Part shown: one piece after another, positions 1-64,000 of the stretch
Layout: every line of letters begins with the position of its first letter
Position numbering within the stretch: the stretch's first letter is position 1
Source: Okamejei kenojei
Taxonomy: Eukaryota
DNA: 64,000 bases
Reading direction: 5' to 3'
Assembly (NCBI GenBank): GCA_035221665.1
Contig: CM069134.1
Coordinates: 89,714,001-89,778,000, forward strand
The notes under the pieces: generated by a model
Seen by the model: the letters and a program-made list of their open reading frames with translations, nothing else
Database searches by the model: none
What the model was told of the DNA's origin: nothing
Made by a program: the position numbers and the translations under genes

Positions 1-1857
1 TCACCCATTATAACGGTTTTACCTTCGTTGCACGTATTTCTAATTTCCTGTTTGATGCCATCCCCAACTCCACTACTACTGTTAGGTGGCTTGTACACAA
101 CACCCACTTGCGTTTTCTGCCCCTTAGTGTTTCGCAGCTCCACCCATATCTATTCCACATCCTCCAAGCTAATGTCATTCCTTTCTATTGCGTTAATCTC
201 CCCTCTAACCAGCAACGCTACCCCACCTCCTTTTCCTCTCTGTCTATCCTTCCTGAATATTGAATATCCCTGGATGTTCAGCTCCCAGCCTTGGTCACCC
301 AGGAGCCATGTCTCCGTGATCCCAACTATATCATAATTATTAATAGCTATCTGCACATTCAACTCATCCACCTTATTACGAATGCTCCTCACATTGAGAC
401 ACAAAGCCTTCAGGCTTGTTTTTACAACACTCTTGGCCCTTTTACAATTATGTTGAAAAGTGGCCTTTTTAGATTTTTGCCCTGGATTTGTTTTCCTGCC
501 ACTTTTCACCTCGCTACCTATTGCTCCTATCCTCATTTTACACCCCTCTGTCTCTCTGCTCACACATTTAAGAAACCCTCCACTTCTTATTCTCCGTTTG
601 TTTTTTTTTTTTCTTCTTTCCTCCCTACGTGTTGCGTCTGACTGCTTCTCTTCTCTGCCTTCTGCCTCACAAACGGACAACTTGCCTTCTCTATTTGAGT
701 CCCTCTCCCCAACAGATTTAGTTTAAAGTCTCCCCAGTAGCCTTTGCAAATCTCCCCGCCAGGATATTGGTTCTCCTCGGGTTAAAGTGCAACCCGTCCT
801 TTTTGTACAGGTCACACCTTCCCCAAAAGAGGTCCCAATGATCCAGAAACTTGAATCTCTGCGCTCTGCACGAGTCCTTTAGCCACGCATTTATCCTCCA
901 CCTTGCTCCATTCCTACTCTCACTGTCGCGTGGCACAGGCAGTAATCCTGAGATTGTTACCTTTGCAGTCCTTCTCCTTAACACTCTTCCTAACTCCCTA
1001 AATTCTCCTTTCAGGACCTCCTCTCTTTTTCTACCTATGTCATTGGTACCTATATGTACCACGACCTCTGGCTCCTCTCCCTCCCATTTCAAGATATCTT
1101 GGTCACGTTCAGTCACATCCCGGACCCTGGCACCAGGGAGGCAAACTACCATCCGGGTCTCCTGACTGCGTCCACAGAATCGCCTATCTGACCCCCTAAC
1201 TATAGAGTCCCCTATTACTGCTGCCCTCCTCTTCTTTTCCTTACCCTTCTGAGCAACAGGGCCAGTCTTTGTACCGGAGGCCCGGTCGCTGTTGCTACCC
1301 CCAGGTAGGCTGTGCCCCCCAACCGTACTCAAACAGGAGTACTTATTGCCAAGGTGTACAGCCACCGGGGTACTCTCTAGTCCCTGCCTCTGCCCCTTGC
1401 CTCTCCTAACCGTGACCCACTTTTCTGCCTCCTGTGGTTTTAGAGTGACCAACTGTCTGTAGCTCCTCTCTATGGCTTCCTCACTCTCCCTGACCAGACG
1501 GAGGTCATCGAGCTGCTGCTCCAGGTACCGAATACGGTCCATTTGGAGCACCATCTTGACGCACCTGGCGCAGATGTGGATGTCTGGAGAGCTGTCTGAC
1601 TGCATGACCTGCCACATCTGACATCCAGAACAGTAAACTGCCCTGGCACTCATCCTCCCCCTTACCCTGGATAAAATACAGTACAATGTACAATACAATG
1701 CAAGGATTTTAGCTGAAAGAAATCAGCAGGGATCTGACTGCCAGTCAGCTGCTCCCTCGAGTCGTCTTCCACCAATCAGCGGCTTCCTCAACTGCGAGCT
1801 GCGAATGGAACGTTACGGATTTGGGCTCCTCCCACTGCAACCGCTCCTGGGACTCTG
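1..1857 (-). mobile_element. CR1 LINE 5' region (probable 5'UTR, ORF1, start of ORF2 endonuclease), running off the window edge
   Basis: APE motifs LCLNVRSIRNK, DIVGITETWL and RKDR..GGGVALLV. In-frame TAG at 150-152 (VE*IWVELRNTKG); the frame continues to position 1. The 5' boundary is approximate. Confidence 0.9.
718..1653 (-). CDS. CR1 ORF1 protein: Cys-rich N-terminus, coiled coil and SGNH/GDSL esterase domain; frame uninterrupted
   Basis: ATG at 1653 (MSARAVYCSGC…HICARC). Esterase blocks VIGDSIVRG, CLPGA, VVVHIGTNDIG and DGLH. Confidence 0.9.
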   Translation of the reverse strand: MSARAVYCSGCQMWQVMQSDSSPDIHICARCVKMVLQMDRIRYLEQQLDDLRLVRESEEAIERSYRQLVTLKPQEAEKWVTVRRGKGQRQGLESTPVAVHLGNKYSCLSTVGGHSLPGGSNSDRASGTKTGPVAQKGKEKKRRAAVIGDSIVRGSDRRFCGRSQETRMVVCLPGARVRDVTERDQDILKWEGEEPEVVVHIGTNDIGRKREEVLKGEFRELGRVLRRRTAKVTISGLLPVPRDSESRNGARWRINAWLKDSCRAQRFKFLDHWDLFWGRCDLYKKDGLHFNPRRTNILAGRFAKATGETLN

Positions 1858-2271
1858 TCTATATATAATCTGTATTATACTCTGTATTATAATCTGTATG
1901 ATTCATACCTTGGTGGAATAGCAGTGATAGTGAGTGTTTGATTCTCTGATGGTAGGACATGCATGTGTGATGGTTAGGAAGTGACTTCAGATTGGTCATG
2001 TTGGAAGTCCCTCACTGAAATAGGAAATGCGTCGGAGGACGCCGTTTGGTGTTGTCAGAGTACCACACATTGCTCCTCCAGAGCCAGTTAAGTGTCAAAA
2101 GACAGCAGACAGGTGGGTACAAATTCCCTTGGAAGTTATTTCACTTTTGGATGTTCTAGGTGCGAATAGCAAGAGTTGGTAAAGACAGCTACAGCTGAGC
2201 AAACTCTATGCTTTTGCCAAATCTCTCAAACAAATCCAAAAGAATTACACCAAGAACGGTCAAGGACGCAA

Positions 2272-2802
2272 GCCGTCTTTCCAGGAGCAGCAGAGGTTCA
2301 CCTGCACCTCCTCGAACCTCATCTATTGCATCCGCTGCTCTAGGTGTCAGCTGCTCTACATCGGTGAGACCAAGCGTAGCCTTGGCAATCGTTTCACCCA
2401 ATATCTCTGCTCAGTCCGCAATAACCAACCTGATCTCCCGGTGGCTCAGCACTTCAACTCCCCCTCCCTTTCAAAATCCGACCTTTCTGTCCTAGGCCTC
2501 CTAGATTGGCCAGAATGAGGCCCACCGTAAATTTGAGGAGCAGCACCTCATATTTCGCTTGGGCAGTTTACACCCCAGTGGTGTGAACATTGATTTCTCC
2601 ATTTTCAGGTAGTCCCAGCTTTCTCCTCCCCTTCCCAGCTATCCCTCAGCCCACTGTCTCCGCCTCTTCTTCTTCCCGCCCCCCCCCCCCCCCCCACCCT
2701 CACATCAGTCTGAAGAAGTGTCTCGACCCGAAATGTCATCTATTTCCTTCGCCCCATAGATGCTGCCTCACCCGCTGAGTTTCTCCAGCATTTTTGTCTA
2801 CC
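2272..2802 (+). mobile_element. Penelope-like element 3' fragment (GIY-YIG endonuclease remnant plus terminal repeat with hammerhead-like core)
   Basis: Translates RFTCTSSNLIYCIRCSRCQLLYIGETKR…PVAQHFNS, followed by CTGAAGAA-gtgt-ctcg-accc-GAAA at about 2710-2733. Confidence 0.85.
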
Positions 2803-3319
2803 AAGAACTGTCCAATGCTTTTTGTATAATACTCCCCTGGTTCTACTGTAGTTGCGCCTGAAGATATATCTTTCTCACACCTCTAATGTCTGCAGAGATA
2901 ACATTGAATTATGTTATATATTCCAATATCTTCCCTTCATCATTACATGTGTTTGGTTTGGTGTGCATAAACTTCATGTTTTTTTTCTGATGTTCAAATA
3001 TTTCCTCTGCAATTACTTGTGGAATGCCGGGCTCTTAGTGACCTGACAAATATTTTTAAGTAGCTGTGAAATTGTCTTTGAATATTTACAGTTCAGGATA
3101 AATGTTCTTAGCTTTTTGTCAAAATATGATTAATATTCATCAACTTGAATAACATAAAGGGCAGGTCGGTGCTGTTTTTTTAAAAAACAAAAGCTATTTC
3201 CACATATTGGGATGAATACAGGATAAAGTTTAATTTTGTCTTTTGGCTAAAAGTCTGTGGGAATTAAATAAATGCTTACACTGCTAAGGATAATCAGAAA
3301 TGAATGTTTGTTTTTCAAG

Positions 3320-3414
3320 GTTCATGTTTCATTCGTACTGATCAACTGGATGGTGAAACTGACTGGAAGCTAAGGATAGCTGTTTGTTGTACACAGAGGT
3401 TGCCAGCATTGGGT
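3320..3414 (+). CDS. ATP9B: ATP9B (class II P4-ATPase phospholipid flippase) internal coding exon containing the actuator-domain DGET motif
   Basis: Acceptor tttttcaAG at 3318-3319 and donor GTaagt at 3415. Phase-1 start; translates (G)[31 protein letters not shown], matching my recollection of vertebrate ATP9B ([32 protein letters not shown]). Confidence 0.95.
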
Positions 3415-3429
3415 GTAAGTATAATGCTT

Positions 3430-3762
3430 ACGTTGGTGGCGGTGGGGCCTCGCGGTCGATGTGCGTGAGGGGGAAGGGGAAGACAATGGGGACCGCCGTG
3501 AGGAACGGTGGGAGAACAAAGGGGGACCCAGTGTGGGGGGGGGGGGGGGCACTCTGGTTAAGAATCCTCTGCCAGGGGATAAGTCTGTGTTTGCTTGTTC
3601 ATTTGCTCCGGTGAAGGCGCTGTGCACACGGCAGCCAGCCAACAGTCACTTATCTTTTTCTTTTAGTTTTCACTTTTAATTTCAAGTTTTTGTGTACCTT
3701 GTGTGTTGTGACTGTCGGCAGACCAATTTCACTTCGGCGATGTATAAAGTGTATCGTATCGT
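3430..3762 (+). mobile_element. Non-LTR retro-element 3' fragment (GC-rich body, LINE-type tail ending in (TATCG)n)
   Basis: GC-rich insert in AT-rich DNA ending ataaagtgtatcgtatcgt; family not resolved. Confidence 0.55.
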
Positions 3763-3970
3763 TTCCCAAATGCTTAATTTATTTTGTACTGCTCCTCCTA
3801 ACGTGCTTTTTTTGTACGAGACTAAGGCACAATAGTTTTATGAAAATCGAGTTACCTTCAGTTTTGTTCCAATGTCCCAAAATTGTGGATTGAACAGGTT
3901 TAGAGCTTGCTGTTAAGTGCATACTCGTCATATCTGTCCCAAGTGTGCTGCAGTATTGAAGTGTTAATTC

Positions 3971-5255
3971 TGCCAGGACATTAAAATTGAGTAAAGGCTT
4001 CTGTGCTGTTAGGCCATTTTGGTCAATTTTTAAATGTGCCTTTTGCAGAACTGGGACAAGCTGCTGAATGGTGCCAGTTTGTCTGCGGCCTAGATAAGAG
4101 CTGCAGGGAAATAATGGAACATCTGCAGATTCTTACAATTAGGTGTAAATTGCATGGAATGGATTGGGTGAATGCAAACCAGACATACACATTGTAAATA
4201 ATGTTGCTAAGTTTTCTTTTGCTAGTTGTTGATTGGATTAAGTGTTGAGCCTAGTCTGGGTTTCTTGAATATCTAGGCACATGTTGCATAATTCATCTGT
4301 GTTAACCTCCATCTAGAAACTTCGTCAGATACATTGTATTAGTTGAGAGCCTGTCCTTCTGCGGGGACCTAATTTGCGAGTTTAGGAGAGTTTTAAAAAG
4401 TGTCATGGCCGCGTTGTATCGCCGAAGTAGAACACCTCCTACGACCTCCTTCGATCTCCCTCGATCTCCTTCGACAATGTAGAAGATTAGCTTTGACTAT
4501 CTTTGGGAAAATTGAACACGGAATAGTGGAGAGTGAAGACGATCACCTTTGACTACCTTCAACTATACTAACACAATCTACGACCACCTTCGACTACCTA
4601 CGAATTACATGCCGACCTACTAGGGCCTACTTCGGCTAAACTTACGAGTAAAAAAAATATAGATTTTCTTCCACGCCAATCTTCTTTTACTCGCGGACAA
4701 TTTTCAGCATGCCAAAAAAAACTCCTCGACCAAACTGAGGCCTTGAGTATGCGGGGACTACTCTCGAGCATGAAGGAGAGTTACATAGACCTCCTAGGAC
4801 CACATGTTGACCATGCTGTGAGTATGAGTCGAGGATAAACTCGTCTAAACTTGCAAATTAGGTTCCCGCAGTAAAGAGAAAGGCCCTTTACTGTGTTATT
4901 GGGTTAGGGAACTGTCTATCATGTACTGTGTTAAAATATATTTGTTATTGGACTGTATAGAGACCACCCCCATATGGTTCGGCCCCTCAAGGTTCAGGGA
5001 CCTATAAAAGGGAGTTCCCACGAGGTCCGATGTCGATATTCTGGAAGAACGCTTGGGACTGCATGACCATTTGGAGTGTCTCTGCTTGCACGAGGCTAGA
5101 ATGGCTTGACCAATCAGATACATGGATCGAACCCGCGGTGGTTAGGTATAGTGGAGAACTGCTATTGTGTTTTCCAAAATAAAGTTTAGTTGTGCAAGTG
5201 CTTGACTCAGTATTTTATTGACTGAAACTAGGGAGCTTAGAATGAGCTATTTACA
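3971..5255 (+). mobile_element. Solo-LTR-like repeat, copy 1, interrupted by a MITE
   Basis: Aligns by eye along its length with 58793-59508. TATA-like ctataaaag at about 5002, AATAAA at about 5178, ends tatttaCA. The 5' end is uncertain. Confidence 0.7.
4346..4887. mobile_element. PIF/Harbinger-type MITE
   Basis: Imperfect TIRs gcctgtccttctgcggggacctaatttgcgagtttag … ctaaacttgcaaattaggttcccgcag…aggccc followed by TTA. Absent from the second LTR-like copy. Confidence 0.7.
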
Positions 5256-6340
5256 GAAGTAGTCGAACAAGTGTCTGCTTAGCAGTGCTTAGACATTGTT
5301 GCAGATGTTGCTGTGTATTCGGGGAAAAAGAGCAGCCCACATCTTGAGGAGTGATGACAGTGAAACCATTAGCACTCACTGCCCAATGAAACTTCCATGC
5401 ATGTGAATGTGGGAAACTTGGAAGTCCATGACAGTCATTCAGTAGCGGGGTATGCTCCTCATGGAGACACGTGTGGGGGAGAAAACTGAGAAGTCTCCAC
5501 TGGCATCACAGATTTCTGTTCTAGGTCCAAGGCAATACAAGCAGCATTCATCCATTAAATTAAATAAAAATGAACTTCTTGAGCAACAAATAAGATTTGA
5601 TTTGTAAGTGCACCTTTAAATATTATTTTCTTTGAAGTCACAAATGGCCTTTTAGTTTGGGTAATTAAGATTTTGGGATTTTTCCAATATTCTTTTGTGT
5701 TTTAATGACTTTGCAACATTTGAGTTGTATATTTTTGTTTTTGAATCTTGCAAACGTTGCTTTTTCTCTAAGCTTTTCAATAATGAATTATTTTAACAGT
5801 TGTTAGTTTTTCTCAGTTTGAGCTGGGTATCCTTTAGTTACTCGGCAGTGTGCACCTTCCAATGTGAAGCTCCATGCCATAAAGAATTCTACCAAGTTAT
5901 ACAGGCATGATTGCCCAGGGCAAATTAATGTTTTATTTTATTTCCAAGGTCAGGAGGGAGCTAATCATGCTAACTATTGATTACAAAATTCACCCCAATT
6001 TTACTGCACCCTTGAGTACAAATGGCCCACCATTAGTTTGTACATAAGCATCAGTATTGCCAATGGAACAATGACTAAAACACTTAACCCCACAGAGCTC
6101 TGCAAGGGAGGGGGGAAAACATGACCTACTTTTAGGGAATTGGATGGGGCAAGTGACTGAAATGTCAGTGAGCAAGCCTTTTGGGACAAGCGACCGCAGT
6201 TCTATTAGCTTTAAAGTAGTTATTGAAAAGGACACAGCTGATCTACAACTTGAAATTATAATTTGGGACAAGGCTGACTTCATGGTATTAGATAAACTTG
6301 CAAAGGTTGATTGGAGTAACTTGTTTGCAGGCAAAATTAC

Positions 6341-9300
6341 CCAGCAGTTTGTTGTGTACTTTATATTGTATCCTGTGTAAGGGGGGCAGTATGAAGGCCA
6401 GGGCAGTGTACTGTTCTGGATGTCAGATGTGGGAGGTCAGGGAATCTGATAGCCCTCCAGACATCCACATCTGCGCCAGGTGTGTTGAGATGGGGCTCCT
6501 AAAGGACTGTAATAGGAACCTGGAGCAGCATCTCGATGACCTCTGTCTCCTCAGGGAGAGTGAGGAGGTAATAGAGAGGAGCTACAGGGAGGTAGTCACT
6601 CCCAGACCACAGGAGGCAGACAAGTGGGTCACGGTTAGGAAGGGCAAGGGGCAGAGGCAGGGGCTAGAGAGTACCCCTGTGACCGTACACCTGGAAAATA
6701 GGGTACTCAGGGGTTTGAAGTACGATTGGAGGGGACAGCCTAGCTGGGGGCACCAACAGCGGCCGGGCCTGGCCTGGGCACAGGGAGATCCTGGGCCCTG
6801 ATGCTGCAAAAGGGACCAATATCCTGGCAAAAAGGACTGGGAGACTTTAAACTAGAAAGGCAATCGGGTAGAGGGGGCTAAGGGTGTGGGGCAAGAGGCA
6901 GAGAAGGGGCACTCGGATCCAAAATGTAGGCGAGAAAGATGAAAAAGATAATAGACAGAGAATAAGGGATGGTGGGTTTCGGTGTATATTTTAATGCTCG
7001 ACGAACTTAGAGCCTGGATTGACACCTGGAATATGATGTTGTGGCAATCAGTGAAACTGTGCAGGAGGGCTGTGATTGGAAACTAAATATTCCAGGATTT
7101 CGTTGCTTCAGGAGACCAGAGACATTGCTTGTCGAAGATATTACAGCAGCTTGTAGATAGATTAGAGGGCTCGTCTAGGGAGGCTATTTGGGTGGAACTG
7201 AGAAGTGGGAACGGTGTAGCAACACTTTTAGGGGTGTATTATAGACCGCCAAATGGGGAGCGTGAATTGGAAGAGCAAATATGTAAGGAGATAGCAGAGT
7301 AGTAAGCACAAGGTATGATTGTGGGAGATTTCAATTTGCCAAAAATAGACTGGGAAACACATTCTGTAAATGGGCTGGATGGTTTGGAGTTTGTAAAATG
7401 TGTGCAGGATAGTTTTTTTGCAGCAGTACATAGAGGTATCGACCAGAGAAGGGGCAGACCTCCTGTTAGGAAATGAGGCAGATCAGGTGACGGAGGTATG
7501 CGTTGGTGAGCACTTTGGGACCAGTGATCACAATACCATTAGTTTCAATATTTTATGGGGAGAGTCAGAACTGGACCTAGGGTGGAGATTTTTGATTGGA
7601 GAAAGGCTAGCTTTGAGGGAATGCGTAAGGATTTTAAAGGAGTGAATTGGGGCACTTTGTTTCATGGGAAGGATGTAGAAGAGAAATGGAGGACATTTAA
7701 AGGGGAAATTAAGAGTAGAATCTTTATGTCCCTGTTAGGTTGAAAGGGGGAAAACAGTTTTAAGAATCTAAGAAAGTAAAAGGCTAAAAGAAGATAGACA
7801 AAGGACGAGGTATAAAATTGGACCATTAGAGAACCAGAATGGACAGCTATCTGCAGAGCCAAAAGAGATGGGGGAGATATTGAACAATTTATTTTCTTCG
7901 GTATTCACAAGGAGAAGGATATTGAACTCGGTGAGTTAAGGGGAAAAAGTAGAGTAGCTATGGAAACTATGAGATTCAAAGAGGAGGAAGTACTGACACT
8001 TTTGAAAAATATAAAAGTGGATAAGTCCAGGTCCTGACAGGATATTCCCTAGAACATTGAGGGAAGTTAGTGTAGAAATAGCAGAGCTATGACAGAAATA
8101 TTTCAAATGTCATAGAAACGGGATAATGTTGTTCCTAAAAAGGGTTCAAAGAATAACCTAGCAATTATAGACCTATTAGTTTGACGTCAGTAGGCAAATT
8201 AATGGAAAGGATACTTAGAGATAATATATATAAGCATCTGGATAAACAGGGTCTGATCAGGAACAGTCAACAACTGGAAGGTCCTGTTTGACAAACCTTC
8301 TTGAATTCTTTGAAGTGGTAACTAGGGAAAAATTGATGAGGGTAAAGCAGTGGATGTTGTCTATATGGATTTCAGTAAGGCCTTTGACAAGGTTCCCCAT
8401 GGAAGGTTGGTTAAGAAGGTTCAATCTTTGGGTGTTAATGGCGGAGTAGCAAGATGGATTCAACAGTGGCTGAATGGGAGATGTCAGAGAGTAATGGTGG
8501 ATGGCTGTTTGTCAGGTTGGAAACCGGTGACCAGTAGGGTGCCTCAGGGATCTGTGTTGGGTCCACTGTTGTTTGTCATGTACATCAATGATCTGGATGA
8601 TGGGGTGGAAAATTGGATAAGTAAGTATGCAGATGATACTAAGATAGGTGGTGTTGTGGATAATGAAGTAGTTTTTCAAAGTCTACAGAGAGATTTGGGC
8701 CATTTGGAAAAGTGGGCTGAAAGATGGCAGATGGAGTTTAATGCTGATAAGTGTGAAGTGCTACATCTTGGCAGGACAAATCAAAATAGGATGTACATGG
8801 TAAATGGTAGGGAATTGAGGAATGCTGTGGAACAGAGGGATCTAGGAATAACTGTGCATAGTTCCCTGAAGGTGGAATCGCATGTAGATAGGGTGGTAAA
8901 GAAAGCCTTTGGTGTGCTGGCCTTTATAAATCAGAGCATTGAATATAGGAGTAGGGAAGTAATGTTAAAATTGTACAAGGCATTGGTAAGACCAATTCTG
9001 GAGTATGGTGTACAATTTTGGTCGCCTAGTTATAGGAAGGATGTCAACAAAATAGAGAGAGTACAGAGGAGATTTACTAGAATGTTGCCAGGGTTCCAGC
9101 AACTATGTTACAGAGAAAGGTTGAACAAGTTAGGTCTTTATTCTTTGGAGCGCAGAAGGTTAAGGGGGGACTTGATTGAGGTCTTTAAAATGATGAAAGG
9201 GATAGATAGAGTTGACGTGGATACGTTTTTCCCATTGAGGGTAGGGAAGATTCAAACAAGAGGGCATGACATGAGAATTAAGGGACAGAGGTTTCGGGGT

Positions 9301-9550
9301 AACGTGAGGGGGAACTTCTTTACTCAGAGGGTGGTGGCTGTGTGGAATCAGCTTCCAGCAGAAGTGGTGGAGGCAGGATCGATTTTAACATTTAAGAGTA
9401 AAGTGGATAGGTATATGGATGTGAAGGGAATGGAGGGGTATGGTCTGAGTGCAGGTAGATGGGACTAGGGGAAAACAAATGGTCGGCACGGACTGGAAGG
9501 GCCGAGAGGGCCTGTTTCCGTGCTGTAATTGTTATATGGTTATATGGTTA
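6341..9550 (+). mobile_element. Near full-length CR1 LINE: ORF1 with esterase largely deleted, frameshifted endonuclease, intact RT C-terminal half, 3'UTR with (TTATATGG)n tail
   Basis: ORF1 MKARAVYCSGCQMW… at 6391; endonuclease remnants 6980-7550; RT ORF 8350-9468; tail gtaattgttatatggttatatgg. Confidence 0.9.
8350..9468 (+). pseudogene. CR1 ORF2 reverse transcriptase, open C-terminal 372 codons
   Basis: DVVYMDFSKAFDKVPH, VPQGSVLGPLLF, YINDL, KYADDTK, LVRPILEY and the CR1 C-terminus AGRWD. Confidence 0.93.
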
Positions 9551-9754
9551 CATCTGGAATGCGGGATACTTTTGAAATATCTTGGTGAGAGTTCAAGATA
9601 TGCATGTTCCTGTTAGAGTAAAGGGATCGGATTGTGAGGGATAATATATACACTCATTTGGAAAGACATGGTTTGACTATGAATAGTCACCTTGGCTTTT
9701 TGCATGGGTAGTCGTGTCTCACAATGTTGCATGGGTTTTTTGAAGTATCCAAAT

Positions 9755-11585
9755 TTGAAGTATTCCCTGCAAACCCATGTGCCTATCCAAGGGTATTTTA
9801 AATGTCACTATTATATCTGCCTCGACCACCATTTTAGCAGCGTGTTCCAGGCACTCACCACCTTCTGTGTAAAAATAAATACATAGTCACTTGCCCCGCA
9901 GTTGCATCTCCATTAAACATTGACCCTCTCACCTTAAAGCTATGCCTGCTAGCATTTTATTTTTCCATCTTGGGGGAGGGGGGGGGGGGGGGGGGGGAGG
10001 GGGACGTTCTGAATGTCTGTTATCTATGAAAATATGCCTCATAATTTTAAACACTTCTATCACACTGATGGTAGTCTGAGCGCTTCATTGCACAAATTTG
10101 TTTTCCAATATGCCCTATAGCATAGCATCAGTCTTCTTCAATCAAAGCACTCCGGCTCGAGTATGGTGTAGGTCGTTGCCCCAGGTTACCTCCTGGAAAC
10201 TAGGCTAAAAGATCTATATGGCATCCATTCTATCGACCAGATTGCTTGCAGCAACTCATGACCATTGCAGGAGCTCCCGGGATGCGCTGCAGGGCTGGAA
10301 AAAGGAAGGCCCCAGCGGGCACGCCCAACACGTATGACAGCAGACCTGGCTAGCCGCCGCAAAGAAAGATCCGGCAGGCCATGGCCTACTGGGAGGATGC
10401 TTGATAACCGCTGAGCTCGGCCCCGAAGACTGAAGAGTCGAGGTGGAGGGAGCAACTGGCAACGACAGACACAAGGAGTAGGCCAATAAGAGAGGGACTG
10501 TGGTATTGTCTCCAGCACCATCAAGGTTGGCTGCTCGGAGGCATCCCTGCGGCACAGAAGCAGTCAGGTGAGGAGAGGGGCATTGACTCGAGGACAATAG
10601 AGGAGGCCATGCCGCAGCCCAGGACTTGTCTGGATCAGGAACCGCTCCACTACATCGAGCACGTGGATCAGACTTTGGACTTTTTGTAAATGGCACCAAA
10701 ATATGGCAATTTGTGCATGTGTGATCTATGTAATAATAATTTAATGTGCAGTATACACGTGACAATAAACCACCACTGAGCCATTAGAAGTATCCCTGCA
10801 AACTCCAACATTCTAGCGAAAACAGTTCAAGTCTGTCCAACTACTCCCTGTAACTAATACCCCTAATCCAGGCATCATTCTGGTAAAACCGCCTCTGCTC
10901 CTTTGGGCCAAATGCAGGCAAATAGGACAAACTTAAATGGAGCATCTTGTTTGGCCTAAATGAGTTCACAAGATCATGTTATAGTAGTACACTCGGTGGG
11001 CCAAATGGCCTAATGCTACTAATCCCTGCCTTCTCCCCATTCCATTCTAAATCAAGAATTTGTCTATCTCTGGCTTAAAAATATCCACTGACATAGCCTC
11101 CACAGCCCTCTGTAGTAGAGTTCCACAGATTAACTGCCCTCTAACTAAAGAAGTTCCTCCTCACTTCCTTTCTAAAAGAGTGCCCTTTAATTATGAGGCT
11201 ATGACCTCTGTTCCCAGACTCTCCCACCAGTGGAAACTCCCTTTCCACATTCACTATGCCATTCATTATTCTGTAAGTTTCAATGATGTACCCCTCACCC
11301 TTCTAAACTCCAGCGAGTAGAGGTCCAGTGCTGTCAAGTGCTCATCATATGCTAACCCATTCATTCCTGGAATCAATTTTGTAAACCACCTCTGGACACT
11401 CTCCAGAGCCAGCACATCCTGCCTCAGATATGGGGCCCAAATCTGCTCAGTACTCCCAATGCGCCCTGACCATCACCTTATAGAGCCTCAACATTACATC
11501 TCTGTTTTTGTATTCCAGTCCTTTTGATATAAATGCTAGCATTGAATCAGCCTTCCTTACTACCGATTCGACTTGCAAGTTAAAT
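9755..11585 (-). mobile_element. Cluster of degraded CR1 3' fragments (about 9755-10060, 10790-10900, 11020-11585)
   Basis: Reverse complement resembles the CR1 ORF2 C-terminus and 3'UTR seen elsewhere in this window. Confidence 0.7.
10062..10790 (+). mobile_element. Unclassified GC-rich insertion with LINE-like 3' tail (…cacgtgacaataaa)
   Basis: Interrupts a CR1 fragment. The tail motif tgacaataaa is shared with Rex1-type tails in this window. No recognisable ORF. Confidence 0.5.
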
Positions 11586-11879
11586 TGGGCTGAAGCCGCT
11601 TTCTGTACTGTATTACTTTGACGAGACCTTGAAATTATTTAACTTCTGTGGTGAGAGATGGTGTGCATAAATGTTAACATCCATACTAATCTAGGAACAA
11701 GTAGAATCATCTTGCCTGTATTCTGAACTAAAGATTCCTAATAAAAAGAAATGTGGCCTACTGCTTGGAGATGGAGGAAACAGCATCAGGTTTTAAGGTG
11801 TTGGACGGTATGATATTCGGAGCAAATGATCAATCAATGTACAGTAATGGAGGAATGTGGTAACATCTTGTTCAGCACA

Positions 11880-12130
11880 TCAAAATGTAGTGAAACATCC
11901 CAGGGCAGTTTATGGTAGTAGTATCATGCAAAACCTCAGAGGGCTACAGAAGGTATTAGGAAAGTTTGAAGGAGGTGCTTTTAAATTATTAAATTAAAGA
12001 AAGCTTTAAGGAAGGTGTTATGGTGAAGTTGAGAGGGAGAACACCACAGCTTGGGTCCTTGTCAGCTGAAGGCATATCTGCCACTGGCAGAGCAATTAAA
12101 TTCAGGAGTGATCAAATCAAGAACCGAATG
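11880..12130 (-). mobile_element. Old L2-like LINE 3' fragment
   Basis: Degenerate ccacagcttgggtccttgtcagctgaaggca…gagcaattaaattcaggag resembles antisense L2 3' ends; recognised by eye only. Confidence 0.4.
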
Positions 12131-14191
12131 GCAGTTGGTGATCAAAAGATAACTTACTTGAAGTAACCAGACCAGCTAATGAGTCATTAGTATTCTCGAT
12201 CTTTAGCCTGAATACAAAAATGAAAATGGTATTCACAATGTAGAGCTTTCTTGCAAAACACATATGGCTAACTGATTAAAATCATGCATTAGAAGTATTT
12301 TATAGTCCAGCTGTTTGAAATTCCAGTTAATATGTGCTTGACAATCTGTACTGATAAGGAGCAATTTATCCTTCATTATGTTATCCAAAGCTGTATAATG
12401 GTGCAAACAAATCTGAAAGGGTAAATTCCTGCTGTATTTGCGAACCAAGAAGTCAAGTAATTGCTTTTATTTTAAGCATATAATTGCAGTTTCTACCGTG
12501 CAAAGAAATGTATATATGTGCAAATACACAGTTCCATTAACTTTTTGGTTATTTGTTTAGTTGAAATAGAAATTAATATCATAAATAACCAGCAGGATAG
12601 ATAATTTATTCCATGCTTGAGGCATCTGAATTATGTGATGTTGAGTGGCTGCTTATAAACAGCTTTTAAGTTATGCAAGCCATTGTAGCCCCAATGTGCC
12701 CACCTACTTGCTTTGAAACTGTTTCCCACATTTTGGTATTTTTGGCAAAGCAAAAATATAAATGTGTTGCCTATGACGATTGAGAAAATCAAAAATAATG
12801 TAATGCTGCAGTGTTCAATAAGATAATGAAGAGAAAATTATTTGTAGTCCCCCAGGACCTGTCTGAATGGCACATTTTCAAAGATTTGGCGTCATGTCAC
12901 AGCCAAAATGTTGATTTGTTTTTCCTATGGTGTTTTCTAAAATCAAATCAACTCCCTATCCCTATCCATAAATTTCAGAATTCATATGAGCTTTTAAATT
13001 CTTTGTCCTCTCAGAATATATAAAAAAACTACTTCTCAAAGCAGGTGAAGCTTGAATGGGACTTTGCATTAAAAAAATCTAAATTAAGCTATAAAGTGGT
13101 AATGATGTTGTAAATTAGTCATTTGTAAACTAGTGTTGTTAAAATTACTATGAAAGCAACTTACTAACTTGACTTTTAATAAAGTAGTCAAAGTTATCTC
13201 AATAGTCACCATTGTAAGAGTCCACCATGATTTGAAAGACATTTAATGCTAAGTAACAGCTCACAATGGGCTTGAGCGTTCTGAGTAGTTAATGCATTTT
13301 AACTAGATGCTTTAAGGCCGGCTTTTACTTCAACATTTTTGTACAGATGGGGTCCAAAGTGCAATTGTACCATGAAAAGTGTTGTTTTTGTATGCTTGAG
13401 CTAACGGTACAAAAATTGCATTTTTTCCCCATTGGTAATCTTTTTAGTTATGTAAATTTGTGCAATGATGAAACCCTAAAGATGTTTTACAATTAAGCTG
13501 TTGCCCATGAAAAATTTACATTTTATTATCATATTGCACTATATCAAAAACATATTTTAATGTTAGGAATTTATAGCACAGGAGTTTGCGTTTTTGTCCA
13601 TACAGTCAAAAAAGCGCTATTTAGCTTATTTCTGCTCTTTGTCTCTGTTTGCAGCCAAGTAAGTTTGAGCTCGATATCATAAATTGGAAAGTCCTGGCCA
13701 TCAGTTTTTTTTAAAAAACATAGCTTTTTCACTCATCCTCCTATCAGCTGTAAGCTCGATCCCTTATTTATCGACCCCTGTACTAAAAGAAATGGATCCT
13801 TCCTGTTCTTAATTTTGTACTCCATATCCCTTTGTTCCAAAATAAGTTGATCCCAGCCTCATTGGATTCTACTCATTATTCTGGATTCTTGCAACATCAT
13901 CAAATCTCTTCTGCATCCTCTTTATCATCATCTCATGCTTCCTGTTTGATTGCAAAAATGTACACACGACTTGAGCTCTAGCATAATCTTTGTGTTCTCT
14001 GAAAACGTTCAGCAGCCAAGAATTTTCTTCCTCAAAATTAATCTCACTGTCAATTGATGTCATTTAAGAAAATGTAATTGTGGCCACTGCCTCTAATTTA
14101 AATTATCAATTTATTTCATTGTAAAACAAAATATATTAATGCTGAGCATGCAAATCTGCTCTAATATTTCTTCTGGCTGGGGATCTATATA

Positions 14192-16174
14192 CAGTGCCCT
14201 CCATAATGTTTGGGACAAAGACCCATCATTTATTTATTTGCCTCTGTGCTCCACAATTTAAGATTTGTAATAGAGAAAAAATCACATGTGGTTAAAGTGC
14301 ACATTGTCAGATTTTAATAAAGGCCATTTTTATACATTTTGGTTTCGCTATGTTGAAATTACACCAGTGTTTAGGCATAGTCGCCCCATTTCAGGGCACC
14401 ATAATGTTTAGGACTCAGCAATGTCATGTAAATGAAAGTAGTCATGTTTAGTATTTTGTTGCATATCCTTTGCCTGCAATGACTGCTTGAAGTCTGCGAT
14501 TCATGGTCATCACCAGTTGCTGGGTGTCTTCTCTGGTGATGCTCTGCCAGGCCTGTATTGCAGCCATCTTTAGCTTATGCTTGTTTTGGGGGCTAGTCCC
14601 CTTCAGCTTTCTCTTCAGCATATAAAAGGCATGCTCAATTGGGTTCAGATCGGGTGATTGACTTGGCCACTCAAGAGTTGACAATTTTTTAGCTTTGAAA
14701 AGTTCCTTTGTTGCTTTAGCAGTATGTTTGAGATCATTGTCTTGCTGTAGAATGAACTGCCGGCCAATGAGTTTTGAGGCATTTGTTTGAACTTGAGCAG
14801 ATAGGATGTGTCTATATACTTCAGAATTCATTATGCTACTAGCTTCAGCAGTTGTATCATAGACAATAGGTGCAGAAGTAGGCCATTTGGCCCTTTTGAG
14901 CCAGCACCGCCATTCAATGTGATCATGGCTGATCATCCCCAATCAGTACCCCATTCCTGCCTTCTCCCCATATCCCCTGACTCCGCTATTTTTAAGAGCC
15001 CTATCTAGCTCTCTTGAAGGCATCCAGAGAACCTGCCTCCACTGCCCTCTGAGGCAGAGAATTCCACAGACTCGCCACTCTCTGTGCAGAAAAGGTGTTT
15101 CCTCGTCTCCGTTCTAAAAGCCTTACTCCTTATTCTGTGGCCCCTGATTCTGGACTCCTCCAACATCGGGAACATGTTTCCTGCCTCTAGCGTGTCCAAG
15201 CCCTTAACAATCTTATATGTTTCAATGAGATACCCTCTCATCCTTCTAAACTCCAGAGTGTGCAAGCCCAGCTGCTCTATTCTCTCAGCATATGACAGTC
15301 CTGCCATCCCGGGAATTAACCTTGTAAATCTACGCTGCACTCCCTCAATAGCAAGAATGTCCTTCCTCAAATTAGGGGACCAAAACTGCACACAATACTC
15401 CAGGTGTGGTCTCACTAGGCTCTGTACAACTGCAGAAGGACATCTTCGTTCCTTTATTCGATTCCTCTTGTTTGCATCGTGCTGTGTAGCCTCTTTATTT
15501 CTGTTCATGAATTCTTCTGCGGACCGTTGTCATTGACAATTCCACACCTGATTCCTGAAGAGTGTTTCTGATCTGTCGGACAGGTGTTTGAGGATTTTTT
15601 TAAATTATGGAGAGAATTCTTCTGTCATCAGCAGTGGAGGTCTTCCTTGTCCTGCGATTAGTAAGCTCACCAGTGCTCTCTTTCTTCTTAATTATGTTCC
15701 AAACAGTTGATTTTGGTAAGCCTAAGGTTTGGCTGATGTCTCTAACATTTTTATTCTTGTTTCTCAGTCTCATAATGGCTTCTTTGACTTTCATTGGCAC
15801 AACTTTGGTCCTCGTGTTGATAAATAGCAATAAATGTTTCCAAAGGATGGAAAGACTGGAGGAAAGACTAGCTGCTGAGAACTCTCTTATACCTGCATTA
15901 AGGAGGCATTTAAACACACCCAATCAATTACAAATGCCTGTGAAGCTATGTGTCCCAAACATTATAGTGCCCTGAAATGGTGGGGACTATGTATAAACAC
16001 AGCTGTAATTTCAACATGGTGAAATCAAAATGTATAAAAATACCCTTTAATAAAATCTGACAATGTGCACTTTAACCCCATGTGATTTTTTTCTATTACA
16101 AATCTCAAATTGTGGAGTACAGAGGCAAATAAATAAATTATGGGTCTTTGTCCCAAACATTATGGAGGGCACTG
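14192..16174 (-). mobile_element. Tc1 DNA transposon copy 1 (IR/DR type), defective, with nested CR1
   Basis: TA|cagtgccctccataatgtttgggacaaagaccca … tgggtctttgtcccaaacattatggagggcactg|TA, with TIRs of about 225 bp containing inner direct repeats. Transposase pieces: HTH (VRDISQTLGLPKSTVWNII) and catalytic LQQDNDLKH…WPSQSPDLNPIE. Confidence 0.95.
14859..15445 (-). mobile_element. 5'-truncated CR1 inserted in Tc1 copy 1
   Basis: [37 protein letters not shown] followed by CR1 3'UTR. Confidence 0.9.
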
Positions 16175-17206
16175 TAATGCACACCCAGCAATATGATCCA
16201 GTTTTATTTTGCAGTTCAACCCTCGTGGCCTCATTTGATCTTTCTAGCATTTCAACTCACTGAGCTGCAGTGGTTTCCTTAACCGGTTGTGTGACTGCCC
16301 CTCCACCACTATCTCATCAACCAGGAAAGCTTTTGTTCACCTTTAAGGTGTTTGTTATTAATAGTCACAGTATCATAATTCCACACATCAATTCTTTATA
16401 TTTCCATAAGACCATAAGGTACATATCTTTCTTTTAAATATGTCCAATTACATTTCTAATATGAAAGTTTCTTTCTATTCCTCATGCAATATGAAAAATA
16501 TAAAAATGGGAACATTTGTGTTGAACTAAAAATAACACTGTTTTTACATAGTCCGTTGGACTAGGAGAGATTCCAAGCCACTTCAGACAAAAATAAATTA
16601 TTCCAAAGGAGTCATTGGTATTTGCATTTTGAGCAAAATATGCATGATTCTGCTAGATTGCTGCTGGCACTCTTACACCAGTTCTCCAAGTAGTGATCTG
16701 TAATATGAACAAATCTCTTACTGCCAAAAACACCAAGTGGAATAGTATTACTCTGTCTGTTCTGAACACAGAATTGTGCTGCTGGATATGTATCTGAAGA
16801 AAGCCCAAAATCTTTAAGATGGGATTGAGAGGCAGGAAGGCCAGCTTCAGAACTAATAAAACTTAAGCATGATCCCCCCCAAAAACACACACATGACTCG
16901 GTCTCTGGACCTCCAAACAGTTCTAGTCCCTCTGAGCAGTGCCTTCTCTTTTGAGAATCTGAAGTTCTTTGGAAAACCTGTTTGATAAATTGGGCAGAAT
17001 TTTGTGTAGCAAGTGGAGGCCACCAATGTATAGAGTGATGTTATTGGAAAGTTGCTTTCCAATATCCAAACCAAGATCCAGGCTTCAGCTCCCTGACCAT
17101 TTAATCTCATCCACCTAACCCAGATGACACACCCTTGCTGGGATTCTACAGCATTAACATCCCTGCTCAGTCCGACACCACCATAATAGGATAGGATCAG
17201 AGAACC

Positions 17207-17242
17207 TATTTATTCATTCATTCATTTATTCATTCATTCATT
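17207..17242 (+). repeat. (TTCA)n microsatellite
   Basis: tattcattcattcatttattcattcattcatt. Confidence 0.85.
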
Positions 17243-17409
17243 TGAATGAGAATTTTTGGCCCCGAGATTGGGGAAAGTAAGTGATTCCATTTATTTTTTG
17301 AAAAAAAGAATCATTCATCCAAAAGAGCATTTTAAATTAATATGTTAATCTTTGATTTATAATACTTGAAACTGAAGTAATATTGTTTTATTCTGTCTGC
17401 TTTCTGTAA

Positions 17410-18127
17410 AGACCGCTCCCTCTGTAACTCCCTGGTCAATTCTTCCCTTCCCTCCAGCACCAACCCCCTCACCGGGCACTTACCCTTGCAACCTCAAGAG
17501 ATGCTACACTTGTCGCTTTATCTCCCCCCTCATCTCCATTCAAGGACCCACGCAGTCATTCCAGGTGCAACAGAGGTTCACCTGCACCTCCTCCAACCTC
17601 ATCTATTGCATCCACTGTCAGCTGATGTCAGCTGATCTACATCGGTGAGACCAAGCGTAGGCTTGGCGATCGTTTGGCCAACACCTCCGCTCAGTCCGCA
17701 TTAACCAACCTGATCTCCCTGTGGCTCAGCACTTCAACTCCCCCTCCCATTCCGAATCCGACCTTTCTGATTCTGGTGCTCACTCTGGCCTCCTCCATGG
17801 CCAGCGTGAGCACCACTGGAAATTGGAGGAGCAGCACCTCATATTCTGCTTGGGCAGTTTGCACCCTAGCGGCATGAACATTGACTTCTCCAATTTCCGG
17901 TAGCCCTTGCTGTCTCCTCACCTTCTCAGCTTTCCCTCAGCCCTCTGGCTGCTCTTCTTCCTTTCTCCTTTCCTCTCCCCATCCCTCCCCCCCCCACCCT
18001 ACATCAGTCTGAAGAAGGGTTTTGTCCCAAAACGTTGCCTATTTCCTTCGCTCCATAGATGCTGCTGCACCCGCTGAGTTTCTCCAGCACTTTTGTCTAC
18101 CTTCAATTTCCAGCACCTGCAGTTCCT
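17410..18127 (+). mobile_element. Penelope-like element 3' fragment (GIY-YIG) with terminal repeat
   Basis: FTCTSSNLIYCI…IYIGETKRRLGDR…AQHFNSPSHSESDLS…KLEEQHLIFCLGSLHPSGMNIDFSNFR, then CTGAAGAA-gggt-tttg-tccc-AAAAC. Confidence 0.85.
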
Positions 18128-18711
18128 TTTTTTTAAAATTAAAATAAGTAAAATAAAATTTTATTTATTAGAAGTAATGTACATTACAGTGATATGCCAA
18201 AAATATACCACTTCTCGTTTAAACTTTTAGAAGAAGAAAAATAGAGAAAGTTAGATAAGATAGTAAGTGCGTGAAAGAGTGATCAGGAAAAACCCGTACA
18301 AGCGTAAAACACGAGAAAGAATTAAAAAAACAAAAGAAAAAATATCGTCTTAAAACCTAATATTGTTTTAATCTATTGTTTAAAAAAAAAATGTTTTGCC
18401 TATCAGAGATATTTTAAAGTTCTAAACCCTCACAGACTTTGACAATAAACGAAGCTCTTCCCATGACTTTTCCTCTGTCAAATGTTATCTGACCTGTGGA
18501 GGAACATTACCCATATGGCAATACTGCATGAAGCTATTTTGCTCCACAGGCAAAGCTGTGCCCCTTTGCCAGCTTTCCCAATGCGGAAAGTTGTTCTTCC
18601 ACCTCCGGCTCAGGTAGGTGCAGGTGAGTAGCAGGCCTAGTCCACTGCCACTTTACCTTTAAATGGTTTACCTTAATTTTAACATCCTATATTTTGATTT
18701 AAAAAAAACTA

Positions 18712-19690
18712 CTAGAACAGGTGAGGATCAGTTGGGCCCGTCCCCCAAGGCAATATTCCACCACTGACCCATAGCCCCCAACTTTGCAGGCACAGCTGAG
18801 GGGTTCTGTTGTGAGGCCAGAGATCCCCTTTGTGACGTGATTCATGGCAACCCACCCCCTACTGTGGCTCACCATCTTTCTTCCTAACCCTATCCTCCTC
18901 CATTCCCCCTCATCCCCAGCACTCCCTCCCCCTCCTCTTCACCCTGCCTCTTCTTTCCCTGCTCCTCCCCTCCCCACTCCTTCCAGCACCTACCCCTGCC
19001 TCTTCTTTCCACTACCATCAGTCACTCCCTCCCTCCATAACCCCTCTCCCCTCCTTACAACCGTCTATCCCCCTCCTCCCCCCCTCCTCCCCACTCTCCC
19101 TCCTCACCTCCCCCACATTTCCCTCTCCCCTCCCTACCCTCCTCTCCCTCTATCCCCTTGCTTCCCCCACTCCTCACCTCCCCCTATCCCATCCCCCACA
19201 ATGAAAATCATGATATTTTTTAAATGAAACCGTCCCCCTAACCCACCGCCCTACAATTAAAGTCATTTTTAAAAATTAAGTTCTCATTCAAAATCACATT
19301 TTTTCTTTAAAATAACCCAAACACAATGTTAGCTGTTAATGAAAATAAGAATTTGATTAAAACTAAGTTTTTTTGAAAATCTCGATTTTTTAATCTATAT
19401 AAGATTCGGGATCCAATTGTGATGTCATTGTGATGCCGAACACGGATGACAGGGGCAGGGCAAGTGGAAAAGTGGTTTGACAAGTGATTTTTGTAAAGTT
19501 TAAAATGGCAATAACTTGTAAAATATACCATCAATCTGAACGAAACTTGTTCGATTTACATCACAGGACAATGGTGAGTGAGGTGGGCCAAAAATTGTAG
19601 CACCATCGTATACCATTTTGGCAGGGTATTGGAATCTCACGCACATGCATACATAACAAACAAACAAGATGAGTTTTACTAATATTTAGA
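18712..19690 (-). mobile_element. Non-autonomous Helitron-like element with internal polypurine/polypyrimidine tract
   Basis: On the minus strand it begins A|TC at 19690 and ends CTAG|T at 18712 after a degenerate gggcccaactgatcc hairpin. Termini resemble those of 61298-62367. Confidence 0.7.
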
Positions 19691-19728
19691 TATAGCAATA
19701 TATATTAACGATTTTGACGAGGGAATTA

Positions 19729-20455
19729 TACAATTATACAATTTATTTATTGTCATTTGAACCTCGAATGTTCAAACAAAATTTGGTTTCTGCAGTCATA
19801 CAATAAGAAAAGAACCACGACACACAACCAACACAATTTACACAAACATCCATCACAGTGAATCTCCTCCTCACTGTGATGGAAGGCAAAGTCTTCTCCC
19901 TCCCCTGTGTTCTATTCTTCTCCCGATGTTAAAGCCCCCAGCGGGCGATGGCAAGTCCCGCGGCCGTTAAAGCCGCGCCGGGCGATGTAAGGCCCCGCTC
20001 CGGGTCATTTTCAACCCATCAACTCGGGCGGGAGAAGTTGCCGTTGCGGGAGCTCCGAAAAACGTTATCCCACGAGGGACCCATGAGCTCCCGATGTCAC
20101 CGTCCACCGGACCTGCGGCTGGAGCCTCCGAGCTCCGGAGTCGCGTCGCAGCTGCGGTCCACCACACACTCCATGCTCCGAAGCCGGCCAGCTCCATGAT
20201 GGTAAGTCCGCAGGCTCCGTGACTGGAGCCCCCAGGTCGTTCCGGTTGGCCCCAACGACAACTGAGATTCGACAGGTAAAAGGTCGGGTCACCCGTACAG
20301 GGAAGAGATTTAAAAGTATCCCCCGCCCCCCACATATACACAGCTAAAAACAATATAAAAAGCACAACAAACTATACATTCAACGGGACAATTTGAGAAA
20401 AAAAAGACAGACGGATTGCAGAGGCCGCTGCAACGTCAGGTCACGCCGCCTACAA
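19729..20455 (-). mobile_element. GC-rich non-autonomous retro-element (structured family, copy A) inserted in a CR1 RT fragment
   Basis: Splits CR1 sequence YINDFDEGI|KCDISK with aatta on both sides. The 3' region is homologous to 37860-38068 and 45207-45420. Confidence 0.7.
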
Positions 20456-21298
20456 AAATTAAATGTGACATCTCCAAGTTAGCGGATGATGCAAAGCTTG
20501 GTGGCAATGTGAGCTGCGATGAGGATGTTATGAGGCTGCAGGGTTACTTGGATAAGTTGGGTGAGTGGGCAGAAGCGTGACAGATGCAGTATAATGTGGA
20601 TAAATGTGAGGTTATCCACTTTGGTGGCAAGAACAGGAAGGCAGATTATTACCTGAATGGTGTCAGATTAGGAAAAGGGGAGGTGCAACGAGACCTGGGT
20701 GTGCTTGTACATCAGTCACCAAAAGCAAGCATGCAGGTACAGCAGGTGTGAAGAAAGCTAATGGCATGTTGGCCTTCATTGCGAGAGGATTTGAGTTTAG
20801 GAGCAAGGAGGTCTGACTGCAGTTGTACAGGGCCCTGGTGAGACCGCACCTGGAGTATTGGGTGCAATTTTGGTCTCCTAACTTTGGGAAGGACATTATT
20901 GCTATTGAAGGAATGCAGCGTAGGTTCACCAGTTAATTCACGGGATGGCAGGACTGACATATGATAAAAGAATGGGTCAACTGGGCTTGTAGTCACTGGA
21001 ATTTAGATGGATGAGATGGGATCTTATAGAAACATATAAAATTCTTAAAGGACTGGACAGGCTAGATGCAGGGAAAATGTTCCCGATGTTGGGGGAGTCC
21101 AGAACCAGGCGTCACAGTTTAAGAATAAGGGATAGGCCATTTAGGACTGAGATGAGGAAAAACGTATTCACCCAGAGAGTTGTGAATGTGGAATTCACAG
21201 AAGGCCGTGGAGGCCAATTCATTGGATGTTTTCATGAGAGAGTTAGATTTGGTTCTTGGGGCTAAAGGAATTGAGGGATATGGGGAAAAAGCAGGTTC
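20456..21298 (+). mobile_element. CR1 RT/C-terminal fragment (its 5' 30 bp lie at about 19697-19728)
   Basis: [20 protein letters not shown] and DLIETYKILKGLDRLDAGKMFPMLGESRTR. Confidence 0.88.
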
Positions 21299-24200
21299 CC
21301 TACTTAATAAAGATCGGACCAAAACAATTCCCAGTTTCAAATATCTTCTAAATCTTTGCAAAGTTCTGCTCAAAATAAATTTATCTTCTGACATTGATCC
21401 CATTATGCTATTATAATATAGATCCCATTGGTTTCATCTCTTCCATAGGGATCCGTTAATCATGATGCATTAATCATGAACACAAGAAAATAGGAGCAGG
21501 AGTATGCCACCAGACCCCACAAACCTGTCCTACTCAATATCATCATGACTGCACCAAGCTGACCGCTGCACCTCCTCTGTGCCAGTTTATCAAACATTTA
21601 ACCATTAAATATTTCTTATGGTCTGGGCTCCATCACTCTCCAGAAATTCAAAAGGTTCACTACCCTAAATACAGATCTGTACAGCTTCCATTTCTCTCCA
21701 TTTTTTTGGAGTTTGCATTTCACGTGCACATTTTCTAATGGTTTACATCATATATGCAATTAAATGGTTATTTTAACATCCAAAATAGACTGGTCATCAG
21801 CTTTTTTTGCAGATGCCTAGCATCTTCAGCTCTGTACCTGGCTCTCGTTATTCTCCATTATTCATTACTACTAAAAAAAAATCTCTTCATGACAGGGAGA
21901 TTGCTTAATAAGGCATGCCAGCTTGATTCTAACGATTGTGCTATATTTACATTACATATTCTGCTGCAGCTGTACCTGAAATTACCAGTGATTTAAAAAT
22001 ACTTTAATATTGATGTATAATCGATATATTTCACAAATCCAGAGCAATAAATTTGAAGTGCCTGCAAAATCCACTTTGTGTATTTTCTTTGCACAATATC
22101 TTTATTTTAAATAAACTTGATTACATTTTAATCTTCTTAAAATTCTTTGTTATCCCTCTACAGTCATCTTAACTGCTAGTTGTTACTCATGGAATGTCCT
22201 CCCACAATTTTGAAATGTAGGCAGATGCATTCCAGTTCACAAACTCCGAAGGAAGAATGCTTTATTTTTAGCTTTTGACAATTTGACCATACTGTGTCTT
22301 GAAAATCACAAAGATTACGTTGAACATGTATTTAAATATGCTGCAATGCATAGATTTTTATTTATGGATTTGTTGCACTCGGAAATGGCATAGCAAATCG
22401 TGGATTGCCTTTTTTAACCACAGTTCAAGTAAACCATTAACAAGTTCATTAATGTGTGACTTGATAATACTATCCAAATACAACTAATACAGCTTTTGAT
22501 AAACACCATAAATTGTGCATTGTTAGCCATGAGTATCCATATCTTTCAGCAATCTTATATTCAGTAGATGGCAGAGTTGTATGAGTGGCTAGGAATAAAG
22601 GAAGCATGGCATATTTGCCGCAGGATTAGGTTTAATATAGTTGATTTTCCTTTAAGCTGCTTAACCACTTATTTTTCAACTACAAAAAATCTATTTTTGG
22701 CAATGAATGTATACATTCTTTAATGGCTTCTGTGGGTTTTTCAATGCATAAAGAAGTTATTAACAATTATGGTTAAGCTGGATGAAAGAAAATCAAGAAA
22801 AAAAGTCTGTTGCTAACATTTTTGTTAGAAAATGCTTCCTGTTTTACACCGGAAGGAATAGAGAATATAGCCATAAGTAACTAAGCGGCAAATAACTTAA
22901 TCCAGTTTCTCTGGCAGTTCAACTAAAATGGAGCCATAATTAAGTTTTAAACTTAAACTCAACCTTTGAAAACAGAATTGTTTTTTTAATGCACCATCAA
23001 TGTTAATTGCAGGCTGAAATTATAGACCCACTGTGTATATCTGGAAGTACAGCATCTTTGAATGGTGATGGTTTCTAAATGAAGATTAAAAAGTTAATAG
23101 GTTTGCATTTGGTTCTGACAATTGAATTGGAACTGCTCAGGAAATTGAATTGTGAGCATTTAGTCATTTTAGGCTGTATGATAATAGTAAAAGATACCTG
23201 TTTGATAAGCTATGAAGACATTTCCCAATTGTAGAAATTTAAATACAAAATGATTCCATGTGAAAATTGATTGTCTATTGTTTATTATCTATTGATTGCA
23301 TTTTATTAAAAGTTTATTTGGACATGAGTAAAATGTATCGAATGTCACTTGCTTATTGCACTTAAAATTAGTCATACTTTAAAAGGTGTTTCACTTTAAG
23401 GATTTGTGTATTATCCCAACCCCTCAGAAAATGACTCAAACCTTGGCCTTTGTTGTGCTACACATGAATACTGTTTTCAGTCTGTCATAATTAGTTAGCA
23501 ATGCAATATTTGAAAGGTTAGGTTGACAAATTAGCATGGCAGAAAAGTACTACTAAGTACATTTAAACTATTTAAATGTTGGAAATATGCTGTCAACATT
23601 CTGCAGTCTGACAGCATTAGCCTCTGTTAATTTATAATTATGTCTAACTCAGCAACTCAAGTGATTTCATTTGTGCAGCAACTTGAATATTGCAAGCAAA
23701 ATATAGTACACATGTGTTAGGTGGCAGTTTCAAAGTTTCATATTTAGCTGTTTGTTTATTTCGTGGCTAATAAGTTTCATGTAGGTTAATACTCGGGCCA
23801 TGGCTGTGAAGCAATGAAATATTCTGATGATGTGAAAGATTAAAAAGTAAGTTTTGTTTTTTTCTTCTGGAGCTGGTAACTTTGAAAGAAATCCATAGGA
23901 AATGCAACATTTTTCGAGCAATGTTCCCAGTAAAAGTTGGTGTTCTGTTATAGACAAGTGAAGTTTGAATTGTTCAGGCACTCCCAATTAACATTTCCAG
24001 TTCTACAATTTTTAAATCAAGATTAAGTAAATTTCACAAAGAAATATGTTAAACTCAATTCACCTTCCGTTGTCCAAACATTTGAATGAAACGTTTTCTT
24101 CGAAATGTTAATCTTGAATATCTAATAAATGGCATTTTACCAGAAGTATTTATGTATATGGAATGCCACCTACTGGGCTAATAACTAAATGACATTAATG

Positions 24201-25346
24201 TGAAGATACGAACAGACTGCAAAAGTTGTAGCTTCATTACTGCATTAAAGCTCCACCCAAGTACTTTTTGCTTTGCTGATTTCTACCAACACATTTGTAG
24301 TTAATATCTGATTATGAGGTTGGAAGATTAACTTTATTTCTGCATGGTGAGTCCAGAGTTCATATGTGCCTGTACAGTACTGGAAGTTGTTCAAGCTTGG
24401 AGACTAGCGTGTCCCGAAGACATTGGCTTTCTTGCAAGCTTGGGTTTAAATTAGACCTATTTGTGCATGATGTAAATCAATATGTTGGGTACCATCATCT
24501 GCTTTTTACATCTATATGACAGTAACACAAGTTATCTGTGCTATCGTCTGTTGAGCATTGTAACATTATATATTGTGATGCCCTGAGTAAACTTTCTGAG
24601 GCTGGCTTAAAGGATGATACCACTGAAGATGATAGTTCAGATTTTGTCATCTTCCCAAACCACTTAATGTGATCAGCAAATTAAAATTTCAACAAGTCAT
24701 TTAAGATTACTGTGCTATGACTATAAAACCCTAGGTAAGGTTTCTTGTGGTTTCACAGTCATTTCTGAGGCAGCATTTTCTGGCACCATGCCCAGTCTTG
24801 GACGACGTCTTCAGCTTCTGTGATGAGTGAATGTATTACTTGTATCTGGGAACATTATAATTTGTAATGATTGGTGATGTGCTGATTTATAATAAAACAA
24901 ATCCATACAGTGGCATTTACTTTTAATTATTTTTATTGAACTTGAGTTCATTTCATGTCATGAACCCTGTGTTATGATTAAATACAACTTAATGAGTGGC
25001 AGTCATGATTTTTGCCTTGTTCAAGTACTGACTTTCATGTCTATTTAACATGATTTGCTGAAGCACCCTTTCATATTACTGTTTAGCAAACAAGGGTGAG
25101 GTAACCCTGTATAGTTCCTGGCAAATGAATTGTAGCACTTACTGTAGCTAATTTTTTTTGCGTCCACAAATGTTCCACCCCGATTAAGCATTGTTTATTT
25201 CATCCAAATCCATTCTGCTGTATCCTTCTAGTCTTATGCAAAAATAAATCATGAATCCTCAACATTGTAAAATGTTTTTTTGTATTGCGCTGCTGATAGC
25301 ATAACTATCTAAGCATGCATAATCTATGCATCAAATCCTTTGACCA

Positions 25347-25449
25347 AGGTAGACACAAAATGCTGGAGTAACTCAGCGGGACAGGCAGATTCTCTGGAGA
25401 GAAGGAATGGGTGACGTTTCAGGTTGAGACCCTTCTTCAGACTCTTGGA
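25347..25449 (-). mobile_element. Stand-alone ~100-bp Penelope-terminal-repeat element with hammerhead-like core, flanked by a 15-bp direct repeat
   Basis: caaatcctttgacca at 25332-25346 and 25450-25464. Minus strand reads agt-CTGAAGA-a-gggt-ctca-acct-GAAAC-GTC. Confidence 0.8.
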
Positions 25450-26399
25450 CAAATCCTTTGACCAGTTACATTGCTGAAAATGTTTGATGCATTTGAATTT
25501 TATTCTTGCTATTCTGAAATGTAATATGTGCTGCATTGACAAGCTGCTCTTTTCTTGGAAACACTGACCTGGATTTTTCAGGTCGGCAGCAAAATAACAC
25601 TGCTGCTTATCGAGAAGAAGGCTGTCTTATGTGGTCTTTGCCTTTGTCCTGTGTTAATTTCATATTGTGGATCTCTGGGATTTCTGGTGTTTAAGCAATC
25701 TGAACAGATGCTCATAGATGGCAAACAAGAAGTAGAGTCCCACCATTTCATCAACATTTTGGAGATGACGAAATGAAGACAGCGTAGAATACCAGTCAAA
25801 TGTGAAACAAAATTATTTAGCAATAGTGTAGTTCACCGCTAAACGCTCAGCCATATATGAAGGCACAGCAAATTCAACAGCAAGAATAGTTTGTAAATAA
25901 TGAGGTTCACCAATTCTTTAATTGCCCTAATGAATAATACTACTGCAGCCAGTGATGGGGCAGCAACTTATACATTTCAACATCAAACGATAGATGTTTG
26001 CACTGCACCAGTTGCTGTCATATTTTCTTCATTATAACAATGAATGCTGACAGTCTGTTATTGTCATCGCAGATTCTAGGCCATTAAGATCATTTACATA
26101 ATTGTGCAGAAATCTTTTCTATTCAGTTGAAATAAGGAACAAGATTTTATTGTCTGTTATCAAGGCAAGACAGCTTTATTCAAAATCAGCTTAAACTCCA
26201 GCAGCAAGTCATCTTGATTTCCTATACTGACCCTTGAATTTTACAACACACATATAATGCTTTTTGGTTTGACTTGAATGGATGATGAAGTACATTAAAT
26301 ATCTCAATTTTTCAGTGATTTAGCAGAATAAATGTTTTGGCAAACATTGTTGATTCCTAGCTTGGATTCACCAAGTAAGGCAGTCAATTTAGAAATCTT

Positions 26400-26666
26400 G
26401 GCAGGGAAACCCGCCCTTTGACCCACTGAGTCTCACTAACCATTAAATACCCTACATATAAATTCTCATTAAACTCCTGCACCAGATTCTACCATTCCCC
26501 CTGCCCATAAGGGAAACTTTAGGCCAATTAATCTATCAACCTGCAGGTCTTCGGCATATGGAAGGAAACTGAAGCACCCACAGGAAACCATATTCACTGG
26601 GGGAACATGTAGACAGCACCTGAGATCAGGATTAAACCCAGGTCTCTGGCATTGTAAGGCAGCAGA
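26400..26666 (-). mobile_element. tRNA-derived V-SINE (HE1-like), degraded
   Basis: ggaaggaaactgaagcacccacaggaaacc…caggattaaacccaggtctctggcattgtaaggcagc is the antisense V-domain plus B box. Confidence 0.65.
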
Positions 26667-27189
26667 ATTATAATATATCTAAAATGAATATAGTTAGTGG
26701 GCATATATGCCTGCTTTGGTTGAAGCACCTTCCCTTGCAGCATATGTCAATCACGCGAGGTTTTGGGCACAGATGCAAGAACATTAAATGTTTTCACTGT
26801 CAGCAGTGCGCTACCTGGAAGTGAGATTTTTTTGGTGGTGGAAGAGGGGGCCAATGGCTGCAATAGCAGGGCCATTAGATGGGCAGATAAGTGATGTGAG
26901 TGGCCGGTAGTGGAGTGTCTACCAGGAAAGAGACAACCGTCAAGACTTTGGCGATTGAGGTCTTCATTATTGTGCCTTGGATTATTGGTTGGGGCTATGG
27001 AAAGGCGTTCGGGTAACATGCACGTGTGGTTTGGAACCAGCAGGGGATCAGTGGGTTAGGGCTGAATCTCAGAATCATATAGCTGGTCAGAAAGATCAAA
27101 GGTAAATATTGGATTGGCCTTATTGCTGTCGTTAAACATAGTTCTCTCACGAGTGACCAACAGTGTTTGCTTCCAGCACGAGTCAAAGT

Positions 27190-27430
27190 CTTACAGCGTG
27201 GAAACTGGACCTTCAGTCCAACTTGCCCATTCAGGCGAACATGTCCTATCTACACGAGTCCCACCTGCCTACATTTGGCCCTTATCCCTCTAAACCGAAT
27301 CTATCTATGTTCCTCAGTAAATGTTTCTTTAACATTGCGATTATACCTGCCTCAACTACCTCCTCCGGCAGATCGTTCCAGTCAACTACCAACCTTCTTG
27401 TGAAAAAGTTACCCCTCCGGTTCCTATTAA
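27190..27430 (-). mobile_element. CR1 3' end fragment
   Basis: RGNFFTRRLVVDWNDLPEEVVEAG followed by 3'UTR. Confidence 0.8.
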
Positions 27431-28876
27431 ATAGTTCCCCCCCCCCCCCCGCACCGCGGTGGGGGGGGGGGTGGAGGAGCAGCATGGACTCAACGTGCAG
27501 GCGGGGGTTGGGGGCAGCGTCGGAGGAAAGTTCTGGAAATTTTTTATTAAACGGCAATCAATCTTTGAGTCAATGAATAGATTCGACTTTGACTGGACTC
27601 CACCTCCCCGTCACACACTCCCCCCCCCCCCCCCTCCCCCCGTCACACATTCCCCCCCCCCCCCCCCCCCCCCCCCGTGCGGCCCAGTCGGACTGAAGAT
27701 GGTGGCGTGAAGCAAACTCTTTCAAGTTGCTGCTGTGGGCAAAGCCAAACAATATTCCACCACTCATGTTCCCCCAACGCAACCCATTCCCACCACTCAC
27801 CTGTTCCCCAATGCAATATTCCACCACTCACCCATAGCCCTCAACTGCGCAGGCGCGGCTCATTTCCCCTCATCCCCATCACTCTCTTCCCCTCCTCTTC
27901 ACCCTCCCTCTTCTCTCCCCTCAACTCCCTCTCCTTTCCCCTACCCTCAGTCACTCCCTCCCTTCCCCTGCAACCCCTATCCTCTCCTTATCCCCTGACC
28001 CGTTGGGCACCGTTCCACCAACACAATATTCCACCACTCACTCGCTCCCCCAAAGCAACCCGTTCCCCCACGCAATATTCCACCACTCATCCATTTTGTC
28101 ATTTTGCCTTTGAAACGAATCTCCTCGAAAACCAGATGCAAAACCGTGGAGATTTTAACAATTATGGTAGGGATTTAACTATTTCATAAATCCACTCCTC
28201 TCTAAATTCAGTCGATTATTTCCCCAGATTTTGAATCAAATTGTTCACAAAACATCAAAAAATTAAAAAATCAAACTGCTGCATGAGTCAGTGCCACCTC
28301 ACAGATATCCAATCACAATGGATCTCATTTACATATATGACATTACAATGGGACAGGGTGGGAGATTGGAACCTTCACATGCTAGTGCCATCTCACGCCA
28401 CCGCTGCCCAGCTGCTGACGTTACTATAACCGTTAAATATTTACATCCTCTTGGAGAAATTTTCCTTATGATTTCAAAAATCAAATCCTCTATACATTTG
28501 CTCAATTATTTCCAGAGATATTTACTAAAATTTATCACCAAACTGACATTTAAAAAAAATATAAAGTTTTCCCAGCTGCTGACCTCACAATGCCTTTGCA
28601 CCTGGTCCAACTGCTCCCTGGCCCCGCCTGGCCCTGCCCCCTCAGCCTGCCTGCAGGCCCCGCCCTCTGACCTCACAATGCCTTTGCACCTGGCCCAACT
28701 GCTTCCTGGCCCCCCAGCCTGCCAGGTTGTTGATTCCACTTTATTTCATTGAATTGAATCTAGTTATTTCTCACTTAGTATCACTAATTCTTAACATTAA
28801 CTTTTAATTTCAAAGAGAGTTAAAAAAAAGTTTTGCTGTCTTCATTAACAGCTGATATCGGACCTGCTGTGTGTGT

Positions 28877-28924
<48 letters not shown>

Positions 28925-30056
28925 TCGGTCCTCCCCTGAATTTCATAGAGCTGCGAACAGCTTTCGTGCATGAAACGCAGACGCTTCATTTCCAGAACAT
29001 TCTGAACGCGTGACGCACGGATGCATTTCGCGCTCTGTCTCTCCCCCTCCCTCATTCTCTTTCTCACCCTCTCATCTCTCCCTCCCTCCCTCTCTCTCTC
29101 TCTCTCTCCACCCCCTCTCTCTCCCCCTCCCTCTCTCGCTCCCCCTTCCTCTCCCCCACCCTCCCTCCCCTAAACCCCATTCCCCCCTCCCCTCCATCTC
29201 TCCCCTACCCCCTTCCCCCCACCCCATCCCCTCCCCACCCTCCGTCCCCCTCCAATCCCCCTCCCCCTTTCCCTTTCCCCCTCTCCCTCCCCTCCACTCC
29301 CTCTCCCTCTCTCTTGCCCTTCTGTATCTGCCCCATTCTCTCTGTCTCTCCCCATTTTCTCTCTGCCTTCACTCTCTACCCCCCCCCCCCCCCCCCCCCC
29401 TTCTCTAGACGTGCCTGCGAGTTGGGGACTAAGCATCAGTGGATAGGGCGGTTATGGGGTAAAAGGAGCAAATTAATAATAATATATCAAGGGGGGTAGT
29501 TAGTGTGTGGGACGCCGCATGCCGCCCCCCCCCTCTCCTCCCCCGCAACCACACGTTGGGGGAACAGATCCAACTGCACTCGGTCTAGTATTTTACTAAA
29601 ACTCTTTGTTTGTGCCGGCAATGTGTCACTCTGCTCTACCTTTTCCTATCTTCAAACGCTACCCCACAGCCTTCACATTCTCACATTTTTCCCATCGAAG
29701 CGATAACATTTTCCTGTTGCATTCTGACCTATATTTCCAAAGTTATTCATGATTTACAGTTTCAAAAAAAGCAAAAACTACTTTCTCAGAGAGCGTGTAA
29801 TGATGGAATGGGAGTGAGGGGAGCAAGAAGACTGAAATGAGGAGGATGGAGATGGGTTAGGGTCTCTCCCTCTTTGCCCCTCTCCCTCTCTACCCCCTCC
29901 CTCTCTACCCACGCCCCCTCTCTACCCCCCCTCCTTCTTTAGGGAGTGGTGAGTATTGGGACCTATGGGTGAGTTGTGGAATATTGCGTTCGAAGACCAG
30001 CCCTCCCCTGTGACATGCGTTGGGGGACGGGACCCAACGGGTCCCACTTGGTCTAG
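27431..30056. mobile_element. Cluster of Helitron-like pieces in both orientations with C/G homopolymers and CT-rich tracts
   Basis: 3' ends CTAG|T at 29585-29588 and 30053-30056, the latter after the hairpin gggacccaacgggtccc. caatattccaccactca recurs at 27750-28090 and is shared with about 18750. Internal boundaries unresolved. Confidence 0.6.
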
Positions 30057-30623
30057 TAGATATGTAGATAGCATTGGGATTATGGAAGAAGCCACACTGG
30101 TTAAATGTCACTTTGGGCATCTCATTTTTGTCTGAATAGTTTGTGCACAATCAGCAAGTTCTGCAACACGAGTAAAGGTTGTTAATGGTATAGGCATGAC
30201 TATTAAATGAGCACAGGATTGTTGAAAGACACAACAGCATTAAAGGAAAACACGGTTAAGGGAAACAATGATTCTGAATAGAAAATTAGTGTTCTAGGTA
30301 AAAATTCTTCCAATTTTGCAATATTGCATTGTGAATCGAAATGAAAATTCTGATGAAACATCTTTAACCTTCAATGTTAACACCATTTTTTCCCCCCTAT
30401 ATGCTGCCTGACTGCTCAGTTTTTTTCTGTTTATATTGCCGTGCAAATATTTGGGTTGCAACAAAAGTAATGAGCTGTGATCTTCACAGAACTTGATGAA
30501 AAGTTAAATATGTTTTTGGTCAAATTATTTTCACACGTATCAAATTACTCAGAATTGATGTATGTAACTCAGTAATAGCTTGGGTTGATCCTCTGGTTCC
30601 AATTTTTTTCTTTAAGTAACCTA

Positions 30624-31010
30624 AAGGGCCTGTCACACTGCGCCGACCTAATTTGCGAGGTTAGAAGAGTTTGCGCTCGACTCAAACTCGCAGCATGGTC
30701 GGCATGTGGTCCTAGTAGTTCACTGTAACTCTCCTTCATGCTCGAGGGAAGATCCCGCATACTCGCGGCCTCAGATTGGCAGTGGAAATTGTTTTCAGCG
30801 TGGTTCTTTTGAACTCGTAGTGCAGTGGAGCGGGGTCACTAGGCAGTTGAAGTAGCCGTAGGTAATCTCCTTTGCTGACCGGGCATTTTAATTGGCTCAT
30901 TGGAGTTTTCAGAACCAAGGAAAACCGACTGGTAATGTTAAATGCCCGCTAAACTTTATTAAAACTTGTCTGGCTTCTTAAAAGTGTCTCCACTCCTTCT
31001 CCCCCCTTCT
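30624..31010. mobile_element. Harbinger-type MITE fragment related to 4346-4887
   Basis: taaagggcctgtcacactgcgccgacctaatttgcgag matches the TIR of the 4346 element; 30660-30780 is the reverse complement of about 4730-4850. Confidence 0.65.
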
Positions 31011-31116
31011 CTTCCCCCCTTCTCTTCCCCCATCTCTCCCACCCCACCCCCCCCCCCCCCCCACTCCCCCCCCCCCCCCCACTCCCCCCCCCCCCCCCCC
31101 CCCCCCCCCGCACTCT

Positions 31117-31692
31117 CATAGAAACATAGAATATACGTGCAGGAGGAGGCCATTCGGCCCTTCGAGCCAGCACCGTCCCCAATCAATAACCTCGCGCCTG
31201 CCTTCTCCCCATGTCCCTTGATTCCATTAGCCACTAGAGCTCTATCTAACTCTCTCTTAAATCCATCCAGTGATTTGGCCTCCACTGCCCTCTGTGGCAG
31301 GGAATTTCACAAATTCACAACTCTCTGGGTGAAAACGTTTTTTCGCACCTCAGTCTTAAATGGCCGCCCTTTTATTCTAAGGCTGTGGTCCCTGGTTCTG
31401 GACTCGCCCAACATTGGGAACATTTTTCCTGCATCTAACTTGTCCAGTCCTTTTATAATTGTATATGTTTCTATAAGATCCCCCCCTCATCCTTCTAAAC
31501 TCCAGTGAATACAAGCCTAGTCTTTTCAATCTTTCCTCATATGACAGTCCCGCCATCCCAGGGATCAATCTCGTGAACCTACGCTGCACTGCCTCAATCA
31601 CAAGGATGTCCTTCCTCAAATTAGGAGACCAAAACTGTACACAATACTCCAGATGTGGTCTAACCAGAGCCCTATACAACTGCAGAAGAATC
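31117..31692 (-). mobile_element. 5'-truncated CR1 with (TTTCTATG)n tail
   Basis: [25 protein letters not shown]…, 3'UTR, and catagaaacatagaa on the + strand. Confidence 0.9.
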
Positions 31693-32237
31693 TAAAGGAC
31701 TTACCGTACACTGTGCCATATTTTACCTTCCTGTTCATCGCCGGTGTGAATTTTATGGAGGTAGAGAAATAAGTCTTTGTGATGGACCGTCTATGAGCTA
31801 TGGACATGTGCATTCTCCTTCACCTCCATTGAATAGTCAGTAGATTAAAGTATTGACCAGCAGCAATTTTCCCAAAAGTCATTAACTTTTTAATAATGTT
31901 GAACCAATTTTACTTTACAATGGAATTCACCCTTAATGAACTATATTCTGCAATCTCAAGCAATATTAGAATTAATTTGCACCATATTACGCGATGACCT
32001 AAAGTTAGGAACAAACTATCTTATTTATGATGTGATTTTGAAAGCTAATTTCAGAAGTATTAGGGCTTGGCGGTTGATCAATCAGCATATCAATCAACAG
32101 ATTCTGTTTTTTAATATCAAATGATATGTGGACAGAACAGGAAGGTGAAGTAGATCCATTATCATAATGGAATTTTAAGGGATCATGATTTTTTTAAAAC
32201 TCTCATGTAAGAAAGAGCAAGTTGATGAACTTTATTA

Positions 32238-33130
32238 TTCTCGCCTTGATTTCGGGATCGTACCCCACTTTGGTGACCCCGACGCTCCATCGTTGTCATG
32301 ATGGAGAATAAAGCTTCCCCCTCAAATGCCAACCCGGCCCTGTCTCTGGACGCGGTCTCGGTGAAATTGCCTACCTTTTGGACCACCCGGCCGCACATCT
32401 GGTTTCAGCAGACGGAGGCCCAATTCAACCTGCGGGGAATAACGGTCGACGACACTCGCTTCTATTATCTGGTGGGGGCCCTTGAGGACACGGTTGAAGA
32501 GGTCACAGACTTCATCGCAGACCCTACGGCCACCGAGAAATACCGCGGCCTTAAGGAGCTCCTGCTTGAGATTTATGGTCTCTGCAGGATGGAGCGCGCT
32601 GCCAGGATCCTTCATATGGAGGGCCTAGGCGACCGACGGCCATCGAGCCTCCTCAAGGAGATGGTCGCGCTGTTGGATGGGCACACGCCGTGCCTACTGT
32701 TCGAGTATATCTACCCACATCTGGACATTGACCAGCCAGTGCTGGTTGCCCGACCTCGGCCTCGAGGGCGCCCTCCCTCACGGCTCCCTCCGCCTGTCCT
32801 CCCACCGGTCCCTCCACCTGTCCCTCCACCTGTGCTCCCGCACTCCCGCACGCAGTCCGGCCGTGCTGTGCGTCCACCGGTGCGTTTCGTACCTCAGGTT
32901 CTGGGGGGGGGTCCTGTGGCGGCTCCCAAGGGTCGGGCCATCCTAACAGTCAAACCCCTCGGCACGGGAATGGTTCAGTCCAGAGGCGGCCCTTAACCAG
33001 AGGGTTTAAAGGCAAGGGTTTTGGGCGCCATCTCTCTCTCATGGACTTCCTGGCGACTTGAGAGACCTAAATAAAAAGGTACTTCCCCTACACCTGGCTT
33101 CTCGCCTTGATTTCGGGATCGTACCCCACA
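32238..33130 (+). mobile_element. Internally deleted Ty3/Gypsy LTR retrotransposon (probably CsRn1/Kabuki-like)
   Basis: 5' LTR remnant 32238-32268 is identical to the end of the 3' LTR. PBS TGGTGACCCCGACG at 32271 (complement of tRNA-Trp 3' end); G-run PPT at 32903-32911; 3' LTR TGTGG…CCACA at 32915-33130. Confidence 0.88.
32298..32996 (+). CDS. Gypsy Gag N-terminus fused in frame to the Pol C-terminal tail (232 aa)
   Basis: AVSVKLPTFW…WFQQTEAQFNLRGITVDDTRFYYLV is Gag-like. After about 32712, HLDIDQPVLVARPRPRGRPP…RTQSGRAVRPPVRF is typical of the post-integrase tail. Confidence 0.7.
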   Translation: MMENKASPSNANPALSLDAVSVKLPTFWTTRPHIWFQQTEAQFNLRGITVDDTRFYYLVGALEDTVEEVTDFIADPTATEKYRGLKELLLEIYGLCRMERAARILHMEGLGDRRPSSLLKEMVALLDGHTPCLLFEYIYPHLDIDQPVLVARPRPRGRPPSRLPPPVLPPVPPPVPPPVLPHSRTQSGRAVRPPVRFVPQVLGGGPVAAPKGRAILTVKPLGTGMVQSRGGP

Positions 33131-34101
33131 ACGTCTTCTATACTTGATTACATTTGCAACAGCTTTTTCCACATATTTTGCTCCAGCTGCTCTGAATGCA
33201 CTGTCCCTTCGTCTCCAGACACCTTTCATTTTCTTAATGAATGATTCTTTACAAATGATTCTAAGCAGCTAGTATTGGCAGCAATTGATTGTATGATTCA
33301 TATATAAACTCAATTGCAACAGTAGATGTGTTTGTATAAATGTACAAAAAGCTTACAATGAAAAGTTACAAGTCCTACTCCAATACTAGTTGGGTTGATC
33401 ACATTCTAGAAAGAAACAAACAGAAAATTATTTATCTAACAAATTGTAATGTTACTATATTGGAACCCAGAGAATCTAGTTTAAATCCATGGAAGGCCAG
33501 TTGACACACTTGTGTTGTTCTATGTATAAACGACCATCTCTGAACAGACTGAAAACCAACACTGGGAACTTCCTCAGGATGTGTTCACTACATCATCAAG
33601 GGATCTCTAATGTGAATTATTGTCCATGTTAAATTGGCAGTCACATTTTACACAGTGTAGGATAGCACTCTGTACAGTAAATGCTACCAAACAAAGGAAA
33701 TCATATTCATTGAAAGGAGAATGATCTTTGCAAATTGAACCGACAGGCAATCAATGTCCCTTGGAAATAATGTCTTGGGACAAATCAATCTTTCTTGGGA
33801 GAAAGGTGGACAATGTTAATTTGGTTGATTCTGAATTTCCTCTTTAGAATTGGCCTACACCTTTTCCCAGGAATAATGGTTCATAACAGTTTTTGTCTTA
33901 CAGACATTTTGAGACTTTTGGGGTTTGGTTGTAATAATAAGATGGGAGTGAACCTATGAATTTAATGTCCCAAATGTTAATGATAATTGAGAGAAAATCT
34001 AGAATTTCTGTAGTCCAACTGCAGTTTCAAAACTTTCAATTTCTTGCGTGGATGCTACTGAGATTGCCTGTATGGTGCAGAAATCACAGATTTCAAGGGA
34101 G

Positions 34102-34205
34102 GTAGACACAAAATGCTGGAGTAACTCAGCGGGACAGGCAGCATCTCTGGAGAGAATGAATGGGTGACGTTTCGGGTCGAGACCATTCTTCAAACTCAAG
34201 GATTT
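34102..34205 (-). mobile_element. Stand-alone Penelope-terminal-repeat element flanked by a 15-bp direct repeat
   Basis: cagatttcaagggag at 34087-34101 and 34206-34220; body nearly identical to 25347-25449. Confidence 0.8.
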
Positions 34206-36339
34206 CAGATTTCAAGGGAGACTAAGTCTGCAAAGAAGCAAGGTTAGGAAACATTTAATTTATTTGCATTAATTATGGTTTAATTTTGTTTGGTTTGTTA
34301 GATGAATTTAAGTTGGAATATTTTGAGTTTGTTTCATTCAAAAATATTTAAAGAGTCTGACATCTTTGGCAGCCAACAAAATTGCTGTTGAGGATTCTGG
34401 CTGGGTTTCATAAGCAGAGCTTGTTTTGACCCATGCATGTAACTCCACAACAATATTCACAAAACTGCTGAGGTTTGGATTCCAAGACACTTCAGGGCGG
34501 TAGGGGGATCTACCACATATAGCATTTTTAGATTCAGGAATGCAGTAGCAGAATCATGCCATTCAAATGCAGTCACATTGTTGTGGAGCATTTTCCTCTA
34601 CTGCAAAAAAACTTACATTTGCTTTCCACCACCAAGGTTTGCTGGATCTCACGTAGCTGACCATTTTATCTCCCTTTGTCATTACCATACTAACATTTCT
34701 GTCCTCGGCCTCCACGATTGCCAAAATCAGCCCACACCCAAACTGGAGGAACAGCACCTTATATTCCAGTTGGGTAGCTTACAATATAACAGTAGGAACA
34801 TTTGAATTCTCTAATTTTAGTTAACTAACTCCAAGCACCGCCCCCACTCTTCCCAATGCCCCACCTGGACTTGATCATTTATCCCCTTTCTTCTCCTTCC
34901 ACCTACAGTGCCTTCCATAATGTTTGGGACAAGGACCCATCATTTATTTATTTGCCTCTGTACTCTACAATTTGATATTTGTGGTTAAAGTGCACATTGT
35001 CAGATGTTAATAAAGGACATTTTTATATATATTTTGGTTTCACCATGTAGAAATTACAGCAGTGTTTAGGCATAGTCTCCCCATTTCAGGGCACCACAAT
35101 GTTTGGGACATAGCAATGTAATGTAAATGAAAGTAGTCATGTTTAGTATTTTGTTGCATATCCTTTGCATGCAATGACTGCTTGAAGTCTGCGATTCATG
35201 GACATCACCAGTTGCTGGGTGTCTTCTCTGATGATGTTTTGCCAAGCCTGTATTGCAGCCATCTTTAGCTTATGCTTGTTTTGGGGGTAATCCCCTTCAG
35301 TTTTCTCTTCAGCATATAAAAGACATGCTCAATTGGGTTCAGATCGGGTGATTGACCACTCAAAAATTGACCTTTTTTTTAGCTTTGAAAAACTTCTTTG
35401 TTGCTTAAGCAGTATATTTGGGATCATTGTCTTGCTGGAGAATGAACTGATGGCCAATGAGTTTTGAGGCGTTTGTTTGAACTTGAGCAGATAGGATGTG
35501 TCCATCAAAGCTGCCAAATAGTACGGATTTTCCGTATTTTGTACAGAAATGCGATAAGAATCCGGATGTATGGATTTGCTTTGTAAAATACAGATTTTTT
35601 TTTAAAATAGGCCCGACTTCCTGTTTCATCTTGCTACCTAAAAAATGCCAGGATATAATAAGTCATGATGTACCTCTAAAAACTATAGTATTTTAAATTT
35701 CAAGATCTGGAAGAGTATTTTTGTAAACTTTGATCTGCCTGTCCCGCTACAGGTTTAAACAGCGCTGTCAGTTTAGCACAGGGAATTTAAATGAACAGCG
35801 CTCTGGGTTCTAATTATAGCGCTACTAGCTGGAGCTCTATTGCATTTACACATAGCGCTATGGGCTTTACACATAGTGCTATGGCCACAGCGCTATAGGA
35901 CACGCACACGCACACACACACGCACACACACTCACCCAATACTAAAATGCCAAGTAACTTCAGAACGTGTTGAATATACAGTGTGTAAAACAAATGTTTA
36001 ATGCCTCCTGTAGAGGCTGCTGCTGCTGAAGCAAAAACGTGCTTTAAATAACATCCAACAAACACACTCACCATAGAGTAGCTCTCTTGAATTATTCAAC
36101 GGCGCCTGCACTTGGCGCCATCTTGATGTCACCCTCTTGCTTCTTGCCACAAACCGGAAATGACACACTCAACGCCAACATACCTCTAACCGGAAATGAC
36201 ATCATCGGCGCCATATAACCATATAACAATTACAGCACGGAAACAGGCCCTCTCGCCATCTTGCAACTAAGCGAAAATCACTGAATGAGCGCCAATTTTG
36301 AAATGAAACACAGTCCTGATCTAATAAAATGTTTATTCA

Positions 36340-36770
36340 CGCTTTATCCACTGGAGTTTAGAAGGATGAGGGGGCATCTTATAGAAACATATAAAATTAT
36401 AAAAGGACTGGACAAGCTAGATGCAGGAAAATTGTTCCCAATGTTGGGTGAGTCCAGAATCAGGGGGCCACAGCCTTAGAATAAGGGGGAGGTCATTTAA
36501 GACTGAGGTGAGAATTTTTTTTTTTACCCAGAGAGTTGTGAATTTATGGAATTTCCTGCCACAGAGGGCAGTGGAGGCCAAATCACTGGATGGATTTAAG
36601 AGAGAATTGATAGAGCTCTAGGGGCTAGTGGAGTCAAGGGATTTGGGGAGAAGGCGGGCACGGGTTATTGATAGCGGACGATCAACCATGATCACAATGA
36701 ATGGCGGTGCTGGCTCGAAGGGCCGAATGGCCTCCTCTTGCACCTATTTTCTATGTTTCTATGTTTCTAT
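36340..36770 (+). mobile_element. CR1 3' fragment with (TTTCTATG)n tail
   Basis: LEFRRMRGHLIETYKIIKGLDKLDAG, then 3'UTR ending ctatgtttctatgtttctat. Confidence 0.88.
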
Positions 36771-36879
36771 CCATCCGAAAACTGTTGCAAGCAAACCCTT
36801 TAAAAGCCAAGCCAATTGGACAAAAACACTTTTGGCTTATGTGTGGGGAGGGATTGGCTATTAGGCTTATGTGTGGGGA

Positions 36880-38068
36880 GGGAGGGTGGGAGAAACAGGC
36901 TTTAGTCTCTCCCTTCGGGGGGGTGCACCTTTTCTTGTCGTGTTCTCCATCACCGTCTCCGTCTGTGCTGAGGCCTAATGGCGGAGCTGGTGGCCTCAGA
37001 GCTATGGTGGCCTTCCAGCTTCCAGCAGCGGCTGCAGCCCGGCTTCTGAGCTGCAGTGCTCCAGCGGCGCGGCTGCAGCGGCGTTCCAGCGGCGACCCGG
37101 CTTCAGAGCTGTGGTGCTGCAGCGGCGTTCCAGCGGCGACCTGGCTTCAGAGCTGTGGTGCTCCAGCGGCAACCCGGCTTCAGAGCTGCGGTGCTTCAGC
37201 GGCGACCCGGCTTCAGAGCTGCGGTGCTTCAGCGGCGACCCGGCTTCAGAGCTGTGGTGCTCCAGCAGCATTCCAGCGGCGATCCGGCTTCAAAGCTGTG
37301 GTGCTCCAGCGGCGACCCGGCTTCAGAGCTGCAGTGCTTCAGTGGTGCTCCAGCGGCAACCCGGCTTCAGAGCTGCGGTGCTTCAGCAGCGACCCGGCTT
37401 CAGAGCTGCGGTGCTTCAGCGGCGACCCAGCTTCAGAGCTGTGGTGCTCCAGCGGCATTCCAGCGGCGATCCGGCTTCAGAGCTGTGGTGCTCCAGCCGC
37501 GACCTGGCTTCAGAGCTGCAGTGCTTCAGTGGCGTTCCAGCGGCAACCCGGCTTCAGAGCTGGCGGAGCTGGTGGCCTCAGAGATATGGCGGCCTCCCAG
37601 CTTCCAGCAGCGGCGGCGGCCCGGCTTCAGAGCTGCGGTGCTCCAGCGGCGATCCGGCTTCAGAGCTGTGGTGCTTCAGCGGCGTTCCAGCGGTGACCCG
37701 GCTTCAGAGCTGCGGTGCTCCAGCGTTCCAGCGGTGGACCCTGCTTCAGAGCTGTGGTGGTGTTCCGGCAACGGCGGTGGCGGCAGCCCGATTTCAGAGG
37801 CTCGCCCACGGGCCTAGTGGACGATAACATCGGAGACCTGGATCGCCGCAGCGCAGAGGGAGAACAAGGAGGGAAGAAGACAAAGACGTTAAGACTTTTG
37901 CCTTCCACCACAGTGAGGAGGTGCCTGGTGAACTAATTGTGGTGGATGTTAAATATGTGTTTATTGTGTGTTTTGTTTTTTATTATATGTTATGACTGTA
38001 AGGTAACAAAATTTCGTTCAGACCGAAAGGTCTGAATGACAATAAAGGATACTTTACTTTACTTTACT
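36880..38068 (+). mobile_element. GC-rich non-autonomous retro-element (copy B) containing a minisatellite; (TTTAC)n tail
   Basis: 36900-36990 resembles the reverse complement of 45820-45935. The 3' part is homologous to copy C and ends tgacaataaaggatactttactttacttt. Confidence 0.7.
37030..37760 (+). repeat. 33-bp GC-rich minisatellite (cagcggcgacccggcttcagagctgcggtgctt) with interspersed 12-bp units
   Basis: Directly visible tandem array; it produces 11-aa periodic ORFs in all three + frames. Confidence 0.92.
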
Positions 38069-38114
38069 AATTGGGCAAACACTTTGCAAATAACTAACAC
38101 ATTTGCTGAATACC

Positions 38115-38472
38115 ACATCCCGGGGACTCACCGTGGAGTAGATGTGCGTTCAGTGTTATTCGCAGCTCAGAGAGCCGTGACCCTCTTGCTTCCTCCGTCT
38201 GGCAGAGACTGAGTGAGCCACGACACTACCGGGTTTTATAGTCCCTCCCCACTGCCGCCAGCGGGGGCAGCAGAGAGAATGGCGAATTTAAAATAACCAT
38301 TAATATCTCTCTGATTTTTCATCGATGGGAAAAGTCCTCCGGTCCAGTCCGGAGGAGGGGGGCTCTGAGTGAGGTGGCCAATAATGACGGCCGTAAGTGG
38401 CGGCGTTCTCTCGGAAATCACATTGCAGTGAGTGAAAAGCGGTCAAGATCTTACTTTTAGTAATATAAGAGA
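38115..38472 (-). mobile_element. Helitron-like 5' fragment
   Basis: Ends caagatcttacttttagtaatataagaga|t on the + strand, resembling the 5' termini at 19665-19690 and 49225-49252. Confidence 0.5.
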
Positions 38473-41400
38473 TGGCAATGAATGCACTGTCAAGTACGGT
38501 GCGTAGAAGACGTCAATTGGTACCAAAGTTATGCATTCTTGTACTCTTACATGGGTATGACCGCACATAAAAAACATTTTTTTCAGCAAAATTGCACCGC
38601 ATAAAAAATACTGATTTTCTCAGCAAAATATTGATTTTCAGGTGCTAGAATACTGAAATGCTCTGACAAAACTTGGCAGCTCTGGTCTATACACTTCAGA
38701 ATTCATTATGCTACTACTATCAGCAGTTGTATTATCAATGAAGATGTGAGCCAGTACCTTCAGCAGCCATACATGCCCAGGCCATAACACCCCCACCACC
38801 GTGTCTCACAGATGACGTGGTATGTTTTGACTTGGGCAGTTCCTTCTCTCCTCCATAGTTTGCTCTTGCCATCACTCTGATATAAGTTAATCTTCGTCTC
38901 ATCTGTCCACAAGACCTTTTTCCAGAAATGTGGTTGCTCTTTTAAGTACTTCTTGGCAAACTGTAACGTGGCCATCGTATTTTTGCGGCCTACCAGTGGT
39001 TTGCATCTTGCAGTGTAGCCTCTGTTCATAAAGTCTTCTGTGAACTGTGGTCATTGACAAATCCACACCTGACTCCTGAAGAATGTTTCTGATCTGTCGG
39101 ACGTGTTTGGGGATTTTTCTTTATTATAGAAAGAATTCTTCTGTTATCAGCTGTGGAGGTCTTCCTTGGCCAGCCAGTCCCTTTGTGATTAGTCAGCTCA
39201 CCAGTGCTCTTTCTTCTTAATGATGTTCCAAACTGTTGATTTTGGTAAGCCTAAGGTTTGGCTGATATCCCTAACAGTTTTATTCTTGTTTCTCAGTCTC
39301 ATAATGGTTTATTTGACTTTCATTGGCACAATTTTGGTCCTCATGTTGATAAACAGCAATCAAAGTTTCCAGTGATGGAAATACTCTAGGAAAGATTACG
39401 TGCTGAGAGCTCTCTCATACCTGTATTAAGGAGGCAATTAAACACACCAGAGCAATTACAGATGGCTTCTGAGCAATTACAAACGCCTGTGAAGCCATGT
39501 GTCCCACACATTATGGTGCCCTGAAATGGGGCATTATGTATAAATACAACTGTAATTTCTGATTGGTGAAACCAAAATATATAAAAATGGCCTTTAATAA
39601 AATCTGACAATGTGTACTTTAACCACATGTGATTTTTTCTATTACAGATCTCAAATTGTGGAGTGCAGGGGCTAATATATTAAAGATGGGTCTTTGTCCC
39701 AAACATTATGGACGGCACTGTATATTCCTTCCTCAGTCTTCACAATTTGCACCTCTTATATTCTTATCTCACAACTTATACATTTTCAGTTCTGGCCTTT
39801 GTCCAACCATTCACTACCAACCCCAGCTGTATCCACCTATCACTCGGCAGGTTTTGACCTGCCCCTCCTTTCTTCCATCTTTCTCCTCCCTGCACCACAA
39901 TCTGGCTGAAGAAGGCTCTCAAACTAAAACATCACCAAACCATGTTCTCCAGAGATACTGCCTGACTCGCTAAGTTAATCGAATACTGTCTTTTTTAAGG
40001 AAAAGTAGTAGTTAATATAAAAGATATTTCAGTTCTAATATTTTGCTTTTCCATTAGGAAGGAAGTTTGTATTGTTTGTAGTATGATATAAACTATCCTT
40101 AATATTCTTTTATGGTATCTTGGATTCTTTTTACTGTTATTTAGCTGTTGGAGACTGCTGTTGTTCACCCACAGCTTGTATAATGGCCTCGATAATCTCA
40201 ATTGTAGCTCATAACAGGTGGGAATGAAGTGAAGGATGATGATATAGGACACTGCTTGTGTGTTCGTTGTAAATTAATTATTTCTGGATCCACTGGTGAT
40301 AGGTGACAAAGGACAGAGTTTGTGGAATGGCAAAAAAAATCACAAACAGCTCAAGATGTTATTGGATAAGTTACTACAGGAGTAGATATATCAGAAATAG
40401 AACTTTTTAGCAGTTATCCCTTTGATCGGTCAAGCAATATCTTTTCCTTTGCTTGATACTTTACCTTAGAATTTGTATGCGATCCAATCTCCCTCATGTT
40501 GTTGATTTTTGTATTTGATTCTATATGTTCTGATTAATTGTGCAGTCTCTGCTTTGCAAAATGCCACTCTTGCGTTCATTTAAATTGCTTTTTTATTGAA
40601 TGGGTATGATGGTTTGGAATCGGAGTCGTGCTCATTGGAATCAATTGATTTTTTTGTCAATCACATTTATACTGAGTTTTTGTCCCAGTTGGCTTTTCCT
40701 CCTGTGCTACATAATATTCTGGACATAGAAAATGTATTTTTAATGTTTGTTTTAAGTAACCAATCGTTGTTGCAATAAAGATTAAAACTCTGACAATTCT
40801 AGCTATGATAAACCAAAGGGAATAAAATGTCCAAATTTGTCATTGAGGTGCCAGTAGTCAAGCAATTGTGATTTCTAGTCAGTGAAGTGCCCAATAACGC
40901 AATGTTATTGTTCCTATTGTTTAGCCCTTAGAGGGTGGGGGTGGGGTTGGACACCCAGCTTGTTTACTGAAACACAAAAGTAGAGCTTAATTTCATTGTT
41001 AACAACTTTTTACTATTGAATTAAAGATTGTTAACTTTTGTGAATTAAATCCTTTAATTATTTCAAGTCATTTGAATTATTTTTAAAACATAGTGCTTCC
41101 TATGAAAACCTTCTTTGTTGAACCTTCCATCTCTGTTGTGGACAGAGGTATTGGTGAGAAGATCTAACTAACAGTTTTCTCAAAAGCAATTTATGAAGTC
41201 AATAGCTTTATAGCTCATTTATTGTCTTTATATTCCAAACAAATTTATCCCAATATTAGTTTGTAGTGATGACATGAGCAGAAATCATTCACCATAGGTA
41301 ACTAATCTGTATAATTACTTCCAGAAAATTAAATCATCTTTACAGGAAGCAAGATTTTTTATAGAAATGTTTTGTTTTTGATTATTTTCCAATGTAAATT

Positions 41401-42174
41401 CTATACAATTAGTGCTTGTTTTGATTCACTCCTATTATTGATGTGCTTAAAAGCTTCCATTTTTAAACCTTCCTTTATCTCCCCATATTCTTTGACATGC
41501 AAAGGAGGGAATTTCTCGCCCAGCCAACTCATCTTTATTTCCCAAGTTCCTGCATGTTAAGGTATTTAAGTACAGGGTAAAATTGAAGTGTGCAGAGGTG
41601 GAAAACAGTGTATATCTACAAAGTAAGGATATCTTGGTTCAAGTAACCTCAACATACTTGGTTCTGTAACAACACTTTTGTTTGCGGTTCTTTACAAATT
41701 TAAACTTTCAGCTTTTAAAATGGGAAAACGTCACTTGGCTTCTAAATCTTAGACGTTTGCAGATTAGAAATAGGTCATTTGCTTGATCATATCCATGTTA
41801 TCCAGAAGTTGACGATACAGGTTCATCCAAATTCCCAGCTCTTGGTCCATGACCAGTAGATAATTATTCAAGTGCTCAACCAAACTTTTTAAGTTTGACA
41901 AGATCTTCTGCTTTTCCTGCCTGTTCACAGACCCCGTGACAGTTTTATTCCCTTATCTACCACCTAATTTGGTCATCAATTTACTTAAATCTATGCCTCC
42001 CCCCATTGCAATTTATGTAAATATTTGCCTATCTGCTGTTAATTTTAAACATTTGATTATATTCTAATAAGATGTGTGTGTATACAATGGTGACAAAGAC
42101 ACTTCACTTATACATATTACACTAATACTTCCTGGAACATTTTCCGTGCTTTGACTGTGGAATGCCAGGAGTTG

Positions 42175-42411
42175 AGGGCCTGTCCCACTTGGACGTCAAT
42201 TGCGCGTCATTTACGCGACATCCTAAAAATTGGTTGGCACGTCATGGCGTGCGCATGGCGTGTGGTGAGGCGTGGTGGCGTATGCACTGACGCACGGTAG
42301 TGCGCGGCATCCCAGGATTTTGGGATGCTCAAAATCCTTGCGCGCTCCACCTGCATGACGTGCAAATGATGCCCAGTGACGTGCAAATGACGCCCAGGTG
42401 GGACAGGCCAT
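42175..42411. mobile_element. Small Harbinger-type MITE (~237 bp)
   Basis: TIRs ggcctgtcccac / gtgggacaggcc, CpG-rich interior, central palindrome gcatccca…tgggatgc, internal 21-bp tandem duplication. Confidence 0.75.
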
Positions 42412-42929
42412 TTAGCGTGCATGGTGGCGGTTGATAACTCACATTCATTGACTGGTCACTTTGCGGAAAAACTCCATCTCCACGCTTTTATTTCGGGAAG
42501 AAAATGGGTTATCAAAAGAAATATTCAGTAGTTTTGTTGGCATACTTGTTCTGAAATATATATTTTTCATATTACCAAAAAGTTTGTTTTCAGAAACGGC
42601 AGGTGAAATATTTTGCAGATATACACCGTTGAAATATTATTTAGATCAAAGGGTAATGGTCTTTTGCTAATGGAGTACTAATTAATTGTTCTGAATTAAT
42701 CTGCAACAAATGTGTTCTACCTATCCACTGCATTTTTGAAATTGAATTCTCTAAGAAAGTGGAATTCAAGAAAAAGAAAATTAAAGATTAGGAATGCAGA
42801 TAGGAACAGTATAATCTTCACAGATTGATTCAATGCACAAAGCACATTTTCTAATGAATCATCATTCATGGGATTTTGCTGTTAGACTTGTATGAAAGGT
42901 GCCTTAAGGCATTGCAGTCATTTAGACTG

Positions 42930-43840
42930 ACCGTTTTATTTTCAGGCCCCTAGTTCCGTCCTCCGTTATCCAACCTCCACCTACCCTCCTCTGCTTCCTC
43001 CCCTCCGCTTTCCCCATCTCTCTCTTCCCCCTCCCCTCCATTACCTTGCCATCCCTCTTCCTCCCCCTGCTCTTCACCCTCCCTCTTCTTTCCTCTCTCC
43101 TCCTCCCCTCCCCCACTCCCTCCCTCAGTCAATCCCTCCCTCCCTCCATCACCCCTCGCCCCTCCCTACCCCCCTCCTCTCCCTCTATTGCCTGCTCACC
43201 AACTACTCTCCTTCCCCCTATCTCACCCCACTCTCCCTCCTCACCTCCCCCACTGCCCTCCTCTCCCTCTATCCCCCATGCCATATCTCCCCACTCCCCC
43301 CTCCTCTCCCTCTATTTGCCCCTTCCCCTACTCTCCCTCCTCACCTCCCCACTTTCCCCCTCCATCTCCCTCCCTACCCCATCCACTCCTTCTATCCCCC
43401 TGCTCCATTCCCACCTTCCCCTTATCCCACCTACAATGAACGATGTTTTAAAAAAAAATGAAACCTCCCCCCATCCCCTTTGTCCCACCCTACAATGAAA
43501 AATTGCGATGTATTTTTTAAATCAAAATTTCTCATTTGATTAAAATTCCTCCCCTAATCAGCCCTTTATACCCCCACTAAATCCCTGAAAATGGACCGCG
43601 ATGTTTTAAAAAAAAAAGAATAATGGCCCCCCCTGTACTGTCCCCACAATTAAAAGAAAACTGTGCGCAGTTTATGTTTTTCTAGTTAAATGAAAGTTCC
43701 CCTCCCCAAGTCCTCGCATTCTCCACCCCCAATACAATGATTTTAAAAATGCATGGCTTTTTTTTTTTTAAAAACTTCATTATGGATACCTATTTCACCC
43801 ATTGGATTCAGAGTAACGGTTGACCGCTGGGACCCAAGTT
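42930..43840 (-). mobile_element. Helitron-like body with long CT-rich tract
   Basis: cctacaatgaa…atgttttaaaaaaaaatgaaacctccccc and the preceding CT tract resemble 18880-19290. Confidence 0.5.
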
Positions 43841-44470
43841 AGACAGAGAGTACACACAGATACACACAGACAGCAGCTGGCCACCACTTCAGAGGAATGA
43901 GGCAGCGGGTGACTTTTACACACAGATTAGAGCGAGAGATACACACAGACAGCAGCTGGCCACCTTCAGAGGAATGAAGCATGATGAAGCAGTTACCACA
44001 CACACACCAACACACACACAGACAGCAGCTGGCCAACCACTTCAAAGGAATGAAGCAGCTCGGGTGACTTTGAGCGCCACCGGACGCCGACAGCAGAACA
44101 CACACACAGATACACACAGAGAGTCTCTGTGTGTGTGTGTTGTGTGTGTGTGTACTCGCTCAGTCACCCGAGCTGCTTAATTCCTCTGAGTGGTGCCATT
44201 ATCTGTGTGTACTATCATCTGTGAGTGGCCGCTCAAAGTCACCCGAGCTCTTGATTCCTCTGGAGCTGCTGTCTGTGTGTATCTCTCTCTCTATGTTTGT
44301 GTGTGTTTGTCTATCTCACATTTGTGTCTGTGTGTGTTCTGTGTCGGGTACATCTCCTCTCTGGTCTATCTGTGGTGTGTGGTGTACTGCCGGGTGGATT
44401 AATTCCTGAAAGTGAGTGGTGTGTGAGTCGTGTGTACCTGGCGGCCGCTCAATGTCAGTCACCCGGGCTG
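43840..44470. repeat. Imperfect fold-back repeat: (CA)-rich arm, then (TG)-rich arm, centred near 44121
   Basis: acacacagaga-g-tctctgtgtgt at the centre; agctcgggtgactttgagcg on the left versus cgctcaaagtcacccgagct on the right. Confidence 0.7.
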
Positions 44471-45206
44471 CTTCCTTTTTTTAAAATTATTAAAATAGAG
44501 ATCCATTGCAAAAAAAGTATTTTAACAACCATAAAAACAACAAGAAATGCTTGGTTACTGGAGGATGCGCATTTTTCCCATCCGCGCTGAAATACCAAAA
44601 CACAACAGATGTATTTTTCATTTTTGTCATTCATGTTGGCTCAAGAGTAACGGAGAGGAACTTGCTAACTCGGGAGAGGAATAGGAACATCGCAGCACCC
44701 GGTATACACACTTGATCATAAGCAGTCTCGTGACAGCCACGAGGTCACTCGGGGTACCTCGTGGGTCGAACTGGCTTTTAATTTGAGTGTTCATTTTGTT
44801 TGACTAGGAAATAAATTAGTAATTAAACTGGCCAGACTTGGGTAGTTTCCCCTTTACACTGAATGGCGCCCTAGTAAAGTCTGTATTAAGGGGTAGCCGT
44901 TGATACTGACAAATCAATGCTGTCGCATTCCTCTTTCAGGAAAATCAATGTCACTCCGAGGGGATCATTAACCTGTTAAAGTGAGGAATACTATTTATAT
45001 ACTGATGAAAAAGGCAGTGATTAAATTATCCAATGGGTGAATTTATTTAAAAAAAAGTCATGATTTTTCAATGAGTGGGGTGGGAAGGAGTTTCATTTTT
45101 AAAATATTGTGGGGGGGGAATTTCTTTTTTTTAAAACAAAATGAGGGGAAAATGGAATCACTCAAATGGGGGATAGGGAGAGGAGGGCAAGTATGGTAAT
45201 ATAATT

Positions 45207-46062
45207 ACTTGGAACTTGGAACTTGGAACTTGGAACTTGGAAAACTTTATTGTCATTCAGACCTTGCGGTCTGAACGAAATTCTGTTGCCTGCAGTTATA
45301 CATATAGTAGATAACAGAAACACACAATAAACACATATTTAACATCCACCACAGTGAGTTCACCAGACACCTCCTCACTGTGGTGGAAGGCAAAAATCTT
45401 GTCTTTGTCTCTTCCCTTCTTCCTCTTCCTCTTCGCTGAGGTGACCCGGGCCTCCAATGTTGTGACCGCACTGGGTGATGTAAATAAGTCCCGCAGGTGA
45501 ACCGCGCTACGCGAGCGGGCCGGTTCAACTCCGCGGCCCGGGTCGGTCGAAGCTGCCGAAGCTGCCGCCCTCCAGTCCAGTGGACGCAGCTGTTGCCGCG
45601 GGAGCTCTGGAAAAACAGGTCACCAACCTGTGACCTGCGAGCTCCCGACGATGTCGTCCACTGGACCCGCGGCCGGGCCTCCGAAGTCGCTGTCGCCACC
45701 GGAAAGCCGGCACAGCTCCGAGTCGGGCCGCCGCCATAGCCCCTAAGTCGGCCAGCCCCGCGCTGGTAAGTCCTGGCTGGCTCTACCCCCGGAGCCTCGG
45801 GTCGATCGCAGTTAAAGTTGGAGGCCGCCAGCTCCGCGATAGGCCTCAGCGCAGACGGAGACAGAGACGGGGGATACAACAAGAAAAGTTGCGTCCCCCC
45901 AAAAGGAAGAGACTAAGAACGTTTCTCCCAACCCTCCCACACACATACACTACATAATAACTCAAACTAACGCTAAAAACAAGACAAGAAAACAACAAAT
46001 AAAAAGAAAAACAGATAGACTGCAGGCGAGCCGCTGCTGCCAGGGCAACACCACCACTCCCA
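45207..46062 (-). mobile_element. GC-rich non-autonomous retro-element (copy C); (TTCCAAG)n tail
   Basis: (acttgga) repeated five times, then tttattgtcattcagaccttgcggtctgaacg. The internal gagctcccgacgatgtcgtccac motif is similar to gagctcccgatgtcaccgtccac in copy A (about 20086-20108). Confidence 0.72.
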
Positions 46063-48169
46063 TCAATAGACTCCAGTGGACTACATTCCTCTCTTCCATG
46101 GTCCAACACTCCTCATTTAAATAAATGCGGTCTTGGAATCCATACCATGTCTAACCTGGCACAGAACTGGTGTGCAGATTTGCCAGTGTGGTTGCCTGGC
46201 AAAGGCTGGTAGAATTGTGACATTGAGTGTGAAACCCCGATCTTGGTGATGTCCTAAAGTTTAACCAGCAGCAAGGCTGAGAAATGTTAGCATCTCCAGT
46301 TGGAACCCTGTGAAATTGTCATCCTTGTTGACACATGGTTTATGTTGTTGTCCTAATGAAGATTCATGCAAATATAGCACAATCTAGGCACAATGCTTAA
46401 AGTGAGACAATCAGGTGTACATTGACATCCATTTGAACCGATTATCATTCTTTTCCACTATGTAGTTTGTGATCCAATTTATTGTGTTCCCCTTTACTCT
46501 GGAATTTTTATCACAAGCTTTCAAATTTCTTGGTCAGCATCCCAATTGCTTTCTAAAAGTTGCATTGATCTCCTCTATCAATTCTATTAAGGTTTTAAAG
46601 AACTTCTGTAAACGTCTTGGCTGTAACCTGGTATTCATGGTTTTCGATTCGAGGAATTTCTGCCTTTGCTTTTTTCCAAAAAAATTGTTGAATAGTTTCC
46701 TTTACACTCTAATTTGATCCTTCCCGTCTGCAGCTGAAGCAAATAAAAGTTGAAATTTGAAGATCGAATAGCTCGTTCAAAAATTTTGAAACAATATCTG
46801 AATTTAAGGCATACAAAGAAGTCAACGACAGTTTGCTTCTGCTTATTTAAGTCATTTTGGACAAATTGGGTTCTATTCCTTTAAAAACATTAGAGCACTT
46901 CACATCTTAGAGTGTTTTACTAATTTATTTTCATAAACTTAAAGGAACTTGTAAATTATTCATCTACCAGAAATTCTATACCATGATTTTTCTGAAAGGC
47001 AAAAAAATAAAACACATGTCCTTTGTTTCCCATATCACTATTTCTTGTGAAAATTCTCCCAAAAGTTTGACACCAAATAGAGGAAAATTAACCATGCATG
47101 AGCATTGTATTTCTGTGCCTGATTCAGGTAAAAACAAGCATGCTTTTCCATAAATACATAAATTTAGACATGAATTAATTTAAAATATGTCTTCAATAGC
47201 ATTTATCATGCATTTCGAAGAGATTATTTGGGAAGATTACAGACGACCGTTAAAAATGTTTTTTTAATAAATTATTTTTATTTCAGGGCCTGTTGGTTAA
47301 AAATCATTTTTATCAAAGACTAACTCACTGTAAACTGGATTATTATTAGACTAATAAAATTGTGTAACTTGAATTTCTTAACCTTTTCTAACAAATGCAT
47401 AAAGACTGCAGCACCTGATTGCATGTACAATTTAAGGATAAGAGGTTAATAGTTACATATTTCTGAAAGTTAAAATAGTTTAATCAATGTAAGTTGTTCT
47501 CCAATTTAAAACTTTGGATTAAAAAATATGCCAGAATTTGAACGTTTGCAAATAATGTGCAAACTTGGCCATTTCAAGTGGGATGCTGCTGCATTCAGCA
47601 ACAGCTGAGAAAGACACTTTAAATTAGGAGAGGCATGCTTTTAATTTAGCGTTCGTGTATTTGAGTACAAACATCAAGGTTTGTATTTGGAGACTGGTTT
47701 ATTGCAGGAGATTTCAATGTATGGATAAGATTTAAACCTGGCAGACTCATTGATGGTTATGTTACAGCGCTAATCTGCCACTTTATTTTGCTGTGCATCA
47801 TTTATTTGCCTGTTACTTGGGCAAATAAATAATTTTGTCAGGCTTTATCAAAATCACCACAGTCTTCTTCCCATGTGCACAAAAATGAACTTTTTTCTGC
47901 TAAAGGTTCTAGTGGAGAACTAAAAACTATCCTTCAACCTGGGTGCTCAGAGTTCATTGTAAAGTTTTAATGCTAGAGAGTTAAGACCAAAGTCAGCTAA
48001 ATGGGTGCAAATTCCAGTGAGGCAATTCTAAATTTTATGGAAATAGACTTGGATTGGACTGCTACAAAAGATCAAACCACCCCTAGAGATGTCCTCAAAG
48101 ATATAATTATATTATTGTAGAGTTCGATTTGGGTAGAATGATCAATGCTTTCACGTTTGCAGATATCTC

Positions 48170-49252
48170 TGCTCAATGTTTACATATAATCCGATAGATT
48201 TACGCCGTGATGGCAAAAATTACCTTATCTGAAAATTTAATGCATTATTTCTCGAGTTAATTATGAAAATAACTTGGAAAATAAACGAGATGGTCTTGCT
48301 GATGATGTCACAATGGCTCTGCTCCTTGCGGCCTACTGCACTATGTTCCACGCACAGCGAGTGATGTCACCTCCCTCCTCTCCTCTCCCCCCCCGCCCTC
48401 CTACTCCCCCATTCACCCCTCTCCTCCACTCTCCTCCCCCTCTCCTCACTAATCCCCCCTATCCTCTCCTCTCCCCATTCTCTCCTTCTCCCCTCCCTTC
48501 ACCCACCCCCCCTTCCCCTCCACCCCTCCCTCCCCACCATCATCTTCCCCCTCTTCTGTACCCCTCTTTTACTCTCCCCCCTTAACCTTCCCCCCTCCCC
48601 CCTTCCCCCTTTCCCCTTCCCCCCTGTTTCCCCTTTCCCCCCTCCCCTTCCCCCCTCCCCTCCTCTTCCCCATCTTTCCACCCCCTCTTTCCCCCTCTTC
48701 CCCTCCCCCCCCTCCCCCCTTCCCCCACTCATCTCCCCCTCACCAGGCCCTCCTCTTTCCCCCTCCCCTCTTTACCCCCTACTCCCTCCATATGCCCCCC
48801 CCCCCCCCCCCACCTCTCCCTTCCCCTCAAGGCTCTCAATTAACTTTTTTCCATTGCCAGGCGGTGGAAAAATGTGAATCAGAATATGTAAACATCTTGT
48901 GAAAGTAGTATTTTTTTTTGTTTTAATTGCGAATAATGTGTCTAATATAGGATGAAATCTTCATTGAGGCTGGTCTCTGCTAGCCGTGCCTTTGTGACGT
49001 CATCATTTGAAGCTAGTCATTTTAATTTCAAAGTCTTTTCACTTTTTTAGACTTTAATCAGGAATAAGCCGAGAAATAAAGCATTAAATGTTCAGATAAG
49101 GTGCTCCCGGCCGCGATGGGAAAAATGTCAACCGGAATATGTAAAAATGTTATCGTTACCGCATTGTTTTTTTGTGAAGATGTAAAGACACATACACACA
49201 CACACACACACATATACACACTAACAAGATGAGAGTTTTAATAAGTATATGA
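48170..49252. mobile_element. Helitron-like rearranged element: 5'-type sequence in opposite orientations on either side of a CT tract
   Basis: 48175-48330 resembles 61395-61550 on the + strand; 48850-49252 resembles the reverse complement of 61298-61500. Confidence 0.5.
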
Positions 49253-50679
49253 GAATATATATATATATATAATATATGTACAATTTTATATATAGTCATA
49301 TTTATCCCAGACAGGCCAGAACAGATAGTTACTTTGAAATAATTCCATAGATTAATACAATTCTGATCCCAGAGCACTTGAGGTTTTAGAATCGCCATCC
49401 TTTTACGTGGGGCAAAATATTTCTTAAGAACAGTAAAGTTAATATTATATTCAGATTGACAAATGCATGAAGAGATGGCATTAAGATAAAATATTTCATT
49501 GGAATGCTAACAATTGCTTTGAAAAACCCAAGGATAAAACTTGTAGGGAAATGGAAATGCATTTATCTGCCTTTTTTTATGATGTAATTCATAAAGAATG
49601 AATTACTTAATAAATATTATTAGAAGAATTGTGGCACCTTTTAATATGTAGCAAGGTTTCAAATAATAGTGATGCAAACACAACATTACCCCATTCCTTG
49701 TGATGGTCGTTTAAGGTGGAACTAGATTTCAATGGCTATTCTCTGTTCTATTCTGAATATCATAATGCAATTGATCTTACCTATTTGATAAGCAAAAAAT
49801 ACATTGGAGCCTTAAGTTTAAAGTCTCATCTGCAGGACGATGCCCAGCAACACTTGAGCAACATTCTAATGGCGCATCAGTCAATTCTGTTTGCTTAAGT
49901 CCAGGAGGGAGGTTCTTTATAAATATCAACACAATTAAATTTGTGGAAGAAAACTTAGCTCATAACTGCCCTGAGGATGGTAATGTGCCAGGAATGAAAA
50001 TTATAATATTGAGATGAAACTTGGCAGGAGATCACATTATTCTTATGCTGGAGGGGGCAGTAAGATGTCTTTGAATTTTTTTATTTTAATAAAGTTGAGT
50101 TGAATCTGGAGACATTTCAAACATGGGCTTTAGAAAGCAACCAGATATGAAAAGTGGTATGGTTCCTGAACCTCATGAACAGGGAAAGAACGAGAAACAA
50201 TACTTCCATAATTGAATTACAAAAACACAACTTGCGTGCAGGAGTAGGAGTTCATTTCTGATCCTGCTCTGCCATGCAGTAAGATATTGGTTCACCTGAA
50301 CGTAACCACTGCAGCATTCTCTTCTACCCATGGCAAACTTTCAGCTCCTTATCAAGAATCCATTAACCTCTGCTATAAAACATATTTAAAGTCCTTTGAG
50401 GAAGGCTGTTTCAAATCTTCTGAGAAAAATGTGCTTCATTCTTAAATAGATAAGCCTTTATTTTTAAATAGATCTAGATTGTTCAAGAGAAACCAGACTC
50501 CCCATGGACCCTGTCCAAACCCCTCAGCACGTTATTTTACCATCTAATTCTTCTAAAATCCAGTGAATAAAAGCCTAGGGTCTCTGATCTTCCCTTATAA
50601 GACAACCCCCACCCCCACAAGGCTATCTCGCAGTTCCAGGTGATGGTTCAGTAACCTCTGAATTGCTTCTGGCATCCTG

Positions 50680-51495
50680 GTCACACACTCATTTCACCAC
50701 TGCCAATGGGAAGAAGGTGCAGGAGCCTGAAAACTGTGATTCCAGGTTCAGGAACAGCTTCCCTACAGCTATCAGGCTATTAAACATGACAACCTCAAAT
50801 AAGCTCTGAACTTCTATAGACATTATTATTGCACTATTATTGTTTTGTGTGTATTTGTGTGTGTACTCGTGAGTATGTGTGTATTTATGCACACTAACTT
50901 TTTTTTCTCTTTATCATATTGTTTAAAACATAGAAACATATAAATTAGGGCAGAGTATGCCATTCAAATCCCTTCGATCCTGCACCGCCTTACAATATGA
51001 TCATGGCAGATCATCCAACACAGTATCCCGTACCTGCCTTCTCTCCATACCCTCTGATCCCCTTAGCCACAAGGGCCACATCCAACTCACTCTTAAATAT
51101 AGCCAATGAACTTCCTAAACTACCCTCTGTGGCAGAGAGTTCCAGAGACTCACCACTCTCTGTGTGAAAAAAGTCTTTCTCATCTCGGTCTTAAAGGATT
51201 TCCCCCTTATCCTTAAGCTGTGACCCCTTGTCCTGGACTTCCCCAACATCGGGAACAATCTTCCTGCATCTAGCCTGTCCAACCCCTTAAGAATTTTGTA
51301 AGTTTCTATAAGATCCCCTCTTAATCTCCTAAATTCCAGAGAGTATAAACCGAGTCTATCCATTCTTTCTTCATAAGACAGACTGGATAGACCAGTTTAC
51401 GGTGTACTATGTTTACATATTCTGTTGTGCTGCAGCAAGTAAGAATTTCATTGTTCTATCTGGGACATATGACAATAAAACACTCTTGACTTGAT
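50680..51495 (+). mobile_element. Rex1/Babar-type LINE 3' end, interrupted by a CR1 (50927-51382, minus strand)
   Basis: LPMGRRCRSLKTVISRFRNSF-like remnant and tail atgacaataaaacactcttgacttga. The nested CR1 encodes LGLYSLEFRRLRGDLIETYKILKG. Confidence 0.75.
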
Positions 51496-51984
51496 ATATC
51501 AACCTATCAACATCCTTCCTTAAATGAGATGATTGCCAAATATAATATTCCGGGTATGGCCCCATATATAGCTGAAGCATTGTGTCGCTAGAATTCAGAT
51601 ATTCAATTCCATGGGAATCGACAATACTATTGCATTAACATTACTAGATTTCCTTGTTATTTTACCGATAGATGGGGCCAGTCAAATAAAAGCTGTGACT
51701 GTGGTAGGGAACGATAGCAATTGTTTTTTCAAAGATTATCCCTTTAGATGACTTGCGCTTCTGAATGAGATGTCATTGATTTATGACTTAGTGATCCACA
51801 AAATCCAATGATAGGGCATTATAGCAATGAAATGCAGAGCATGGCTCAGTGATTTCACCTCTGAATCAAAAAGTGCTACCACTGAATCATGGCTGACGTT
51901 GAAGGAGAGGTGACATTGCCCAACGGTAATGGTGAGGGCGGCAAAAATATGTGTAGGAATAAACCGCAGATGCTGGTTTAATCT

Positions 51985-52686
51985 GAATTCAGATTATTAT
52001 CTGAATGGTGTCAGATTAGGAAAAAGGGAGGTGCAACAAGACCTGGGTGTCCTTGTACATCAATCACTGAAAGTAAGCATGCACGTACAGCAGGCAGGTC
52101 CTACTGCAGTTGTACAGGGCCCAGGTGAGACCACACTTGGAGTATTGTGTGCAGTTTTGGTCTCCTAATTTGAAGAAGGACATTCTTGCTATTGAGGGAG
52201 TGCAGCTCCCGCAACCTCAGTAGGTTTACCAGCTTAGACAGAAATATGATGAAAGAATGGTTACTGGCTTGTATTCACTTGAATCTAAAATTGGAGGGAT
52301 CTTATGGAAACCTGTACATCTTAAGGATTGGACAGGCTAGATGCATAACAAATGTTCCCCATGTTGGGGGAGTCATCAGAACTAAAGGGTCAAGTGTAAA
52401 ATTAAGAATAAGTAGGCCATTTAGTCTGAGATGAGGGAAAATCTTTTCACAGACCAGAAGTTGTAATCTGTGGAATCTCCTGCCACTGCGGCAGTGGTGG
52501 TCATTTCTCTGGATGTTTTCAAGAGAGAATCCCATATTAAACACTTGGGGCTAACTGATTCAAGGGATATGGAGAAAAGTAGAAACAGGGTACTGATTTT
52601 GGATGATCAGCCATGATCATATTGAATGGCGGTGCTGGCTCGCAGTGGCAGAATGGCCTACTCCTGCACCTATTTTCTATGTGTCT
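51985..52686 (+). mobile_element. Degraded CR1 3' fragment
   Basis: [29 protein letters not shown] followed by CR1 3'UTR. Confidence 0.8.
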
Positions 52687-52694
52687 AATCCGAA

Positions 52695-52803
52695 GATAGA
52701 CACAAAAAGCTGGAATAACTCAGCGGGTCAGGCAGCATCTCGAGAGAAAGGGCATAGGTGATGTTTCGCATCGAGACCTTTCTTCAGACTGAGAGTCAGG
52801 GGA
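52695..52803 (-). mobile_element. Penelope-terminal-repeat short element
   Basis: Homologous to 25347-25449; stem II of the core is degenerate. Confidence 0.75.
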
Positions 52804-53004
52804 AAGCTATGTATAGTGGACGAGGAGTGCTTTACATGCAAGAATCTGAATAGAGATGATTTTGCATATTACTTAATTGGTAAATCACATCTAAAAGAGT
52901 ATTAGATATTCACTTACAGAATAAGTAACTCATTCTTTTTAAAGCTAGATTCTAGTGTTGTTGTGTTCTTTACTCTCCATTTTTCTGATTCACAGTACTA
53001 CTAT

Positions 53005-53200
53005 GTAGGGAAATGTATAGGGGGCAATTAACTGACCAATCTGCGCATCTTTGGAATGTCGGAGGCACTGGGAGCAAACCTATGCATTCACTGGCTCAGC
53101 CTGCAAACTCCATTCAAACAGCACCCAACGTCAGGATTCAGCCCAGATTGCTGGGGCTATGAGGCAACAAGTGGACTAGATGTTCCACAGTGCCATCCAA
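53005..53200 (-). mobile_element. V-SINE (HE1-like), degraded
   Basis: tgcaaactccattcaaacagcacccaacgtcaggattcagccc…tgaggcaac, homologous to 26400-26666. Confidence 0.6.
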
Positions 53201-53382
53201 TGTCAGACATTAGAAAGTGAGTACCACAAAATCTGACTGTGGATATGCATCAATACTGAAGTGATCTCGCACTGATCCTTATCCACAAACCTGCACCTTC
53301 TATTAAAGTTCATAGAGAGCGGCAGGAAAAGGAATTTTGGTTCCCCGTTTCTCCTTCCTAAATCAAAGGCAGTGGCACTATT

Positions 53383-53742
53383 TAGACAAAAGTGCTGGAG
53401 AAACTCAGCGGGTGCAGCAGCACCTATGGAGCGAAGGAAATAGGCAACATTTCGGGCCGAAACCCTTCTTCAGACTGATGGAGGGTAGTGGGGGCGGGGA
53501 GAAGAAAGCAAAAAGGAGGAGGAGGAGCCCAAGGGCTGAGGGAGAGCTGAGAAGGGGAGGAGACAGCAATGGCTTACGGATTTGGGAGAATTCAATGTTT
53601 ATGCCACAAGGATGCAGACTGCAAAAGCGGAATATGAGGTGCTGTTCCTCCAAGTTCTGGTGGTGCTCACTCTGGCCATGGAGGAGGCCCAGGACAGAGA
53701 GGTCGGATTCGGAATGGGAGGCGGATTTGAAGTGCTGAGCTT
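53383..53742 (-). mobile_element. Penelope-like 3' fragment with hammerhead-like core
   Basis: AQHFKSASHSESDLSVLGLLHGQSEHHQNLEEQHLIFRF; minus strand CTGAAGA-a-gggt-TTCG-gccc-GAAAT-GTT. Confidence 0.85.
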
Positions 53743-54149
53743 GAAAGCTGCCCCATTGTCTTCCATTCCTTGGCAATTATCTCAGCTCCTGTCAGTGTAC
53801 CAGCTGTTTATTCTCCCATCTACCATGGCACTGTCCAGTATCTCAACACCTCTTCCAGCATTATCTATAAATTAGCATGCTTTGTAAGTTGATTTGGAGC
53901 AAATTACTTAACTATTTTCTTGAAAAAAAACACACTTTTCTACTTGCTACTTAAATTCCCTGCTCCTTTCTACCATCTTGATCACCTTGGCCCTTCACTG
54001 TTTTCCCTCAACATGCGTAACATTTTCAATTTATGTTGAGTATTCAGTAGCTTCCTAGGCTTAAATATTTTTAACAAAAGGACCCCGAGGGTAGTAATCT
54101 CCAGGTTACTCCCAGTGTCACGTTGAGTTTATTAGGTTACTTTATTGTA

Positions 54150-54450
54150 ATGGGAGAGTCGAGCCAGAGGGCACAGCATCAGAATAACAGGATGTACCTT
54201 TTAGAATGGAGATGAGGAGTAATACCTTTAGCCAGTGGGTGGTGAATCTGTGGAATACATTGCCATAGACAGCTATGGAGGCCAAGACATTGATTATTTT
54301 TAAAGCAGAAAATTGAATAGGTTCTTGATTAGTAAGGGTGTCAAAGACAGGAATAATGGGGAGGGATATATAAATCAGCATAATTGATTTGATCAGCACA
54401 GCAGATTTGATGGGCAGAATGGCCTAATCCTGCTCCTACATCTTATGGCA
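54150..54450 (+). mobile_element. CR1 3' fragment
   Basis: gtggtgaatctgtggaat…ggcagaatggcctaatcctgctcctacatcttatgg, a typical CR1 end. Confidence 0.75.
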
Positions 54451-54740
54451 TACTACCCACCACCCCCACCCCCCCCCCCCCCCCCCCCCCCCCCCCGCCC
54501 ACATACAGTCATCACCATTGCTAATCCAGAACTTTGTCCCTCCCCATTTTGAGAGATCTTGTATTCTTGAACTTTGCTCAGAATATCTCTCATGGTCTTC
54601 AAAGTAAACCTACCTCCGCAGACTGACCTGCTGAGGGTGCCCAGTGCTTTTTGTTTGATTCTCTTTTTCAGCAACAACAATTTTTGAAATTTGTGACTAC
54701 TTCACTGCCAGAATGGATGGCACATTAGGTTTTAAGCTAC

Positions 54741-54815
54741 GGTAGACAAAAATGCTGGAGAAACTCAGCGGGTGAGGCAGCATCTATGGAGCGAAGGAAA
54801 TAGGCGACATTTCAG
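54741..54815 (-). mobile_element. Truncated Penelope-terminal-repeat element
   Basis: ggtagacaaaaatgctggagaaactcagcgggtgaggcagcatctatgg matches the reverse complement of about 2755-2802; it breaks off inside the core. Confidence 0.75.
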
Positions 54816-55127
54816 TTGAGAGCTATATTTGTTTTAAACTGAAACTGAACTGATCTGTTCAGACTGAAAAATGTAGTGCTTTTTTTTTTAAATGAAGTGT
54901 ACATTGGTAGTAGTTGCAAGTGGAATTGGATAAAATCATCAAAAGGAGCAATATTTGACTTTTTTTGCTATATTTGACATTTATACATAGACCAAGAACT
55001 CTTTACCCTATGTTTAATCCATTGAAATAAACTTATCTGTAACTATTTTATAACTGAACCAAAGATAATCCAGCACATTCTCTGGACTATTCATCTGGTC
55101 TTTTGCATTCTGCAGAATGTATTGATC

Positions 55128-55692
55128 TGTTCAATTCAATTCAACTTTAATGTCATTGCACAGATACAAGTATGGGTACAACGAAATGCAGTTTAGTGAC
55201 AGTACGAAGTGATAGCAATATATAGATAAATACAGATAAATAAATACAGATGTGGAAATCTATCGGCGGGACTCCGAGTTCAGCAGTGCGATGGTGTTAT
55301 TATAGAAGCTACTCCTCATCCTGCTGGTGCGGGACCTGAGGCTCCTGTACCGCCTCCCCGATGGTAGGAGGGCAAACAGTCCATGGTTAGGGTGGGAGGG
55401 GTCCTTGATGATCTTCCCAGCCCGTCTCAGACACCGTTTTCGGTGGAGGGCATCCATGGCAGGGAACGGGGCACCGATGATGTACTGGGCGGTTTTCACC
55501 ACCCGTTGGAGTGCTTTCCTGTCTGCTACGGTGCAACTGCTGTACCATACCGTAAAGCAGGTGGTCAGGATGCTTTCAATGGTACAGCGGTAAAAGTTGG
55601 TCAGGATCTAGGGGGACAGGTGGGCTTTTTTGAGCCTCCTCAGGAAGTAAAGGCGCTGCTGCGCCTTTTTGATCAGCTTGGAAGTGTTCTGG
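55128..55692 (-). mobile_element. Rex1/Babar-type LINE 3' fragment with (TTGAA)n tail
   Basis: VKTAQYIIG…RCLRRAGKIIKDPSHPNHGLFALLPSGRRYRSLRSRTSRMRSSFY, with upstream KKAQQRLYFLRRLKK. Confidence 0.85.
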
Positions 55693-56929
55693 ACATTATT
55701 TCCTTTGCTTACAACCTTCATTGTTAACAATGGGGTATGCAGTCCCCTTTTAATGTAAGTTAATAATATATCATCATTTAAGTTTTTTCTATGTTCCCAC
55801 GAACCAAAGAAGGAAATTTTTTTTTAATCTTACTTGAAGTTGAACATTTTCAGTCTGTACTTTATAATTTATAGATTCATGGATTAAATATGCATTCATT
55901 TGCAAGTTGCACATTTCTCTGTATTTTTTTCAGGGTTTGATTATTTTTATTTGAATCTTCCTCATTCCAAACAAGTTCTCTATAATTTTTTTATTCAGCA
56001 TCGAGTTTGATACCTGAGAGTATTTTTTGTCATTTTCAACTTTCCCAGTGTCTTTATCAGTAAGGAATTCCATCGAAATTCTGATTGAAATAATGTAATT
56101 TTCCATGAATAATATTCAAATACATGCGGAATTTGTCCTTCTATTTGTTTAATTGTATTGCTAAGGACTTCATGTTGATGGAATATTTTCAGTGAATGCC
56201 CATCGGTCAGACAAATCTCTTCTATATTTGCATATGTAACCCACCGTTGTGAGCATGCTTTTTCTCCTATTTATACTTGCATTCTCATTGATTTGTCTAT
56301 TTTGACACGGTACGCATTACCTGTAGTTTGCTTATTTTATATCTGCCGATCACTTTCCTACATTTACAACTTTTTTCTGTGATATGACTTATGTGGTACC
56401 AATTTATTGAGGCTTATATTAACAATAACCTAAATGAATTGTTCTGAGGTAGCCACTGCTCTGAGGTGCAGAGAGTGCTGCAAGCCATTGGAAACTAGGA
56501 GATTTTGTCAAAAATTATGGTTTTTGTCCTTTCACAAGTCAAATGATTTATTTTTCACAAAATAATCAAATTTCTGGCGAATAGTTTATGTGGACTGTTT
56601 AACAACAGGTAATTGAATTTTGCAAATATCAGCAATCCCAATGTGCGTGCCAACTACTTGGTTGTACTGGAGGATGATAATGTGTGGAGCTCTTGGTTAT
56701 AATGTATGAATGACCAATGTTAAACTGTTTAAACTTAATGTTTTAGACCTTTAAGATTTTATTATCTGACAAAATAATTACATTTGTGCACTAAGATAAT
56801 GTTAAATAACTTTGGGGGGAAATCAACACATTGTTACACACATACAATTCTACAGTTAATTCCAATCTTTCTTTAAACATTTAAACTTATCTTATCAATC
56901 AAGCTTTTAACTGACTACCTATTCTGATG

Positions 56930-57232
56930 ACATTGTAAAAATTACCTTTATTCTCTTGTATTTATCTCAACATTCCCTTCAGCAGCTTGTGTACTCGTAT
57001 AGTATATAGGTCCCTGTATTTGACCTCAGTGTTTTTGTTTTTTGTCCTTTTACACTCTCAATCTTTTATTTTATATTTTTATATAAATCTGTGCTTTTTA
57101 TGTTATGAACTGTCTGTCCTTGCTGTATTAAATTGTATTTTTGCTTAGAACTGTTTTTTTTGTGAAAAGCACTTGGGTTGCATTCAATTGTACGAAAAGT
57201 GCTATACAAATAAAGTTTATTATTATTATTAT
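56930..57232 (+). mobile_element. LINE 3' tail (L2-like) ending (TTA)n
   Basis: gtgaaaagcacttggg…aaagtgctatacaaataaagtttattattattatt; the 5' boundary is uncertain. Confidence 0.5.
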
Positions 57233-57646
57233 AGAATAATTAGTAGTGAACACAAATATTTGATCTTCAGCATGAAACAGAATCATTCTGATTAAATGTG
57301 ACCAAAATCTCTTTGCTGATACAACTGAAATGTTTACACAAACGTTTTCTGTTGAAATAAGTTCACCACTTTCTAATGTGTTCCTTTATCTCTGCTTTGT
57401 AAAGTGATTTAATGCACTATTATTCCGTGCTAATTTCAAATCACTGTGATACAAAGGCACACTGTTCTCCGTGAATAATATTTTTGGCCTTGAATGGAAC
57501 ACGCTTTTGCACATTTAATTGAAAAAATGTATAGTTTCTGAAAATGTATTTTAAGACTTAACACATCAGAGCCTTGATTTTACCTTTCCTCTGTTTGAAT
57601 AGGAGCACTTTTTCATTTTTGACTTTCTGCCCCGTTTAATTTACAG

Positions 57647-57727
57647 GATCTTTTTACAATCAGTGCTCATGTTTATGCTCAGAAGCCACAAATGGATATT
57701 CATACTTTTGAAGGAACCTTCACACGG
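57647..57727 (+). CDS. ATP9B: ATP9B next coding exon (81 bp, phase 0-0)
   Basis: Acceptor ttacAG at 57645-57646 and donor GTgagt at 57728. Translates [27 protein letters not shown], in frame with exon 3320-3414 and matching recalled ATP9[28 protein letters not shown]. Confidence 0.95.
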
Positions 57728-58792
57728 GTGAGTTGGAATATCTTGCAGCTTTATGGATAATTTGCTCAAGAAACCGGAAGCTTAAATCCAATGATGTGTA
57801 ATTCTAAATATTTGTTTTTAAGTAATTAGCATTCCATTACAATAAATTTAGAGACTCGAGTTACAGCTGTTAAATTTCGAATACTGTGTTTTCTTTGCCA
57901 CTGACATTGCCTTCAGCAATTTGAAGTAAAGGAAAAGCTGCTGTTGCTAGGAAAACTCACAGATGTTAATGTTCAATGCAAGGTTGTTTCTTTTGAGATT
58001 GTTATTCATTAAACTTTTGCAGTGAGGGGGAAAATATAAACCAAGAACAGTTGACTAATGTAACTTTACAGTGTTAAGCATGAATGAACTGTCATCAGCT
58101 AAATAATTACTGTCCGATTTCCAGTAAAAGCACCAACAATTTTGAGTTTGTATTTATAGCAGATTAGCAGTGACTGAAAACGTGTCTGCAGAGAAAGCAA
58201 TATCACAAAGACGATCATTGTTTATTGGCTCCATTCTTGGCCACACACTAGGCTTCCCACGACAGCATTTCCTGTTCTGAATTATTCTTTATCCTCTGTA
58301 ATTTGTTGTTTTTTTTTGTGTGACAGGTTAACACTTTTATTTTAAAACTTGATTGTATCCAGTATTCAATTTCATATAATTCTGTGCAAAGACAATCTAT
58401 ATCCAATGGTATTAGATTTTTGAAAACCTTGGAAGTTGAATGATATTTCAGTATGCCTTCTTGAGATAAAACATTCCCAGCATTATTGTATCTTTTGTCT
58501 TTTGTTAAAGTACAGAAACCATTATTGTTACACCTCAATAAGCAATCTGTTAGCAATTTTAAAAAAAAGCCTTCTGAAATTTTATATTTCATATTAGGTT
58601 TTATGATTGTGATTGTGATTGTTGTTAGCTGTTGCTACATGAAATCACACTGCTCATGGCTTACTCCAAGATGAACATTATTTAAGATGCATGAACTTCA
58701 AGTATCTTAATTTATAGACAATTTAGGATTTAAGGAAGATTTCATTGTAACTTTGATATGACTATATTTGTTACTTTTGGCCAAATTGGAGA

Positions 58793-59508
58793 GGCCAGGG
58801 CACTAAAATTGAGGAAAGGCTTCTGGGCTGCTAGGCCATTTGGTCAATTTAAATGTGCCTTCTGCAAAAATGGGACAAGCTGCAGAATGGTGCCAATTTG
58901 TCTAAAGCCTAGATAAGAGCTGCAGGAAAAGAATGGAACATCTGCAGATCCTGACAATTAGGTGCAAAATGTATTGAATGGATTGGATGAATGCAAACCA
59001 AACATACACATTATAAATAATGTTGCAAAGCTGTACTTTGCTAGAAGTTGATCGGATTAAGTATTGAGCCTTGTCTGGGTTTCTTGAATATCAAGGCACA
59101 TGTTGCGATGTTTCCTTCATTTCAGAAGCTCCGTTTGAATACATTGTATTAGTCACTATTATTGGGTTGAGTAAATGTCTATAGTGTACTGGGTTAATCA
59201 ATATCTTATTGGACTGTAAAGAGACCATCCCCATGTGGTTCGGCCCCTCAAGGTTCAGGGACCTATAAAAGGTGACTCCCACGAGGTCCTGTGTCGATCT
59301 TCTGGGAGAACGCTTGGGACTGCGTGACCTTCTGGAGTGTCTCTGTTTGAACGAGGCTAAGAGGGCAGATACGAGGATCGAACCTGCGGTGGTTAGGTAT
59401 AGTAGTGGGAACTGTAATTGTGTTTTGTCAAAATAAAGATTAGTTGCTTGTCTCAGTGATTTTTGACTGAAACTAGACTGGGGGGAAGCTTAGAACAAGC
59501 TATTTACA
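58793..59508 (+). mobile_element. Solo-LTR-like repeat, copy 2 (uninterrupted)
   Basis: Homologous to 3971-4345 plus 4890-5255; ctataaaag at about 59263, AATAAA at about 59432, ends tatttaCA. Confidence 0.7.
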
Positions 59509-60009
59509 TAGTGTATGCTTACTGAACCCTAAATCTGTTTAAATTGAGAAATTACAATGCAGGTTGATGTGATTGCAACGACAGCTAATTTTCTTGATGT
59601 AATGAGGAAGATTGCATCTTGAAATTGTTCATATTTATATATTAATCTTTGTTTTAAATATATTTAAATTTATTTTATTTTCAGACTGTATTCAGTAAAA
59701 AAAAATGTTCCTAGAGCTGAGTGAAGTGAAAGGAAAATGTAATTAAAATCTGATAATATCTGTTCAAGGTAAAAGATTGCATGTTTAGAGATGCACAAAA
59801 TCAATTAAGTTTGCCTTTTGATTTTCTTTACAGTATCTGTATGCACAAATAATAGTTTTACTTGCTGTTCTATAATGTTTATATATACAATTAAAAAGCT
59901 GTTTCTCGGTATTCAACTCACATTTTGATTTTATAATGCCACTGTATCAAATGTATCTTCAATATTTGAGGTAGGTTTGAATAATAAATGTTTGAATTAT
60001 AATTTTTAG

Positions 60010-60235
60010 CGGGCATAGTGGTGCAAGCAGTAAAGCTACCACCTCATGTCACCAGTGACCCAAGTTTGATCCTCAACTCTTATCTATGTGGAGTTCATAT
60101 GTTCTCCCTTTAACCACATGGTTCTTCCAGGTGCTCCAATTTCATTCCACATCCCATACATGTGCAAGTTGACAGTTACCCACTGTAAGTTACCTCTGGA
60201 GTGCAGATGAGTGGTAGATCTGGGCAACATTGGTG
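60010..60235 (+). mobile_element. V-SINE (HE1-like)
   Basis: tRNA-like head gggcatagtggtgca…gacccaagtttgatcc, then V-domain tgtggagttcatatgttctcc…gtgctccaatttcattccaca. Confidence 0.65.
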
Positions 60236-60249
60236 TTGCCGAATACTCA

Positions 60250-60785
60250 AACGTTTACAGTAGAGACCATCCTGACTGTCAACACAGCCTGGATCGATAA
60301 CATGAATGCTGAAGAACGAAGGAGGATGTAGAAATTGGGGGACATTGCACGATACTGACCTCCTCATCATCGAAGGGATACACAGGAAGCATTCATTTCA
60401 AATGGCAGTTAATCCCATCAAAGACCACACCACTCTGGTCATGCTCTCATATTACTGCTACTATTGGGAAGAAGATACAAGATCCGGAGAAGCCATGACC
60501 TGCAGATTAAAGAACAACTTATTCCCATTACCTCTCAGGCCGCTTGAGCCTTACTGCACAATCCAAATCACAGCCCTACCTCTGTAATGATCTTCTATGG
60601 ACGTTGCATTAAGTGCTTTTGTTTGCACTATTATGGTCTGGTTACCTAGTATTATTGACAATATATTCCTTTATTTGTCATTGTGTATTAATTTATTTTT
60701 GTGTTTAATGTGCCTATATACCTGCAGCAAGTAAGAATTTTATAGTTTCATACCAGTGCATATGACACTTAAATGTTCTTGACTA
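60250..60785 (+). mobile_element. Old Rex1-type LINE 3' fragment
   Basis: IKDHT…GRRYKI…RLKNNLFP remnants and tail gcagcaagtaagaattt…atatgacac. Confidence 0.6.
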
Positions 60786-61204
60786 TTGGAATACGAACAT
60801 AATGGGTTCCAGGGAAAATTTGTCTGGAATGGCATAGTTCTATGAGTTAGCGTAGGCTTTATAGTGAAATTGCTTCAAATCTCGTCAGGAAATGTAGAAC
60901 AATATATTGAAACTATCAAATTAAGAGGACTCAGCGTGTACAAAATGAAATTAGGCTTCAGGTGAGGGAGCAGAGGATTGCTTTTGTAAGAACTGATAAA
61001 TAACGGACCTAATCCTTCTACATTTTACCAGCTTTAAATACTGAGGCAGGATAAATTAACATGTTTTTTAGAACGGTATTTGTAGATTTTCTCGAAGTTA
61101 TATTTTGCTCAATTGTCTTTCAGTGTTGTTAGTGCAGAATGTTTTATAATGCATTTTAACTGCTTCTATTTAGGGTTAAGATTACAGAAAATCATAATTG
61201 ATTT

Positions 61205-62815
61205 GTCATAGAGTAATGCACCATAGAAACAGACGCTTTGATTCGACTCATCCATATCAACCAAGATGCCCCACTCTTAAAGAATGAGTTTGGCTCATCC
61301 TTATATAACTATAAAACTCTGATTGTGGATGTGTGTGTATATTTATTTGTTTGTGTGTTTTCACATCTACTCGAAAAAACGACACGCGAGCAGGAAAATG
61401 TTTACATATTCCAGTAGAGATTTTCCCCCTGGAGTCCGAAACCGGCCTATCTAAAAATGTTGCGCTTTATTTCTTTAGTTATTAATAAAAATCTTCACAA
61501 ATCCGATCAAACTTTCAAATCAAAACGCCTGATGACGTGAGAATGGATCTGCCGTCTGCTCGTGCTGCCACTGACGTCACCTCCCACCCCTCCCTCCTCC
61601 CCCCATTATACAAAAGTCGCCCTGTCAACTGAAGACCAAAGATCAAGCTGAGGACTGCGGCACGCACTGTGAGTGAAGAACGAGCAAGTTGGGCCCTGTA
61701 TTAGAGCTCTTGGGTCCGGTCCGTCGCTGCCGAAAAACCTTTGAAAAAAACCCCGCTGCATTCTTGTTCGCGCTGCGAGTGACGTCACCCCCCTGACACT
61801 CCCCCCGTACACGGGCCCTGCCTGCAGCCTGCAGCGAGGATCGGGAACCACCACTCCCCTCTGAGGTTTGCAACCCCCCCCACCCACCCCTCAAACTCTA
61901 CCCCCCTCCCTCTCTGCCCCCCCTCACGCTCCCTCTCTGTCCCCAAAACCCTCCGTGGGGGCAACGGGTACAGGACGGGTCCGTGTCCCTCTCTGTGCCT
62001 CTATGAATCTCACTGTGCCTCTGTGTTCCTCCTTGTGCCTCTATCTATGCCACTGTGCCCCTCTCTGTGCCCTTCTCTATGCCTCTGTGCCCCTCTCGGT
62101 GTCCCTCTCTGTGTCCCTCTGTCTGCCTCTGTGTCCCTCTTTCTCAACCCCCCTCCCTCTCTAGCCGTGCCTGTGCGTTGGGGGCTATGTGTGAGTGGAT
62201 AGGGCGGGGAATGGGGTAAAAGGAGTGAATGAATAATATTAATATATCAATGAGGGTGGTTAGTGTGTGTGAGGGGTTGGTTAATGTGTGTGTGACGCAG
62301 CAGGCCGCCCCCTCCCCCTCAACGGCGCGTTGATGTGACGGGACCCAACGGGTCCCACTTGGTCTAGTATTCCTTTAAATCTCCTATCCGTGTACATGTC
62401 CAAATGAATTTTAAATGTTATAATTTTACCTGCTTCAACTCCTCTGGCAGCCCATTCCATATACCAGCACTTGTGTGAAAAGCTTGCCCCTCGTTCCCAT
62501 CTTATTTAAACCTATGCACTCTTGATTCGCCTATTCTGGAGGCAATAGTCTTGATTCGCCTATTCTGGAGGAAAGACTATGTGCATTTACCCTATCTATC
62601 CTCCTCATGATTTTATATATCTCTATAACATTAATACTCAGCCTCCATGCTCCAAGTAATAAAGTCCCAACCTATCTAACATCTCCCTATAGCTCAGGCC
62701 CTCGAATCCTGGCAGCATCCTCGTAAATTTTCTCTGAACTCTTTCCAGCTCAATGGCATCATTCCTACAGCAGGATGACCAAAACTGAACATAATACTCC
62801 AAGTGTCACCTTGGC
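61205..62815 (-). mobile_element. CR1 3' fragment split by a Helitron
   Basis: 3'UTR at 61205-61297 continues at 62368 (tttggctca|tattcc); antisense LEYYVQFWSS at about 62775-62805. Confidence 0.75.
61298..62367 (+). mobile_element. Complete non-autonomous Helitron (1070 bp)
   Basis: Inserted between A and T with no TSD. 5' TC, 3' CTAG, perfect hairpin gggaccc-aac-gggtccc at 62340-62356 ending 11 nt before the terminus. Confidence 0.85.
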
Positions 62816-63249
62816 AACTAAACTTAACACAATGCTCCAAGTGTGGGCTCAAAATGGCTCTATGTGATTATGTATTTTATTGTAAAGTTGTTCCTGAAGC
62901 CAAGAAATATTGTTTGCCTCCAGGTATTCCAGTGCATTTTACAATAATTTGCACAATTATGAAATGCTGATTTTATCTTGATGAAGGGAGTCTGAGCAGG
63001 TGTATTTGGACGCAGCAGGTTCTTGAAGCCAGTAGTGGGGCAAATGATGAAATTATCTGAATTCAATGCTGTTACTCAAAATATATAATAGCCAGGACAT
63101 TGCTCTTCAAATAATGTTGTTACATCCAATTGCGAGTAGATGGAATCTTGGTTAAAACTCTTATTGTAACATACAGCCCCTCTAGCTATGCAACACTCTT
63201 AATACTGTGTTGTCACACCAGATTATGGAGGAGTCTTAAGTTTTTTAAG

Positions 63250-64000
63250 ACTTGAGCATTTTACTCTCGAACTGGATCCTTGACTTCCTGACCCATCGAC
63301 AACCGTCAATAGGTGACAAAACAGCCTCCAAGATAATTCTCAACACTGGTGCCCTCCGTGGCTGCCTTCTCCACCCCTTACTACACTCCCTCTACTCTCA
63401 AGACTTTGTGGCCAAATTCTGCTGTAAATCAATTTACAAGTTTGCAGATGAATTCTCCATGGTCAGGGCAGATCTCAAATAATGACAAGTCGGAGACCAG
63501 GAAGGAGATTGAGAGCTTCTTAGCATAGTTTCAAGACAACAGCCCCCACCCCCCCCCCCCCCACCCCCCCCCCCCCCCCCCCCCAATGTTAGCAAAAAGG
63601 AGCTTGTCATCAACTTCAGCGACTGGGTGAAGTTCAACAGTACTGAAATAGAGATGGTTGAGAACTTCAAGTTCCTAGGTGTAAATATCACCAATAATTT
63701 GTTCTTGCATTGATGCTACGGTTTAAAAACCCTTCTGCTGCTACTTCCTCAGAAGGCTAAAGAAATTTGGCATGTCTCCAATGATCTTACGCATTGCTAC
63801 AAATGCACCTTAGCAAGCATCCTATCAAGATGCATCACAGCTTGGTATGGCTACTGATGTGCAGAATTTAGAACAGTGCCCAGTCCTCTACTCACTCTAA
63901 GCTCATGACTGTGTAGCCCGAAATAGTGCAAACACCCATTGTCAAGTTTGCCAACGACACCACCGTTGTGGGACGAATTACAGATGGTGATGAGTCAGAG
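63250..64000 (+). mobile_element. Rex1/Babar-type RT fragments (old copy 63250-63880; second copy from about 63885 to the window edge)
   Basis: NWILDFLTHR…ILNTGALRGCLLHPLL…IYKFAD; the second piece reads HDCVARNSAN…VKFANDTTVVGRITDGDESE. Confidence 0.8.

Follow-up and report, generated by a model that had tools for sequence, protein, structure and literature searches.

The window, that is, the whole 64,000-nt stretch of Okamejei kenojei DNA analysed here, contains eight copies of a unit that is the hammerhead-plus-tail terminal segment of a Penelope-like retroelement (PLE), inserted with target-site duplications. All eight had been claimed in the original prediction, and alignment finds each of them (Table 1). 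Positions within the unit are numbered on the coding strand with C3 of CUGA as 0, and the predicted type-I hammerhead cut falls between +27 and +28. Four of the copies had been described as stand-alone units beginning at the core, which proved correct for two of them, those at 25347 (start at −3 or −4) and 34102 (start at −3). Each of these two is flanked by the exact 15-bp repeats that had been reported for it, with fillers of 6 and 9 nt, respectively. The other two start elsewhere: the copy at 52695 retains 19 nt of the upstream pLTR, and that at 54741 begins at +20 and is without the CUGAAGA half of the core. The UUCG loop noted for the copy at 53383 is found at 53458–53461. Copies within the window have lost bases of the core or of the helices to decay, as listed for those at 34102, 25347 and 52695.

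Table 1. Copies of the PLE terminal unit and associated features in the 64-kb window.
Feature	Position	Strand	Remark
Stand-alone PLE terminal unit	25347..25443	-	Start −3 (A of AGU-CUGA); end at the short (+95) site
Minimal hammerhead core, C3 to C17, of the 25347 copy	25413..25440	-	C11.1 decayed to U; numbering as in PMC4209133
Predicted cut of the 25347 copy	between 25413 and 25412	-	
Target-site duplication at the 3' end of the 25347 unit	25332..25346		15 bp, exact
Target-site duplication on the 5' side of the 25347 unit	25450..25464		
Filler between duplication and 25347 unit	25444..25449	-	6 nt
Second stand-alone unit	34102..34196	-	Start −3; core damaged (C3U, G10.1U)
Target-site duplication, 3' side of the 34102 unit	34087..34101		15 bp, exact
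Target-site duplication, 5' side of the 34102 unit	34206..34220		9-nt filler at 34197–34205
Unit with 19 nt of upstream pLTR	52692..52806	-	Helix II broken
Fragment from +20	54741..54813	-	CUGAAGA half of the core missing
5'-truncated PLE: end of endonuclease region, pLTR, unit	2260..2802	+	Core at 2710
5'-truncated PLE: linker/endonuclease region, pLTR, unit with tail	17393..18135	+	Core at 18009
5'-truncated PLE with UUCG-loop hammerhead	53383..53740	-	Core at 53473
Old copy of another subfamily, about 88 nt of pLTR	39821..39980	+	Core at 39906

The window also holds a PLE endonuclease fragment with no unit behind it (34653–34802), a second dispersed repeat family of 400–600 bp whose copies are 70–85% alike (14858–15468, 20784–21296, 31117–31688, 36341–36766, 50926–51381 and 52089–52687), and an imperfect 390-bp inverted repeat with arms of simple sequence (43918–44304).

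The parent element can be recognized from the long copies, in which sequence of a reverse transcriptase is found together with a CX4CxxC linker and a GIY-YIG endonuclease. In these, the unit lies on the coding strand 100–250 nt past the endonuclease stop and occurs a second time in front of the ORF. The Pfam matches of the long copies are both below the Pfam cut-off (GIY-YIG, E 0.005; RVT_1, E 0.0005), because the PLE copies are broken by frameshifts. One locus, L241, is near full length and consists of pLTR, unit, tail, a body of about 3.3 kb, an interrupted pLTR and a second unit. The parent thus has the reverse transcriptase with C-terminal GIY-YIG endonuclease of an EN+ PLE, and also its pLTRs in partial tandem or inverted order and its 30–40-bp tail, as seen in L241, in head-to-head pairs and in the two 3' ends. 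A CX2-5CxxC linker between reverse transcriptase and endonuclease defines the Neptune/Nematis clade (PMC8557442), and the linker motif of the parent points to Neptune or Nematis.

Some further arrangements were met among the long copies. On its minus strand, L241 has a donor-like AAG/GTATG about 165 nt behind the core that overlaps the probable ORF start codon; no splice reads were seen at this site at low RNA-read depth. Many short PLEs (L202–L220, L253–L272) have an internal deletion with a breakpoint that is different in each, and consist of a front unit, tail, 80–180 nt of body, rear pLTR and second unit; their two hammerheads, 250–450 nt apart, could adopt a dimer fold. At L012:1272–1504, a PLE unit lies within the pLTR of another subfamily and has a pyrimidine leader of its own.

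We now turn to the hammerhead motif. The consensus originally put forward, CUGAAGA-A-GGGU-nnnn-RCCC-GAAAC-GUH, holds across 258 sampled copies, and its assignment to the PLE minimal hammerheads is borne out by its fit to the published pattern. The core boxes CUGANGA, GAAA and UH, with an extra base after A9, are present in the 258-copy consensus and in the main clusters, helix II is closed by G10.1-C11.1, and there is a palindrome at 15.2–16.2. Rfam hammerhead models gave no match in the window up to an E value of 10. Variation in helix II is one-sided (U-A in 203 and U-G in 24 of the 258 copies), and no two-sided change was seen. Helix I, which had been estimated at about 2 bp, is indeed 2 bp long and falls short of at least 3 bp: in the long copies, the first position pairs in 69 of 76 (U-A 44, U-G 25) and the second in 71 of 76 (G-C 66, G-U 5), while the third is an unpaired A.C in 71 of 76. 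When two young copies are folded as monomers, the helices of the hammerhead come out with a probability close to zero, and none of the folding z-scores of eight copies is under −1.75. The core is intact in 18/90 stand-alone, 19/88 inverted and 26/69 long copies. Its CpG positions (G12, 73%; 16.2, 66%) are less conserved than the loop positions; the suggested check of core over loop conservation is uninformative here, since the copies decay neutrally and CpG positions of the core drop. Published minimal hammerheads are described as cutting weakly and only as multimers (PMC4209133), and that of an anole PLE as needing its protein and being dispensable for insertion (PMC11167929). Judged by its sequence, the ribozyme is a predicted PLE minimal hammerhead, decayed in most copies.

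The genome (2.76 Gb, 1141 contigs) was sampled with a search profile made of the 59 nt downstream of the hammerhead, which is hence blind to the 5' end. It matched 349 times in the first 1.0 Mb, with 0 matches in the reversed control, and 658 times in 1.6 Mb taken as 160 pieces of 10 kb at even spacing on the 31 largest contigs; by extrapolation from this sample, the genome-wide copy number is roughly a million. Dropping 28 matches without full flanks and 49 with an alignment short of +60 left 581, which deduplication reduced to 557. These comprise 205 copies with an inverted unit upstream, 127 that stand alone from the core, 117 shorter, 83 long, 19 tandem and 6 intermediate ones.

The 5' ends of these copies are strongly clustered. 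As many as 249 of the 557 lie at −10 to +4, with modes at −3 and −2, and the stop rate per nucleotide is 0.096 at −5 to +4 and 0.056 at −10 to −6, compared with 0.003–0.017 elsewhere. The ends are scattered across about 10 nt rather than fixed at one base. When uniform truncation was simulated and processed by the identical method, 35/300 ends were recovered at −10 to +4 (29 true). The ends of the short copies are thus not random, as had been anticipated. The inverted copies have a matching peak (125/225), and loose ends at −4 to −2 were also found in contigs from two other public runs. Upstream of −4, the stand-alone copies have background sequence with no common leader (118 copies). Target repeats with at least 10 matches flank 25 of 124 core-starting stand-alone copies and 0 of 246 shuffled pairs, which supports the earlier suggestion that the Penelope machinery inserts the short copies; in these 25, the duplication measures 11–17 bp and the filler −2 to 15 nt.

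Could the peak be an artefact of divergent upstream sequence, superimposed on ordinary random 5' truncation? The pLTRs differ by subfamily, so that a subfamily not represented in the comparison would seem to end at CAG, and 9 of 133 stand-alone calls do have pyrimidine-rich sequence upstream. The mean upstream pyrimidine content, however, is 0.50, equal to background, the inverted copies peak in the same way, and the duplications abut the 5' ends. Random truncation as the main cause is refuted by the simulation and the target-site duplications, and we regard it as extremely unlikely.

The position of the peak also bears on the idea that the units process themselves. Because the cut of a type-I hammerhead comes after C17, cleaved units would begin at +28 and have lost the core. 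Only 6 of the 557 ends lie at +27 to +29. Since the ends are at the core and not at the cut site, self-cleavage does not make the unit. A cut after the GUC at −2 to 0 was considered and rejected: the +1 ends it would give number 14/581, as against 49/581 at −3, and the helix I pairing is missing.

The stand-alone copies had further been proposed to form a retrozyme-like family of their own, and this part of the original prediction fails. When 258 copies are divided into four clusters (k=4), every cluster mixes stand-alone, inverted and long copies, and in the youngest (3% divergence) long and stand-alone copies number 13 each. With k raised to 6 and 8, just one cluster is made up of a single class, that of inverted copies whose core is altered. 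No independent SINE-like lineage with private variants was found, and 9 of 118 stand-alone copies are 97–100% identical to a long copy. A direct (tandem) upstream copy is present in 19/557, most of them partial, so the tandem repeats with one hammerhead per unit that mark retrozymes were not seen within the sample, nor were unit ends set by cleavage. With stand-alone and long copies sharing every main cluster, there is no separate retrozyme-like family. A self-processing short family, retrozyme- or SINE-like and mobilized by Penelope, would account for the discrete size, the target-site duplications and the high number (127 of the 557 sampled), a pLTR origin has been reported for animal retrozymes (bioRxiv 10.64898/2026.07.22.740005), and secondary copying of some stubs is possible. 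Besides the end positions and the clusters, however, such a family is contradicted by stand-alone copies that are 100% identical to long ones, by the rarity of tandems, by a core that is intact less often in stand-alone than in long copies and by the monomer folds of the two young copies. We consider this reading largely refuted and very improbable.

Five inverted units with an altered core (L047, L074, L158, L069, L116) are only about 1% divergent and lie within a longer repeat with GT-rich arrays; this unit seems to have been secondarily amplified as part of another repeat (a cluster of 6–9 rows).

At the other side of the unit, the 3' ends form two groups, at about +88 to +96 and +123 to +135. 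The sequence CCAGCA occurs once ahead of each 3' end site, at +74 and +103, and is a candidate protein-binding or priming signal. In the youngest subfamily (L130:3191–3328), the predicted fold pairs the first 12 nt of the RNA with the tail near the long priming site.

Head-to-head pairs were found in 82 rows (75 distinct), and tail-to-tail pairs in 4. A duplication with at least 9 matches lies outside both 3' ends in 32 of the 82 head-to-head rows, compared with 4/293 controls, and a head-to-head pair is therefore one insertion. Among 69 scorable pairs, 54 combine one long and one short arm (expected 49%, p 4e-7), the rest being 14 short-short and 1 long-long. Similarity between the halves of a pair exceeds that of random pairs only slightly (median 0.79 vs 0.76). 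The two arms share one starting boundary, and their ends are the two priming sites, an arrangement that speaks for priming on sense RNA at each of the nicks. A one-ended tail has already been described in PLEs (PMC8557442).

The behaviour of the front and rear units is informative about the 5' boundary. Loci were picked with one DNA query, the sequence just behind the tail, which gave 46 rows, with 2 duplicate loci removed; where a unit leads into the beginning of the element's body, it counts as the front one. Most front-unit loci run on into the rear pLTR and second unit, with breakpoints that vary by locus. Of 19 front units that reach the core, 13 stop at −12 to +4 and 6 pass −20, two of the latter being probably misaligned. 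Rear units of the same loci, on the other hand, pass −20 in 23 of the 30 cases that reach the core (front vs rear, Fisher p 0.003). Since rear units are mostly read through, the core is no general roadblock. We infer that the enzyme reads through the core when there is RNA upstream and mostly stops on the front unit; an RNA beginning at that point would be expected to produce this pattern.

This comparison also counts against a model with the same PLE origin in which pausing or template switching by the reverse transcriptase, either at the near-palindrome UCAG-U-CUGA or where an RNA structure has its base, takes place on RNA that continues upstream. Some head-to-head junctions do overlap exactly on the near-palindrome, folding pairs the 5' strand of the core with downstream sequence, and palindromic inverted junctions have been described (PMC3846280). 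Yet the rear units that are read through have the identical sequence, the stop is at the 5' foot of the predicted stem and not at its 3' entry, and most junctions carry fillers or other overlaps. A pause of this kind is in our estimation a rather improbable cause.

We propose instead that the units are probably run-off copies, of the strong-stop type, of the first 100–135 nt of the PLE RNA. The transcript would start at about the A at −3, and the RNA would then carry the segment at both ends. The PLE protein would nick the target and prime reverse transcription at an internal site, +95 or +135. Primed on the front copy, synthesis would run off the 5' end of the RNA and leave a strong-stop-like stub; primed on the rear copy, it would give the ordinary 5'-truncated long copies. 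If both nicks are primed, one per site, two stubs would be joined head to head, and the free ends would be closed by end-joining that leaves microhomology or short fillers. The hammerhead would be cargo: the template would be uncut RNA, and the core would since have decayed in most stubs. With an RNA start at −3, the front copy would have nothing further for helix I pairing. In LTR elements, minus-strand strong-stop DNA is a short cDNA that extends from an internal priming site to the 5' end of the RNA, across the terminally repeated segment. The stubs would work in the same way, except that they would be target-primed, with no tRNA primer and no integrase, and that the short product itself is inserted.

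The motif at the boundary is compatible with a start site. YCAGUCU is kept across subfamilies with otherwise unrelated pLTRs; in 24 long core-anchored copies, whose pLTRs are unrelated and pyrimidine-rich, C is found at −4 in 24, A at −3 in 23 and G at −2 in 24. We take this motif at the unit start to fit an initiator consensus. An Inr-like motif has been reported in a rotifer pLTR (PMC3846280). An extra G before the 5' end, which would mark cap copying, gives no signal at −3 (3/17 copies) and a borderline one at −2 (8/15, p 0.06); in the inverted copies it is in excess at −2 (20/25), where it may derive from the partner arm. A poly(A) RNA run (X24, from a related or the same organism, about 6% read) had neither start peaks nor a splice joint among the matches listed (15 of 209 in one search, 14 in another). 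Its depth is dominated by passively transcribed copies, and the run is therefore no evidence either way. The start near −3 is one that we infer rather than observe directly. Counting against the run-off reading are, besides the lack of a clear cap signal and the spread of the 5' ends, the 6 of 19 front units that extend upstream, the choice of the front and rear set by one query, the slight similarity between the halves of pairs and the detection of a target-site duplication in just 25 of the 124 stand-alone copies.

The pyrimidine tract and CAG ahead of the core fit a splice acceptor equally well. In this alternative, again with a PLE origin, the 5' boundary is the acceptor (pyrimidine tract plus CAG/U), the RNA that serves as template has been spliced or is an intermediate of splicing, and synthesis ends at the junction or close to it. 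The near-invariance of CAG at −4 to −2 in the 24 long copies behind unrelated pyrimidine-rich pLTRs favours it, as does Penelope of D. virilis, in which transcription starts at 371, the intron spans 416–491 (PMC2377424) and the intron ends at helix I (PMC4209133); a start about 120 nt upstream of that intron end (PMC2377424) was counted against run-off. On the other hand, in none of the loci examined is the core joined to the end of the endonuclease or to the donor-like site that follows the tail. Element sequence upstream at a score of at least 14 was found in 0/118 stand-alone copies (controls 4/300), these copies have no common leader, and many ends retain A(−3) or C(−4), which splicing would take off. 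We therefore judge the splice acceptor to be an unlikely explanation of the boundary. Returning to run-off, we put forward its fullest version tentatively, at chances just under even: a terminally redundant PLE RNA would start 3 bases before the hammerhead, a protein dimer would prime two nicks at different tail sites, and the hundreds of thousands of stubs would be frozen strong-stop intermediates.

The motif closely resembles the metazoan PLE minimal type-I hammerheads (Cervera and de la Pena 2014, PMC4209133), sharing the CUGANGA-H core with an extra base after A9, G10.1-C11.1, the palindromic 15.2–16.2 and the lack of helix III. CUGAAGAA is common in the alignment of that paper, which includes 2-bp helices I in Culex, D. 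virilis and Oikopleura and describes thousands of single motifs as "probably related to truncated PLEs". The present repeat differs in its 4-bp helix II, its helix I of U-A or U-G plus G-C and its roughly one million copies, and in the clustering of 5' ends at the core, which was not found in the accessible part of PMC4209133. The hammerhead motif and its single-copy dispersal being already known, the finding as originally stated is an ordinary one.

Poseidon PAc of Anolis carolinensis (Frangieh et al. 2024, PMC11167929) likewise has a pLTR hammerhead followed by two internal priming sites. These are about 30–40 nt apart, genomic 3' ends occur at both and none at the cut site, and in vitro both strands are cut and extended from the two sites, hammerhead mutants leaving insertion unaffected. 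Unlike PAc, the present element has a CX4CxxC linker of the Neptune/Nematis type and an ORF that apparently starts behind the tail, not in helix II; short copies, probably run-off products, dominate here, and the accessible text of PMC11167929 was found without a treatment of 5' ends. The head-to-head pLTRs with the duplication outside, the one-ended tail, the solo pLTRs and an Inr-like motif in a pLTR are all shared with EN+ PLEs elsewhere (Arkhipova et al. 2013, PMC3846280; Craig et al. 2021, PMC8557442). There, the cause is given as recombination or as self-priming with an antisense template, whereas we invoke priming on sense RNA. Animal non-LTR retrozymes (Cervera and de la Pena 2020, PMC7229834; Li et al., bioRxiv 2026) are also non-coding, related to pLTRs and equipped with a type-I hammerhead. 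They are described as tandem units of mostly 170–400 nt with canonical, efficient hammerheads and circular RNAs (PMC7229834; bioRxiv 10.64898/2026.07.22.740005), in contrast to the dispersed 100–135-nt monomers or inverted pairs with a minimal core seen here. The cartilaginous-fish retrozyme families of the latter work may include the present repeat. Our literature search found no paper that reads PLE stubs as run-off/strong-stop or twin-priming copies, older subscription papers lying outside the search, and none on PLE hammerheads of cartilaginous fish, with most subscription papers outside it.

The informative part of these copies is their ends: a sharp 5' boundary immediately ahead of the core, hardly any ends at the cut site, two 3' sites and a long/short rule for the arms of a pair. 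All of these can be taken directly as predictions for the existing in-vitro PLE system. They bear on the way in which pLTRs, inverted repeats and one-sided tails arise in PLEs, with regard to both the sense or antisense nature of the template and the role of the ribozyme. If the proposed mechanism is true, a sense template alone would account for solo and inverted pLTRs as well as for a tail on one side only and a helix I of such shortness, and the ends of such copies would allow the start of the transcript and the priming sites of any PLE to be read from its genome.
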